Shown piece by piece: positions 1-64,000 of a DNA stretch of 64,000 nt. This DNA comes from an uncultured Lactobacillales bacterium (GTDB lineage: Bacteria; Pseudomonadota; Alphaproteobacteria; CAYJES01): positions 17,872-81,871 of the forward strand of contig CAYJES010000003.1 in assembly GCA_964369365.1 (NCBI GenBank), written 5' to 3'. A program made the position numbers and the translations under genes. The notes under the pieces are model-generated. The model was not told where the DNA came from. It saw only the letters and a program-made list of their open reading frames with translations, and ran no database searches. Every line of letters begins with the position of its first letter. Positions within the stretch are counted from its first letter, which is position 1.

Positions 1-9679: not shown

Positions 9680-10432
9680 TTATTGATTACCTTTTTTATA
9701 GAATGCATTCATTGCTTTTAACCTGCGATCACTTTCCGCCTCTATCATCTGTTGCATTGCTTCGTACGACCGTTGTACGTTTATCATACTTGTGATTTCT
9801 TGGACTGCATTCACATTAGAACTTTCAATATAACCTTGTTCAATTGTTGCAAAAACTTCTTCAACTGGCGGATTTTTCTCCATGTCTGTTCCGTATAAAC
9901 CGCTGTGAAATTCTCTCATCATCTGATTATCACGAAAACGTACCAATTTAATTTGTGCAATTTCTCCGTTCTCAGTTGAAAGTGTTCCATCTCGAGAAAG
10001 TGTTATGTCTTTTTCATTCGGAGCTATAAAAATAGGCTCTTCTGACGTCGAAAGCAATGGCTGTCCTTGCGAATTAACCACCATTCCATTTGCGTCCAAC
10101 TGAAAATGTCCGCTTCTTGTATACACTTGCCCCAATTTTTCATCATCTATCACAAAAAAACCGTCGCCTTTTATTGCCATATCTAAAGGATTGCCTGTTG
10201 CCTCAAAACTTCCGTTTTCGAAATCTCTGACAATACCGAAATCTTGTACATAAGCTATTTTTTCACCAAATGGTTGTTCTGCGCTTGGGATCCTTGACAT
10301 ATAGGTCGAAAACAAAGGATCTACCTTTTTAAATCCTGTTGTATTCATATTTGCCAAGTTATTTCCTACTGTCGACAATTGTTTCCATAAAACTGTTTGA
10401 CGGGAAAGAGCTACGTATTCTGTATTATCCAT
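9680..10432 (-). CDS. flgF: flagellar basal-body rod protein, FlgF-like (FlgF/FlgG family)
   Basis: N-terminus MDNTEYVALSRQ...VGNNLANMNTTGFK; C-terminus ...VNAVQEITSMINVQRSYEAMQQMI. Size is 250 aa. Confidence 0.75.
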   Translation of the reverse strand: MDNTEYVALSRQTVLWKQLSTVGNNLANMNTTGFKKVDPLFSTYMSRIPSAEQPFGEKIAYVQDFGIVRDFENGSFEATGNPLDMAIKGDGFFVIDDEKLGQVYTRSGHFQLDANGMVVNSQGQPLLSTSEEPIFIAPNEKDITLSRDGTLSTENGEIAQIKLVRFRDNQMMREFHSGLYGTDMEKNPPVEEVFATIEQGYIESSNVNAVQEITSMINVQRSYEAMQQMIEAESDRRLKAMNAFYKKGNQ

Positions 10433-10643
10433 AAAAACACCTTAATTAAATTCAAAGTTCACATCTAAAGGACATATTTGCATAAACTGTGCCAAACATA
10501 AAAAAACAAGAGAAATCTTATGGAAAATAAGTAACACTATATATAATTTGCTTTTTTTTGTAAAACTACTTGCTTAAAAATTAAGAAGTATATATAATTC
10601 ACTATGATTATTTAGTAATTTTAATTATTTTGGGTGGAAATAA

Positions 10644-11810
10644 ATGTTTAATATAAAAAAATTATTGACTTTGGTCGCTGTTATTTCAGTTGCTGGTTGC
10701 TCTAGCTCTGATTACTTGTTTTCTGATTCAACAAAAGCAAGTCCTAAGAAAAGACCTGTTGTAAAAGAAAGCACTGTTTACAAAAAAGATGCTAAGGCTA
10801 TTGCTCCTATTGCTGTTGAAAAGCCTGAGCCTGTTAAGCTACCAGAACCTGTAGCAAAACAACCTGTGTCAGTTGCTCAAACCTATGAAACCAGAGATGT
10901 TTCATTACAACATTCTAGCTCTATGAGCTTTGTTACTCAAAAAATTAACACTTTCAAAGGTGAACTTTCTCAACTTAAAAACTCTGTTATTAACAGAACT
11001 AACGAACTTAAAAGCATAAAAGAAAAAATGGCGCAAGATTCAAAAGAATATTATGAAGTTGTTGCAGAAATTAATTCTCGCCTACAAATGGGAACAACTT
11101 CTGGCAACCCTATTTTGAACGCTAAATGGCGTGATGCTACAATGAAACTTGATAAAGTTAGCCAAGACGTTACAGCCATGAACAATCTTGCTTCTAAAAT
11201 TACTGCTGATTCTGGTATGACTACTTATCTACTTGATTCAGTAAGAGCATCTTATAATATATCAGGCGCTGTTGAAGCTGATCATGAAGAATTAAAAGGT
11301 TTAGAAGATGAAACTATTCAAACTGCTGTTCAAAATGAAAGATTGTTAAGCGATGTTAACGAAGATATCGTAAGACAACAAAAATACCTCAGCAATGAAA
11401 AAAGCAACCTTGCTAACCTTGCTGTTGCTATTCGTGATGGTCAACTATACAGCAATGGGGTACCTGGCACTCAATCTATGAAGTACAGAAAAACTCTTAC
11501 AGAAAGTGAAGTTCCATACACTGCAAAGGCTGCTAATGTGCGCAAACCTCTAGTTGAAATTAGATTCACAAAAGAAAATATCGCTTTTGAACAACCTTTA
11601 TATAAAGCAATGCAAAAAGCATTAGAACAAAGACAAGATATTTCATTTGAAATCATTGGCGTTGCTACTCGTCCTGATGTAGCAAAAAGATATGTAAACA
11701 ATGTTACAAAATCTATGATTAATATGGGGGTTCCTGCTAGTCGAATCAAAACTTCCGTTTCTGCTTCTCCTAATACTAGAAGCCCTGAAGTTAAAATATT
11801 CGTGAAATAA
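10644..11810 (+). CDS. lipoprotein with a coiled-coil middle and an OmpA/MotB-like C-terminal domain
   Basis: Lipobox LVAVISVAGC. The central region is helical and heptad-like. The C-terminus (...FEIIGVATRPDVAKRYVNNVTKSMINMGVPASRIKTSVSAS...) resembles a peptidoglycan-binding OmpA-like fold. Confidence 0.4.
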   Translation: MFNIKKLLTLVAVISVAGCSSSDYLFSDSTKASPKKRPVVKESTVYKKDAKAIAPIAVEKPEPVKLPEPVAKQPVSVAQTYETRDVSLQHSSSMSFVTQKINTFKGELSQLKNSVINRTNELKSIKEKMAQDSKEYYEVVAEINSRLQMGTTSGNPILNAKWRDATMKLDKVSQDVTAMNNLASKITADSGMTTYLLDSVRASYNISGAVEADHEELKGLEDETIQTAVQNERLLSDVNEDIVRQQKYLSNEKSNLANLAVAIRDGQLYSNGVPGTQSMKYRKTLTESEVPYTAKAANVRKPLVEIRFTKENIAFEQPLYKAMQKALEQRQDISFEIIGVATRPDVAKRYVNNVTKSMINMGVPASRIKTSVSASPNTRSPEVKIFVK

Positions 11811-11831
11811 ACACCTTTTCACAAATAAAAA

Positions 11832-11860
11832 AAAGACTGCATATAGCAGTCTTTTTTTTT
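11832..11860. terminator. bidirectional rho-independent terminator
   Basis: Stem agactgc/gcagtct flanked by A and T runs (aaaaaaaagactgcatatagcagtcttttttttt), between two convergent genes. Confidence 0.6.
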
Positions 11861-11876
11861 ATACGAACAATATGTT

Positions 11877-14357
11877 CTAACAAGAACTTAATGAATTTAA
11901 AACTTCTTCTGGGTTCCAATTCTTTGCAAATTCAGTCATTTCATCAGCAGGAAGCGCTTTTGAAAATAAAAATCCTTGAATAGATGTACATCCAATATCA
12001 CGCAACAAACAATAAATATCTTTTGTTTCCACGCCTTCTGCTAGTACTTTTAAGTTTAAAGCTTTTGCCATTGCAATGGTTGCACTTACTATTGATGCAT
12101 CATTATAGTCATTAGTAATGTCTATTACAAATGAACGATCTATTTTTAGCTTGTTCAATGGAAAACGCTTTAAAACACTTAATGATGAATATCCCGTACC
12201 AAAGTCATCAATAGAACAAGTTATACCTTTTTCGAGTAATATTTTAATAACACGCTCTGCTTCCATTGGATTAATCATCGTAGAGCTTTCCGTTATTTCA
12301 ATTTCCAATTTATCCGGAGAAAGTTTTGTTTTTTCGAGAACTCCCTCTATCATTGCTAACAAATTTTTAGGATTATGGAATTGACGAGGAGATAAGTTTA
12401 CAGCAACAGGTGCAGATAAAACTCCCTGCTCTATCCATTTTTGATTTTGAGCGCACGCCTTTTCCAAAATACTTTCTGCTATTAAATCTATTAATCCAAA
12501 CTCTTCTGCTATTGGAATAAATATGCCAGGAGATATAATACCTTCATTACTTATCCATCTAGCCAACGCTTCTGTACCTACTATTTTTCCTGATTGAATA
12601 TCAATTTGAGGTTGGAAATATGGAATAATTTCTCCATTGTCCAGAGCATAACGAAGCTTGGTTCGTAAAGAGTTTGCGTTAACTATTGCTTGTTTAATTT
12701 CTTGGGAAAATATTTTATAATCTTTATAATCTTTTCTAGCTTTTTCAAGAGCTGCATTAGAATTTTTAATCAAAGAATTTGCGTCACTTCCATGTTCTGG
12801 ATAAATTGCAATCCCTATATTTATATTAATATCAAATATTTGCTCATTTACAATTATTGGAGCTTGAAATTCTTTCAAAATTTTATCAGTTAGCGCAGAA
12901 ATTTCATCATCATTCGAAATATAAGGGCGCACAATAACAAAAAGTCCACTAGTGGTATATGCTATAAAATCATCCGAAGTAAGGCAACCTTTAACCCTAT
13001 CTGCTATTCCGTTTAAAAGAGCATCACCGACGTCATGACCTGAAGAGGAATAAAAAGAGCTGAGATTTGTTGATGACAAAGACAATACAGCAACCTTTTT
13101 ATTATCCTTTTCAGCATTTTCAAGGATTGTTATTATTTCTTTACTTAAAAGTGCTCTATTAGGAGTGTCTGTTACTGGATGATAATATGCAAGATAGCTT
13201 ATTTGTTCAGACGCTTTTTTACGTTCAGTTACATCCAAAACAACACCGTGACAGACTATATGTCCATTATCTAAACGTTCTGGCTTTATTCTTATTTGAA
13301 CCCAACTATCTTTTTTGCTGAAATTTGGAAGTTCTTCGTCATAATATGGAAGAATTTTGCTGCTGTATAGTTTTTTTACATATTCGTCAAATTTAGCTTC
13401 TTTTAAAACTAGCGGTATGTATTTATCATAATCAACAAAAAGCTGCTCTGGCGAATATCCAAAAATATCGCTACTGCCATCACTGATATAGATCATTCTG
13501 TAGTTTGTTTCAGAATTTATCAACATTGTAAAGAATGCACATGGAAGAGCAGAAACAATCGTGCTTAGCTTCTCTTCTGTATCTTTTAATGTTGCTAGCG
13601 TTTCTTTTTGTTCACGTATATCTTTTATTAAAACAATAAAACTAAGCTCGCCTTGCATACGTAGTGCTGATATTGAAAATTCAATTGGGAAATAATCTCC
13701 ATTTTTTTTCAAGCCAAGATATTCAAATACAGACGCATCTTCGAAAACATCATTTTCTTTTTCTAGATAATTACCTATAAAATTGTCACATTCTGTCTTA
13801 TCCTCTGGCGCCAAAAGGAAAGAAATATTTTGTCCTATTAATTCAGATATTTCATATCCAAAAACTTCTGATACTGCGGTATTTATATCAGTTATAGTAC
13901 CGTTTTTATCGGTATTTACAATTACATCTGTAGATCTTTCTAATATTATATTTAATTTTTGTTCAGCTTGTTTTTTAGATGTCTCGTCAAAAAGAAAACC
14001 TTCCCACATTACCGAATCATCTTCTTGTTTTGTGGCGATAACCCTACCAGAAAGCCAGAATACCTGACCTTTTTTATTAATTATGCGGAAACTTTCCGTA
14101 TATGAAGTTAAATCTTTTTCTGATTTTTCTATTTGCTGAGATATTAAATATCTGTCCGCCCAATGAACCGAATCGATATAGCCTTTTGCAGATATGATTA
14201 TTTCTTCATCAGAAGGTATATCCAACATTTTATAAATTTCGTCATTTAAGAAATCATATGTGAATTTACCGGCAGAATCCTTATACCTGCGATACACAAT
14301 CCCAGGGAAATTATTCATTTCATTTTTAACTGTTTTATTATTGCTATTTTTTAACAT
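11877..14357 (-). CDS. PAS-containing c-di-GMP phosphodiesterase (degenerate GGDEF domain plus an intact EAL domain)
   Basis: EAL domain motifs are present: QPQIDIQSGKIVGTEALARW, EIEITES, DDFGTGYSSLS, KIDRSFV. The GGDEF position reads YSSSGHD, which is degenerate. N-terminal PAS-like modules. Confidence 0.8.
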   Translation of the reverse strand: MLKNSNNKTVKNEMNNFPGIVYRRYKDSAGKFTYDFLNDEIYKMLDIPSDEEIIISAKGYIDSVHWADRYLISQQIEKSEKDLTSYTESFRIINKKGQVFWLSGRVIATKQEDDSVMWEGFLFDETSKKQAEQKLNIILERSTDVIVNTDKNGTITDINTAVSEVFGYEISELIGQNISFLLAPEDKTECDNFIGNYLEKENDVFEDASVFEYLGLKKNGDYFPIEFSISALRMQGELSFIVLIKDIREQKETLATLKDTEEKLSTIVSALPCAFFTMLINSETNYRMIYISDGSSDIFGYSPEQLFVDYDKYIPLVLKEAKFDEYVKKLYSSKILPYYDEELPNFSKKDSWVQIRIKPERLDNGHIVCHGVVLDVTERKKASEQISYLAYYHPVTDTPNRALLSKEIITILENAEKDNKKVAVLSLSSTNLSSFYSSSGHDVGDALLNGIADRVKGCLTSDDFIAYTTSGLFVIVRPYISNDDEISALTDKILKEFQAPIIVNEQIFDININIGIAIYPEHGSDANSLIKNSNAALEKARKDYKDYKIFSQEIKQAIVNANSLRTKLRYALDNGEIIPYFQPQIDIQSGKIVGTEALARWISNEGIISPGIFIPIAEEFGLIDLIAESILEKACAQNQKWIEQGVLSAPVAVNLSPRQFHNPKNLLAMIEGVLEKTKLSPDKLEIEITESSTMINPMEAERVIKILLEKGITCSIDDFGTGYSSLSVLKRFPLNKLKIDRSFVIDITNDYNDASIVSATIAMAKALNLKVLAEGVETKDIYCLLRDIGCTSIQGFLFSKALPADEMTEFAKNWNPEEVLNSLSSC

Positions 14358-14392
14358 AATTTGTATTATACATAAAATTACAAAAAAAATAA

Positions 14393-15172
14393 ATGGAAAT
14401 TATTAAAATGAGTAATATTATTATTGGCATCGTGCCTGATTATAGATTTTCTAACGAAGAAAAAGGGTATTCTGAATATTCTTACTATGCTGTTTCTGAG
14501 AATATTATTAAAGCTTTTTCCAATAAAGCAACCATTATTATTGTCCCTTATGAAAGAGATGGCTCTGAAAAATACATAGAAATGATGGACGCATTAGTTT
14601 TTGTAAAGTCTTCTTATCCTGTTGACCCATTCTATTATGCAGAACCTAAAAAAGGTGAATATATTACCGATAACAAAAGATCTGATTTTGAATTCGACCT
14701 CCTAAAAAAAGCTGTAAATAAAAACATTCCCGTTCTTGGCATTGGCAAAGGAATGCAAATAATCAATATCTTTTTCGGTGGATCTATGTATCAAAACATC
14801 ATAGAAGAAGTTCCCGGAGTTATAAATCATCAACAAGAAGAAAAAGACCTTAAATTACATATGAAATATCATGACAATGTGATTTTACCTAACACAGAAC
14901 TTGCTAGAGCGCTAGGAACAGATGATTTACAGGTTAATTCTGCACATTCTCAAGCTATTAAAAAACTAGGTGATGGTCTTAAAATAAACTCTATTAGCAA
15001 AGTTGATAATATTATAGAAGGAATCGAAAGTGACAATGAAGATTCTTGGATAATGGGTTTGCAATGGCTTCCTGAAATGCTATTTTCTCGCGAAAACTAT
15101 GAAAATGAAAGAGAGCTAAGCATTTTTGATTTCTTTATCAACAAAGCAATTGAAATAAAAGATAAAAAATGA
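14393..15172 (+). CDS. peptidase C26 / class-I glutamine amidotransferase-like protein, probably catalytically inactive
   Basis: Family motifs are present (VLGIGKGMQIIN, VNSAHSQAI), but the nucleophile position GxCxGxQ reads G-I-G-K-G-M-Q, i.e. Cys replaced by Gly. Confidence 0.55.
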   Translation: MEIIKMSNIIIGIVPDYRFSNEEKGYSEYSYYAVSENIIKAFSNKATIIIVPYERDGSEKYIEMMDALVFVKSSYPVDPFYYAEPKKGEYITDNKRSDFEFDLLKKAVNKNIPVLGIGKGMQIINIFFGGSMYQNIIEEVPGVINHQQEEKDLKLHMKYHDNVILPNTELARALGTDDLQVNSAHSQAIKKLGDGLKINSISKVDNIIEGIESDNEDSWIMGLQWLPEMLFSRENYENERELSIFDFFINKAIEIKDKK

Positions 15173-15408
15173 GCTGGCTTAAAGAAGCACAAGAAAAAAT
15201 AAATATAAAAAATAAACAAGAGATAAATCAAACTTCATGTCATTTTCTTGATGATGAAGAGATTCTTACAAAAGAAATTCGCTCAATTTATGAAAACGCT
15301 ACTACAAGAGAAGTAGAAAAAGCAATAAATTTAGCAAAAGAGCATCTTGGAACTGACTGTTTAAAAAAAGATTTTTTAAATTTTATCAGAATTAAACTTG
15401 AAGATTGA
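15169..15408 (+). CDS. hypothetical small protein
   Basis: 79 aa. Its start overlaps the upstream stop by 4 nt (ATGA), suggesting coupling. Confidence 0.35.
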   Translation: MSWLKEAQEKINIKNKQEINQTSCHFLDDEEILTKEIRSIYENATTREVEKAINLAKEHLGTDCLKKDFLNFIRIKLED

Positions 15409-15483
15409 AAAAAATATGGCAAAAAATTATATTTATGTTATTAATATATTATTAATAATAATTTTTCGAGTGAGGGATAATTA

Positions 15484-16170
15484 ATGAGTAGCCATTTGGA
15501 AGAAGCCAAAAAACTTAAAAATGAGTTTAAAATTAGAGAAGCTTTAACAGCTTTTGAAAAAGCTTATGAAGAAGACAATAATAACATAGAAGCTGTTGCT
15601 AATACCGCTCTTTGTCATATGATGATTGGAAACTTAGAAAAAGCTAAATCGTTTTTTGAAAAATCAGCCGAATTAAATCCTGAAGACCTACTTGTTAAGC
15701 TATATATTTCAATTATAAATGTTGCTTTAGGGCAAGAATATGAAATAACTCCTATTAATAACGTCGATGTTAATGTATCAGAACAATTCATGTCAAGCGC
15801 AGAAATGTTCTATATGATAAGGTTAAGAGATGAATCTTTCAAACTTTTTGAAGTTATTGTTTCTGAAATAAAAGATGACAATTGGCTTAACCTTGCTTCT
15901 AATCAATATCGTATTGTGGCTATGCTTGCTAGATTTGGATTTTTTATGGAAGCAAAAGATATCGCAGATAAACTTGTGGCCGAAAACGATAAATCATGGC
16001 ATGGGTATGCTTCTTTGGCTCAGATAGAGCTTGAGCAAGGAAATATAACAGAGGCTAAGTCTTGGTTTAAGAAAGCAATCCAAAACGGCGGAGATAAAGA
16101 CTCATTAGTTGTTGCAGCCATCGCTGATACTAGATTACTTGAAATCACCGACAAAGCAACTAAACACTAA
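15484..16170 (+). CDS. tetratricopeptide-repeat protein
   Basis: TPR-like helical repeats (AFEKAYEEDNNNIEAVANTALCHMMIGNLEKAKSFFEKSAELNPEDL...). Confidence 0.55.
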   Translation: MSSHLEEAKKLKNEFKIREALTAFEKAYEEDNNNIEAVANTALCHMMIGNLEKAKSFFEKSAELNPEDLLVKLYISIINVALGQEYEITPINNVDVNVSEQFMSSAEMFYMIRLRDESFKLFEVIVSEIKDDNWLNLASNQYRIVAMLARFGFFMEAKDIADKLVAENDKSWHGYASLAQIELEQGNITEAKSWFKKAIQNGGDKDSLVVAAIADTRLLEITDKATKH

Positions 16171-16184
16171 AGATTATTTAAATT

Positions 16185-17867
16185 TTATCCTATTCCGTAA
16201 CCATAATAAAATGGTTTTTTATAAACCTTTATTTTGTTAACGTTTGAAAATTCCAATCTGTTCGCTCCATGATATAAAACCCCAGAGTTATCAGGCAATA
16301 CTTTGTTACGATTTTGATACTCTATTAAATCTGAAACGCTCATAAATAATCCGTTTTCAAATTTTACGTTCCATCCATATGTATTATTATCTTCACATTC
16401 TAGGCAAATTGTATCTACACCTTCATCGCCCGAAAAAAATGTATTTTCATGATATGATGAAAAAGCAAAACTTTTTGATTCTATTTCATCAATCTCAATA
16501 TCAGAATTATAATTTGATGGCTTATATTCACCTAATTTTTTAATTTCCATCGATATTTTGGCTGCATTATAAAAATATAATGATGTTGATTTAGGTCCGA
16601 TTAAAATACCATTTTTACCCCCTAAATTAATAACATCTTCGCCTTTTAAATTTATTTCATAAAGCGACATTGATAACAACTTCCACGCATCACTTTTTTC
16701 TGGGAAGGTGAAAGAATCTCCATAGTTTATAGCAATAGATTCATTATTTGTCGTATTTTGCAGTAATCCTAAAGAAAAATTATCATCAGAAGAAAGATTA
16801 AAAATTTCGCCTTTATCCATTTTTATTTCTTGTTCCTGATTATTACAAACAAAAAGCCTCCATCCATTTAATGAAGATGATGAAATTACTATTTCACTTT
16901 CATCACTTCCAAAAAACATTTTAACGCCATCACCTGATTTTATTTCAATCTTATCTTCTTTTTTAGTTTCGGTATTTAGTACAATAGGGAAACTTTCTGA
17001 TTTATTGTCAGATTTAAAGGTTTCGTTACCTTGAGCAACGGTGTCAGTTTTGCTATCTATTTCATCTTTATCTACTATCAAGTTATTTGTTTCTGATTCA
17101 TTTGTGAAAACTTCTTCTTGATTTATTTCAAGAGTGCTTTGTTGAACATTTTCTTTTTCTGGTTCAATCTTTTCCTCTGGCTCAAACTTTCCTTCTATTG
17201 CTACATCTTCAATATCATCTTCGTGCGTATTATTTTCAAATTCTAAATCATCATCTGAAGTAACGTCTAGATCTATTTTATCCTCTTCTTCTACTTTTAT
17301 ATCTTCTGGTGTGTCTATTTTGATGTCATCTACAAAAACATTTTCAGTTAGATTCTTTTCTTCTAGCTCTGATATACTTTCATTTTTATTGGAAGATTCA
17401 AACACAGACTTTTCCTCAGATTTAGATTCATCTAATTCAAGATAATCACTATTTGACGCATCTTCATAATCTTCAGACACTCTATATTTATTTTGAGATA
17501 AATCAAAATGTCCAGCAGAAGATTCTAAATCATCAACATTTTCTTGTAAATATGGGTTAGTCGAAAGTTGTTCAGATTTTTCAGGAACAAATAACACAGA
17601 TGAATCGTCATTTTCAGAAACTTCTGATATTTCTTCATTTTCATTATTTGTTTGTTCGTCATCTTTTTTCGCTGCTAATTGCTCTATTACTGATGACACA
17701 TCTTCATCATAATTTGCAATAGCATCATCAGCATTTAACAATAATTCATCAATAGAATCTACCGAATCGTATTCTTTCTCTTCTGTTTGTAAAGGAGCTT
17801 TCTCCTCTATTTGCTTTTTGCCTTTAAAAGGAGGAGGTTTTGGTATACTTCTTTTTTCTTCGCTCAT
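16185..17867 (-). CDS. hypothetical protein with a highly acidic, low-complexity N-terminal half and a beta-rich C-terminal domain
   Basis: 560 aa. About the first 300 aa are D/E/S-rich. No signal peptide. The start codon is 14 nt after the envZ-like stop. Confidence 0.5.
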   Translation of the reverse strand: MSEEKRSIPKPPPFKGKKQIEEKAPLQTEEKEYDSVDSIDELLLNADDAIANYDEDVSSVIEQLAAKKDDEQTNNENEEISEVSENDDSSVLFVPEKSEQLSTNPYLQENVDDLESSAGHFDLSQNKYRVSEDYEDASNSDYLELDESKSEEKSVFESSNKNESISELEEKNLTENVFVDDIKIDTPEDIKVEEEDKIDLDVTSDDDLEFENNTHEDDIEDVAIEGKFEPEEKIEPEKENVQQSTLEINQEEVFTNESETNNLIVDKDEIDSKTDTVAQGNETFKSDNKSESFPIVLNTETKKEDKIEIKSGDGVKMFFGSDESEIVISSSSLNGWRLFVCNNQEQEIKMDKGEIFNLSSDDNFSLGLLQNTTNNESIAINYGDSFTFPEKSDAWKLLSMSLYEINLKGEDVINLGGKNGILIGPKSTSLYFYNAAKISMEIKKLGEYKPSNYNSDIEIDEIESKSFAFSSYHENTFFSGDEGVDTICLECEDNNTYGWNVKFENGLFMSVSDLIEYQNRNKVLPDNSGVLYHGANRLEFSNVNKIKVYKKPFYYGYGIG

Positions 17868-17880
17868 TTTAATTCCTATT

Positions 17881-19248
17881 TTAAATTGGTAATTTAATTA
17901 TTACTTGTAACCCACCAAGCGCACTCTTTGCAAGCATTATTTCGCCACCATGCGCATTTACTATATCTTTTGATACTGTTAGCCCCAATCCTATACCACC
18001 CGTCTTAAGGTTTCGTGAATTTTCTATTCTATAAAATGCTCTGAACACTTCTTCTATAAATTCTTCCTCTATACCAGGTCCATCATCGTCCACTTTTATC
18101 ACTGCAAATTTATTTTGATCTAACTCTAGCGTTACAATTATTTTTTCCCCATGACGAATAGCGTTGCCTATAATATTATTAACACAGCGAATTATTGCAT
18201 TTTTTCTTATACTTATATTGATGTCGTCTTTTATTATCAATTCTATTTTATCATTTACATCAAACCTTGAAATAGCTTCTTTTAAAAGTTCTGGCAATAA
18301 AATTAAACTAAATGGTTCACTGCCTTCTCCTTTTACAAAAGCAATATAGGCATCTATCATTCCTTCCATTACTTTTACATCAAATTTTATACCATGAACC
18401 AAATCTTTATTTTCTTCATTTTCAAGTAATGCAAGTTGCAAATTCATACGAGTAAGTGGAGTTCTTAAGTCGTGTGAAACTCCCGCCAGCATATATGTTC
18501 TTTCTGATAAATGGCGCTTTATTCTGTTACGCATATTTAAAAATGCTCGGCCTATTTTTTTGATTTCAGCAGCACCACTTGCTTTAAAGGTTACATCTCG
18601 ACCTTTACCAAACTCTTCCGCCGCGTGGGTTACTTTTAAAATTGAACGAACCTGGTTTTTCATAAATATTGAGGCAATACTTAACAATAATATTGATGTC
18701 ACTATCATCCATAATACAAACACATAGGCAGTAGAGCTGAAAAACCTTTTATATGGGACGTCTATTTTCAAAATGCTACCATAATATTGAATATAAATAG
18801 TAATTGAAGGAGAGTTTGAAATTTCATCTAAATAAAACTTATTCTTTCGTAAAAGAATTCCATTTAAAGATTGTTTTAACTCGCTTGTTATCCAGCTGTT
18901 TTTAGTTTTTTCCATATCGGGAGAAAGCTTCGCATTTGGGATAATAGTAATGGTCATAAGAAAATTATCAGAAGCTGCTTTCAAAATTTTCTTTTGAGAT
19001 TCAGTATTGTCAAATTCATCAAGTAGCGTAATAACACCAGCAATTTCTCCGGTTATGCTAGTGGCTAGCCTTTTACCTATTATTCCCCAATGGTTATTAT
19101 AAAAAATATATCCTAAAATTACCAATGATATCATTACAGGCAAAATTAATATCGTAATCGATCTTGCAAGCAAACCTTTTGGAAGAAGCTTGTGTTTTAT
19201 AATGAAAATTAAATTATGGTTTATTTTTTTAATCAGGGAATAAAGCAT
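17881..19248 (-). CDS. envZ: EnvZ-like sensor histidine kinase
   Basis: Two N-terminal TM segments; H-box SHDLRTPLTRMNL; G2 box GGIGLGLTVSKDIVNAHGGEI. Overlaps the response regulator gene. Confidence 0.8.
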   Translation of the reverse strand: MLYSLIKKINHNLIFIIKHKLLPKGLLARSITILILPVMISLVILGYIFYNNHWGIIGKRLATSITGEIAGVITLLDEFDNTESQKKILKAASDNFLMTITIIPNAKLSPDMEKTKNSWITSELKQSLNGILLRKNKFYLDEISNSPSITIYIQYYGSILKIDVPYKRFFSSTAYVFVLWMIVTSILLLSIASIFMKNQVRSILKVTHAAEEFGKGRDVTFKASGAAEIKKIGRAFLNMRNRIKRHLSERTYMLAGVSHDLRTPLTRMNLQLALLENEENKDLVHGIKFDVKVMEGMIDAYIAFVKGEGSEPFSLILLPELLKEAISRFDVNDKIELIIKDDINISIRKNAIIRCVNNIIGNAIRHGEKIIVTLELDQNKFAVIKVDDDGPGIEEEFIEEVFRAFYRIENSRNLKTGGIGLGLTVSKDIVNAHGGEIMLAKSALGGLQVIIKLPI

Positions 19249-19918
19249 AACCTTTACCCCTTACTGTTTGAATATATCTTGGCTTTTTAGTATCTTTTTC
19301 AATTTTTTTTCTTAGCCTTGTTATTTGAACATCAACTGTTCGTAAATTAGACCCCCCAAGAACAGATGCTATTTCTTCCCTAGTTATCATTTCACCAGGA
19401 GTTTTTGAAAGAGCTTCTAATATAGACGCTTCTGCTGGCGGCAGTTTTATAAGAATATCTTTTTCAAATAACTCTTTGCGAGATAAATCATAAGAAAATT
19501 CATCGAATACTAAAATATTTTTGCCTTTATCAGATGGCTTAGATCTTTTAATTATATTATTAATCCTTAAAAGCAATTCTTTTGGTTCAAATGGTTTTAC
19601 AAGATAGTCATCAGCTCCCTTTTCAAGCCCTGTAATTCTATCTGCTGTATCGCTCATCGCTGATAGAATTAATATAGGAACATCACTTTTTTGCCTGATT
19701 TTTTTAGTCAAAACCAATCCATCTTCGCCCGGCATCATTATATCCAAAACAATCATATCAAATTTTAACAAATCCAAAATATCAAGAGCAACAGCTGAGC
19801 AATTCCCTGCAGACACAACAAAATCATTTTCAGATAAAAATTTCTTTAAAAGACTAAGTAACTTGTCGTCATCATCAACGACTAAAATATGTTTTTTTTC
19901 TTGTGATGTTTCTGACAT
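19229..19918 (-). CDS. ompR: OmpR-family response regulator
   Basis: REC domain (ILVVDDDDKLLSLL...LDIMMPGEDG) plus a winged-helix domain (...IQTVRGKGYALF). Confidence 0.85.
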   Translation of the reverse strand: MSETSQEKKHILVVDDDDKLLSLLKKFLSENDFVVSAGNCSAVALDILDLLKFDMIVLDIMMPGEDGLVLTKKIRQKSDVPILILSAMSDTADRITGLEKGADDYLVKPFEPKELLLRINNIIKRSKPSDKGKNILVFDEFSYDLSRKELFEKDILIKLPPAEASILEALSKTPGEMITREEIASVLGGSNLRTVDVQITRLRKKIEKDTKKPRYIQTVRGKGYALFPD

Positions 19919-19925
19919 TTATTTT

Positions 19926-20486
19926 TTACTCTTGCATATGTTTTAGCCCAGAACGAAGGTAATCATAACCTGTTATAACGGTAAGTATTGCAGCAACCCA
20001 AAGCAATAACTCACCCAAAAATTGAAATGTCACATCATGAGCAAGAGCAGGAGCAAGGCTTAGCCCCCCAAGAGCCAACATCTGAACTGTGGTTTTCCAT
20101 TTTGCAAGTTTTGTGACGGGAACACTTACTCGCAGCTCTGCTAAAAATTCTCTTAACCCCGAAACCAATATTTCACGGCAAAGTATTACAATCGCAGGAA
20201 TAATACTATAAGAGCTGATTGATTCAGTTGCAACCAACATCATTAATAATGAGGCAACCAATAATTTATCTGCTATTGGATCTAAAAACCTACCTAATTT
20301 AGAAATTTGGTTAAGGTGTCTTGCAACATAACCGTCAAAAAAGTCAGTTATGCAAGCAAACATAAAAAGAATAGCTATCGTCCAATTTGACCAGTCTGCT
20401 TTAACAAAAAAACAAGCGATAATAATAGGAATAACAATTATTCTAGAAAGCGTTAATATATTTGCGAAGTTTAACATAGTTTTCAC
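19926..20486 (-). CDS. pgsA: CDP-diacylglycerol--glycerol-3-phosphate 3-phosphatidyltransferase
   Basis: NILTLSRI...DFFDGYVARHLNQISKLGRFLDPIADKLL is the CDP-alcohol phosphatidyltransferase motif. Confidence 0.85.
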   Translation of the reverse strand: MKTMLNFANILTLSRIIVIPIIIACFFVKADWSNWTIAILFMFACITDFFDGYVARHLNQISKLGRFLDPIADKLLVASLLMMLVATESISSYSIIPAIVILCREILVSGLREFLAELRVSVPVTKLAKWKTTVQMLALGGLSLAPALAHDVTFQFLGELLLWVAAILTVITGYDYLRSGLKHMQE

Positions 20487-20503
20487 CCTTTTATTAGAAA
20501 TTT

Positions 20504-22294
20504 TTACACATTAAAATAATCATACACTTTTTTTGCAACATTGTCATTAAATCCTGAAACTTTTTTTAAATCACTTAAAGATGCTTGCTTAACACCTTTT
20601 ACAGAACCAAAATGTTGCAATAATAATTTTTTTCGTTTTGCGCCTATTCCATCAATACCGTCAAGTTCACTTTTTATTGTTTCTTTGCCTCTTTTATGCC
20701 GGTGAGAGCCTATTGCGAATCTATGGGCTTCATCTCGTAATCTTTCTAAAAAATATAACGTTGTATCATCTTTTTCTAATAGAATAGGATCTGATTCAGG
20801 AATATAAAGTGTTTCTCCGCCTGCATTTCTTTTTTCGCCTTTTGCGATTGCCAATAAATTAATTTCTATACCTAATTCTTTTACAACCTTTAAAGCTGAA
20901 CTTAATTGACCTTTTCCACCATCTATTATTATCAAATCTGGTAAATCATTATTTAAAACACCGCGCTTTATTCTTCTAGTTAAAACCTCTTCCATCATTG
21001 CTGTGTCGTTTCCTGCATTTTCAGATTGTTTAATGTTGAATCTTCTGTAATCTTTTTTACTAAACCCTGTTCTTGTCGCGCACACAGCAACACCCAACGC
21101 AAAAGCAGATTGAATGTGAGAGTTATCATAAATTTCAATTTTTTCTAACATTTCAAGGTTTAATAGTTTTTGTAACTTATTAAAATTATTTTCCCAGCTT
21201 TTATTGCTTGCATTTTTTCTCAACATTGCATTTTTAGCATTTTGCAATACCTCTTTTAATATTTTTGCCTTTACTCCTTTTGGAGAAGTATTAACTTTTG
21301 TCTTTAACGCTTCTGCTATTGTCTCTGAAGATTCTATTTCTGGGTAAATAATTATTTCAGATGGAATCGGATAGTCTTTATAAAATTGACCTATAAAATT
21401 TTCCAACATGTTGTAACTCAAAAATTCTGGGAAATATACAAATGCTCCATAATTTTTCTCATTACGAATGAAAAATACTTGAATTGCTATATCTTCACCT
21501 TCTTGATACATTGCTATAAAATCGCCAGATACAATACCTTTTAAATCGTTATCCGATTGTGATTGAACTTGATTAAGAGCCCCTATTCTATCCCTATATA
21601 CTGCGGCTAGTTCATAATTTTGTTCATCGCTTGCCGCATTCATTTGATTGGCTAATTTTTTTTGAAGACCTGTGTCTTTACCATCAAAAAAATCAATTGC
21701 TTGCTTTACCAATTTATCATACTCTTCTTCACCTATACACCCTACACAAGGCCCAGAACATCTTTTTATTTGATACATTAAGCAAGGTCTGGAACGATTT
21801 TTAAAATTACTGTCTGAACAACTTCTTAATAAAAAAACTTTTTGAAGCAATGCAAGGGTTTTTGTGACTGTTTGTGCACTTGTAAATGGTCCAAAGTATT
21901 TTCCTATTTTTTTCTTTGCTCCTCTTACTTTTAAAATTTGTGGAAAATCGTGATCTTGACGAACCAATATATGAGCAAAGGTTTTATCATCTTTTAGCAA
22001 AATATTAAAGGGCGGTTTGAATCGTTTTATTAAGTCATTTTCCAACAAAAACGCTGTAGTTTCAGATTCTGTTGTAACTATTTCCATATCAACAGTTTGC
22101 GATATCATCATTAAAATTCTATATGGATGACCTTCTTGCTTAGTGTATGAAGCCACTCTTTTTTTTAGGTTTTTTGCCTTGCCAATATACAAAATTTTGC
22201 CATTTTTATCCAGCATTCTATAAACCCCAGAAGATTCTGGAAGGTTTTTTTGAATCGATTTTATGACCTCTATTCCTTTTTCGATATTTGACAT
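20504..22294 (-). CDS. uvrC: excinuclease ABC subunit C
   Basis: GIY-YIG N-terminus (GVYRMLDKNGKILYIGKAKNLKKRVASY). 596 aa with a C-terminal HhH region. Confidence 0.9.
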   Translation of the reverse strand: MSNIEKGIEVIKSIQKNLPESSGVYRMLDKNGKILYIGKAKNLKKRVASYTKQEGHPYRILMMISQTVDMEIVTTESETTAFLLENDLIKRFKPPFNILLKDDKTFAHILVRQDHDFPQILKVRGAKKKIGKYFGPFTSAQTVTKTLALLQKVFLLRSCSDSNFKNRSRPCLMYQIKRCSGPCVGCIGEEEYDKLVKQAIDFFDGKDTGLQKKLANQMNAASDEQNYELAAVYRDRIGALNQVQSQSDNDLKGIVSGDFIAMYQEGEDIAIQVFFIRNEKNYGAFVYFPEFLSYNMLENFIGQFYKDYPIPSEIIIYPEIESSETIAEALKTKVNTSPKGVKAKILKEVLQNAKNAMLRKNASNKSWENNFNKLQKLLNLEMLEKIEIYDNSHIQSAFALGVAVCATRTGFSKKDYRRFNIKQSENAGNDTAMMEEVLTRRIKRGVLNNDLPDLIIIDGGKGQLSSALKVVKELGIEINLLAIAKGEKRNAGGETLYIPESDPILLEKDDTTLYFLERLRDEAHRFAIGSHRHKRGKETIKSELDGIDGIGAKRKKLLLQHFGSVKGVKQASLSDLKKVSGFNDNVAKKVYDYFNV

Positions 22295-22402
22295 TGCTCG
22301 CTCGTTTATTTTTATTTACTACCTTGTTATATCAAGTTTTTATTGCAAATAAAATAATATAATGATATAAAGCCACTAATTTTTCAAAATTAGGAGATAT
22401 TC

Positions 22403-23320
22403 TTGATAAAAATATTCTATCATAGAGATTGTATTGATGGCAACGCATGCATTTGGGTTATGCGTAAATTTTTGGCTGAAACTCCTTTTACGCCAATTGG
22501 AATTGATTTCGGCTCAGATTATGAAACTGCTATTTTTTCAAATGTTAATAATGGAGATACTGTTTATTTTTTAGATTTTTCTCCTACTCATAAAGTTATT
22601 GATACAATTCTTCCTATAGCTGAAAAAATTTATATTATAGATCATCACGTTTATGACAGCACAATTTGTCATGACAAAGTAATCAGCTATATCAATGAAA
22701 ATCACTGTGCTGCTTATAATGTTTTTAAATACCTTTATCCTAATCGCGAAATTCCAAATATTATTAAATATATTGACGTTACCGATTTAATTAATACAAA
22801 AGCTATGAATTACTATGAGATTGCTGCATTTGTTAGAACTCTGCAAGAAGAAGGTTTGGAAGAATCTTTAAATGATTTAGAGCGCTATCAAGATATAGAT
22901 GTTGATTCTGTTATCAAAATTGGTAAAGAAGTGTTTAAGCAAGATTACTTAAAAATGGAAGAAGAGCTTGGCGAAATTTATTATAGAGAAATTGAAATAG
23001 AACGTGATAAAAAAATACTGTTCCCTATTGTTCATGCAAACATTTATGAAATGGGCGCAGAGATTGATTATAAATTAAAACAACTGTTGGAAAATCCGAA
23101 TCCTAATGGGGAAATTCCTCATATGTCTTGCGCATACTTTCATGATGATTATTTCATTCGCCTTAATATAAGAACGAATCCTCAGTATCTTGATGCTTCT
23201 TTTATTGCTTCTTATATTGGACATACTTTTGGTCTTGCGCCTGGTGGCGGTCACAGAAATGCAGCAGTAGCCAGATTCAGTCCTGAGCAATTTAAAAAAC
23301 TATTTAATATTGACGTATAA
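22403..23320 (+). CDS. DHH-family phosphoesterase (NrnA-like)
   Basis: Motif I H-R-D-C-I-D-G, motif III IIDHH, motif IV APGGGHRNAAV. Probable TTG start. Confidence 0.5.
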   Translation: MIKIFYHRDCIDGNACIWVMRKFLAETPFTPIGIDFGSDYETAIFSNVNNGDTVYFLDFSPTHKVIDTILPIAEKIYIIDHHVYDSTICHDKVISYINENHCAAYNVFKYLYPNREIPNIIKYIDVTDLINTKAMNYYEIAAFVRTLQEEGLEESLNDLERYQDIDVDSVIKIGKEVFKQDYLKMEEELGEIYYREIEIERDKKILFPIVHANIYEMGAEIDYKLKQLLENPNPNGEIPHMSCAYFHDDYFIRLNIRTNPQYLDASFIASYIGHTFGLAPGGGHRNAAVARFSPEQFKKLFNIDV

Positions 23321-23444
23321 TTTAAAAATTGGTTAAATTTTTGTAAATTTAACTTGCTTTTTTAGGATTAATATGGTATTATTATATTATGTTAGGCACA
23401 TTTCCTGATGTACGTTTTGTTGTGTCTTCGTTATTTTATTTAAA

Positions 23445-23783
23445 GTGGATGAAAAAGTTATGAGAGATTTACTAAAAACTAAAAATGATGGTCAACTTAC
23501 TGTCGCAGCATGGACTCTTTATGGAGCTTTAGCCTCGACACAATCAACATGTCTTGAAGTAAGAAAAAATATAGTTAAAAGAGAGCTAGGTTACCAAAAG
23601 AATAACTTTTCAACCGATATCTTAAAAACTTTAGAATTAAAATATTCTGCTGTTTGCGGGGATAATCTGACTCTTAAAGATTGCATTGACATTGCTCATA
23701 ACCGTCAACCAAAAGGAATTAACATTCCTAGCAATCACCTAGGTCTTTTTGCTATTTCTAATGATACTCAAAAAGAACGTTAG
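23445..23783 (+). pseudogene. glmU: remnant of the glmU uridyltransferase domain (N-terminally truncated, terminated by in-frame stops)
   Basis: Weak similarity to the distal part of the GlmU pyrophosphorylase domain (FSTDILKTLEL is like YITDIIALAY). It is in the same frame as the downstream acetyltransferase ORF, separated by TAG at 23781 and TAA at 23790. No N-terminal LAAGxGTRM region is present upstream. Confidence 0.4.
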
Positions 23784-23795
23784 TCGTTTTAATAT

Positions 23796-24416
23796 ATGCA
23801 AGATAAACTAAGAGAAAAATTTAAAAATTCTGGTGTTAATTTTATTGACGCCCATACCGTTTATTTTTCAGAAGATACAATTATCGGCAAAAATGTTACT
23901 ATTGAACCTTTTGTAGTACTAGCGAAAGGCGTAGTTATAGAAGATGACGTTACAATTAAATCTTTTACACATATAGAAAATTCTATCGTTCGTAGTAATA
24001 GTTTTGTAGGTCCTTTTGCAAGATTAAGAGGCGGTGCAGATGTTGGTCCGAACGCTCAAATCGGTGATTTTGTTGAAATTAAAAATTCGCGAATCGACGA
24101 AAATGCAAAAATTAACCACCTAGCTTATATTGGTGATGCAGAAATCGGCAAAAACACAAATGTGGGAGCTGGTGTCATTACTTGTAATTATGATGGGTAT
24201 AACAAATTTAAAACAACAGTTGGGGAAAATGCATTTTTAGGATCGAATTCTGCGCTTGTTGCTCCTGTGACTGTTGAAAGCGGCGCTATTATCGGTGCTG
24301 GGTCTGTTATTACAAAAGATGTTGAAGCAAATGCCCTTTCCTTTTCAAGACCAGATCAAACAACCATCGCTGATGGAGCTACTAAATACCGAGAAAAAAG
24401 AAATCCTAATAAGTAA
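23796..24416 (+). CDS. glmU: GlmU C-terminal left-handed beta-helix acetyltransferase domain only
   Basis: [27 protein letters not shown]...[53 protein letters not shown] is very close to the E. coli GlmU acetyltransferase domain. Confidence 0.75.
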
Positions 24417-24417
24417 A

Positions 24418-25935
24418 TTATCTTAATTTATGTACTATTCTTCTGAACGACAAAGATTCTGCTATATGATTTGAGGTTATATTTTCTGATTTTTCTAAGT
24501 CTGCTATTGTTCTTGCTAACCTTAATGTTCTAAAATACCCCCTAGCAGATAACCCCATTTTTTCCGCACTTTTCACAAGTAAATTTTTAGCCGTTTCATC
24601 CATTATTACGACTTCTTCAAGGACTTTTCCATCTATTTTTGAATTGCTCTTTATGTCTAATCCCATTTTATTGTAACGCATTTTTTGAATATCAATAGCC
24701 GATTTAACTCTGGTTGCTATTTGAGCAGAAGTTTCTTCTGATGCTTTACTTGATAAATCCCAAGGAGAGATTTCACCTACTTCTATATGCACGTCTATCC
24801 TGTCAAATAAAGGTCCAGATATTTTTGATTGATAATCTTCGGCACATCTAGGAGCTTTCGAGCATTCTCTATCCTTCATACCTAAATATCCGCATTTACA
24901 AGGATTCATTGCTGCTATTAATTGAAAATCAGCAGGATATGTTACGTGATTATCTACCCTTGCAACCGATATTTCCGCTGTTTCCATTGGTTGACGCAGT
25001 GTCTCTAATACACTTCTTTGAAATTCTGGTAATTCATCAAGAAATAATACTCCTTTATGAGCAAGAGAAATTTCTCCTGGCTTTGCTTTTTTACCCCCTC
25101 CAATCATAGCAGGCGCAGAAGCCGTGTGATGCGGTGTTCTGAATGGCCTATACGACATCAACCCGCCTTCTTGTAACATTCCTGCTATTGAATATATCAT
25201 ACTGACGTCCAATATTTCTTTATTATCAAGTGGGGGAAGAATACTTAATATCCTAGATGCCAACATTGATTTGCCTGAGCCAGGAGGTCCTATCATCAAC
25301 ATATTATGCCCACCAGCAGCAGCTATTTCCAGCGCTCTTTTGGCTGTTGCTTGACCTTTTATTTCTGAAATATCTCCAAAAATTCTGTCGTCTGATTTTA
25401 TTTCTGTTTGAGGAGTTGAAAGTTGGTGCGTTCCTTTAAAATATCCGATTAAAGTTAACAAATCAGGCACAGCGACAATGTCTTTATTCCCAGCCCAAGC
25501 AGCTTCTGAACCTTGTGAATATGGGCAAATTATACCTTTTTCTTGTGATGTTGCCATCATAGAAGCTGGCAATATTCCATTTACAGAAGAAATCCTGCCA
25601 TCCAAACCAAGTTCGCCCATTATTATGTAATCAGTTAATTTTGATTTTGGAATGATTTCCATTTCAGATAAAATACCACAAGCTATTGCTAAATCAAAGT
25701 GCGATCCTTCTTTTAATAAATCAGCAGGAGCTAAATTTACTGTGATTTTCTTGGCCGGGAAACTTATCCCTACTGCGTTTAATGCTGCCCTTACGCGCTC
25801 TTTACTTTCATCGATTGCTTTATTAGGGAGTCCAACAATTTGAAACGATGGAAGTCCTGAAATTATCCCAACTTCCACCGCTATTTTTATTACATCTATC
25901 CCTTTAAAACAAGAACTATAAAGCCTGCATACCAT
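24418..25935 (-). CDS. comM: YifB/ComM-family Mg-chelatase-like AAA+ ATPase
   Basis: The N-terminal Lon-like domain begins MVCRLYSSCFKGIDVIKIAVEVGIISGLPSFQIVGLPN. Walker A is MLMIGPPGSGKSML. Confidence 0.85.
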   Translation of the reverse strand: MVCRLYSSCFKGIDVIKIAVEVGIISGLPSFQIVGLPNKAIDESKERVRAALNAVGISFPAKKITVNLAPADLLKEGSHFDLAIACGILSEMEIIPKSKLTDYIIMGELGLDGRISSVNGILPASMMATSQEKGIICPYSQGSEAAWAGNKDIVAVPDLLTLIGYFKGTHQLSTPQTEIKSDDRIFGDISEIKGQATAKRALEIAAAGGHNMLMIGPPGSGKSMLASRILSILPPLDNKEILDVSMIYSIAGMLQEGGLMSYRPFRTPHHTASAPAMIGGGKKAKPGEISLAHKGVLFLDELPEFQRSVLETLRQPMETAEISVARVDNHVTYPADFQLIAAMNPCKCGYLGMKDRECSKAPRCAEDYQSKISGPLFDRIDVHIEVGEISPWDLSSKASEETSAQIATRVKSAIDIQKMRYNKMGLDIKSNSKIDGKVLEEVVIMDETAKNLLVKSAEKMGLSARGYFRTLRLARTIADLEKSENITSNHIAESLSFRRIVHKLR

Positions 25936-25937
25936 GA

Positions 25938-26216
25938 CTAGTTATCAGGCCAAAATACATCTTTTTTCGAATGATATTTAATTGGATATCCATTGCTAGC
26001 AAATTCTGTTACTTCTACTTGGTAATATCCTTGGCTTTCTTTTTGGCTTATGCAATACTCTAACGCATTATAATAAGCACCCATAAAACCTTCTTCACAA
26101 TATGTGAATTGATTTTTCAATGAATGTTTAAGATATACTTTTTCTCCTGATGAGCTAAAATATGAACATCCTGTTAAACCAACCAAAACTAATGATAATA
26201 ATAATTTCATTTTCAT
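25938..26216 (-). CDS. small hypothetical lipoprotein
   Basis: Signal peptide plus lipobox (LVGLTGC). 92 aa. Confidence 0.4.
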   Translation of the reverse strand: MKMKLLLSLVLVGLTGCSYFSSSGEKVYLKHSLKNQFTYCEEGFMGAYYNALEYCISQKESQGYYQVEVTEFASNGYPIKYHSKKDVFWPDN

Positions 26217-26224
26217 ACCCTTTT

Positions 26225-26746
26225 CTATTTAACAATTATACTGTCTTTTACGCCCAAAACATCGTCTGTTTCTTTTATTATTCTAATAACTTCATTATGT
26301 TCATGTTTAGAGCTTGCTTGACCTATGATATATACTATTTTTCTGTATACAACTACTTTGAAATTTGAGCTTGCGATACTTTCATTTGCTAGCATTTTTG
26401 TTTGAATTACTTTTTCAGTAACCCAGCTCATTCCCATTTCACCTTTTTCTTGACCGTCTATTTCAATATAATCAATAATTTCTTTTACACCTTCTACTGA
26501 TCTAGCTTTTTTAAGAACTTCGCTTTCTGCTGCTTTATCGTCTACTGTTCCTACTAACATTACTCTGCCATCAAAAACAGTTACGTTTACTTCTGCAATA
26601 TAATTTAAAAGTTCATTATTTATGCTTAGTGCTATTGCATTATCGTCTATTGCTGTACCTATATACCTACTGCCATCACCTGTTTGATTTAAACTTACAC
26701 AAGAAGTTAACATTAAAACGACACCAACTATAAAAATATTTTTCAT
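26225..26746 (-). CDS. BON-domain (OsmY-like) lipoprotein
   Basis: Lipobox LMLTSC, then two BON-like repeats (...GRVMLVGTV..., ...KIVYIIGQA...). Confidence 0.65.
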   Translation of the reverse strand: MKNIFIVGVVLMLTSCVSLNQTGDGSRYIGTAIDDNAIALSINNELLNYIAEVNVTVFDGRVMLVGTVDDKAAESEVLKKARSVEGVKEIIDYIEIDGQEKGEMGMSWVTEKVIQTKMLANESIASSNFKVVVYRKIVYIIGQASSKHEHNEVIRIIKETDDVLGVKDSIIVK

Positions 26747-27129
26747 TCATCTATTCTCCAAGCGTTAATAATATGCATCGGAAATGAAAAAGGATTCATC
26801 AACAATGCGTCAAACCTTATATCAAATTTACTATATTTTGAATTAAATGCAACATACATTATAGCTGTTTTTTCAATTCTCTTTTTTGTGTCATAAGTTA
26901 TTGCATAACTACTTGATTCTTTTGATTTTCTATATTTTACTTCAACAAAGCATAGGGTGTTGCCAATTTTTGCTATTATATCAATTTCCCCCAAGCCTAT
27001 TCCTTTATGAGGACGATAGTTACGTTCTATTATTTCATAACCTTTTATTCTTAGCAAAAAACAAGCAAATATTTCAGCAAAAATCCCTTTCTTTCTTGAA
27101 TTTTTACCTTGTGCTTGCTTGTTTAACAT
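26743..27129 (-). CDS. yraN: YraN-family (UPF0102) endonuclease-like protein
   Basis: GIFAEIFACFLLRIKGYEIIERNYRPHKGIGLGEIDIIAK...CFVEVKYR. Confidence 0.75.
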   Translation of the reverse strand: MLNKQAQGKNSRKKGIFAEIFACFLLRIKGYEIIERNYRPHKGIGLGEIDIIAKIGNTLCFVEVKYRKSKESSSYAITYDTKKRIEKTAIMYVAFNSKYSKFDIRFDALLMNPFSFPMHIINAWRIDE

Positions 27130-27534
27130 TTATTCTTCTTCTGTCGTATCTATATCTTTTTGAACTTCTGGCAAGTGTAAAAGTTTTTCTATTTTATGAG
27201 CTTCATCAAAACTGTCATCTGCTATAAACTTTACATTAGGAGTGGTTCTGATGCGCAAATTTTGCCCCATTCTTTTACGAAAATAACCTTTATGTTCGTT
27301 TAAAAAATTAATGGTTTCTTCTGTATTGTCGCCTGATAATGGTAATACATAAGCCAAGGCTAAAGAAAAATCTGGAGTTATTTTTACCTGAGTTACCGTT
27401 ATTCCGTGCGAAGTAGGCAAAGGAAGTTCATGGCGAGAAAATACTTCTGCCAAAATCTTCCTTATTTCCATACTAACCCTTAACTGGCGTTGAGAAGGTT
27501 CATTCGTCGTATTTTTAAAAGTTTTACGAGCCAT
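27130..27534 (-). CDS. rbfA: ribosome-binding factor A
   Basis: QRQLRVSMEIRKILAEVF...; lies directly downstream of infB. Confidence 0.85.
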   Translation of the reverse strand: MARKTFKNTTNEPSQRQLRVSMEIRKILAEVFSRHELPLPTSHGITVTQVKITPDFSLALAYVLPLSGDNTEETINFLNEHKGYFRKRMGQNLRIRTTPNVKFIADDSFDEAHKIEKLLHLPEVQKDIDTTEEE

Positions 27535-30029
27535 TAATCTTCCTTAATTTCCAATTTAGCTGCTGTTTCTTCGATTTCAAAACATTCAATAGTATCGCCT
27601 AGTTTGATATCATCATATTTATCAAAGCTGATACCACATTCCATGCCTTCGCGAGCTTCTTTCACATCATCTTTAACACGTTTTAATTGTGAAATGTCGC
27701 CTTCATAAATAACAGTATTATCACGTAAAATTCTTGCCTTAGCGTTACGTTTAATATTGCCTTCTGTTATCATACAACCAGCAACCTTGCCAACTTTTGT
27801 AATATTGAATACTTGACGAACATTTGCATAACCAAGAATTTTTTCTTTTAATATTGGTTTTAACATACCTTCTAGAATGTTTTTCATTTCATCTGCAACA
27901 TCATAAATAATTGAATAATATCTTACATCAATACCATCATGTTTTGCCATATCCCTTGCTTGAGAATTTGCACGAACGTTAAATCCGATTACAATTGCTT
28001 TTGATGCATTTGCAAGAGTTATATCAGATTCATTGATTCCACCGACACCAGCATAAACAACTTTGATTTTTGCTTGGTCTGATTTGATTTTTGATAGAGT
28101 GCCAACCAATGCTTCTGCAGAACCTTGTACGTCTGCTTTTATGATAACTGGAAGCTCTTTGATTTCTCCTGCTTGGATTTTATCAAACATTTGTTCAGTT
28201 AATGATTTAGCACTGATTACTTGTTTACTTTCTCTTTCTTTGCGATAGCGATAATTTGAAATGTCACGAGCTTTATTTTCTGATTCAACTACCATAAATA
28301 CATCACCTGCATTAGGAGTGTTTTCAAAACCAAGAACCTCTATTGGCTGTGATGGAGTTGCCATTTCAACACGTTTTCCATGTTCATCAACCAACGCCCT
28401 AACTTTACCCCATTCTTTACCACAGATAAACGAATCACCAACTTTTAAAGTACCTTTTTGAACCAAGATAGTTGCAACAGGTCCTCTACCTTTTTCCATT
28501 TTACTTTCAATTGCGACACCTTCTGCTGGGCGATTTGGGTTTGCTTTTAAATCTAAAATTTCAGCTTGCAACAATACACTTTCAATAAGCTTTTCTAAAT
28601 TCATACGTTTTTTTGCAGATACTTCTACTGTTAATACATCGCCGCCAAGTTCTTCTGGAACAACGCTGTAATTCAATAATTCATGACGTACTTGCATTGG
28701 ATTTGCGCCAACAACGTCTATTTTATTAATTGCAACAACCATAGGAACATTTGCGTCTCTTGCATGGGAAATCGCTTCAATTGTCTGAGGTTTAACCCCA
28801 TCATTAGCAGCCACCACCAAAATTACAACGTCAGTTATTTGAGCACCCCTTGCGCGCATAGACGTGAACGCCGCGTGGCCAGGAGTATCAATGAATGTTA
28901 CTTTTTGACCTTCTGGCATTTTAATTTGGTATGCACCGATATGTTGAGTGATACCACCTGCTTCTTTATCAACTACATTTGTTTGTCTAAATGCGTCAAG
29001 CAATGATGTTTTACCGTGATCTACGTGCCCCATAACCGTAACAACAGGCGGCCTAGGCAACATGTTTTCAACAGAATCTTCGATACTTGCAATTGCCAAA
29101 TCTTCAATATCCGAATCGGAAACACGTTTGTATTTATGACCTAGCTCTTCTACTAATAACTGAGCAGTATCAGCATCAATAGTTTGAGTAATAGTAGCCA
29201 TAACCCCTAAGTTCATCAGAGATTTAATCAAAACAGCAGCGCGTTCCGCCATACGATTTGAAAGTTCTTGTACTGTTATTGTGTCTGGGATGATAACTTC
29301 TCTTACCACTTTTTCAACATTTTTAGATGCTTCTATTGATTTCAGACGTTCTTTTTCCCTTGCTCTTTTTATTGATGCAAGGCTTCTGCCTCTGATTGTA
29401 CGACCTTCATCATCCTCGTCATTTAAAGCAGCATGTACATTTATTTTACCACCTCTACGTCGTTCTTCACCTGGAACGCGACGTTTCGCATAACGATTTA
29501 CTTCTATCTTGCCTTCTTTGAAACGATTTCTTAATGACTCTGAAGTTTCTTCTTCTGTATCATTTGAAAATTCTTTTGCTTTTTTGAAAGATGCTTTATC
29601 TTGTTTTTCTTCATCAGTTACTGTCGATTGATCTGGATCAGCAATTTTTTCTTCAGCTTTTTTAAGGGCTTCTTCTTTTGCTTTTTCTGCATCAATTTTT
29701 GCCTGTTCAGCAGCCTTTATCGCATCTTCTTCTTCCTGACGTTTTCTTTCTTCTTCCATACGAATACGGTTTTCTTCATCAACTTTTTTAGCTTCTTGCA
29801 ACACTTTTAATTTTTGTGCTTGTTCGCTGTCTAATTCGACTTCTTTTTCGGTTGCCTGTTTACTATCCAAATTGAAAACACGTTTTTTTCTGATTTCAAC
29901 CGTTACTGTTTTGCCACGAGCAGACCCAACCCCAAGACGAGATTTCCCCCCATCAAGCGGCTTTTTCAACTCTAATGTTCCTTTTGATAAACTTAGAGGT
30001 GCTTTTTCTTTTTCATTTTCATCTGCCAT
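27534..30029 (-). CDS. infB: translation initiation factor IF-2
   Basis: Lys/Glu-rich N-terminus; GTPase G-domain (GHVDHGKTSLLD, DTPGH, NKID); 831 aa. Confidence 0.95.
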   Translation of the reverse strand: MADENEKEKAPLSLSKGTLELKKPLDGGKSRLGVGSARGKTVTVEIRKKRVFNLDSKQATEKEVELDSEQAQKLKVLQEAKKVDEENRIRMEEERKRQEEEDAIKAAEQAKIDAEKAKEEALKKAEEKIADPDQSTVTDEEKQDKASFKKAKEFSNDTEEETSESLRNRFKEGKIEVNRYAKRRVPGEERRRGGKINVHAALNDEDDEGRTIRGRSLASIKRAREKERLKSIEASKNVEKVVREVIIPDTITVQELSNRMAERAAVLIKSLMNLGVMATITQTIDADTAQLLVEELGHKYKRVSDSDIEDLAIASIEDSVENMLPRPPVVTVMGHVDHGKTSLLDAFRQTNVVDKEAGGITQHIGAYQIKMPEGQKVTFIDTPGHAAFTSMRARGAQITDVVILVVAANDGVKPQTIEAISHARDANVPMVVAINKIDVVGANPMQVRHELLNYSVVPEELGGDVLTVEVSAKKRMNLEKLIESVLLQAEILDLKANPNRPAEGVAIESKMEKGRGPVATILVQKGTLKVGDSFICGKEWGKVRALVDEHGKRVEMATPSQPIEVLGFENTPNAGDVFMVVESENKARDISNYRYRKERESKQVISAKSLTEQMFDKIQAGEIKELPVIIKADVQGSAEALVGTLSKIKSDQAKIKVVYAGVGGINESDITLANASKAIVIGFNVRANSQARDMAKHDGIDVRYYSIIYDVADEMKNILEGMLKPILKEKILGYANVRQVFNITKVGKVAGCMITEGNIKRNAKARILRDNTVIYEGDISQLKRVKDDVKEAREGMECGISFDKYDDIKLGDTIECFEIEETAAKLEIKED

Positions 30030-30053
30030 TTTTCGTTTCCTTATCTTTTTACT

Positions 30054-30671
30054 CTAATCGCTATTCAATTCGTTATAAATTTTTGATTGTCTTATAAAAT
30101 TATCAGTTATTTTTCCTGATTTCATCCCAATAAAACCTATTTTATCGTTGGGAAATATTAATGATAAATCATCCATCAAAAAACAATCTATTATTGATAT
30201 ATTTTTTTTAATGTGAGATTGTACCTTGTTTTTCGAATTTTGTGAACTATCTTTTGTCATCAAAATCGCAAAAATTTCACCTCTGTCAAGGTGTGAAGAT
30301 ATTCTTTCTTGACCAAAATACAATAATCCTGCTTTATTAGCTATACTCAAAAGCCCTAAAAGATGCTGTTTTAATTGATTAGCTATTGCTTGCGTTGATA
30401 TCGTACGAGACGCAATATTTTTATCTTTTAGCCTGAATCCATTATTTGAAATAGCTTTTTCTAGCACCGCTTTATTTGCTTTTACCCACATTCCTTTTCC
30501 AGGAAGCTTGCCGTTTACATCAAAAACAACTTCCCCATCAGGAGACAACACAAAACGCAACAAGTCACATTTAGGCAATACCTCTTTTGTTATGAGGCAT
30601 TGCCTTTGATTCGATTTGTCGTGTTTTATTTTGTTCATATAATTATTCTTCTGTTTTTTCTTCTTCATCAA
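30054..30671 (-). CDS. ylxR: YlxR/DUF448-family RNA-binding protein with a C-terminal extension
   Basis: RQCLITKEVLPKCDLLRFV...DVNGKLPGKGMWV. Sits between nusA and infB. Confidence 0.7.
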   Translation of the reverse strand: MMKKKKQKNNYMNKIKHDKSNQRQCLITKEVLPKCDLLRFVLSPDGEVVFDVNGKLPGKGMWVKANKAVLEKAISNNGFRLKDKNIASRTISTQAIANQLKQHLLGLLSIANKAGLLYFGQERISSHLDRGEIFAILMTKDSSQNSKNKVQSHIKKNISIIDCFLMDDLSLIFPNDKIGFIGMKSGKITDNFIRQSKIYNELNSD

Positions 30672-32163
30672 ACCAAGAAGAACGAGCGTCCATAATTATT
30701 GTTGATGCTGTTTCTTCATCAAGACCTGCGCCAACGATTTCAACCATTTCGTCAGCAGCCAAATCACCGATATCATCCATTGTTTTAATTCCTGCTTCGC
30801 CTAGTTTTACTTGCATTTCAGGAGTTAAAGCTGCAATATCCATAACTTCTTTTGCCAATTTTAAGTCTTGTAATTTCGTTGCATATTCTGCATTCTTTTT
30901 ATCAAGCCATGCTGATGCACGTTTTTGAAGTTCATTTGCAACATCTGTGTCGAATCCTTCAATTGTTTCGATTTCTTCGATTGGAACTAATGCTACTTCA
31001 TCAACTGATGAGAAACCTTCGCCAACTAACAAATGTGCAATAACTTCATCAACATCCAATGCATCAATGAACAATTGTGAACGAGTTTTCATTTCACCCT
31101 GACGACGCTCTGACTCTTCGTTTTCTGTCATAATATCTATATGCCATCCACATAATTGAGACGCCAAACGTACGTTTTGACCACGACGTCCGATTGCAAG
31201 AGAAAATTGATCATCTGGAACAACTACTTCGATGCTATTTTTTTCTTCATCCAAAACCACTTTTGACACTTCAGCAGGAGCCAGCGCATTTACAACCAAT
31301 GTCGCAGGATCAGAAGACCATTGAATAATATCTACTTTTTCGCCTTGTAATTCATTGACAACCGCCTGAACACGAACACCTCTCATACCTACGCAAGCGC
31401 CAACTGGGTCAATACTTGAATCTTTTGAAGTAACCGCCATCTTAGCCCTTGATCCTGGGTCACGAGCAACAGCTTTGATTTCAATAATACCATCATAGAT
31501 TTCTGGAACTTCTTGCATAAATAATTTCGCCATAAAATTAGGGTGTGAACGAGACAAGAATAATTGTGGTCCACGATTTTCAGGACGAACATCAAATAAT
31601 AATGCTCTTATTCTTTCGTTGTTTCTAATCATCTCCCTTGGGATAAGCTCTTCTCTTCTAAGTAATGCTTCTGCTTTACCCAGCTCTATTACAATATTTC
31701 CGCCTTCACTACGCTTTACAATACCATTTACGATTTCGCCAACCCTATCTTTAAATTCCTCATATTGGTGCATTCTTTCTGCTTCACGAACCTTTTGAAC
31801 CATTACTTGTCTAGTTGTTTGAGCTGCAATACGACCAAAATCAAGTTCTGGTAACGGATCAACAATAAATTCGCCAACTGATATTTCTGGTCTTTTCTTT
31901 ACCGCATCTTTTAGCAAAATTTGTTTTGCTTCATCTTCAACATTTTCTATTACTTCCACTACTTCTACATAACGTGCAAGGTTGATAGCACCATTTCTTC
32001 TGTCAATGCTTGCTCTGATATCATATTCCATACCATATTTAATTCTTGCCGCTTTTTGTATTGATTGTTCAATTGCGAATAAAACGTCTTCTTTTGTTAT
32101 TCCTTTATCCCTTGCAACCGTATCTGCTACGTGTAAAAGTTCTGGGCGTGCAATATTTTCCAT
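30643..32163 (-). CDS. nusA: transcription termination/antitermination factor NusA
   Basis: N-terminal domain, S1 and KH domains, acidic C-terminus. Synteny rimP-nusA-infB. Confidence 0.95.
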   Translation of the reverse strand: MENIARPELLHVADTVARDKGITKEDVLFAIEQSIQKAARIKYGMEYDIRASIDRRNGAINLARYVEVVEVIENVEDEAKQILLKDAVKKRPEISVGEFIVDPLPELDFGRIAAQTTRQVMVQKVREAERMHQYEEFKDRVGEIVNGIVKRSEGGNIVIELGKAEALLRREELIPREMIRNNERIRALLFDVRPENRGPQLFLSRSHPNFMAKLFMQEVPEIYDGIIEIKAVARDPGSRAKMAVTSKDSSIDPVGACVGMRGVRVQAVVNELQGEKVDIIQWSSDPATLVVNALAPAEVSKVVLDEEKNSIEVVVPDDQFSLAIGRRGQNVRLASQLCGWHIDIMTENEESERRQGEMKTRSQLFIDALDVDEVIAHLLVGEGFSSVDEVALVPIEEIETIEGFDTDVANELQKRASAWLDKKNAEYATKLQDLKLAKEVMDIAALTPEMQVKLGEAGIKTMDDIGDLAADEMVEIVGAGLDEETASTIIMDARSSWFDEEEKTEE

Positions 32164-32177
32164 TTTATTTTTTCTCC

Positions 32178-32660
32178 TTAGCTTGTTATATTTGCTTTGA
32201 TTAATTCATCAGTTAAGATAAGTTTTGCCTTAACTATCAATTCGAAAGGTATTTCTTTTAAACCTTCTTCTGTTTCTATTGTTATTATATTTCCTTCTGT
32301 GCCTTTTATTTTTCCAGTGAAACGTTTTCTGTTTTCAACAATTTCAGATGTTTCAACTTTGGCATCGAATCCTTTAAATCTTTCATAATCATCAACCCTT
32401 ACCAATGGTCTATCAATACCCGGTGACGATACTTCTAAAGTGTATTGCGATTTTATAACGTCTTCTACATCAAAAATTGGCGATAATGCACGTGATATTT
32501 TTTCACAATCCTCTACTTGCATTCTTTCTCTATCTTTTCTTTCTGCCATAATTTGCAGGGCAGATGTTTTGCCAAGATTTAAATGAAGACGCACTAAATC
32601 ATATCCCATTTCTTCTAAAACTGGGGTTATTATTGCCTCTACATTAGTATAAATATCCAT
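32178..32660 (-). CDS. rimP: ribosome maturation factor RimP
   Basis: 160 aa; position upstream of nusA. Confidence 0.85.
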   Translation of the reverse strand: MDIYTNVEAIITPVLEEMGYDLVRLHLNLGKTSALQIMAERKDRERMQVEDCEKISRALSPIFDVEDVIKSQYTLEVSSPGIDRPLVRVDDYERFKGFDAKVETSEIVENRKRFTGKIKGTEGNIITIETEEGLKEIPFELIVKAKLILTDELIKANITS

Positions 32661-32838
32661 TAAACACTCCTTTTAGTTAATAAAAAAAGTGGCGGTAGCC
32701 TTACCGTCACTCTTAAAGAGATTCCAAATTTGATACATTTATAACCCATTATTGTAAAAGAGTCAATATATTATTATACAAGGATATTTTTTAAAATATT
32801 AATGGTAAAAAGAATATAATACATTTATAAATAAATTT

Positions 32839-34080
32839 ATGAAAAAAGAATTAGAATCACGAATAAATGCATTTAAAACTTTGTCTGCTGTATTCAAGGG
32901 ACAGAGATTAGATTTTGCAATGGACGATATGCCAATGATGGAAGAACAAGATAAAGCTTTTTCCAGAATGTTGGTCATGACAACCATAAGACGAAATGGC
33001 GAAATTAACGAAATTATTAATGCTCTTGTCAAAAATAAAATTCCTAATCCAAAGGTGGAAGTAATTTTAAAATTAGGTCTTTGTCAGTTGATGTTTTTGG
33101 AAACAGCTGAATATGCAGCGATTAACACAACTGTTGAAATGACTAAAACACTAAAATTGCCTAGGTACAGCTCTTTAGTTAATGGTGTTCTTCGTTCTTT
33201 TCAAAGAAGAAAAGAAGAAATAAAAACGAATCCAATTAACAATATTCCAAACTGGCTTAAAAAACATATTACAGAAGATTTGGGTAAGGATAAATTACAA
33301 CAGATTGCTAATAGTATTTTGACAATACCACCACTTTACCTTACGATTAAAGATAATCCTGCGATGTGGGCAAAAGAATTAGAAGGTATAACTATTTCAA
33401 ACAAAACTATAAAAATTTCTTCGCAGAAAATAAATGATTTAAAAGGGTATGATGAAGGCGAATGGTGGGTGCAAGATTATTCAGCAAGTCTTCCTGTTAC
33501 TTTATTTGGTGAGGATTTAAAAGGCAAAGAAGTTGCTGATTTTTGTTCTGCCCCTGGTGGCAAAACTGCGCAACTTGCAACGATGGGGGCTAATGTTACT
33601 GCTTTTGATATTTCGGCAAAACGAATCGAAACAATGAAAGAGAATTTTAAAAGGTTAAATATAAATCCAATGATTGTTAATGATGATGCTAGCAAATATC
33701 TTGCTAAAAACCCAAAACAATTTGATTATATTTTACTTGATGCACCTTGCTCTGCGGTTGGAACTGTGCGAAGAAATCCTGATATATTACTTAAAAATTC
33801 TTTTTCTTTACCTACTGCTGAACAAGAAAAATTGTTAAATACCGCTTTTACCAACCTTAAAAAAGGAGGAAGAATTGTTTATGCTGTTTGCTCTTTCCTA
33901 AGCAAAGAAGGCGAAAAACAAATTGATAAATTCATAAGCAAAAATAAAAATGCTAAAAAAATTCCTGTAAAATTAGATAATAAAATAACATGCAATGACA
34001 ATATGCTCATCACTCCTGATTATATGATAGAGCATGGTGGGGTTGATGGATTTTTTGCTGCTGTAATTGAAAAAATATAA
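32839..34080 (+). CDS. rsmB: 16S rRNA m5C methyltransferase RsmB/Sun
   Basis: NusB-like N-terminus; SAM-binding motif DFCSAPGGKT; catalytic DAPCSAVGTVRRNPD. Confidence 0.8.
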   Translation: MKKELESRINAFKTLSAVFKGQRLDFAMDDMPMMEEQDKAFSRMLVMTTIRRNGEINEIINALVKNKIPNPKVEVILKLGLCQLMFLETAEYAAINTTVEMTKTLKLPRYSSLVNGVLRSFQRRKEEIKTNPINNIPNWLKKHITEDLGKDKLQQIANSILTIPPLYLTIKDNPAMWAKELEGITISNKTIKISSQKINDLKGYDEGEWWVQDYSASLPVTLFGEDLKGKEVADFCSAPGGKTAQLATMGANVTAFDISAKRIETMKENFKRLNINPMIVNDDASKYLAKNPKQFDYILLDAPCSAVGTVRRNPDILLKNSFSLPTAEQEKLLNTAFTNLKKGGRIVYAVCSFLSKEGEKQIDKFISKNKNAKKIPVKLDNKITCNDNMLITPDYMIEHGGVDGFFAAVIEKI

Positions 34081-34176
34081 AAATATCTAATAAGAAATTG
34101 GTAAATATTTTTTACTATTGATTTTTCTTACTTTTGTACCTATTTTTATAATAACAAACACACAGGAGATAAAAAA

Positions 34177-34713
34177 ATGAGTAAATATACTTTTGACGGA
34201 ACAACTATTCTTTCAGTTAGAAAAGATGGAGAAGTTGTAATCGCAGGCGACGGACAGGTTACTTTTGGAAACACCGTAATGAAAAGCAATGCTAGAAAAG
34301 TCAGAAGATTAGGTGGAGGTAAAATAATTGCTGGATTTGCTGGTTCTACTGCTGATGCATTTACTTTATTCGAAAGACTTGAAGGCAAGCTTGAAAAACA
34401 TTCTGGTCAGCTATTGCGCGCCTGCGTTGAAATGGCAAAAGATTGGAGAACAGACAGATATCTAAGAAAACTTGAAGCTATGATGGCTGTTGCCGATAAA
34501 GATGTTTCCCTAATCCTATCTGGGACCGGCGATGTGTTAGAACCAGAAGAAGGTCTTATTGGTATTGGATCTGGCGGTGCTTTTGCCCTATCTGCGGCTA
34601 AGGCTCTTATAGACCAACCATTAAGCGCTGAAGAAATTGCTAAAAAATCTATGCAAGTTGCTGGCGATATCTGTATATATACTAATCACAATGTCATTAT
34701 CGAAAAATTGTAA
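34177..34713 (+). CDS. hslV: ATP-dependent protease subunit HslV
   Basis: The N-terminus ...[24 protein letters not shown]... carries the Thr nucleophile. 178 aa. Confidence 0.9.
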
Positions 34714-34715
34714 TT

Positions 34716-35558
34716 ATGAAAATTGTTAAAGTCCAAGGAGGGCTCGGCAACCAATTATTTCAATATGCTTTTTACAAAGCTTTACAAAAGTATAATTCAA
34801 ATAAAGATATTTATCTTGATAAGAGTTTGTATGAAACAGACACTTTCCGTAAGTATGGCTTAGATCATTTTAATACACAAATAAATATAGCAACAGAAAA
34901 ACAAATAAAAAAAATTAAAAACAATAAAGGTTTTCGCATATTTTTTAGACTTTTTTATAAAAACTTTAAAACTGGCTTGTTCGGAATATATCAACCCGAA
35001 GTATTTGAAGAGAAAAGACATGTTTATTACCAAGGATATTTTCAAACAGAAAAATATTTTTCTGACATAAAAGAAGAAATTATTAAAGATTTGCAGTTAA
35101 AAAATCCTATCAACGATACAAATAAAAAAATGATTGAGTTGATGACATCTTGTAACTCTGTCTCTTTGCATATAAGACGCGGAGATTATGTTGAGCTAGA
35201 AGATATTCATGGTTTATGCAATTTAGATTATTACAATAATGCCCTTAAAATAATAAAAGAAAAGGTGAAAAATCCTAAAATTTTCGTTTTTTCTGATGAT
35301 TTAAAATGGTGCAAAGAAAATTTAAATAAAGATATACCTATGACCTTTGTTGATATTAATGATGATAGTACAAATTACCTTGATTTAAACTTAATGCGAA
35401 ATTGCAAGCATAATATTATTGCAAATTCTACTTTTTCTTGGTGGGGAGCATGGCTTAACACAAATCAAAATAAAATAGTAATTGCTCCTAAGATTTGGCA
35501 CAAAAAATACCAACATAAATTTAAGGATATTATACCAGAATCTTGGATACGCCTATAA
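34716..35558 (+). CDS. glycosyltransferase family 11 alpha-1,2-fucosyltransferase
   Basis: All three GT11 hallmark motifs are present: GGLGNQLFQYA, LHIRRGDYV and NSTFSWWGAWL. It starts 2 nt after the hslV stop. Confidence 0.8.
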   Translation: MKIVKVQGGLGNQLFQYAFYKALQKYNSNKDIYLDKSLYETDTFRKYGLDHFNTQINIATEKQIKKIKNNKGFRIFFRLFYKNFKTGLFGIYQPEVFEEKRHVYYQGYFQTEKYFSDIKEEIIKDLQLKNPINDTNKKMIELMTSCNSVSLHIRRGDYVELEDIHGLCNLDYYNNALKIIKEKVKNPKIFVFSDDLKWCKENLNKDIPMTFVDINDDSTNYLDLNLMRNCKHNIIANSTFSWWGAWLNTNQNKIVIAPKIWHKKYQHKFKDIIPESWIRL

Positions 35559-35562
35559 ATAA

Positions 35563-36357
35563 TTAAGCTGTGAATGTGAATATAGTAGCAGATCCGTTAG
35601 CCTTTGCTGCATTCGCATTTAAAATATTAGTCATACTTGCCGCGCCTGCCTCAAGAAGTGTTGCTGCTGCTTGACCTTGCATAATCAAAGAATTAGTAGT
35701 GGCGTTATCAAGTAACCCTTGAACTTCTTCTGAATATAAAGATCCTCCTGATAGGGCCTCTTCTATTGCAAGTTCTGCTTTATCTTGTTCTGATAAATTA
35801 AGAGAACTTTCCACTGTTGCAAAATCGTATTTAAACGAATCGCCCATCTGGAATTGTAAAATGTAATTAATGTCTTCTTTTGGTGGTTCTCCAGTTTCTG
35901 TCGTTACTTTTACATAATATTCGCCAGTAGCTTGAGTGTCCAAGGTTCCACGAACAAGGTGTTCAAAATTTGCATAAGCAGTTTCATTTTCTTTATCGTT
36001 AGAGGCAACAACATTCATTCTGCCTCCTTGATTTTGATAAAATTCTATCCTGAGTCCTGCACCACTAAAATATTCAACCACATCTTCAAAGTATGTTTCG
36101 CTTTCAGGATCAAGTTCCAAATCCGTTTCTGCATCGGTTTGAACAGACATACGCAAATCACCCTTTGTCTGCACAAACATTTTATACCAATCCGCTTTGT
36201 CATCATCATTAGCGCTTAGTGAAGATATCACACTTATACGGCTGTGATCTTTGCGGATATATCCCATATCCCTTGCGCTGCCCCAACTTTCGCCGTGAAC
36301 ATCTTGAGTTTGCTTTTCCATTAATTGCGGAGCGCGAATTGCACCAATTGAAGACAT
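35563..36357 (-). CDS. hypothetical acidic protein with an Ala/Thr/Asn-rich C-terminus
   Basis: 264 aa, no signal peptide, no recognisable domain. Convergent with the GT11 gene. Confidence 0.4.
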   Translation of the reverse strand: MSSIGAIRAPQLMEKQTQDVHGESWGSARDMGYIRKDHSRISVISSLSANDDDKADWYKMFVQTKGDLRMSVQTDAETDLELDPESETYFEDVVEYFSGAGLRIEFYQNQGGRMNVVASNDKENETAYANFEHLVRGTLDTQATGEYYVKVTTETGEPPKEDINYILQFQMGDSFKYDFATVESSLNLSEQDKAELAIEEALSGGSLYSEEVQGLLDNATTNSLIMQGQAAATLLEAGAASMTNILNANAAKANGSATIFTFTA

Positions 36358-36460
36358 TTTATATTCCCCTTAATTTTTCTTTTCGTAATAATTTTACCAT
36401 AATTTATTAAAAAAAGCAAATTTTGTGCCAAACCGCTGTTTTAAAGGTTTTTCTAATTTT

Positions 36461-37150
36461 CTACTCTGTCGAAGTGTCAGATGTTTCCAAGATTAATTGA
36501 TCAAGAGATTTTCTTTCTTTATCCTTATAACCTTCTGTATCATCTGTTTTTGGCTTTACTTCTGGTTCATTTAGCTTTTTAAATAAATCTTCTGATTGAG
36601 TTTTTAAGTCCGAGTCGTTTAGTTTTTCAAACAACTCATCCAGATTACTTTCTTTGTCGCTGTAACTATCAATATAATCTTCTACAACATTTTCTATTTC
36701 TGCTAGTTGAGGGCCTAAGAAAGAATGTTTTGTTTGTTCTTTTATTTCAATAGAAAAGAGCAACAATCCTATAAAATATAAAACTACACATATTAAAATA
36801 CCGCGAGCTAGTCCAAATACAGCTCCCAATGTTCTATCAAGTCCATTTAACGCGCTATCTCTTACTTTTGCAGTACTTTTATGAGTAATCAAGGTGCATA
36901 TTATTAAAACTAGCAAAGCAGAAATAATCCCCGTGGTCATATCTGCGGCCAGCTTGCTATCAAAATAGCCTTTTGTATATGGATATGCTGCTGGGATTGC
37001 ATAGATTACTGCCAATGCCGCTAATATCCATGACCCTATACCCAAAATCTCTCTTACCAATCCTCTATAAATCGCAAAAACAGTCGAAGTTATTATTACA
37101 AAAAGACCAATTCCATCAATATACGCGCTATAATCGTCAAAGTATTCCAT
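36461..37150 (-). CDS. cvpA: CvpA-family membrane protein
   Basis: N-terminal TM bundle typical of colicin V production protein (IDGIGLFVIITSTVFAIYRGLVREILGIGSW...), with an acidic C-terminal tail. Confidence 0.7.
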   Translation of the reverse strand: MEYFDDYSAYIDGIGLFVIITSTVFAIYRGLVREILGIGSWILAALAVIYAIPAAYPYTKGYFDSKLAADMTTGIISALLVLIICTLITHKSTAKVRDSALNGLDRTLGAVFGLARGILICVVLYFIGLLLFSIEIKEQTKHSFLGPQLAEIENVVEDYIDSYSDKESNLDELFEKLNDSDLKTQSEDLFKKLNEPEVKPKTDDTEGYKDKERKSLDQLILETSDTSTE

Positions 37151-37152
37151 TT

Positions 37153-38520
37153 TTACCCCTTAAACATTTCAAGTATTGCACCAAGATTTCCTATTTCTTT
37201 TACATCAATGGTAGTAAATAAATTCTTTTCTTTTTTATTTTTATGTAAAATTTTAGGGATAATAGCAGAATTAAAACCCATTTTTGCAGCCTCTTTTAAC
37301 CTTAATTCAACTTGAGGAACTCCCCTTATCTCGCCTGACAAACCTATTTCGCCAAAAAACACAGTATCAGGAGGTGTTGGTATATTGTAAAAAGAAGACA
37401 ATATCGCTATTACAACCGCTAAATCTGCTGCTGGTTCGCCTATTCTTAGTCCGCCTGCGATATTTAAAAATACATCTTTACTTGCCAAACTTATCCCCAG
37501 TCTTGTTTCAATTACTGCAAGCAACATCATCAAACGATTATTATCCCAACCAACGACAGAACGTCTTGGTGACATACCCATACAATTAGCAGTCAAAGCT
37601 TGAATTTCCACAAGTACAGGTCTTGTTCCTTCGACCCCTGCGAATACACAAGAGCCAGACACATTGCCTTTTCGTTCCGCCAAAAACATAGCCGATGGAT
37701 TAGGAATTTCAACCAAACCCTGTTCAGCCATTTCAAAAACACCGATTTCATCAGTCGCACCAAAACGATTTTTAACCGAACGTAAAATCCTGAAGTGATG
37801 ACCTCTATCGCCTTCAAAATATAAAACTGTATCAACCATATGCTCTAATACTCTTGGTCCTGCTATACTTCCTTCTTTGGTTACGTGACCGACCAAAAAC
37901 AATATAAAACCTTTTCTTTTTGCTTGTTTAATTAATTCATTAGCACATGCGCGAACTTGCCCAACAGTACCAGGAGCAGATTCAATCGTATCAGAATACA
38001 TTGTTTGAATCGAATCGATTACAACAACATCAGGTGACGTTGCATCAAGAGATGCAATTATATCTCTTACAGAAGTTTCTGCTGCTATTGCTATGTTTGA
38101 TTTTTCTAAACCTAATCTTTTTGCGCGCAACCTTATTTGATCTGCTGATTCCTCACCTGTTATATAAACGCAAGTAGAAGATGAAGATAGCTTTGCCACC
38201 GTTTGAAGTAATATAGTTGATTTACCAATCCCAGGGTCGCCGCCTATTAATAAAACCGAGCCTACAACAATACCACCGCCGCAAACTCTGTCCAATTCTG
38301 CGATACCACTTATCAACCTTTGATTGTCAGACATTGGCGCATCAAGCGAAGTAAATTCTATTTTTCTGCCGCCTCTGCCTGCAGTTTCTTTTGCATGAGA
38401 AACTTGAATAACCTCTTCTTCTATTGTATTCCATTCTCCGCAAGAATCACATTTTCCAGACCATCTTGGGTAAACTGCACCACAATTTTGACACACATAA
38501 CTTTTCTTTGTTTTTGCCAT
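37153..38520 (-). CDS. radA: DNA repair protein RadA/Sms
   Basis: N-terminal zinc ribbon (CQNCGAVYPRWSGKCDSCGEWN), Walker A GDPGIGKST, Lon-like C-terminus. Confidence 0.9.
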   Translation of the reverse strand: MAKTKKSYVCQNCGAVYPRWSGKCDSCGEWNTIEEEVIQVSHAKETAGRGGRKIEFTSLDAPMSDNQRLISGIAELDRVCGGGIVVGSVLLIGGDPGIGKSTILLQTVAKLSSSSTCVYITGEESADQIRLRAKRLGLEKSNIAIAAETSVRDIIASLDATSPDVVVIDSIQTMYSDTIESAPGTVGQVRACANELIKQAKRKGFILFLVGHVTKEGSIAGPRVLEHMVDTVLYFEGDRGHHFRILRSVKNRFGATDEIGVFEMAEQGLVEIPNPSAMFLAERKGNVSGSCVFAGVEGTRPVLVEIQALTANCMGMSPRRSVVGWDNNRLMMLLAVIETRLGISLASKDVFLNIAGGLRIGEPAADLAVVIAILSSFYNIPTPPDTVFFGEIGLSGEIRGVPQVELRLKEAAKMGFNSAIIPKILHKNKKEKNLFTTIDVKEIGNLGAILEMFKG

Positions 38521-39290
38521 TAACTCGCCAATACTTCCATTTGGATAGGACCTTCTGATGAACCTTTTATAAATTGTTCAACGTAAGGATTTCCAGAGTT
38601 GTCTATTTTATCAATCGTGTCGCACCAAATTATTTTACCTTTATAAAGCATTGCAACTTTATCTGCTATTTTCCTTGCTGATGCCATATCATGGGTAATG
38701 GTAAGAGCCGTTGCACCAAGTTTTTTAACCGTTTTTACGATTAAATCGTTAATGACATCTGCCATTATCGGATCAAGACCAGTTGTTGGTTCATCAAAAA
38801 ATATAAATTCAGGATTAATTGCAATTGCCCTTGCAAGACCTACTCTCTTTTTCATACCGCCAGAAAGTTCGGCAGGGGATAAATCCAAAACCGAATCGTC
38901 CATACCTACTTCTGCCAAATTTTTTATGGCTATTTCCCTTGCTTCTTTTTCGTTCATTCCTTGTTGTAAAAATAAAAAAGATACGTTTTGCCATACTTTT
39001 AAGCTGTCGAACAATGCAGCATTTTGAAACAACATTCCCATTTTTGCATTTACTTTTGCGAATTCTTTTTCGTTCATTCCTATGGTTTCAACACCATCAA
39101 TTTTAATAGAACCGCTATCAGGACTAAGCAAGCCTTGAATACATTTAATGGTAACTGATTTACCTGTTCCTGAACCACCGATTATTACCAAAGATTCACC
39201 TTTTTTAATTTCTAAATCTACCCCATCAAGAACGGTTTTATTGCCAAAAGATTTACAAACATTTTTCATTTCTAATTTTAATTCTGACAT
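38520..39290 (-). CDS. mlaF: MlaF-like ABC transporter ATP-binding protein
   Basis: Walker A GGSGTGKSV; ABC signature LSGGMKKRV; adjacent to an MlaE-like permease. Confidence 0.8.
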   Translation of the reverse strand: MSELKLEMKNVCKSFGNKTVLDGVDLEIKKGESLVIIGGSGTGKSVTIKCIQGLLSPDSGSIKIDGVETIGMNEKEFAKVNAKMGMLFQNAALFDSLKVWQNVSFLFLQQGMNEKEAREIAIKNLAEVGMDDSVLDLSPAELSGGMKKRVGLARAIAINPEFIFFDEPTTGLDPIMADVINDLIVKTVKKLGATALTITHDMASARKIADKVAMLYKGKIIWCDTIDKIDNSGNPYVEQFIKGSSEGPIQMEVLAS

Positions 39291-39303
39291 ATCTTAATCT
39301 CCC

Positions 39304-40140
39304 TTACCTTGCAAAAAATAATTCTGATAAAATATAATTAAACGTCAGTATCAAAATCGATGAAGTTACCACAGAAGTTGTTACAGAATTACCAACCCCT
39401 TGAGCGCCACCTCTTGTATGAAAACCTTGATAACATCCAACCAAAGTTATGATAAATCCAAAAACTGCACCTTTTACAAGTCCAATTACGATATCCATAG
39501 GCTGCAAGAAATCAAAAGTGTTTTTTAAATAGGTTATAGAATTAAAATCAAGTTTATAAACTGATATTAAAAAACCTCCGTAAATGCCTATAATATCGCC
39601 TATCATTACCAAAAATAACATCATAAAGACACCCGCTATTATTCTTGGCGCTACTAAATATTTAAACGGATTAGTTGATAAAGTTCTAAGCGCGTCAATT
39701 TGTTCTGTTACTGACATAGTGCCAATTTCCGCAGCAATAGAAGCACCTATTCTGCCTGCCACCATAAGGCCTACTAACACCGGACCTAGTTCACGTGTTA
39801 TCGATAATGCCACCACCATTGCAACTGCACTTTCTGCTGAAAATCTTGAAAATCCTGAATAACTTTGCAATGCCAAAACCATTCCTGTAAAAATGGTGGT
39901 AAGTCCTACTACAGGTAAAGAATAGTACCCAATATCTATCATTTGACGCAGGATTTCTTTTTTATAATAAGGAGGGGTAAATATATGATAAATAGACGTT
40001 ACAGCAAATAAAAACATCTCACCCAATGAACGAAGAAACTTTATAAAAATCCTTCCTATCAATGTTAAAAAATTTAAAAATTCGCAAAAGAAAAAACTGC
40101 ATTTGCCGGGATTTATAAGCTTTGTAAACCATTTTATCAT
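39304..40140 (-). CDS. mlaE: MlaE-like ABC transporter permease
   Basis: Multi-pass membrane protein with the MlaE/YrbE family signature (...SITRELGPVLVGLMVAGRIGASIAAEIGTMSVTEQIDAL...). Confidence 0.8.
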   Translation of the reverse strand: MIKWFTKLINPGKCSFFFCEFLNFLTLIGRIFIKFLRSLGEMFLFAVTSIYHIFTPPYYKKEILRQMIDIGYYSLPVVGLTTIFTGMVLALQSYSGFSRFSAESAVAMVVALSITRELGPVLVGLMVAGRIGASIAAEIGTMSVTEQIDALRTLSTNPFKYLVAPRIIAGVFMMLFLVMIGDIIGIYGGFLISVYKLDFNSITYLKNTFDFLQPMDIVIGLVKGAVFGFIITLVGCYQGFHTRGGAQGVGNSVTTSVVTSSILILTFNYILSELFFAR

Positions 40141-40169
40141 TTTTGTTTTATCTCCTTATCAAACCCCAT

Positions 40170-41639
40170 TTACATTTCTTGTGGCAAATAATCGTCATTT
40201 GCCAAATCATAGAATTTTGTAAGTCCTTTTTCAAAATGAAGCGCAACTATTCCTGTTGGGCCGTGACGCTGTTTTGCAAGCACTACTTCTGCTTTATCTT
40301 GTGCTCTTTGTTTTGCTTTTATAAAACTATCTTCTCTTTTCATAAATGCATCGTTAGGTTCTCTTTCACCTTGTACCATTTTCTTTTTATCCAAATAGTA
40401 TTCTTCACGATACACAAACATAACAACATCAGCATCTTGCTCGATAGATCCTGATTCACGAAGATCGGCAAGTTGCGGAGTTTTGTCTTCTCTATCTTCA
40501 ACCTTACGGCTAAGCTGTGACAATACAAGAATTGGAACATTCAAATCTTTTGCCAGCATTTTTAATTGCCTAGTTATTTCAGAAATTTCCAACACCCTGT
40601 TGTCTTTATACTTTCCTGAGCCGCTTATAAGTTGCAAATAGTCAATTACGATTAAACCCAGCCCCTTATCACTACTGCGTTTAAAACGCCTTGATCTTGT
40701 TCTTATCCCATTTATTGTTACACCTGCAGTGTCATCAATATAAAATGGCAACGTTTTAAGAGTGTTTCCAGCCTCTCTTAAAATTTCAAAATCAGTAACA
40801 TCGACTTGTCCTGTACGCATTTTATGCGAATTGACCCCTGCCTCTGATGATAAAATCCTGCCTGATAGTTGGGCTGCAGACATCTCTAGTGAGAAAAATG
40901 CTACTGCTTTTTTTTCTTTTGCCCCAGGCTTTTGATTTTCTTTGTGAAATTCACGAGCAATATTAACAGCTATACAAGTTGCAAGGGCTGTTTTCCCCAT
41001 ACTTGGCCTACCGGCTAAAATCAATAAATCCGAATCGTGAAAACCACCCATCATTTTATCCAAATCGGTAAGTCCTGTTGCTGTTCCAGAAATTCCGTCT
41101 GGGTTTGCTTTTGCTTTTTCAATAGATTCCAAAACCTCGGAAAAAGATCCACCCAAAGCTTTTGGACCGCCATCGGTTTCGCCTGCATCGCCCAATTCAT
41201 ACAGCTTTCTTTCTGCCTGTTCTATTTGATCAACCGCAGATTCTTCCATATCTATTTTAACCGCAGAACCAACAATTTCTTGGCCTAAATCTATTAATTG
41301 ACGTCTCAAATATCTATCAAAAATAATTTTACCGTAATCAGCAATATTTACAATAGAAAGGCCAAGCACAGACATTTTATTTAATTGTTTTTCCAAATCG
41401 CCTATGTCATCACCTACATCAGCTGCAAGTAACGATTTCAATATTATAGTGTCAGCAAGCTTTCCTCTTGAAACTAAGTCCTTTACCATTTCATATACTT
41501 TAGCATAAAAACTGTCACTGAAGTGTATTGGTTGCAAAAATTCTTCAACCTTTTCTAATGTCTTGTTATTAGCTATAATAGCACTGATTACTGCTTGTTC
41601 TGCCTCTATACTTGTTGGAGCATTAAGTACCTTATCCAT
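40170..41639 (-). CDS. dnaB: replicative DNA helicase DnaB
   Basis: N-terminal domain (AEQAVISAII), Walker A GRPSMGKTALA, RecA-like C-terminal domain. Confidence 0.9.
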   Translation of the reverse strand: MDKVLNAPTSIEAEQAVISAIIANNKTLEKVEEFLQPIHFSDSFYAKVYEMVKDLVSRGKLADTIILKSLLAADVGDDIGDLEKQLNKMSVLGLSIVNIADYGKIIFDRYLRRQLIDLGQEIVGSAVKIDMEESAVDQIEQAERKLYELGDAGETDGGPKALGGSFSEVLESIEKAKANPDGISGTATGLTDLDKMMGGFHDSDLLILAGRPSMGKTALATCIAVNIAREFHKENQKPGAKEKKAVAFFSLEMSAAQLSGRILSSEAGVNSHKMRTGQVDVTDFEILREAGNTLKTLPFYIDDTAGVTINGIRTRSRRFKRSSDKGLGLIVIDYLQLISGSGKYKDNRVLEISEITRQLKMLAKDLNVPILVLSQLSRKVEDREDKTPQLADLRESGSIEQDADVVMFVYREEYYLDKKKMVQGEREPNDAFMKREDSFIKAKQRAQDKAEVVLAKQRHGPTGIVALHFEKGLTKFYDLANDDYLPQEM

Positions 41640-41762
41640 GTATCTTTTCTTTCTTAAATTCTTGAATTATCAAATTGTAAATATAATAAAAAAATATTGT
41701 ATGAAATGCAAGAATTGAATCCTTTTGCAAAAAAGGCTGTTAATTATGTTGATAACAATAAA

Positions 41763-43829
41763 TTAAACTGTTTCTCTTTTACGGAATTGGATGCTTAATT
41801 TATCCAATAAAACCTCAAAATTCACAGGTTTTCCAATATGATCATCCATACCAGCATCAAGCGAACGCTTTACATCAGCATCTAATGCATTTGCAGTTAC
41901 CGCTATTATCGGAATTCCTTTTAATTCTGGAATTTTTAACGACCTAATTTCTCTTGTTGTTTCATATCCATCTTTAAGAGGCATATGAATGTCCATCAAA
42001 ATAGCGTCATATTTTTCTGGACTAGCTTTTATTTTTTCCAGCGCAATAATTCCATTTTCAGCTTCATCAACATTTATTCCTACGCTGCTTAACAATGTTA
42101 CAACTATTTCCCTGTTGATTGCGATATCCTCAACTAATAAAACGTTTCTGCCCGCGAAATCTACTGCACTTTCTTCTGTTTTTTCAGGTTTCTTTGCACA
42201 AGGAATTTCTCCTCTGGTGACTGGGAATCTTACTGTGAAAACCGCACCTTTACCAAATGCACTATCTACCTCTATTGTTCCACCCATCATATCAAGTATA
42301 CTTTTGCACAAGCTAAGCCCTAATCCTGTTCCGCCATATTCACGTGCAGTTGTATTATCTACTTGCTCAAATTTTAAAAATAATCTTTTTTGAGATTCTT
42401 CTGTAATTCCTATCCCAGTATCAGAAACTATAAATTCAAGCTGCTCTTTATTTTTACCTTTTTCTGGAATTAAATTTATGCTCATTGACACAGATCCACC
42501 TTTAGGAGTGAATTTTATAGCATTTGACAATAGATTAATTAAAACTTGCGATATTCTTGTGTCATCTCCTACTATTATTTCTGGAACATTTTCATCAAGT
42601 TCTACTTTAAAATTTTGACTTTTTTCAATTGTGTGGACACTCATAATATTTTTAACGTTATGCAAGGCTGCTAATAAATTAAATGGCTTACTAATTAATT
42701 CGAATTTGCCACCATCAATTTGACTCATATCCAATATATCATTGATTATTGATAACAATTGACGCGATGCCAAATCAACAGAATCAAGACATTCCAGTAT
42801 TTTCTGCCTGTCTGTTGAACCTCTGGCTATTTTTGACATTCCTGTTATTGCATTAATTGGAGTTCTAACTTCATGGCTTATAGTGGCAAGAAAATCTGTT
42901 TTTGCCTTAGCGCTTTGTTGGGCTTCTTCTTTTGCTACTAATAAATTTTTGGTCATTTCATTACGAAGATAACTGTTTGCAAATAGTATACTTACAGATC
43001 TTAATATTATCTCATCTTCTTCCGTGAAAACCCTTTCTTTATGACAGTCATCAAAACCTACAAACCCCCAAAATTCTTCCTCAATAAATATTGGGACCAC
43101 CATTAAAGAAATAATATCTTGAGCCTCTAACAACTCTTTTTCCTCTTTGATTGCAAAATCTTTAACAAGTCTATTTATACATTTATTCGTTGATAAATCA
43201 GGATACCAAGATTCCAAAAAAGGAATGAGCATTGTTAATTCATTTCCTTGTTGAGGCTCTGCCCCCCCTGACCATTCATATACTTGTCCACAATATAAGC
43301 TTCCATCTTTTGTAAAGTTTTGCCATATATAAACCCTGTCAACACCGAAGGTTACACCTAATCTACCCATGCATTCATATAAAACTTTGTTATAATTTTT
43401 GACGTTTGATGCAAAAAGCATCGCAGAAATTTCATTAATAGTGTGTAAAACTTTATCTTGTTTTATTACTTCGCCTATTCTTATTCTTGCTTCTGTTAAA
43501 GCTGATTTTTTATTACTGTGCAAATCTTTTATAATATTTTCTAATGAAGAATCTTTATTCATTTTGCTCATTTTTCTTAATCTATCATTGAAAAATAATA
43601 AAGATAATAACATTGCATTTAAAAATAAAAATACAGCAAAATACCCAAACATTTCATTATCTGCAGCGTCGATAAAAACCAAAGAAGACCCTATGGTCAG
43701 CAAAATAATCCCGCAAATCACCAGCATAGAAAAAATGTTATTTAGAAAAAATCTGCTTTTATAAATAGACCAGAAAACAGAAACAGACCCTATAACAATT
43801 AAAGATATTGAAATCGGAAAAGAAATCAT
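41763..43829 (-). CDS. hybrid sensor histidine kinase / response regulator with a GAF domain
   Basis: N-terminal TM segments, GAF-like region, HisKA (ATISHEVRTPINAI), HATPase (GGTGLGLSLC), C-terminal REC (VLLVEDIAINREIV...LMDIHMPLKDG). Confidence 0.8.
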   Translation of the reverse strand: MISFPISISLIVIGSVSVFWSIYKSRFFLNNIFSMLVICGIILLTIGSSLVFIDAADNEMFGYFAVFLFLNAMLLSLLFFNDRLRKMSKMNKDSSLENIIKDLHSNKKSALTEARIRIGEVIKQDKVLHTINEISAMLFASNVKNYNKVLYECMGRLGVTFGVDRVYIWQNFTKDGSLYCGQVYEWSGGAEPQQGNELTMLIPFLESWYPDLSTNKCINRLVKDFAIKEEKELLEAQDIISLMVVPIFIEEEFWGFVGFDDCHKERVFTEEDEIILRSVSILFANSYLRNEMTKNLLVAKEEAQQSAKAKTDFLATISHEVRTPINAITGMSKIARGSTDRQKILECLDSVDLASRQLLSIINDILDMSQIDGGKFELISKPFNLLAALHNVKNIMSVHTIEKSQNFKVELDENVPEIIVGDDTRISQVLINLLSNAIKFTPKGGSVSMSINLIPEKGKNKEQLEFIVSDTGIGITEESQKRLFLKFEQVDNTTAREYGGTGLGLSLCKSILDMMGGTIEVDSAFGKGAVFTVRFPVTRGEIPCAKKPEKTEESAVDFAGRNVLLVEDIAINREIVVTLLSSVGINVDEAENGIIALEKIKASPEKYDAILMDIHMPLKDGYETTREIRSLKIPELKGIPIIAVTANALDADVKRSLDAGMDDHIGKPVNFEVLLDKLSIQFRKRETV

Positions 43830-43901
43830 AGATAATGCCTTTCAAAATATTATTAAATAAATAGTACTATTTTTTTAAATAAAATACAAGAACAGTATTA
43901 T

Positions 43902-44570
43902 TTGATATTTATAAAAGAGGAATTTATGAAAGAAACAGCATTAAAAATAAGTGATTTTATGGATATTGTTGAAAAATTATGTCTTGTTAATAGAGATAAT
44001 TTATTATCTGATGGTTCTGTTGAGAGTGATGCTGCGCACATAACAAAACTGGCCTTTTTAGTTTTATTTACCACTCCTTATTTAAAAAGAAAAGTCGACG
44101 TTAATAAAATGCTTGAAATGGTTATTGTTCATGATTTGGCAGAAGCGCATTGTGGAGATGTGCCATTGTCGCACCAACATCTTGACCCTAATGCAAAAGC
44201 ATTAAAAAAAGAAAGAGAACAAAAAGCAATAGAACACTTTAAAACTTTATTGCCTACACCTATTAATGAAAAAATTTATGATTTATTCCAAGAATATGAA
44301 AAAAGGGAAACTATTGAATCTAAAATTGTTTGGTGCCTAGATAAATTAGAGGCTAATAGCCAAGCGAATCGCCACAAAGATGGCGACATACGGTATTGGG
44401 AAGAAGCAGGAGGCGGCGATTGGTATTACAGATATGCCCTTAGAAAAAATGTAGTTATTGATGAACTTGATGAGGAAATTTTAAATGAACTTGAACAAAT
44501 TTTGATTGATAAAACTATATTCAATATGAAAAAACATAACATTCCAATTCCTGTGAGCGAAAATGATTGA
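43902..44570 (+). CDS. HD-domain phosphohydrolase (YfbR-like 5'-deoxynucleotidase family)
   Basis: ESDAAHITKLA...VHDLAEAHCGDVP is the HD motif. Confidence 0.6.
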   Translation: MIFIKEEFMKETALKISDFMDIVEKLCLVNRDNLLSDGSVESDAAHITKLAFLVLFTTPYLKRKVDVNKMLEMVIVHDLAEAHCGDVPLSHQHLDPNAKALKKEREQKAIEHFKTLLPTPINEKIYDLFQEYEKRETIESKIVWCLDKLEANSQANRHKDGDIRYWEEAGGGDWYYRYALRKNVVIDELDEEILNELEQILIDKTIFNMKKHNIPIPVSEND

Positions 44571-46380
44571 AGCTAAAAATATTACGTACCGCATTGGTGA
44601 GAGAATTTTATTCGATGACGCATCTTTTTCCATCACAAAAGGTCAAAAAATAGGGTTAATTGGTCCTAATGGTTCTGGTAAAACTACACTTTTAAAAATT
44701 TTACAAAATATACTTGAAACAGATAAAGGCGATATTGTTTATAATGGCAAAGACATAAAAATAACAACCATTAATCAAGAAATTCCAAATACAGATATTT
44801 CGGTGATAGATTTTGTTTTAAAAATGGATAAAAAACGCCATGAGCTGTTAAAATTAGCAGAATCGAATCCTGAAAATATCGCTGAAATTCATGAACAATT
44901 AAATGCTATTAATGCTTCTGCTGCTCCTAGTCGTGCCGCTAGCATCCTTGCTGGACTTGGGTTTAGTAATGACGATATAAAACGACCTATATGCGAATTT
45001 TCAGGTGGATGGCAAATGAGGGCTGCTTTGGCTGGGGCTTTATTTTTCAGTGGTGATTTACTGTTGCTTGATGAACCTACTAATCATCTTGATTTAGAAA
45101 CCGCTATATGGCTGGAAAATTATTTAGTTAAAACTTCTGCAACAATACTTATCATAAGTCATGATAGAAATATTTTAAACAAAGTTTGCAACGGAATAAT
45201 AAGTATAGAAAATGAAAAAATTATTTCATATGGTGGAAATTATGATACTTATGAAAAGACAAAAGCAATGCGAATCGACTTATTAAAAAAACAAGCGCAA
45301 AAATATGAAATAAGAAAAAAACATTTACAAACATTTGTTGATAGGTTCAGGTACAAAGCTAGCAAAGCAAAACAAGCCCAAACCAGGCTTAAAATGATTG
45401 AAAAGATGGGAGATATGCCTGAAATCCCAAAAGATTATAGCGTTAAGTTTGATTTTCCTTCTCCTTCACTAATGCCTTCTCCCTTATTGCAGTTCGAAAA
45501 CGTTAATGCTGGGTATGGCGATAATATAGTTCTTAAAGATCTATCATTTAGGCTCGATCAAGATGATAGAATCGCTTTTTTAGGTCAAAATGGAAATGGT
45601 AAGACAACTCTTGCTAAAGTAATATCTGAAAAACTAGCCCCGATAAATGGAGATATTAAAAAAAGCGCCAAACTATCTGTCGCTTATTTTTCCCAAATTC
45701 AAACCGAGGAATTAGACGTTTCAAAAACTGCTTATCAAATCATGGCAAGACAAATGAAAAATGCATCTGAAGTTAAGGTGCGGGCTCATTTAGCTAGATT
45801 TGGACTTAGCGATGAAAAAGCAAATACAAGAATTGAACAAATTTCTGGTGGCGAAAAATCACGATTGCTTCTTGCTCTTATCACCAAAGATGCTCCAAAT
45901 ATCCTAATCCTTGATGAACCTACTAACCACCTTGACATAGCATCAAGAGAAGCACTTATCGACGCATTAAACGAATATCAAGGGGCCGTTATTTTAATTA
46001 CACACGATTTACATATAATTGAACTTACATGTGATAGATTATGGCTTGTAAAAAACAAAAATTGCCAAGAATTCAATGGCAACATTGAGGATTTTAAAAA
46101 TATTATTATAAGCGAAAATAAAGAATCCACAAAAAAAACAGAAGTAAAAGCAGGCAAACAAGTCTATCAAGAGCAAGTTAAAAAACGCCAAGAAAAACAA
46201 AATAAAGAAAGAAAATGTGAAAAAATCCTTGCTGAAATAGAAAAATTAGAAATTAAAAAAAATGAAATAGAAGCGGAAATAACAAATAATTATAGTGATT
46301 TATTACAAAAATCTTATAATGAAATTACTGAAAATATAACAAAACTTGAAGAAGAATATTTTTCTTTGCAAGAATCGTAA
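44563..46380 (+). CDS. ABC-F family ATPase (two ABC domains, C-terminal coiled coil)
   Basis: Two Walker A sites (GPNGSGKTT, GQNGNGKTT), two ABC signatures (FSGGWQMR, ISGGEKSR), no TM domain. Confidence 0.85.
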   Translation: MIEAKNITYRIGERILFDDASFSITKGQKIGLIGPNGSGKTTLLKILQNILETDKGDIVYNGKDIKITTINQEIPNTDISVIDFVLKMDKKRHELLKLAESNPENIAEIHEQLNAINASAAPSRAASILAGLGFSNDDIKRPICEFSGGWQMRAALAGALFFSGDLLLLDEPTNHLDLETAIWLENYLVKTSATILIISHDRNILNKVCNGIISIENEKIISYGGNYDTYEKTKAMRIDLLKKQAQKYEIRKKHLQTFVDRFRYKASKAKQAQTRLKMIEKMGDMPEIPKDYSVKFDFPSPSLMPSPLLQFENVNAGYGDNIVLKDLSFRLDQDDRIAFLGQNGNGKTTLAKVISEKLAPINGDIKKSAKLSVAYFSQIQTEELDVSKTAYQIMARQMKNASEVKVRAHLARFGLSDEKANTRIEQISGGEKSRLLLALITKDAPNILILDEPTNHLDIASREALIDALNEYQGAVILITHDLHIIELTCDRLWLVKNKNCQEFNGNIEDFKNIIISENKESTKKTEVKAGKQVYQEQVKKRQEKQNKERKCEKILAEIEKLEIKKNEIEAEITNNYSDLLQKSYNEITENITKLEEEYFSLQES

Positions 46381-46387
46381 AAAAATA

Positions 46388-46416
46388 TTGACAAATTATC
46401 TTTTCGAGGTTATTAT
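46388..46416 (+). promoter_or_regulatory. sigma70-like promoter (TTGACA-N17-TATTAT)
   Basis: TTGACA at 46388-46393, a 17-nt spacer, TATTAT at 46411-46416, upstream of the ORF at 46444. Confidence 0.35.
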
Positions 46417-46443
46417 TGATTATTATCAACTAATAATTTTTAT

Positions 46444-46839
46444 ATGAAAGGATATATCTCAATGGAAAAAATTTCTAACAAACCAACAAAACCTAACACA
46501 GAACTTACAAAAGCTCTTGAAAAATCAATTATGGTTGGGGTTTCTGAAGATAGAATGTCAAGAATTGTTAATGAAAAAAGCATTGATATTGTAAAAAGAT
46601 TGGGAGTTATCCAGGCTACTTTGAGCTTCACTGATAAAATTACTGAAAAAGAAATACTTCAATTAAAGGCAGAAGGTGCTGTTGCTTTGGTTATTTATAA
46701 CTTAAAGGAAGATGGTCATAAAAAAGAAGATGTAAAAAATATTTATGCCAATTCATTGCACGCTGCAAAAGCAAACTTAGAAAGAAGAGCAGCTAAAGCA
46801 AATAGACTTGATCTTTTAAAAGACCAAAATACTAGATAG
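46444..46839 (+). CDS. hypothetical protein
   Basis: 131 aa (or from MEKISNK at 46462). No recognisable domain. Has its own promoter and terminator. Confidence 0.4.
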   Translation: MKGYISMEKISNKPTKPNTELTKALEKSIMVGVSEDRMSRIVNEKSIDIVKRLGVIQATLSFTDKITEKEILQLKAEGAVALVIYNLKEDGHKKEDVKNIYANSLHAAKANLERRAAKANRLDLLKDQNTR

Positions 46840-46859
46840 CTAAGTCTAATTAATAAAAA

Positions 46860-46890
46860 AAAGGGGAATTTAAAAATTCCTCTTTTTTAT
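46860..46890 (+). terminator. rho-independent terminator
   Basis: ggggaattt/aaattcctc hairpin followed by TTTTTTATTT. Confidence 0.55.
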
Positions 46891-46918
46891 TTGAAAAAAC
46901 TGTTTTAAACTTAATCCT

Positions 46919-47782
46919 ATGGAAAAAATAAATCTAAATATTGATGAAACTAGGCAAAAAGCCATTAACTTTGTCACAACATCGTGGCAAGCTTATGAAA
47001 TAAATGAAAAATATCCTGTTAAAGATTATGATTCTTTGATTAATAATGCATTTAATGATCTTGTTGCTGATAAAGATAAATATCCGATGATGATGCGTAT
47101 TTGTGGGCAATCGGGAAGCGGTAAATCCACCCAACTATTGCCTGCTGCAAAAGAAGGATTCAAAATGTTTAATGTTAATCCTATTTGTGTTGCAGTACGA
47201 AATTTTGCGCCATACCATCCTTATTATAATGAAATAAAAGAAAAATATGGTGAAGATATGTTAAGGGAAAACACCAATGGTTTTGCCTTACTGTTATTAT
47301 TTTTAACTTTAGAAAAATTGATTATTTCCGGATATCCTATTATTTTTGAAGTTACACTTCTTGATAGTTATTTCGAGCTATATTTTGCTGAACTTGCTAA
47401 AAAATATAATTACCATATTGATTACCACCTGATTTCTGTTTCAAAAAATCAATCTGATAGATGGATTGATGAACGTAAAATATTTTCAGAGGTTGAAAAA
47501 AATCGAATCGTTGCAACTAGTTCTTCTGATTATTTTTATAAAGCTCTGCCTATTGCTATCGAATCGTTACAAAACATAGAAAATAGCAATAAATGTTATA
47601 TATGGAATGGATATCAAAACGAACCTGTTTATAGCGGTTTATTGTCTGATAAGAAAGTATTGCAAAACCTTAGACAATTTCAAAAAGAAACTTTTGCCCC
47701 TAAAAATCCTGATGAATTAAGAATGGCAAAAATAAGTTGGTTCAAAAAACACTATTCATCCAAATTAAGCGCTACGTCGTAG
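46919..47782 (+). CDS. zeta-toxin-family P-loop kinase-like protein
   Basis: Walker A [32 protein letters not shown] aligns with zeta [23 protein letters not shown], and GYPIIFEVT with GYNLVIEGT (zeta sequence from memory). Monocistronic. Confidence 0.5.
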   Translation: [287 protein letters not shown]

Positions 47783-48606
47783 ACCATTTTCTTTTTAATA
47801 TCTAATAATTTTGCGACATGGGAAATTGCTTGTTTTTTATCCATATTTTTAAGATTTTTAGAAAGCTCTGATGTTATTAATTCCGGCGTTACTTCTTGTT
47901 TTTGTTTTATTATTTCCATAAGTAAAACTATTTCGCCTTTTATCGCAGGTTTTTCGGTGTAATGCTTTATTAAATTTGAAATAGAATCAGTAGTTACCTC
48001 TTCGAATTTTTTGGTAAGTTCCCTTGCAATGCATACTCTGATATCGCCAAAAACCTCTAACGCTAGTGAAAGTGTTGCAAGAATTCTTGGGGCTGTTTCA
48101 TAAAAAATTACGGTTGTGTCATCATAATTTTTTATTTTTTCAAACAACCTTTGTTTTTCCCCCGATTTCACAGGTAAAAATCCTTTAAATAAAAACGAAT
48201 CCGAAGCAAGACCAGATAATTGTAATGCAGTTATAACGGCACAGGCTCCTGGAATGGAAGTTACATAAATATCTTGCTCTTTACATTCTGATACTAATTT
48301 ATGACCTGGGTCGTTGATAAGAGGGCTGCCTGCATCTGATATTAACGCTATGCTTTTTCCTGATTTTATCGCATCTATTATACTTGGGATAACTTTTGTT
48401 GCATTGTGATCGTGATAACTGATTAATTTTTTTGAAATTTGATAGTAATTAAGCAAGGTTTTGCTGGTTCTTGTGTCTTCGCAAGCTATGATATCGACAC
48501 TTTTCAAAGTTTCAATAGCGCGCAAAGAAAAATCGCCCAAATTGCCAATAGGGGTTGCAACTATATATAATCCTGCTATTAATATATTATCATTTTTCTG
48601 TTTCAT
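47752..48606 (-). CDS. rsmI: 16S rRNA (cytidine1402-2'-O)-methyltransferase RsmI
   Basis: Tetrapyrrole-methylase fold N-terminus: LYIVATPIGNLGDFSLRAIETLKSVDIIACEDTRTS. Confidence 0.85.
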   Translation of the reverse strand: MKQKNDNILIAGLYIVATPIGNLGDFSLRAIETLKSVDIIACEDTRTSKTLLNYYQISKKLISYHDHNATKVIPSIIDAIKSGKSIALISDAGSPLINDPGHKLVSECKEQDIYVTSIPGACAVITALQLSGLASDSFLFKGFLPVKSGEKQRLFEKIKNYDDTTVIFYETAPRILATLSLALEVFGDIRVCIARELTKKFEEVTTDSISNLIKHYTEKPAIKGEIVLLMEIIKQKQEVTPELITSELSKNLKNMDKKQAISHVAKLLDIKKKMVYDVALNLDE

Positions 48607-48624
48607 AATAAGGAGATTATAGAA

Positions 48625-50106
48625 GTGTTTAATTCACGTGTAAAACATTTATTTTTTATTGGGCTTATTTTTCTTGCTGCGTGTAAAGGAACTGGGGTTG
48701 TTTACGAACCTTCTGCTGATTCAAGCCCAAGGATTATAACGCCTGCCAACGCGTATGAAAATAATATTGAAACAATAGAAGAAAATAATTTTAGTTCAGG
48801 ATACGAAGAAGAAAGTGCAAATAAAAAAACTAAATCAGACTTGAGAGTAGGAATCCTTGCGCCGTTTTCTGGTGACTATGAAAAACTTGGGACTGCTATT
48901 AAAAATACCGCATTAATGGCTCTTTATGAAATATCTTCTGAAAACGTTGTGGTTCAATTTTATGATACAAAAGGAACAGAAGAAGGCGCTTATGACGCTG
49001 CTTATGAAGCAATAAATCAAAATGTAGATATTATCATTGGTCCTGTATTTTCACATGAAGTTGCCGCTATTAGAGGAATTACAAACAGTGCAGGAATCGA
49101 TGTTCTTGCGTTTACTTCTGATCCATACGTTTTAGGTGGAAATATTTATACATTAGCCCTATTACTTCCGCAACAAATTGATAGAATTATTAATTATGCA
49201 TGTAGAAATGGGAAAAAGAATTTTGCAATCCTTACACATGATTCTGATTTTGGAAGAATTGCTGTCGAATCGGCTGAAAACGCTGTTTTAAAATGCGATA
49301 ATGATGCAGCCATTTTAAATATTGGTTACTACTCTCCTAAACAAGGCGATATGGTATCGGTGGTTAAAGGTTTAACAGGAGACAGAAGTGTTTTCGTCGA
49401 CAACCTGCGTAAAAAACAAAAAGGTGAAGGTAATTATGCAGAAGGAGTTAACCTTGGTTATGATGAAGAAATCGATATTTTAACTGTATATAAATCATCA
49501 GAAGACATTCCTTTGGATTTTGACGCACTTTTAATTGCTGATGAAGGTGCTAATCTTCGTGCGCTTGCCGCTGTTTTAAATTATTATGACATTACAAATG
49601 ACGAAGTTATGTTCTTAGGCACTCAACAATGGTCTGATCCTAAACTTGCTCTTGAAAAAGCCCTTGTCGGCGGATATTATCCTGAAATTCCAGTTACAGG
49701 ATTCAGCGATTATGCAAAAAGATATCGTGAAGTCTATAAAAGCGTTCCTCCTAGAATAGCAAGTCAAGCTTATGATGGTATTGCTCTTATATCTGTTCTT
49801 GCTAGAAATAACGACTTTTCAGCCGAGGCTATTACTGATGCTTCTGGCTTTGCTGGGGTTGATGGAATTTTTAGGTTACTTGAAAATGGACATTCTCAAC
49901 GTGGTATGGCTATTATGGAAATGGCACGTCCACAGGCAAAAGTTGTCGAATATTCTCCTAACTCTTTTAATGAAGACGTTACATACGAACAACATTTTAT
50001 AAATGAAACTCCTAATGAAAATATAGTTGTAAACGAAGAGCAACTTGAAATTAAAGAAGAAGAAGAAGAAACTAAAAAAAGTTTCCTTAAAGAATGGTTT
50101 CAATAA
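48625..50106 (+). CDS. lipoprotein with a type-1 periplasmic-binding-protein (LivJ/LpoA-like) fold
   Basis: Lipobox LAAC; RVGILAPFSGDYEKLGTAIKNTALMALYE is typical of Peripla_BP_6-like proteins. Confidence 0.45.
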   Translation: MFNSRVKHLFFIGLIFLAACKGTGVVYEPSADSSPRIITPANAYENNIETIEENNFSSGYEEESANKKTKSDLRVGILAPFSGDYEKLGTAIKNTALMALYEISSENVVVQFYDTKGTEEGAYDAAYEAINQNVDIIIGPVFSHEVAAIRGITNSAGIDVLAFTSDPYVLGGNIYTLALLLPQQIDRIINYACRNGKKNFAILTHDSDFGRIAVESAENAVLKCDNDAAILNIGYYSPKQGDMVSVVKGLTGDRSVFVDNLRKKQKGEGNYAEGVNLGYDEEIDILTVYKSSEDIPLDFDALLIADEGANLRALAAVLNYYDITNDEVMFLGTQQWSDPKLALEKALVGGYYPEIPVTGFSDYAKRYREVYKSVPPRIASQAYDGIALISVLARNNDFSAEAITDASGFAGVDGIFRLLENGHSQRGMAIMEMARPQAKVVEYSPNSFNEDVTYEQHFINETPNENIVVNEEQLEIKEEEEETKKSFLKEWFQ

Positions 50107-51127
50107 TATAATTATTTAAAAGCATCCCTTTTAAAGTTGGGTAAATCTTGTCATTTTTAATTTCAAGATAACCATTATTTATAAACATTGATGCTTTTTG
50201 CTGGTTCAAACTATCTAAGTATGTAATGTCAATTCCTTCTGCTAGACGAAGACCCATTAATATTTTTTCATAAAAAGCTTCTTTTTCATCAAGAATCTCT
50301 TCTGTGAAATTTTGTGAGTGCAGCCATTTTTTTACATCATTTTCATAAATAATTGCTTTACCATTAACTCTGGAATGAGCAGAAGGACCTATTCCTAAAT
50401 AATTTTGATAATGCCAATATGCAAGGTTGTGTTTACTTTCGAATCCATTTTTAGCAAAATTAGAAATTTCATAATGATTATAATTTTTTGAATTTCTATG
50501 ATTAATAATGAACATTTTTTCACATTCATCATCACTAGGCAATTCAACCTTCCAGCCGTTTTCAATGGTTAATTGATACATTGATAAATGAGGCAAATCT
50601 AAGGATAAAATTTTATTTAATTCTTTTTTCCACATTGCTGATGATTGGTTTGGACGTCCATAAATAAAATCAGCAGAAATATTTTTAAAATATTTTTTTG
50701 CAATATCTATTGTTTCTAAGGCTTGTTTAGATGAATGTAATCGTCCCATTACTTTTAAGTCATCATCGTTTAATGCTTGAATTCCTATTGAAATCCTGTT
50801 TATGCCTATATCTTTAAAGAAACGCATTTTATTTTCATCGACAGTAGCAGGGTTAATTTCAATAGAAATTTCATCGCATGCTGACAAATCTATCTTTTTA
50901 AAAATAGCTGTAAGTAAATTTTCTGATATTAATGAAGGAGTGCCTCCCCCTATAAAAAAAGTTTTTATATTAGATTGGCCTAACAACTCTTTATGCTGTT
51001 CAAAACTGTTGAAATAGGCATTTTCTAAGCCTTCTGCGTTTGAACCTGCAATACTTACAAAATCGCAATAATTGCATTTTTTAAGGCAAAAAGGATAATG
51101 AAGGTAAAGTGCTATATCTTTTTTCAT
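50087..51127 (-). CDS. hemW: radical SAM heme chaperone HemW (HemN-like)
   Basis: LYLHYPFCLKKCNYCDF radical-SAM CxxxCxxC. 346 aa. Confidence 0.85.
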   Translation of the reverse strand: MKKDIALYLHYPFCLKKCNYCDFVSIAGSNAEGLENAYFNSFEQHKELLGQSNIKTFFIGGGTPSLISENLLTAIFKKIDLSACDEISIEINPATVDENKMRFFKDIGINRISIGIQALNDDDLKVMGRLHSSKQALETIDIAKKYFKNISADFIYGRPNQSSAMWKKELNKILSLDLPHLSMYQLTIENGWKVELPSDDECEKMFIINHRNSKNYNHYEISNFAKNGFESKHNLAYWHYQNYLGIGPSAHSRVNGKAIIYENDVKKWLHSQNFTEEILDEKEAFYEKILMGLRLAEGIDITYLDSLNQQKASMFINNGYLEIKNDKIYPTLKGMLLNNYIIETIL

Positions 51128-51711
51128 TTATTTTTTAAAATAGAATCAGCGAAAAGTTTTAATGCGTTTCCTCTATGCGATAAGGATGCTTTTTCTTCGC
51201 TGGTCATTTCCCCAAATGTTTTATCATAACCATTTGGAATAAATATTGGGTCATAAGCAAAACCTTTATCACCTCTTGTTTCTGGTGCTATTGTACCATG
51301 AACATAGCCTGTGAAATCATAAGTTGTGTCGTCAGGAAATGCCAAAACTAAGCAACAAGCAAAAAAGGCTTTACGATTTGGGTTGTCGCCCAGTTCTTGA
51401 TTAATTCTATCCATGCCTTCTTTATGTGTTGGGGCAAATCTTGCCGTATAAACGCCTGGGCGATTGTCTAAACCTTCTACGCACAACCCTGAATCATCAG
51501 CAAGCGAAGGAAGATTTGTTTTTTTTGCATAATAGAGCGCTTTTAATTTGGCGTTCTCTAGAAACGTTTCACCTGTTTCTTCTGGATCTTCTATATCGGG
51601 AAAATCACCTGCTGTTTTTAGCTTTATTCCAAAAGGAACAAGCATTTTTTCAAGCTCTGCTACTTTTCCTTTATTATTAGTCGCTAGTAATAATTCATTT
51701 CCTATTTCCAT
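51124..51711 (-). CDS. rdgB: non-canonical purine NTP pyrophosphatase RdgB (Ham1 family)
   Basis: LLLATNNKGKVAELEKML...; adjacent to rph as in many bacteria. Confidence 0.85.
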   Translation of the reverse strand: MEIGNELLLATNNKGKVAELEKMLVPFGIKLKTAGDFPDIEDPEETGETFLENAKLKALYYAKKTNLPSLADDSGLCVEGLDNRPGVYTARFAPTHKEGMDRINQELGDNPNRKAFFACCLVLAFPDDTTYDFTGYVHGTIAPETRGDKGFAYDPIFIPNGYDKTFGEMTSEEKASLSHRGNALKLFADSILKNK

Positions 51712-51712
51712 T

Positions 51713-52420
51713 TTACTCTCCTTGTAAAATTTTATTTTGCAGTTCTGTTACTTCTTTAATACCTTTTTTGGCAAAAGATAACATTTCTATAAGTTGTTCT
51801 TCTGTGAATGTATTTTCTTCGCCCGTGCTTTGTACTTCCACCAAGTTTCCGCTACCTGTAATTACAAAATTTGCATCTACTTCTGCTGATGAATCTTCGT
51901 TATAATCCAAATCCATTATAACTTCACCTTCTAAAACTCCGCAAGATATGGCAGCAATGCTGTCTTTTAATGCCGACTGTTTTCCTATTTTTGCAAGAGC
52001 AAGAGCAAGGGCAAGATATCCCCCACAAACAGAAGTAACCCTTGTGCCCCCATCTGCTTGAATAACATCGCAATCTATTTTTATTTGGATTTCGCCCAAC
52101 TTTTTTAAATCTACTATTGAACGAAGCGACCTTGCTATCAGCCTTTGAATTTCTTGGGTTCTGCCCTTTTGACCTTTTGTTTCTCTGTCCATCCTTACAT
52201 CTGTTGAACGAGGTAACATTCCATATTCAGCAGTTATCCACCCTTTTCCATGAATTCCTTGAGCGCGCATCCATGGCGGCAATCTTGTTTCCACTGTGGC
52301 TGTGCACATTACATGGGTATCCCCAAATTTTATCAACACAGAACCTTCTGCATATTTATTTATATTTGGTATTATTTCAATGGCTCTTAATTCATCATTT
52401 TTACGACTATCTGTTCTCAT
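51713..52420 (-). CDS. rph: ribonuclease PH
   Basis: [43 protein letters not shown]. Confidence 0.9.
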
Positions 52421-52484
52421 TAATATTTATCCTTAAAAATTTATTGTGTTAAAGGATAATACAGTAAAAATTTTAAAAATAGTA

Positions 52485-52511
52485 TTGATTTTTTAACTTT
52501 TGTATTATAAT
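52485..52511 (+). promoter_or_regulatory. possible sigma70-like promoter (TTGATT-N15-TATAAT) upstream of the pilin gene
   Basis: TTGATT at 52485, TATAAT at 52506. The spacer is 15 nt, which is short. Confidence 0.25.
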
Positions 52512-52578
52512 ATCGTTTCGAGGTAGAGAAAAAGTAACTTTTCTTTATTGCGTGTTATGTTTATGAAAGGAAAATTTT

Positions 52579-53085
52579 ATGAAAAAAATTATTAACAACC
52601 AATCTGGTCGTTCTATGGTTGAAATGTTGGGTGTACTTGCGATTATCGGGGTACTTTCAATCGGTGGTATTGCTGGTTATTCTTTGGCTATGCAAAAGTA
52701 TAGAACGAACCAAGCTATTGAAGCTATTCAATTATTAATGACAGAAATAAGAACTATGTTCTCTGGTCAAGGTAATTATACAGGTCTTGGTGATGCTGAT
52801 GGAGATATTATGACAAGTGTTGGAATTGCAAACCCTTTTGGTGGTTTAGTAGCAGCAGAAACCGGTACTAATGATTCACAATTTAATATCACATTATCTG
52901 ATATTCCTGAATCATCTTGTATTTCTTTGGCTACTGCTCCTTGGGGTGACAATCCTCCTTCTATTGATGGTGGTACTGCTCTTGAATCTGGTGATGCTGC
53001 AGCAGATACTATCGCAGGTGCTACAAAAGCTTGTGTACTTGGTACAGGTAAAACACAAATTAATATGACTTGGACTTTTGACTAA
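52579..53085 (+). CDS. type IV pilin-like protein (prepilin-type N-terminal domain, C-terminal disulfide loop)
   Basis: The leader MKKIINNQSG is followed by RSMVEMLGVLAIIGVLS, with Glu at +5 and a hydrophobic alpha1 helix. Two C-terminal Cys (ESSC...KAC) fit a pilin D-region loop. Confidence 0.55.
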   Translation: MKKIINNQSGRSMVEMLGVLAIIGVLSIGGIAGYSLAMQKYRTNQAIEAIQLLMTEIRTMFSGQGNYTGLGDADGDIMTSVGIANPFGGLVAAETGTNDSQFNITLSDIPESSCISLATAPWGDNPPSIDGGTALESGDAAADTIAGATKACVLGTGKTQINMTWTFD

Positions 53086-53111
53086 GCCATATAAAGCGTA
53101 AGCATTTTAAA

Positions 53112-53141
53112 AGAGGTGATTTATATATCACCTCTTTTTTA
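53112..53141 (+). terminator. rho-independent terminator
   Basis: agaggtgat/atcacctct perfect stem followed by TTTTTT. Confidence 0.6.
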
Positions 53142-53174
53142 TTGCATTTTTTAAACGAATAACTACAAAAATAA

Positions 53175-53205
53175 AGGGCTGGAAAATTATCCAGCCCTTT
53201 TATTT
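53175..53205 (-). terminator. rho-independent terminator for rpmJ
   Basis: agggctgga/tccagccct perfect stem with T-runs on both sides. Confidence 0.5.
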
Positions 53206-53219
53206 AACATTATTTAAAA

Positions 53220-53345
53220 TTAACCTTGTCTTGCTTTAAAGCGAGGTTTTTCTTTATTAATAATATAAACTCTGCCACGGCGACGTACAATTTTGCATGC
53301 TTTATCACGTTTTACCGCTGCTTTAAGTGAATTTCTTACCTTCAT
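53220..53345 (-). CDS. rpmJ: 50S ribosomal protein L36
   Basis: Manual translation of the minus strand gives [41 protein letters not shown], 41 aa, which is the alphaproteobacterial L36 type. It is absent from the ORF track because it is under 60 aa. Confidence 0.8.
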
Positions 53346-53452
53346 TAGCTTTCTCCCTATAGAATCCTATTTTCTTTTATCGTGGTAATATATATTTTTT
53401 ATTTGTATTTGTCAATGACTTTTATATACTATGGTTAAATTATTTTATTTTT

Positions 53453-54550
53453 ATGGAGATTTTTCAAATGACTACCGAATTGCATGATAATATCAGCGAT
53501 ACTTTTAAAGCATCGATTGAATTGAGTAAGAAAGCAGAACAAAGCCTCTTAACCAATCCTGAAAAACATCGGATTTTGACAGGAGACAGACCAACTGGTA
53601 ATTTACATATTGGACACTTTATTGGTTCTGTACAAAATCGTATTAAAATTCAAAACCTTGGAGTTGAAACTTTTATCATCATTGCAGATTATCAAGTTTT
53701 AACTGATCATGATGCTCATGACAAAATTGCACAATATTCAAAAGAGTTAGTAATTGATTACCTGGCATGTGGACTTGATGCAGATTGTGGGAAAACTTTT
53801 TTCTTTCCTCATTCGCAAATTCCAGAATTAAATCAATTATTACTGCCTTTTTTAACATTAATGTCTACGGCTGAACTTGAACGCAACCCTACTGTGAAAG
53901 ATGAAATTAAATCAGCAGGACTAAGCACTATTAACGCAGGAATGTTTGTTTATCCGATCCACCAGGCATGTGATATTTTATTTTGTGATGCAACCGTGGT
54001 CCCAGTTGGAAAAGACCAGCTTGCACATCTTGAATCTACTCGCGTTATTGCAAAAAGGTTTAATAAAAAATATGCACCTATTTTCAAAGAACCAATAGCT
54101 CTTCTTAGTGAAATGCCTATGGTTAAAGGTCTAGACGGCACCGAAAAAATGAGCAAATCCCGAAATAACACCATAATGTTAAAAGCAAGCGAAGATGAAA
54201 CTGTGGCAGCTATCAAAAAAGCAAAAACTGATTCAGACCGCATTATTACTTATGACCCAATAAATCGTCCAGAGGTTGCGAATTTGATTGAAATTATCAG
54301 CATTTTTACAAAAGAAGACCCTAGAATTATTGCTGATAAAATTAGCGATCGTGGTGCTGCTGGGCTTAAATCTATGCTTGCGGAAACAATTAATGAAACA
54401 TTGCGACCTGTCAGAGAAAAAAGAAAATTGCTAGAATCAGACCCTGAATACATCGAAAATGTTATAAAAAGAGGGGTCGATAAAATACGACCTATTGCCC
54501 AAGAAAAATTGGCAAAAGTATTAGAAGTAATGAATATGAAATACTTTTAA
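53453..54550 (+). CDS. trpS: tryptophanyl-tRNA synthetase
   Basis: HIGH motif (TGNLHIGH) and KMSKS (GTEKMSKS); class I, 365 aa. Confidence 0.85.
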   Translation: MEIFQMTTELHDNISDTFKASIELSKKAEQSLLTNPEKHRILTGDRPTGNLHIGHFIGSVQNRIKIQNLGVETFIIIADYQVLTDHDAHDKIAQYSKELVIDYLACGLDADCGKTFFFPHSQIPELNQLLLPFLTLMSTAELERNPTVKDEIKSAGLSTINAGMFVYPIHQACDILFCDATVVPVGKDQLAHLESTRVIAKRFNKKYAPIFKEPIALLSEMPMVKGLDGTEKMSKSRNNTIMLKASEDETVAAIKKAKTDSDRIITYDPINRPEVANLIEIISIFTKEDPRIIADKISDRGAAGLKSMLAETINETLRPVREKRKLLESDPEYIENVIKRGVDKIRPIAQEKLAKVLEVMNMKYF

Positions 54551-54564
54551 ATTTTTTAGAACAA

Positions 54565-54596
54565 AAAGCCTAGCATTAAAACTAGGCTTTTTCTTT
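54565..54596. terminator. rho-independent terminator between convergent genes
   Basis: aaagcctag/ctaggcttt stem followed by a T-run. Confidence 0.55.
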
Positions 54597-54609
54597 GATA
54601 TATTATTTA

Positions 54610-54951
54610 TTATCGACCAGCGCTAATTACAATAGGCGATATAATATCTTTTTCGTTTCTATCTTCGACAATAGTAAAATTTCCTGACTTACGAGTTTTT
54701 TTAACTCCTTTTGTAAGAAGTGAGGCTGCATTATAAATCTTTGGATTTGCTTTGTAACAGCGGTGACCGTTGCTTGATATTTTTATTATGTTTTTACCTT
54801 GTTCTAGACCTATTCTTTTTATTCTTTCTTTAAAATTTCCATTAGAAAAAGAATCTTTAACAATTAAGCCAAGCTCGGCAAAGGATTGTATCGCCAAAGG
54901 ATACACTGCCTTTTCTCCAAACATAGCCGTATATTTATCTTTAATGTTCAT
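54610..54951 (-). CDS. hypothetical basic protein
   Basis: 113 aa, Lys-rich, no recognisable domain. Confidence 0.35.
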   Translation of the reverse strand: MNIKDKYTAMFGEKAVYPLAIQSFAELGLIVKDSFSNGNFKERIKRIGLEQGKNIIKISSNGHRCYKANPKIYNAASLLTKGVKKTRKSGNFTIVEDRNEKDIISPIVISAGR

Positions 54952-55096
54952 AAAATCTCCTATAAATTATTTTTTATGAGACCTAAATCAATATCATTTA
55001 TTTTTATTTTTGTCAATATATTTTTTTATTAAAATATATAACAAATTGTTTTTATTTTGAAATATTTTGCAATTATTTTAATGAGTGTTAATTTGC

Positions 55097-55130
55097 AAAT
55101 AAAAAACCCAGCTTTTATATGCTGGGTTTT
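55097..55130 (-). terminator. rho-independent terminator (stem aaaacccagc/gctgggtttt)
   Basis: Perfect 10-bp stem with flanking A and T runs, downstream of the gene at 55153-55518. Confidence 0.55.
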
Positions 55131-55152
55131 AAATACATAATTATCAAATTTA

Positions 55153-55518
55153 TTAACGGCTACCTGTATCGATACCTGCTACTAAACTTGTATTATATTG
55201 TTGAGCATTATTTTCTCTTGATTGTGATATTGCTGGAGAACTGTTGCCACTAGAGAAAACCTTCCCTTCTTTTCCATTTCTTGTACGTAAATATTCACTA
55301 ATATATTTAGCTCCATCTGCTAAAAATGATAGATGACCATTTTTATACTCACTTTTTACTTTACTATTGATGGTCTTTTTGGCTTTTTGTAGCTTTTCAT
55401 CAATATCAGCCATCAATTTTCGAGAACGATCCAATATTTGTTCTGAAACTGTTTTTCTGCCACCAGCAAAACGTTTTCCGGGCTTTTCTCGTAATCCTTG
55501 GTGAAAGTAGTCTCCCAT
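55153..55518 (-). CDS. hypothetical small basic protein
   Basis: 121 aa; own promoter and terminator; GGAG RBS. Confidence 0.4.
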   Translation of the reverse strand: MGDYFHQGLREKPGKRFAGGRKTVSEQILDRSRKLMADIDEKLQKAKKTINSKVKSEYKNGHLSFLADGAKYISEYLRTRNGKEGKVFSSGNSSPAISQSRENNAQQYNTSLVAGIDTGSR

Positions 55519-55555
55519 TGTTTTTCTCCGTTTAATTTATTTATTCTATATAATC

Positions 55556-55584
55556 AATATATCATACTTTTTTATTTTTGTCAA
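55556..55584 (-). promoter_or_regulatory. sigma70-like promoter (TTGACA-N17-TATATT) on the minus strand
   Basis: The reverse complement of 55579-55584 is TTGACA, a 17-nt spacer follows, and the reverse complement of 55556-55561 is TATATT. The gene start is about 38 nt downstream. Confidence 0.4.
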
Positions 55585-55616
55585 TTATATATTACATAAT
55601 TTATTTTTATTTCAAC

Positions 55617-55660
55617 TAAAAACCCAGCTTATCTGATGTATCAGACCTAGCTGGGTTATT
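55617..55660 (-). terminator. rho-independent terminator with a nested inner hairpin; same stem as the 55097 terminator
   Basis: aacccagct ... agctgggtt, with an inner tctgat/atcaga hairpin. Confidence 0.45.
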
Positions 55661-55679
55661 TATTAGTTGTAGCCTAGGT

Positions 55680-55937
55680 CTATTTAGTAGCGCCTTTTAT
55701 GCTATCAATCATTTTTAATTTTAGCGCTTTATCGCCAGATTCTCTTTTTACTCCACATCCATAAGTTTCCTTAGGATTTTCCATTATATTTAGAGCTTTT
55801 TCGCGATTTCCAAATTTTCCTGAAGATTTTGGATTTCCGAATGATATACCTGTAAGCGAGCTCATATAATCAACTCCCAAATAAGGGAAAGCCGTTCTGT
55901 AATTACCGGACTGACAATACTCTCTTTCTTCTAACAT
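55680..55937 (-). CDS. hypothetical small protein
   Basis: 85 aa, Gly/Lys-rich; own promoter region and terminator; GGAG RBS. Confidence 0.35.
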   Translation of the reverse strand: MLEEREYCQSGNYRTAFPYLGVDYMSSLTGISFGNPKSSGKFGNREKALNIMENPKETYGCGVKRESGDKALKLKMIDSIKGATK

Positions 55938-55980
55938 TTTTTTTCTCCTTAAAAAATTAAAGACAACTATCTATAATACA

Positions 55981-56009
55981 AACATAACATTTTGACATCT
56001 TTTTGTCAA
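55981..56009 (-). promoter_or_regulatory. putative promoter containing a palindromic TTGACA-N5-TGTCAA element
   Basis: Plus-strand ttgacatctttttgtcaa at 55992-56009 is a perfect 6-5-6 inverted repeat overlapping a -35-like box for the minus-strand gene. Confidence 0.3.
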
Positions 56010-56086
56010 GCACGCATTTTAATCTTTTGTATATTAACAGTTTTTTATTATTTTTTGTATTTATAGAATTTAAATTATTCATATTT

Positions 56087-57085
56087 TTACAGCTCTTTTT
56101 TTAATAATTTTTCTTTTTTCCGTTTTGCTGCTGCTTTAATTGCTTCATAACGGCGCTTTAATCCGCCTTCATAAATGAATAAAATTATTCCAGCAATCAC
56201 CAAAGGCAATAAATAGTATATAATCCTGTATGCTATCAAAGCCCCTAAAAGATAAGCTTTATTATGGTCACCTGGGATTATATATAAAAATAGTCCTTCG
56301 AAAACACCTAAACCTCCTGGCACTTGGCTAAACACTCCTAAAACCTGGGCAACAAGGAATACTCCTATAAATTCAGCAAAAGGAATATCAACAAATGGAA
56401 TTAGAACACTGTACAATACCAATGATGCCAAAACAATATCAGCACCACCTATTATTACCTGAGAAATCGCCATTCTGAATGAAGGCATTTCAAAATCGAC
56501 TTCTTTTATTACTATTGTTTTTTTGTAAAACAAAACTGCGCCGAAGTAAAATAAAAGCCCCAAAGCAGAACCTATCGTCACGAGCAAAGTCGTAAGATGA
56601 GAGGCACTACCATCTCCAAAAGCATGGTCGGGAGTTAAAAAATAACCTAAAATTATTAATCCAAAACATGCCCACAGGTATGTAAAACCTGAGAATGTTA
56701 CCATTTTTATTATTTCAGATGCTCTAAATCTCCACCTTGTATAAAAACGATATCTTAGGGTACCGCCTGATAAAATTGCATGGCCTGCATTATTACTAAT
56801 TGCAAAACCTATTACACCTGTCATTATCCATTTCCAGGGAGCAAGGGATCTTTTTACATATTTTAAAGCAAGAAAATCATATAGAGATAGTGCAACATAT
56901 CCAAAAAGAGAGGCGAGACAAGCTAAAATTAAACTTTCTTTTGGGATATCAGATAATGCCCCCATGATATCAGAAAACTCATACTTTGAAAGCTGATTGT
57001 ATATCATGTAAAGAGCTAGAGCAAAAAAGAAAAATCCTGCCCAATTAAGTATTTTTTTAAAGTATCTTTTTGCCTGAAACGACAT
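56087..57085 (-). CDS. lysylphosphatidylglycerol-synthase TM-domain family (UPF0104/YbhN-like flippase-like) membrane protein
   Basis: About 8 TM helices with the family pattern (...GGTLRYRFYTRWRF..., ...VPGGLGVFEGLFLYII...). Lys-rich C-terminus. Confidence 0.6.
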   Translation of the reverse strand: MSFQAKRYFKKILNWAGFFFFALALYMIYNQLSKYEFSDIMGALSDIPKESLILACLASLFGYVALSLYDFLALKYVKRSLAPWKWIMTGVIGFAISNNAGHAILSGGTLRYRFYTRWRFRASEIIKMVTFSGFTYLWACFGLIILGYFLTPDHAFGDGSASHLTTLLVTIGSALGLLFYFGAVLFYKKTIVIKEVDFEMPSFRMAISQVIIGGADIVLASLVLYSVLIPFVDIPFAEFIGVFLVAQVLGVFSQVPGGLGVFEGLFLYIIPGDHNKAYLLGALIAYRIIYYLLPLVIAGIILFIYEGGLKRRYEAIKAAAKRKKEKLLKKEL

Positions 57086-57308
57086 TTTTCACCTTTTTTA
57101 CGTTGTTTTCCTAGTCATAGTATATAAAATTGCAACTAAAATAAAGAAAAAAATTTGTTTTATTAATTTATATAGCTAAATAAACGACCATCCCAGTTAT
57201 TGCATAATCATGGGTCTGTTATGTTTGGTTATGAGTTTTTACTTGAAAAATAGTTAAAAATATGTATAATGTTCGAAATTTATAAAACAATTACAAGGAC
57301 ATTTTCAT

Positions 57309-64000: not shown

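Follow-up and report, generated by a model that had tools for sequence, protein, structure and literature searches.

A family 11 fucosyltransferase gene in the spacer behind hslV: a probable old, lineage-specific gain in an AT-rich alphaproteobacterium that did not replace hslU

The window analysed here, a 64-kb stretch of alphaproteobacterial DNA, raises the question of why a gene for a glycosyltransferase family 11 (GT11) fucosyltransferase homolog lies immediately behind hslV, with no hslU to be seen. The spacing is tight: the TAA stop codon of hslV ends at position 34713 and the ATG of the GT11 gene begins at 34716, a gap of 2 nt. The preliminary description of the locus recognized this arrangement, placed the fucosyltransferase where hslU would be expected, and proposed that it had been acquired horizontally and might have displaced hslU. 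We asked what the protein is, how its gene came to be there, and whether its arrival had anything to do with the separation of hslV from hslU. The features of the locus are listed in Table 1.

Table 1. Features in and around the hslV-GT11 locus (window coordinates)
Feature	Position	Strand	Remarks
rsmB (16S rRNA m5C967 methyltransferase)	32839..34080	+	Pfam Methyltr_RsmB-F and NusB
Promoter-like element upstream of hslV	34116..34146	+	TATTG[A/C]TTTTT, 13 variable nt, C[C/T]TAT[C/T]TT; sigma-32 type tentative
Shine-Dalgarno sequence AGGAG of hslV	34164..34168	+	Read from sequence; aligns with AGGAG/GGAG in relatives
hslV	34177..34713	+	Proteolytic subunit of HslVU protease, intact; NCBIfam equivalog NF003964
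GT11 fucosyltransferase homolog	34716..35558	+	280 aa, pI 9.3, 843-bp ORF; PF01531
Motif GGLGNQLFQYA	34737-34769		GT11 protein, aa 8-18
Motif HIRRGDY	35169-35189		GT11 protein, aa 152-158
Motif STFSWWGAWL	35427-35456		GT11 protein, aa 238-247
Convergent acidic protein	35563..36357	-	264 aa, pI 4.3, conserved clade gene

GT11 enzymes are inverting, GT-B-type, GDP-L-fucose-dependent fucosyltransferases, which typically transfer fucose in alpha-1,2 linkage onto terminal galactose. The window protein matches PF01531 with an E value of 2.2e-35 (122.8 bits; gathering cut-off, 23.9), its residues 4-278 covering positions 35-295 of the 298 in the profile, and the three hallmark motifs noted earlier were all confirmed. 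A comparison with 119 homologs gave 56 positions with at least 90% conservation, and the window protein keeps all of them; H152, R154, and R155 of the HxRRxD motif, which reads H152-I-R154-R155-G-D157-Y158, are invariant in 120 sequences, and further invariant columns lie toward the termini (G9, G11, N12, and Q13; and, in the C-terminal NS.FSWWGAWL stretch at aa 237-248, N237, S238, F240, W242, W243, and A245). The first arginine of HxRRxD is critical in WbsJ (PMC4202792). An AlphaFold2 (AF2) model of the protein was of high confidence (pLDDT, 93.2; pTM, 0.91), and its 37 best Foldseek matches in the PDB were all GDP-fucose fucosyltransferases, namely FUT8, NodZ, POFUT1/2, and AtFUT1 (E values of 5e-7 to 1e-5; TM of about 0.5). 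These best structural matches belong to different CAZy families (GT23, GT65, GT68, and GT37) and share 8-15% sequence identity with the window protein, which has the HxRRxD motif in common with the alpha-6 fucosyltransferases; no GT11 structure was found in the PDB by sequence search or by Foldseek. It is shown by these analyses that the window encodes a bona fide, intact GT11 homolog with a predicted GT-B-type fucosyltransferase fold.

The characterized enzymes that it resembles are FutC of Helicobacter pylori and WbsJ, WbwK, and WbiQ of Escherichia coli O128, O86, and O127, respectively, all of the PF01531/GT11 family. Common to this group and the window enzyme are the N-terminal GGLGNQ, the HxRRxD, and the C-terminal SxFSWWGAWL motifs, a length of about 280-300 aa, solubility, the lack of a DxD motif, and a GT-B-type fold, which is predicted for the window enzyme; the likeness is one of sequence and predicted fold. 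Among 5.8 billion sequences, identity to the window protein reaches about 50% at most. Unlike those of the four enzymes, its gene lies outside any O-antigen, lipooligosaccharide (LOS), or capsule cluster, with hslV close on one side and a hypothetical gene on the other. GDP-mannose dehydratase and epimerase domains (gmd/fcl) were not found among ORFs of at least 150 aa in the 64 kb, and no other glycosyltransferases, including any that might build an acceptor, were encoded there. The earlier view of a lone fucosyltransferase was thus borne out, and the data support the conclusion that the GT11 gene is an orphan within the window.

Family membership does not reveal the linkage, because GT11 also includes an alpha-1,3-fucosyltransferase, Hh0072 of Helicobacter hepaticus, which has the same three conserved motifs and departs from the family norm; acceptor specificity is set by C-terminal motifs (PMC4202792). 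The window protein could therefore be a GT11 member that is not of the H-antigen alpha-1,2 type, and that forms a different linkage (alpha-1,3, for instance, like Hh0072), uses a related GDP-6-deoxyhexose, or acts on an unusual acceptor. Its distance from all other sequences, the fact that none of the named top matches could be recognized as a characterized enzyme, and the lack of GDP-fucose genes in the window are compatible with such a departure; however, nearly all of these named matches are annotated as alpha-1,2-fucosyltransferases, albeit by automatic naming, and every family-conserved residue is kept. We regard a departure of this kind as rather unlikely.

The genes on either side of the fucosyltransferase gene belong to the host clade. 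Upstream, the rsmB-hslV order is common to the window and to relatives L001, L002, L005, and L006, making rsmB a conserved neighbour; NCBIfam RsmB models head its match list but fall below their own cut-offs. Downstream, the convergent ORF ends 4 nt beyond the GT11 stop codon, and its product is the acidic hypothetical protein that had been described (43 D+E versus 19 K+R), with no Pfam or NCBIfam match. L001, L005, and L006 have orthologs of it, 70-77% identical, in the corresponding place. The protein family is small (107 representatives at an E value of 1e-3 or less among 1.84 billion), and neither GTDB genomes nor JGI metagenomes yielded a relative when scanned with the protein, the clade being missing from both collections. 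A single-sequence AF2 model with a pLDDT of only 58.5 shows a beta-sandwich at the core and a helix at the C terminus, and this low-confidence model gave no significant PDB match.

Comparison of synteny at hslV separates the relatives into two groups. In four lineages other than that of the window (L001/L002, L005, L006, and L091), whose HslV proteins are 90-96% identical to that of the window, hslV is followed directly by a convergent gene, with neither GT11 nor hslU; the fucosyltransferase gene is therefore present at this site in one of five clade lineages. In alignments with L001, L002, L005, and L006, the 843-bp ORF replaces a spacer of 32-52 bp (54 bp in L091), and the genes that flank it, hslV and that of the acidic protein, are both full length. 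In more distant relatives (L007, L008/L009, L090, and L095; HslV 78-83% identical), the canonical hisB-hslV-hslU order is found, with hslU directly 3' of hslV. A neighbor-joining tree of HslV united the five lone-hslV lineages in 99% of bootstraps and placed the window basal to the other four in just 0.3%, so that it was nested in 99.7%, although the tree depends on one 178-aa marker, the branching within the clade is poorly resolved, and the sister of the window shifts among bootstraps. With the window nested in the clade, explaining the absence of GT11 from the other lineages by loss would take two or more precise events, as opposed to one gain. The relatives' assemblies are fragmentary, with contigs of 1.3-9.7 kb, and a divergent GT11 gene could sit elsewhere in those genomes.

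The distribution of homologs also points to acquisition. No GT11 homolog above about 50% identity was present in the collection searched, which includes the relatives' assemblies; the best nonself homologs, at 45-51% identity, came from CPR, Bacteroidota, Campylobacterota, Zixibacteria, and similar groups, and the window protein forms a lone branch among these taxonomically scattered relatives. Plasmids and phages, too, carry GT11 genes, with 30-40% identity. Based on its presence in a single clade lineage and on the unrelated phyla of its best homologs, the gene was most likely acquired horizontally, as had been suggested, in a lineage-specific gain.

The composition of the gene gives this transfer no independent support, because its GC3 and codon usage are host-like. 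The claim that it is more AT-rich than its neighbours is correct for total GC, which at 26.8% is the second lowest among 51 ORFs (z = -1.96); it does not extend to GC3, for which the gene and the window mean are both at 22.4% (z = 0.01), or to codon usage, for which the distance of 0.216 is below the window mean of 0.250. The low GC reflects amino acid composition, and a recent transfer read from AT-richness was rejected. The gain is not recent: either the transfer is old or the donor was equally AT-rich. No direct or inverted repeats, target-site duplications, or mobile-element genes flank the gene.

The same observations bear on the converse history, in which GT11 was ancestral at the site, was inherited vertically, and was precisely deleted in the other lineages. 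Fully host-like GC3 and codon usage, the lack of mobile-element scars, and the poorly resolved topology within the clade would all fit such a history, and synonymous sites of hslV are saturated across the clade, which indicates that the lineages are old and leaves time for losses. However, the losses would have to be exact and independent at least twice, and a protein collection that holds the relatives' assemblies contains no close GT11 homolog. Furthermore, the relatives' spacers are ordinary and do not resemble deletion scars; two of them carry strong hairpins of the terminator type (L005, -20.4 kcal/mol, z = -5.5; L006, -14.9 kcal/mol, z = -3.4), and no comparable hairpin is present at this locus in the window. 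We therefore consider ancestral presence improbable and a single gain the better account.

Signals for expression were found upstream of hslV. Both blocks of the promoter-like element are invariant in five lineages despite the saturation of synonymous sites, and they are similar to the proteobacterial RpoH consensus (-35, TTGAA; -10, CnATnT); hslVU is under RpoH control in Proteobacteria (PMC9866376). The sigma-32-like pattern was not enriched over shuffled sequences and occurs at chance frequency in this AT-rich window, so the case for a promoter rests on conservation; the element could not be aligned with the regions upstream of hslV in the hisB-hslVU relatives. No Shine-Dalgarno sequence precedes the GT11 gene, and a sigma-70 and terminator scan detected a credible promoter or terminator at neither of its junctions. 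Taken together with the 2-nt gap, this suggests that the fucosyltransferase gene is likely to use the hslV promoter and to be translated by coupling to hslV.

The hslV gene itself is in good order. Its product scores 293 bits against NF003964 (cut-off, 137) and 282 bits against TIGR03692, the catalytic threonine is in place (TTILSVRK after an 8-residue leader), and comparison with the four other clade lineages shows strong purifying selection (pS, 0.67-0.80; pN, 0.04-0.09). As previously stated, hslU is nowhere in the window: when two real HslU sequences of relatives served as tblastn queries, the best E value was 0.76, an E. coli HslU query likewise revealed no hslU within the 64 kb, and no window ORF of at least 150 aa matched PF07724/AAA_2. 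A search for HslU seeded from the closest hslVU-bearing relative retrieved canonical gut-type HslU only and not a clade hslU; the one NCBI-only candidate that was checked (P0340) lies in an ordinary hisB-hslVU locus. We infer that hslU persists elsewhere in the genome of the organism. It is alternatively conceivable that the whole clade is without HslU and that the conserved, stand-alone HslV acts alone or with another unfoldase, its stress-type promoter in the window lineage also driving the fucosyltransferase and coupling surface fucosylation to the heat shock response; this we consider very improbable.

In the canonical hslVU operon of the gut and rumen relatives, the hslV gene is orthologous to that of the window, where a sigma-32-like element lies upstream; unlike the canonical hisB-hslV-hslU order, however, hslV in this clade has been relocated beside rsmB without hslU after it, and the window has GT11 next. 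The proposal that GT11 supplanted hslU within an hslVU operon, causing or accompanying its loss or relocation, draws on the operon-like spacing, which resembles the 4-nt overlap of hslV and hslU in relatives, and on the lack of hslU in 64 kb. It is contradicted by the GT11-less close relatives, which have the same rsmB context and equally lack hslU, by the position of the clade's hslV outside the hisB-hslV-hslU neighbourhood altogether, and by the absence of any hslU-like remnant in the sequence flanking GT11, and we regard it as highly improbable. Because the close relatives without GT11 are also without hslU in the same context, the separation of hslV from hslU is older than the arrival of GT11 and independent of it. 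Finally, the idea that the GT11 segment is foreign DNA introduced by metagenome misassembly or binning, which could appeal to a single NCBI contig of 90,246 bp as source, to the singleton status of all three proteins in the collection, and to the MAG-like fragments of the relatives, is scarcely credible: at each junction an intact, clade-specific gene lies only 2-4 nt away, the segment matches the host in GC3 and codon usage, and a chimeric join would not leave two complete genes with a single ORF fitted exactly into the gap.

The organism had been described as an intracellular alphaproteobacterium; this lifestyle is unsupported, because a NusA comparison gives MAGs of gut and rumen Alphaproteobacteria (65-69% identity), rather than Rickettsiales, as the closest named genomes, and because flagellar proteins, two-component systems, and a PAS-GGDEF-EAL protein of c-di-GMP signalling are encoded in the window.

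We favour, as the probable account, the acquisition of a functional-looking GT11 gene by one AT-rich alphaproteobacterial lineage, in which it fills the spacer between hslV and the convergent gene without having replaced hslU, is expressed via hslV, and fucosylates a surface glycan. In this clade, hslV had moved beside rsmB and the rimP-nusA-infB operon, apart from hslU, by the time GT11 arrived, and one lineage would then have gained the gene exactly in the spacer. Read-through from the conserved hslV promoter, possibly of the sigma-32 type, would provide its transcription, and its translation would be coupled to that of hslV. Its product, a soluble, basic enzyme, would then carry out GDP-fucose-dependent fucosylation, in the cytoplasm, of a lipid-linked surface glycan such as a lipopolysaccharide (LPS), LOS, or capsule unit, the donor, acceptor, and linkage being putative.

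In conclusion, the locus is of little importance outside its lineage; however, it offers a clean, datable case in which a single accessory glycosyltransferase ORF exactly fills the spacer of a housekeeping locus. A by-product of mild interest is the deep clade in which hslV, though no longer linked to hslU, is still subject to very strong purifying selection. For the organism itself, which has gut and rumen bacteria as its closest named relatives, the finding hints that it may display fucosylated surface glycans, as do Helicobacter and the E. coli O-serotypes with family 11 enzymes.

The three genes between positions 34177 and 36357, hslV, a glycosyltransferase family 11 (GT11) fucosyltransferase gene, and a convergent gene for an acidic protein, are tightly packed: only 2 nt separate the hslV stop codon from the GT11 start codon, and the acidic-protein ORF ends 4 nt past the GT11 stop codon. 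The preliminary description of this locus is confirmed as a real observation. The 2-nt spacing, the three GT11 motifs (aa 8-18, 152-158, and 238-247), and the convergent hypothetical protein were all recovered, as was the absence of hslU from the window. In tblastn searches of the 64 kb, the best E value for two genuine HslU queries taken from relatives was only 0.76, with the same outcome for E. coli HslU, and no HslU-type AAA_2 domain turned up when the 51 ORFs of at least 150 aa were all scanned against Pfam. No Rfam family reached its gathering score across positions 1-64000, and no tRNA, rRNA, riboswitch, or other known RNA was found.

Features at the hslV-GT11 locus and at related loci (window positions unless a contig is named)
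Feature	Location	Strand	Remarks
hslV	34177-34713	+	NCBIfam equivalogs NF003964 (293 bits), TIGR03692 (282 bits)
GT11 gene, 280 aa	34716-35558	+	Pfam PF01531 (Glyco_transf_11), E 2e-35, well over gathering score
Acidic-protein gene, 264 aa, pI 4.3	35563-36357	-	Convergent; no Pfam or NCBIfam match
rsmB-hslV region	32839-34713		Lone-hslV clade
rsmB-hslV region	L001 1280-3131		Lone-hslV clade
rsmB-hslV region	L005 6480-8320		Lone-hslV clade
rsmB-hslV region	L006 880-2734		Lone-hslV clade
hslV	L091 502-1038		Lone-hslV clade
Conserved blocks upstream of hslV	34116-34146		TATTG[A/C]TTTTT, 13 nt, C[C/T]TAT[C/T]TT
Spacer hairpin	L005 8321-8352		-20.4 kcal/mol, z = -5.5; e.g., GGGGCUAGUUAACUAGCCCU
Spacer hairpin	L006 2735-2786		-14.9 kcal/mol, z = -3.4
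HAD-IIA-type hydrolase gene	L001 4039-4920		293 aa; just past acidic-protein gene
HAD-IIA-type hydrolase gene	L006 3740-5134		464 aa; just past acidic-protein gene
rsmI-lppC-hemN	47752-51127		
rsmI-lppC-hemN	L007 18067-20543		
rsmI-lppC-hemN	L090 8523-11494		
Zeta-toxin gene	46919-47782		
GT11 locus	L092 372-1858		GCA_017392345

The interpretation that the GT11 gene has taken the place of hslU is wrong. A search with HslV identified a tight group of relatives (90 to 96% identical), in which contigs L001/L002 (GCA_028748505/545), L005 (GCA_964370055), and L006 (GCA_964368695) have rsmB followed by hslV and a convergent ortholog of the acidic-protein gene (257 to 261 aa); on L091 (GCA_028748585), hslV is followed by a convergent LppC-like gene. 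Neither a GT11 gene nor a downstream hslU is present on these contigs, so displacement of hslU by GT11 is not supported. The window, L005, and L006 share a wider neighborhood in which the locus is flanked by infB-ylxR-nusA-rimP and, on the opposite side, by cvpA-radA-mlaF-mlaE-dnaB. DNA alignment placed the 843-bp GT11 ORF against a spacer of 32 to 52 bp in L001, L002, L005, and L006, with the flanking hslV and acidic-protein genes both full length; the corresponding gap in L091 is 54 bp. Between these convergent genes, L005 and L006 carry GC-rich palindromes with flanking A and T runs, which fold into strong hairpins and look like bidirectional terminators; no terminator-like hairpin was found at either GT11 junction in the window or in L001 or L091. 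A HAD-IIA-type hydrolase gene, which in L006 sits between the acidic-protein gene and cvpA where the window has a spacer of ~100 bp (36358-36460), constitutes a second indel difference at this locus.

Nor is it supported that the GT11 gene sits where hslU would be expected. In the more distant relatives (L007, L008/L009, L090, and L095; HslV 78 to 83% identical in a codon alignment), the order is always rho-hisB-hslV-hslU, with a 4-nt overlap of hslU and hslV; L008/L009 are from the human gut, the protein being named from 'Acetobacter sp. CAG:977'. In the lone-hslV clade, hslV instead lies beside rsmB and rimP-nusA-infB, unlinked from hslU, in five lineages between which synonymous sites are saturated. 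Because clade members that lack GT11 share this arrangement, the loss of linkage to hslU and the relocation of hslV beside rsmB are a clade-wide trait that is older than the GT11 insertion. In the gut-type relatives L007 and L090, rsmI-lppC-hemN lies a few kilobases downstream of hslVU-gidB-parAB; its counterpart in the window has no adjoining hslVU, gidB, or parAB and has a zeta-toxin gene upstream instead, which indicates rearrangement of the ancestral hslVU neighborhood.

HslV is 85 to 96% identical among clade members, with a pN of 0.04 to 0.09 versus a saturated pS of 0.67 to 0.80, and the same contig pairs are only 57 to 63% identical in the rsmB protein and 67 to 80% identical in the acidic protein. 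By these substitution patterns, hslV has remained under strong purifying selection long past the loss of its linkage to hslU, and this conservation suggests that hslU is still present elsewhere in the clade genomes. The only hits of a search with HslU were gut-type sequences at canonical loci, and no clade relatives were found in the GTDB-representative or JGI collections. One 266-aa 'HslV' (P0123, from a 2,629-bp JGI contig) scored above the query's own sequence because of an internal duplication of ~90 HslV residues, which is probably an assembly artifact or a tandem duplication.

We conclude that the GT11 gene is a lineage-specific gain, most likely by horizontal acquisition as had been proposed: the gene is absent from the five relative contigs, and in a collection of 5.8 billion protein clusters that includes the assemblies of these relatives, the best match apart from the window's own sequence was 45 to 51% identical. 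The nearest named matches are scattered among CPR phyla, Bacteroidota, Campylobacterota, Zixibacteria, Melainabacteria, and one Alphaproteobacteria MAG, and the window protein is alone on its branch in a neighbor-joining (NJ) tree of GT11 proteins. A minority alternative is that GT11 was ancestral to the clade and was lost repeatedly. The HslV NJ tree, built on a single short marker and with its other internal branching unresolved, grouped the five lone-hslV lineages in 99% of bootstraps, and the window branched off outside the remaining four in just 0.3%; thus, loss would require at least two independent exact deletions, versus one gain.

The GT11 family is mobile in general, since plasmids and phages carry members that are 30 to 40% identical to the window protein; the window gene itself has no repeats or mobile-element genes beside it. 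The gene is indeed AT-rich overall, as had been noted (GC content, 26.8%; z = -1.96 versus window ORFs), but the deviation arises at codon positions 1 and 2 and so reflects amino acid composition, whereas GC3 (22.4%) equals the window mean and codon-usage distance is under the window average. Judged by composition, recent transfer is not supported; the gain is either old enough for full amelioration or stems from a donor that was just as AT-rich. Among the top matches, one named GT11 alone is alphaproteobacterial (46% identical; L092, an Alphaproteobacteria MAG); it follows a hexapeptide acyltransferase gene, with rpsA, adk, and corA adjoining. A position beside housekeeping genes and away from large glycan clusters may thus be recurrent for GT11 genes in this group.

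The window gene encodes a genuine, intact GT11 fucosyltransferase homolog. Aligned with its 119 best homologs, the protein keeps 56/56 positions conserved at 90% or more, deviates once among columns conserved at 80% or more, and has H152, R154, and R155, the invariant residues of the HxRRxD motif, on whose first Arg GT11 enzymes depend (PMC4202792). The AlphaFold2 model built on this alignment is confident (pLDDT, 93.2; pTM, 0.91), and its best PDB fold matches (FUT8, NodZ, POFUT1/2, and plant FUT1; Foldseek E values, 5e-7 to 1e-5) are all GDP-fucose-dependent fucosyltransferases; neither sequence nor fold searches found a GT11 structure in the PDB. As reviewed for glycosyltransferases of bacteria and mammals, GT11 enzymes are inverting, with a predicted GT-B fold, do not require metal, lack a DxD motif, and have acceptor specificity set by C-terminal motifs (PMC4202792). 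Given the conserved motifs and fold, family membership is solid; since the family also includes at least one alpha-1,3-fucosyltransferase, Helicobacter hepaticus Hh0072 (PMC4202792), the alpha-1,2 linkage and H-antigen product are only inferred.

A clear AGGAG Shine-Dalgarno sequence precedes hslV; none precedes the GT11 ATG, and no credible promoter or terminator was found at either GT11 junction. Two blocks upstream of hslV are invariant in 5/5 clade lineages (the window and aligned positions in L001, L005, L006, and L091), which, given saturated synonymous sites between the same lineages, suggests a function. They resemble the proteobacterial RpoH consensus (-35 TTGAA, -10 CnATnT), and hslVU is induced by RpoH (PMC9866376); tentatively, they may form a sigma-32-type promoter. 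Taken alone, the pattern is no more frequent in the AT-rich window than expected by chance, and the element could not be aligned with upstream regions of the hisB-hslVU relatives. In the most likely picture, GT11 would be cotranscribed with hslV from this putative promoter and translated by coupling to hslV.

As a soluble and basic (pI 9.3) enzyme of the cytoplasm, the GT11 protein would in this picture add fucose to the lipid-linked precursor of a surface glycan. The target could plausibly be LPS or LOS because the window carries genes for outer-membrane lipid transport (MlaE and its ATPase); no GDP-fucose synthesis or partner glycosyltransferase genes were found in the 64 kb. The suggestion of an intracellular alphaproteobacterium was not upheld, and nothing in the window (GC content, 32.9%) indicates a reduced obligate intracellular bacterium: it encodes FlgK, FlgN, FlgI, a rod protein, a PAS-GGDEF-EAL (c-di-GMP-type) protein, two-component systems, a zeta toxin, and a bundlin-like pilin, and by NusA, Alphaproteobacteria MAGs from gut and rumen, among them 'Acetobacter sp. 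CAG:977', are the nearest named genomes (65 to 69% identity), followed by Hyphomicrobium (~62%).

The uncharacterized family of the acidic protein is small (107 representatives at E values of ≤1e-3 among 1.84 billion, mostly 190 to 290 aa) and has conserved motifs that include ARDIG..R.NYSR, DWYKF, G.YYIKV, and Y.LQ.QMGD.YKHDY; a beta-sandwich core and a long C-terminal helix are predicted, with no significant PDB fold match. Other sizeable ORFs without a meaningful Pfam match at E values of ≤0.01 include 599-3082(-), 7395-9326(+), 10644-11810(+), 16185-17867(-), 57309-58046(+), and 62206-62961(-); the 827-aa ORF among these, adjoining flgK and flgN, may encode a divergent flagellar protein.

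The reading that remains is an ordinary lineage-specific insertion of an accessory gene into a housekeeping locus. As a side observation, the fact that a strongly conserved hslV has come apart from hslU throughout the clade is worth a look in complete genomes.

Follow-up and report, generated by a model that had tools for sequence, protein, structure and literature searches.

The window, a 64-kb stretch of DNA, encodes a 287-aa homologue of the bacterial zeta/PezT kinases that belongs to a clade in which the catalytic aspartate of these toxins has been replaced. This Asp-less zeta-fold clade is a previously undescribed branch of the zeta/PezT family; it has no conserved antitoxin and is recurrently coupled to a second kinase resembling the APH(2'')/Mph enzymes. 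We propose, with a probability of about 0.55, that the gene is intact and that its zeta/PezT-fold product transfers phosphate from ATP without being toxic, its acceptor site having been remodelled.

Results

Family and fold of the 287-aa protein

The kinase gene and the segments discussed below are located as follows.

46919..47782, + strand: 287-aa zeta-fold P-loop kinase homologue, member of the Asp-less clade (ORF list, Pfam, phmmer, AF2, Foldseek)
47105..47131, + strand: Walker A / P-loop GQSGSGKST, aa 63-71, with K69 invariant in 81/81 clade members
47192..47206, + strand: A92-V93-R94-N95-F96, aligned with zeta D65-N66-D67-T68-F69, so that the zeta base Asp67 corresponds to Arg94
47264..47278, + strand: clade-specific motif R116-E117-N118-T119-N120 (residue census)

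An earlier note on this DNA had described a 287-aa zeta-toxin-like P-loop kinase at this locus and had named a Pfam/HMM search as a check. The ORF has the length it gave, and in that search the product passed the curated cut-off of Pfam Zeta_toxin (PF06414) with 57.9 bits against 22.3 (E=1.2e-15, aa 52-219). A phmmer search against the PDB returned PezT (2p5t, E 1.5e-8) and zeta (1gvn, E 3e-4). The AF2 model was confident and compact (pLDDT 93), and its top Foldseek matches in the PDB were zeta (3q8x/1gvn, E 3.5e-11) and then PezT (2p5t), the three entries spanning E 3.5e-11 to 2e-9 and TM 0.54-0.68. These results confirm the protein as a true relative of the bacterial zeta/PezT kinases, with similarity far above chance. 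Against the NCBIfam PezT equivalog NF041574 (cut-off 470) it scored only 35.5 bits, the best of the PADLOC defence-system models was only AbiLi (E=0.004, 14 bits), and a Pfam scan down to E=10 found no chloramphenicol-phosphotransferase family.

The ATP side is kept and the acceptor side is changed

Like the UDP-GlcNAc 3'-kinases zeta and PezT (1gvn, 3q8x, 2p5t), the window protein has PF06414, the same fold, a Walker A of the form GQxGxGK[ST] and the 'F..HP' segment. Zeta K46, E116 and the lid arginines R158 and R171 correspond to its K69, E144, R186 and R196, and a census of 81 clade members found K69, E/D144 and R186 in 81/81 each and R196 in 80/81. The segment alignments given in the earlier note were right in substance: AVRNF lies opposite DNDTF, 'IIFEVT' aligns with zeta 'LVIEGT' (E144 with E116, T146 with T118), and the 'DER' segment carries R186 at the zeta R158 site.

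Asp67 of zeta, equivalent to Asp66 in PezT, forms a hydrogen bond with the 3'-OH, and the PezT mutant D66T has neither activity nor toxicity (PMC3062530). The reading of this segment as VRNF, already noticed from the sequence, is borne out by the alignment of Arg94 with Asp67. The replacement extends through the clade, where the position is Arg in 64 members, Gly in 14, Ser in 3 and Asp in 0/81, whereas Asp67 is present in 29/29 of the nearest outgroup zeta proteins. Zeta T118 is kept, as T146 in the window protein and in 64/81 clade members. Other acceptor positions were mapped by sequence alignment at ~17-20% identity, without structural superposition, and on this basis zeta R120 becomes L148 (clade: L 74, Q 4, V 3), E100 becomes F128 and T128 becomes F156, the last two being mainly hydrophobic clade-wide. 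The UDP-GlcNAc contact set T118/R120/E100/T128 therefore appears incomplete in this alignment, with only T118 retained.

Unlike ordinary zeta proteins, the clade has invariant R60, R116-E117-x-T119-N120, W229, P236 and K271, and the window protein carries each of them. The clade also has a conserved C-terminal region: its members match the profile to about position 280, and ordinary zeta proteins end near 230. Within the RExTN motif, R116 occurs in 81/81 members, E117 in 71/81, T119 in 80/81 and N120 in 73/81. R116-E117-x-T119-N120 may have taken over a role in binding the acceptor or in catalysis. The window protein retains the ATP-side residues and all clade-invariant motifs, so it is under constraint and not decaying.

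The clade spans many phyla in chromosomal settings

The clade comprises ~86 representatives at 50% identity (n=86, taken at E<=1e-30), and 90 genomic relatives were found, of which 80 loci were retained. Its bearers, mostly gut metagenome genomes, are Rickettsiales, Holosporales, other Alphaproteobacteria, Opitutales/Puniceicoccales, Saccharibacteria, Clostridia and Synergistales; Nomurabacteria also carry it, as do some very small genomes. It spans at least six phyla, and similarity does not follow taxonomy, identity to the window protein being 42% in Synergistales and 40-43% in Rickettsiales. Orthologues at 30-56% identity in many lineages all share the same substitutions.

The neighbours of clade genes are chromosomal housekeeping genes (rpoA-rplQ, tsaE, rsmI, typA, lolCD, mla), and synteny is stable inside orders, with the order rpoA-rplQ-kinase in 12 Opitutales/Verrucomicrobia loci. 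No clade member was found in plasmid and phage collections. Translation-related neighbours (rsmI, tsaE, rplQ, rpsP, rlmN, ftsJ, typA, ABC-F) were informally judged not clearly above small-genome expectation.

Several further associations are confined to parts of the clade. An ankyrin-repeat gene lies directly upstream of the kinase in six Rickettsiales loci, and a heterodimeric MsbA-like exporter in clostridial loci. DAGK_cat neighbours the kinase in Patescibacteria and GlmS in Clostridia, and there are single fusions to IspH and to a HAD-IB phosphatase. These fusions and neighbours (IspH, HAD-IB, DAGK_cat, GlmS) diverge and indicate no shared substrate. The IspH fusion (P0048), considered as a pointer to isoprenoids, is a weak hint: it sits on a single 2-kb contig, and none of the 80 loci has an IspH gene next to the kinase.

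An APH(2'')/Mph-like kinase is a frequent partner

The earlier note had taken the protein for a lone, orphan zeta-like kinase, a description that does not hold for the clade: an APH(2'')/Mph-like kinase, a context absent from that note, adjoins the clade gene or is fused to it in 43/80 loci. The arrangement is convergent in 26, directly downstream in 11, upstream in 1 and fused in 5, and the directly downstream genes usually overlap the clade gene by 7 nt. Two further fusions were found (P0053, P0075). The remaining 37/80 loci, this window included, have no APH gene in view, none being encoded in its 64 kb, so that, judged by gene order, the partnership is optional.

The nearest solved relatives of the partner are APH(2'') and Mph (profile E ~1e-16, nearly full length). 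Like them it keeps the HxDxxxxN catalytic loop, here an intact HGDxNPGN, with a DF motif; it also has invariant motifs of its own, TGWTN and FRFPRN, and it scored ~20-48 bits against curated resistance-family cut-offs of 205-650, far below them. Pairwise distances of kinase and partner were correlated (r = 0.87, 38 pairs), as is expected for any two co-inherited genes.

Two known modules were compared with this arrangement and set aside. For an AmgK-MurU pair salvaging cell-wall sugar, the sole adjacent NTP-transferase (L068) is RmlA, and the partner profile finds no anomeric sugar kinase in the PDB. For an msr/mph-type macrolide operon, ABC-F is nearby only in the window and in L058, the other 600-700-aa upstream genes being TypA/BipA or MsbA-like exporters.

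The upstream ORF and the transcription context

The features flanking the kinase gene in the window are as follows.

46388..46416, + strand: sigma-70-like promoter candidate TTGACA-17 nt-TATTAT, 11/12 consensus match, upstream of the 131-aa ORF
46444..46839, + strand: 131-aa ORF, predicted all-helical, lineage-specific; the public annotation starts at 46462 (125 aa)
46863..46892, + strand: intrinsic-terminator-like hairpin with an 8-bp stem GGGGAATT/AATTCCTC, loop TAAA and a T6AT3 tail (folding)
47752..48606, - strand: rsmI-like methyltransferase (TP_methylase), convergent, overlapping the kinase 3' end by 31 nt

The gene order around the kinase is HD hydrolase, ABC-F, lineage-specific ORF, kinase, rsmI and LpoA-like, and the convergent kinase/rsmI-like overlap is conserved in the closest relative (L081). 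Other genes of the window specify flagellar proteins, hybrid histidine kinases and a c-di-GMP phosphodiesterase; the closest matches of its DnaB are in uncultured Alphaproteobacteria and in Rhodospirillales. No secretion-system genes lie beside the kinase in the window.

The 131-aa gene is present as the earlier note had reported, and the view that it is not an epsilon-like antitoxin is upheld. It falls in no family of Pfam or NCBIfam, has no match but itself in a search of 5.8 billion proteins, has a homologue in none of the 80 related loci, is absent from the syntenic L081, and shows no fold or sequence match to epsilon/PezA in a PDB sequence search and Foldseek with its AF2 model (pLDDT 58). 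The idea of an antitoxin, negative in each of these searches, is weakened, and we see no evidence for such a role. A small co-directional ORF precedes the kinase in only 16 of the 78 loci with an upstream gene in view; these are 5 rplQ, 2 IalB and otherwise unrelated singletons (for example S16, DUF5662, Sel1), and no upstream gene is conserved among the 78 loci compared.

The hairpin folds with dG -15.8 kcal/mol (z -2.76; 3/200 shuffles as stable). It is preceded by an A-run and could terminate transcription in both directions, to judge by its sequence. Flanking A/T runs lengthen its stem, which is probably why a simple pattern scan for terminators did not list it. The kinase had been called monocistronic. 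A terminator-like hairpin does follow the 131-aa ORF, but monocistronic transcription is not established, because the hairpin tail ends at 46892, ~26 nt ahead of the kinase ATG at 46919, and no promoter-like site was found between them. The sole strong promoter-like site near the locus is that at 46388-46416, and promoter-like sites in the region are no more numerous than in shuffles.

Discussion

A proposed remodelled phosphotransferase

The proposed phosphotransferase combines a preserved ATP-binding half (Walker A Lys, E/D following strand 3, two lid arginines) with a rebuilt acceptor half, in which the general-base Asp has given way to Arg (Gly/Ser in some sub-lineages) and, by the alignment, the UDP-GlcNAc contacts mostly to hydrophobic residues. 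The clade has no conserved antitoxin and would need none. Since the APH coupling recurs across phyla as adjacent, convergent and fused genes, the clade kinase and its APH-like partner most likely act on the same small molecule, by sequential or dual phosphorylation. The loss of the base and the gain of arginines and hydrophobics suggest an acceptor whose apolar body carries an anionic head, which may already be phosphorylated. The APH-type partner might make a phosphomonoester, and the zeta-fold enzyme might extend or further modify this product. A counterpoint is that loss of the general base could leave an enzyme that is a poor kinase, that only hydrolyses ATP or that serves as a regulatory subunit binding ATP.

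Adenylate/NMP kinases, the animal-type phosphomevalonate kinase and the 6-phosphofructo-2-kinase domain act on anionic acceptors with arginines and no Asp base. Their arginine-not-Asp pattern resembles that of the clade; the likeness would be a mechanistic analogy, with no specific sequence relationship beyond the fold. A PFK-2 kinase domain, of the same broad P-loop kinase fold class, was among the structural matches of the kinase model.

A more specific scheme is conceivable but doubtful. It is a two-kinase pathway, mainly of gut-associated and small-genome bacteria, in which the APH-type enzyme would phosphorylate a hydroxyl and the zeta-fold enzyme the resulting phosphomonoester, giving the diphosphate of a scavenged alcohol. 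Such a route might start from thiamine, from a prenol or polyprenol, or from some other cofactor precursor of amphipathic character. If it were true, a toxin fold would have been repurposed, or zeta toxins would derive from such a metabolic kinase.

Comparison with known systems

Unlike zeta/PezT, the clade has Arg94 in place of Asp67, with R120, E100 and T128 replaced, mostly by hydrophobics. Unlike epsilon-zeta and PezAT, it has no epsilon/PezA and no plasmid or prophage association, and its frequent partner is an APH-family kinase. The two-enzyme fusions are like AAC(6')-APH(2''), but they join kinase to kinase and not acetyltransferase to kinase.

AvrRxo1 (4z8v), a Xanthomonas type III effector and NAD 3'-kinase with Arc1 as antitoxin/chaperone, is a zeta-related P-loop kinase whose substrate is not UDP-GlcNAc, and shows that the zeta fold has been recruited for other acceptors. 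To the kinase model it is a distant fold match (E 3e-5, TM 0.47). AvrRxo1 is a secreted protein that keeps the catalytic Asp and is encoded next to a gene for a neutralising partner. The Asp-less clade showed none of this, and the 78 clade loci contain no conserved, Arc1-like adjacent small partner gene.

Alternative explanations

With the general base lost in 81/81 members and Arg, Gly and Ser all tolerated in its place, the protein might be a pseudo-kinase or regulatory ATP-binding subunit that binds or hydrolyses ATP without small-molecule transfer, for example as an accessory to the APH-type catalyst, to whose intact catalytic loop it is tightly linked and sometimes fused. We find this unlikely: the ATP-side catalytic residues are strictly conserved, the two lid arginines and the E/D following strand 3 among them, a polar motif that is new and invariant (R116-E117-x-T119-N120) is found next to the former acceptor site, and in many loci no APH partner adjoins the gene. 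A specific sub-case of our preferred reading is that the two kinases form a module inactivating an antibiotic or xenobiotic, directed against a sugar-bearing, ribosome-targeting natural product of gut communities. This would account for the spread across gut phyla, at least six of them and mostly in gut-derived metagenomes, with similarity independent of taxonomy. It is also consistent with the aminoglycoside 2''-kinases and macrolide 2'-kinases as the partner's nearest solved relatives, with AAC(6')-APH(2'') as a precedent for two fused resistance enzymes, with the MsbA-like heterodimeric exporter directly upstream in clostridial loci, and with the broad fold class that zeta shares with chloramphenicol phosphotransferase. 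Yet the clade is on no plasmid or phage record, its stable within-order synteny (the 12 rpoA-rplQ-kinase loci) and presence in very small genomes resemble a core function, the Pfam scan to E=10 gave no chloramphenicol-phosphotransferase family, and the msr/mph-like ABC-F link failed, ABC-F being nearby in the window and L058 only; we judge such a module quite unlikely.

That the protein is a genuine toxin is improbable, whether its antitoxin were the 131-aa protein, reached by read-through of a leaky terminator, or, elsewhere, the APH-like kinase in a type VII-like manner. Co-transcription is plausible, since the 131-aa ORF follows the sole strong promoter-like site and the ~26 nt from the hairpin to the ATG contain no such site, and the 131-aa protein is small and predicted helical, in which it resembles epsilon and PezA in its C-terminal part. 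There are published reports of orphan PezT or of non-canonical partners (PMC10532202; PMC6362051). The clade as a whole, however, lacks the residue whose mutation abolishes PezT toxicity and is missing from mobile-element collections; the 131-aa ORF has no homologue even in the syntenic L081 and no epsilon/PezA similarity; no upstream gene is conserved; and APH partners that are mostly convergent (26/43) or fused are unlike the logic of a TA operon. The earlier note had suggested that it could be a host-directed effector or, equally, a detoxified remnant. An AvrRxo1-like secreted protein phosphorylating a nucleotide or nucleotide sugar in a eukaryotic host has a zeta-fold precedent among the structural matches (AvrRxo1; PMC5087710, PMC4938570), and could draw on the host association of Rickettsiales and Holosporales and on the ankyrin-repeat gene directly upstream in six Rickettsiales loci. 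It is nevertheless highly improbable. The clade occurs equally in Saccharibacteria, Nomurabacteria, Clostridia, Opitutales and Synergistales, and this multi-phylum spread, with housekeeping neighbours and no mobile context, is a misfit with a secreted effector of one host-restricted lineage. Moreover, the catalytic Asp is missing, the AvrRxo1 match is much weaker than those to zeta/PezT, no secretion-system genes stand beside the kinase in the window, and host restriction of the window organism, which has flagellar, c-di-GMP phosphodiesterase and hybrid histidine kinase genes, is an assumption. Decay of what was once a toxin gene would explain the missing Asp and antitoxin, but this reading is effectively refuted by clade-wide conservation: the loss of Asp is fixed (0/81 against 29/29 in the outgroup), the ORF is full length with the ATP side and every clade-invariant residue kept, the model is compact (pLDDT 93), and divergent orthologues across many lineages carry the same substitutions.

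Significance

Annotation as a toxin is almost automatic for zeta/PezT proteins, and a clade member is labelled "zeta toxin family protein" in one public record. The clade described here is a sizeable, widespread zeta branch from which the toxin hallmarks of catalytic Asp, UDP-GlcNAc pocket, antitoxin and mobile context are all absent, and the window gene gives no evidence for a TA system or an effector. The result corrects a likely systematic misannotation in gut-symbiont and candidate-phyla genomes. The clade is also a natural test of how P-loop kinase chemistry changes after replacement of the general base. Together with its partner it offers a tractable enzyme pair that very small genomes have also kept; identifying the substrate may uncover a route of salvage or detoxification.

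Fold and active site of the kinase

The kinase and its nucleotide-binding motif are positioned as follows:

46919..47782, forward strand: zeta-like kinase ORF, 287 aa
47105-47131, forward strand: Walker A motif GQSGSGKST, residues 63-71 of the protein

The protein matches Pfam Zeta_toxin (PF06414; E=1.2e-15, 57.9 bits, gathering score 22.3 bits), with AAA_33 and other P-loop families below threshold, and scores only 35.5 bits against the NCBIfam PezT equivalog (cut-off 470). A sequence search of the PDB returned PezT (2p5t, 1.5e-8) and zeta (1gvn, 3e-4) at the top. AlphaFold2, given a 25-sequence alignment, produced a confident model (pLDDT 93, pTM 0.90), for which the best Foldseek matches were zeta 3q8x/1gvn (E 3.5e-11, TM ~0.6) and PezT, followed by AvrRxo1, the 6-phosphofructo-2-kinase domain and polynucleotide kinases (E 1e-5 to 1e-3). 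These Pfam, PDB and Foldseek matches bear out an earlier note, which had described a zeta-toxin-like P-loop kinase.

Alignments of the protein with PezT and with zeta are concordant and agree with the segment correspondences that the note had drawn. Like zeta, the window protein contains E144, T146, R186, and R196 (zeta E116, T118, R158, and R171), whereas zeta R120 is replaced by L148. Zeta D65-N66-D67 corresponds to A92-V93-R94, confirming that the catalytic-Asp segment, here VRNF, is altered. Asp67 of zeta, proposed as the base, hydrogen bonds to the UDP-GlcNAc 3'-OH, the D66T variant of PezT shows no activity or toxicity, and T118, R120, E100, and T128 provide other specific substrate contacts (Mutschler et al., PMC3062530). 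Mapping of these residues indicates that the ATP side of the active site is retained, with the acceptor side probably reduced to the T118 equivalent.

A clade lacking the catalytic aspartate

A search of 5.8 billion proteins gave 28 clusters at 30-56% identity to the window protein, nearly all unnamed or "hypothetical". Profile searching of 1.84 billion representatives yielded 86 at E<=1e-30, which align to profile position ~280; below them the score drops to ordinary Zeta_toxin proteins, which align to ~230 only. In one genome per prokaryotic species, 90 relatives were found and 80 loci kept; record titles trace most of them to metagenome genomes from the guts of termites, ruminants, humans, rabbits, and horses. 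They span Rickettsiales, Holosporales and other Alphaproteobacteria, Opitutales/Puniceicoccales, Saccharibacteria, Nomurabacteria, Synergistales, Clostridia/Christensenellales, and Eggerthellaceae.

Residue census of 81 clade proteins (80 loci and the window protein) aligned together with zeta
Zeta K46, window K69: K 81
Zeta E116, window E144: E 50, D 31
Zeta R158, window R186: R 81
Zeta R171, window R196: R 80, K 1
Zeta D67, window R94: R 64, G 14, S 3; Asp never
Zeta D65, window A92: A, S, N, G or T; Asp never
Zeta R120, window L148: L 74, Q 4, V 3
Zeta E100, window F128: mostly hydrophobic
Zeta T128, window F156: hydrophobic

The D67 column is Asp in 29/29 of the nearest non-clade representatives. 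Eight clade-specific residues are near-invariant (R60, R116, E117, T119, N120, W229, P236, and K271), and all are present in the window protein. This census and the retention of the clade's own residues argue that VRNF is a fixed, selected family feature, not a lesion of a dying gene. Plasmid and phage collections contained no clade member, their hits being classical PezT only at ~42% query coverage, and no defence-system model matched the window protein.

Upstream ORF and transcription

46388-46416: sole strong promoter candidate, TTGACA-17-TATTAT, an 11/12 near-consensus match ahead of the 131-aa ORF
46444..46839, forward strand: 131-aa ORF (125 aa in a public annotation)
46863-46892: terminator-like hairpin GGGGAATT/TAAA/AATTCCTC followed by a T-run (-15.8 kcal/mol, z = -2.8)

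Pfam and NCBIfam place the 131-aa ORF in no family, a search of 5.8 billion proteins returned only the ORF itself, and a homologue is present at 0/80 clade loci. Its AlphaFold2 model is all-helical and of low confidence (pLDDT 58), and the product resembles neither epsilon, PezA nor anything else in fold or sequence; it could represent a small regulatory protein or a lineage-specific gene of recent origin. The kinase's closest relative, P0002 (56% identity), comes from the syntenic locus L081, ordered kinase, convergent rsmI, LppC/LpoA-like gene; there a divergent, unrelated gene precedes the kinase. Only 16/78 clade loci have a small co-directional upstream ORF: five encode ribosomal protein L17, two IalB, and the other nine, including the window's, are mutually unrelated, those matching Pfam being S16, DUF5662, RAMA, and Sel1. 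A conserved antitoxin is absent from the clade, and the note's statement that none is obvious stands.

The hairpin was detected by folding and is missing from a pattern-based scan. Its tail ends 26 nt from the kinase ATG (46919) with no promoter-like site between, so the note's description of the kinase as monocistronic is not established. Read-through from the promoter upstream of the 131-aa ORF is at least as plausible as separate transcription, and therefore a small residual probability of a co-transcribed partner persists, outweighed by the clade census and antitoxin evidence.

An APH-family partner and the genomic neighbourhoods

Neighbour clustering and a custom HMM located an APH-family protein (PF01636) at 43/80 clade loci. 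It is convergent, usually with overlapping tails, at 26 loci; co-directional and immediately downstream, typically with a 7-nt overlap, at 11; directly upstream at one; and joined to the kinase in a single kinase-N/APH-C protein (559-659 aa) at five. Two further fusions occur among the representatives (P0053, P0075), and the second-closest homologue, P0003, also has a convergent partner. The partner retains an intact HGDxNPGN catalytic loop and DF motif and carries its own signatures, TGWTN and FRFPRN. Its profile is nearest to APH(2'') aminoglycoside kinases and macrolide 2'-phosphotransferases (E ~1e-16, nearly full length), and it scores far under every curated resistance-family cut-off. 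Pairwise distances of kinase and partner correlate (r = 0.87, 38 pairs), as expected of co-inherited genes, showing that the two travel together. No partner gene lies within the window, nor within ~6 kb either side in the closest Rickettsiales or the Opitutales/Puniceicoccales loci. At L008 (6797-8398, reverse strand) the partner, at 533 aa, is roughly double the normal size and lacks an NCBIfam hit at E<=1e-5; duplication or extension may account for it.

Clade neighbourhoods are chromosomal and housekeeping, with rpoA-rplQ (12 loci), tsaE (6 loci), lolCD, lolA, rlmN, alr, typA, MsbA-like exporters, mlaD, glmS, and ftsJ. Ten Patescibacteria loci (Saccharibacteria and Nomurabacteria; L017, L038, L041, L042, L061-L065, L073) have a DAGK_cat-type (YegS/DgkB-like) lipid-kinase homologue at -1, overlapping the zeta-like start; some also have the APH partner downstream, giving three kinases of three folds in succession. 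At L017 alone, from Saccharimonadales, a RhuM/Fic-domain gene (6888-7886, forward strand) lies directly downstream, possibly a neighbour of mobile or toxin type. L048, L053, L066, L067, L070, L076, and related Clostridia/Eggerthellaceae loci carry a heterodimeric MsbA-like ABC exporter, the zeta-like kinase, and a convergent APH partner, followed in about 8-9 by GlmS and a GNAT acetyltransferase (directly checked in L048 only). In six Rickettsiales metagenome loci (L001-L003, L006, L007, L060), the zeta-like gene is overlapped by an ankyrin-repeat gene immediately upstream and, at its 3' end, by tsaE, and no APH partner is in view. Two other fusions were each seen once: zeta-like with C-terminal LytB/IspH (P0048; L083 98-1735, 2-kb contig) and HAD-IB phosphatase with C-terminal zeta-like domain (P0051), whose HAD has a related gene 2 kb upstream of the kinase at L058.

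The window's gene order runs HD-domain hydrolase, ABC-F ATPase, 131-aa ORF, kinase, rsmI (convergent, 31-nt overlap with the kinase), and LpoA-like gene. The last is so named because its L081 counterpart has LppC/Peripla_BP_6 domains.

43902-46380, forward strand: HD-domain (YfbR-like 5'-deoxynucleotidase family) and YheS-type ABC-F ATPase genes, directly upstream of the region that the note describes; the first overlaps the start of the second by 8 nt, suggesting an operon
48625-50106, forward strand: the LpoA-like ORF, 493 aa, no NCBIfam match at E<=1e-10

Source organism

599-5295, reverse strand: FlgK (733 aa), and an 827-aa protein of unusual length with a flagellin match at its C-terminal end
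11877-14357, reverse strand: PAS-GGDEF-EAL c-di-GMP phosphodiesterase
16185-17867, reverse strand: 560-aa ORF, no NCBIfam match at E<=1e-10
41763-43829, reverse strand: hybrid histidine kinase/response regulator

The window (G+C ~32%) also encodes IF-2, UvrC, DnaB, and MnmG. DnaB has three relatives at 75-77% identity, then uncultured Alphaproteobacteria (~53%) and Rhodospirillales (~50%). The organism is a low-G+C alphaproteobacterium. Flagellar genes in such a 32% G+C chromosome speak against a strongly reduced, non-motile endosymbiont, and the phosphodiesterase and hybrid kinase represent an environmental-sensing capacity untypical of host-restricted bacteria; the host restriction assumed in the note is undemonstrated.

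Interpretation

The best-supported reading is that the window gene encodes a putative active, non-toxic zeta-fold phosphotransferase with a rebuilt acceptor site and, in many lineages, a predicted functional link to an APH(2'')/Mph-like kinase. The general base has been exchanged for arginine, with two more clade-specific arginines (R60, R116) nearby, and the polar UDP contacts for mostly hydrophobic residues; together these changes suggest an acceptor whose head is anionic, possibly phosphorylated, and whose body is apolar. P-loop kinases of the NMP type phosphorylate phosphate groups without a base, and the clade's site logic would resemble theirs. An attractive proposal has two steps: the APH enzyme would act first and the zeta-fold enzyme second.

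Antibiotic inactivation by the kinase and its partner is a live alternative, in keeping with the partner's affinities to resistance kinases and the cross-phylum distribution in gut bacteria, and the window protein may instead have a pseudo-kinase role. The catalytic site, clade census, and antitoxin evidence, along with genomic context, make both a classical toxin and a secreted effector unlikely. The effector was one of two roles the note had offered; the other, a remnant, is likewise improbable given a substitution fixed clade-wide and near-invariant residues that the window protein keeps in full.

RefSeq surveys have already recorded orphan homologues of PezT/zeta (PMC10532202). Literature searches found no paper pairing "zeta toxin" with "phosphotransferase enzyme family", Pfam's name for the APH family, and the papers listed in further searches give no account of an Asp-less zeta clade or of a zeta link to an APH-family kinase. 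The window's own copy has no partner in view within 64 kb; across the family, the clade finding corrects what is likely a systematic "toxin" annotation and, with the APH partner, presents an enzyme pair open to testing.
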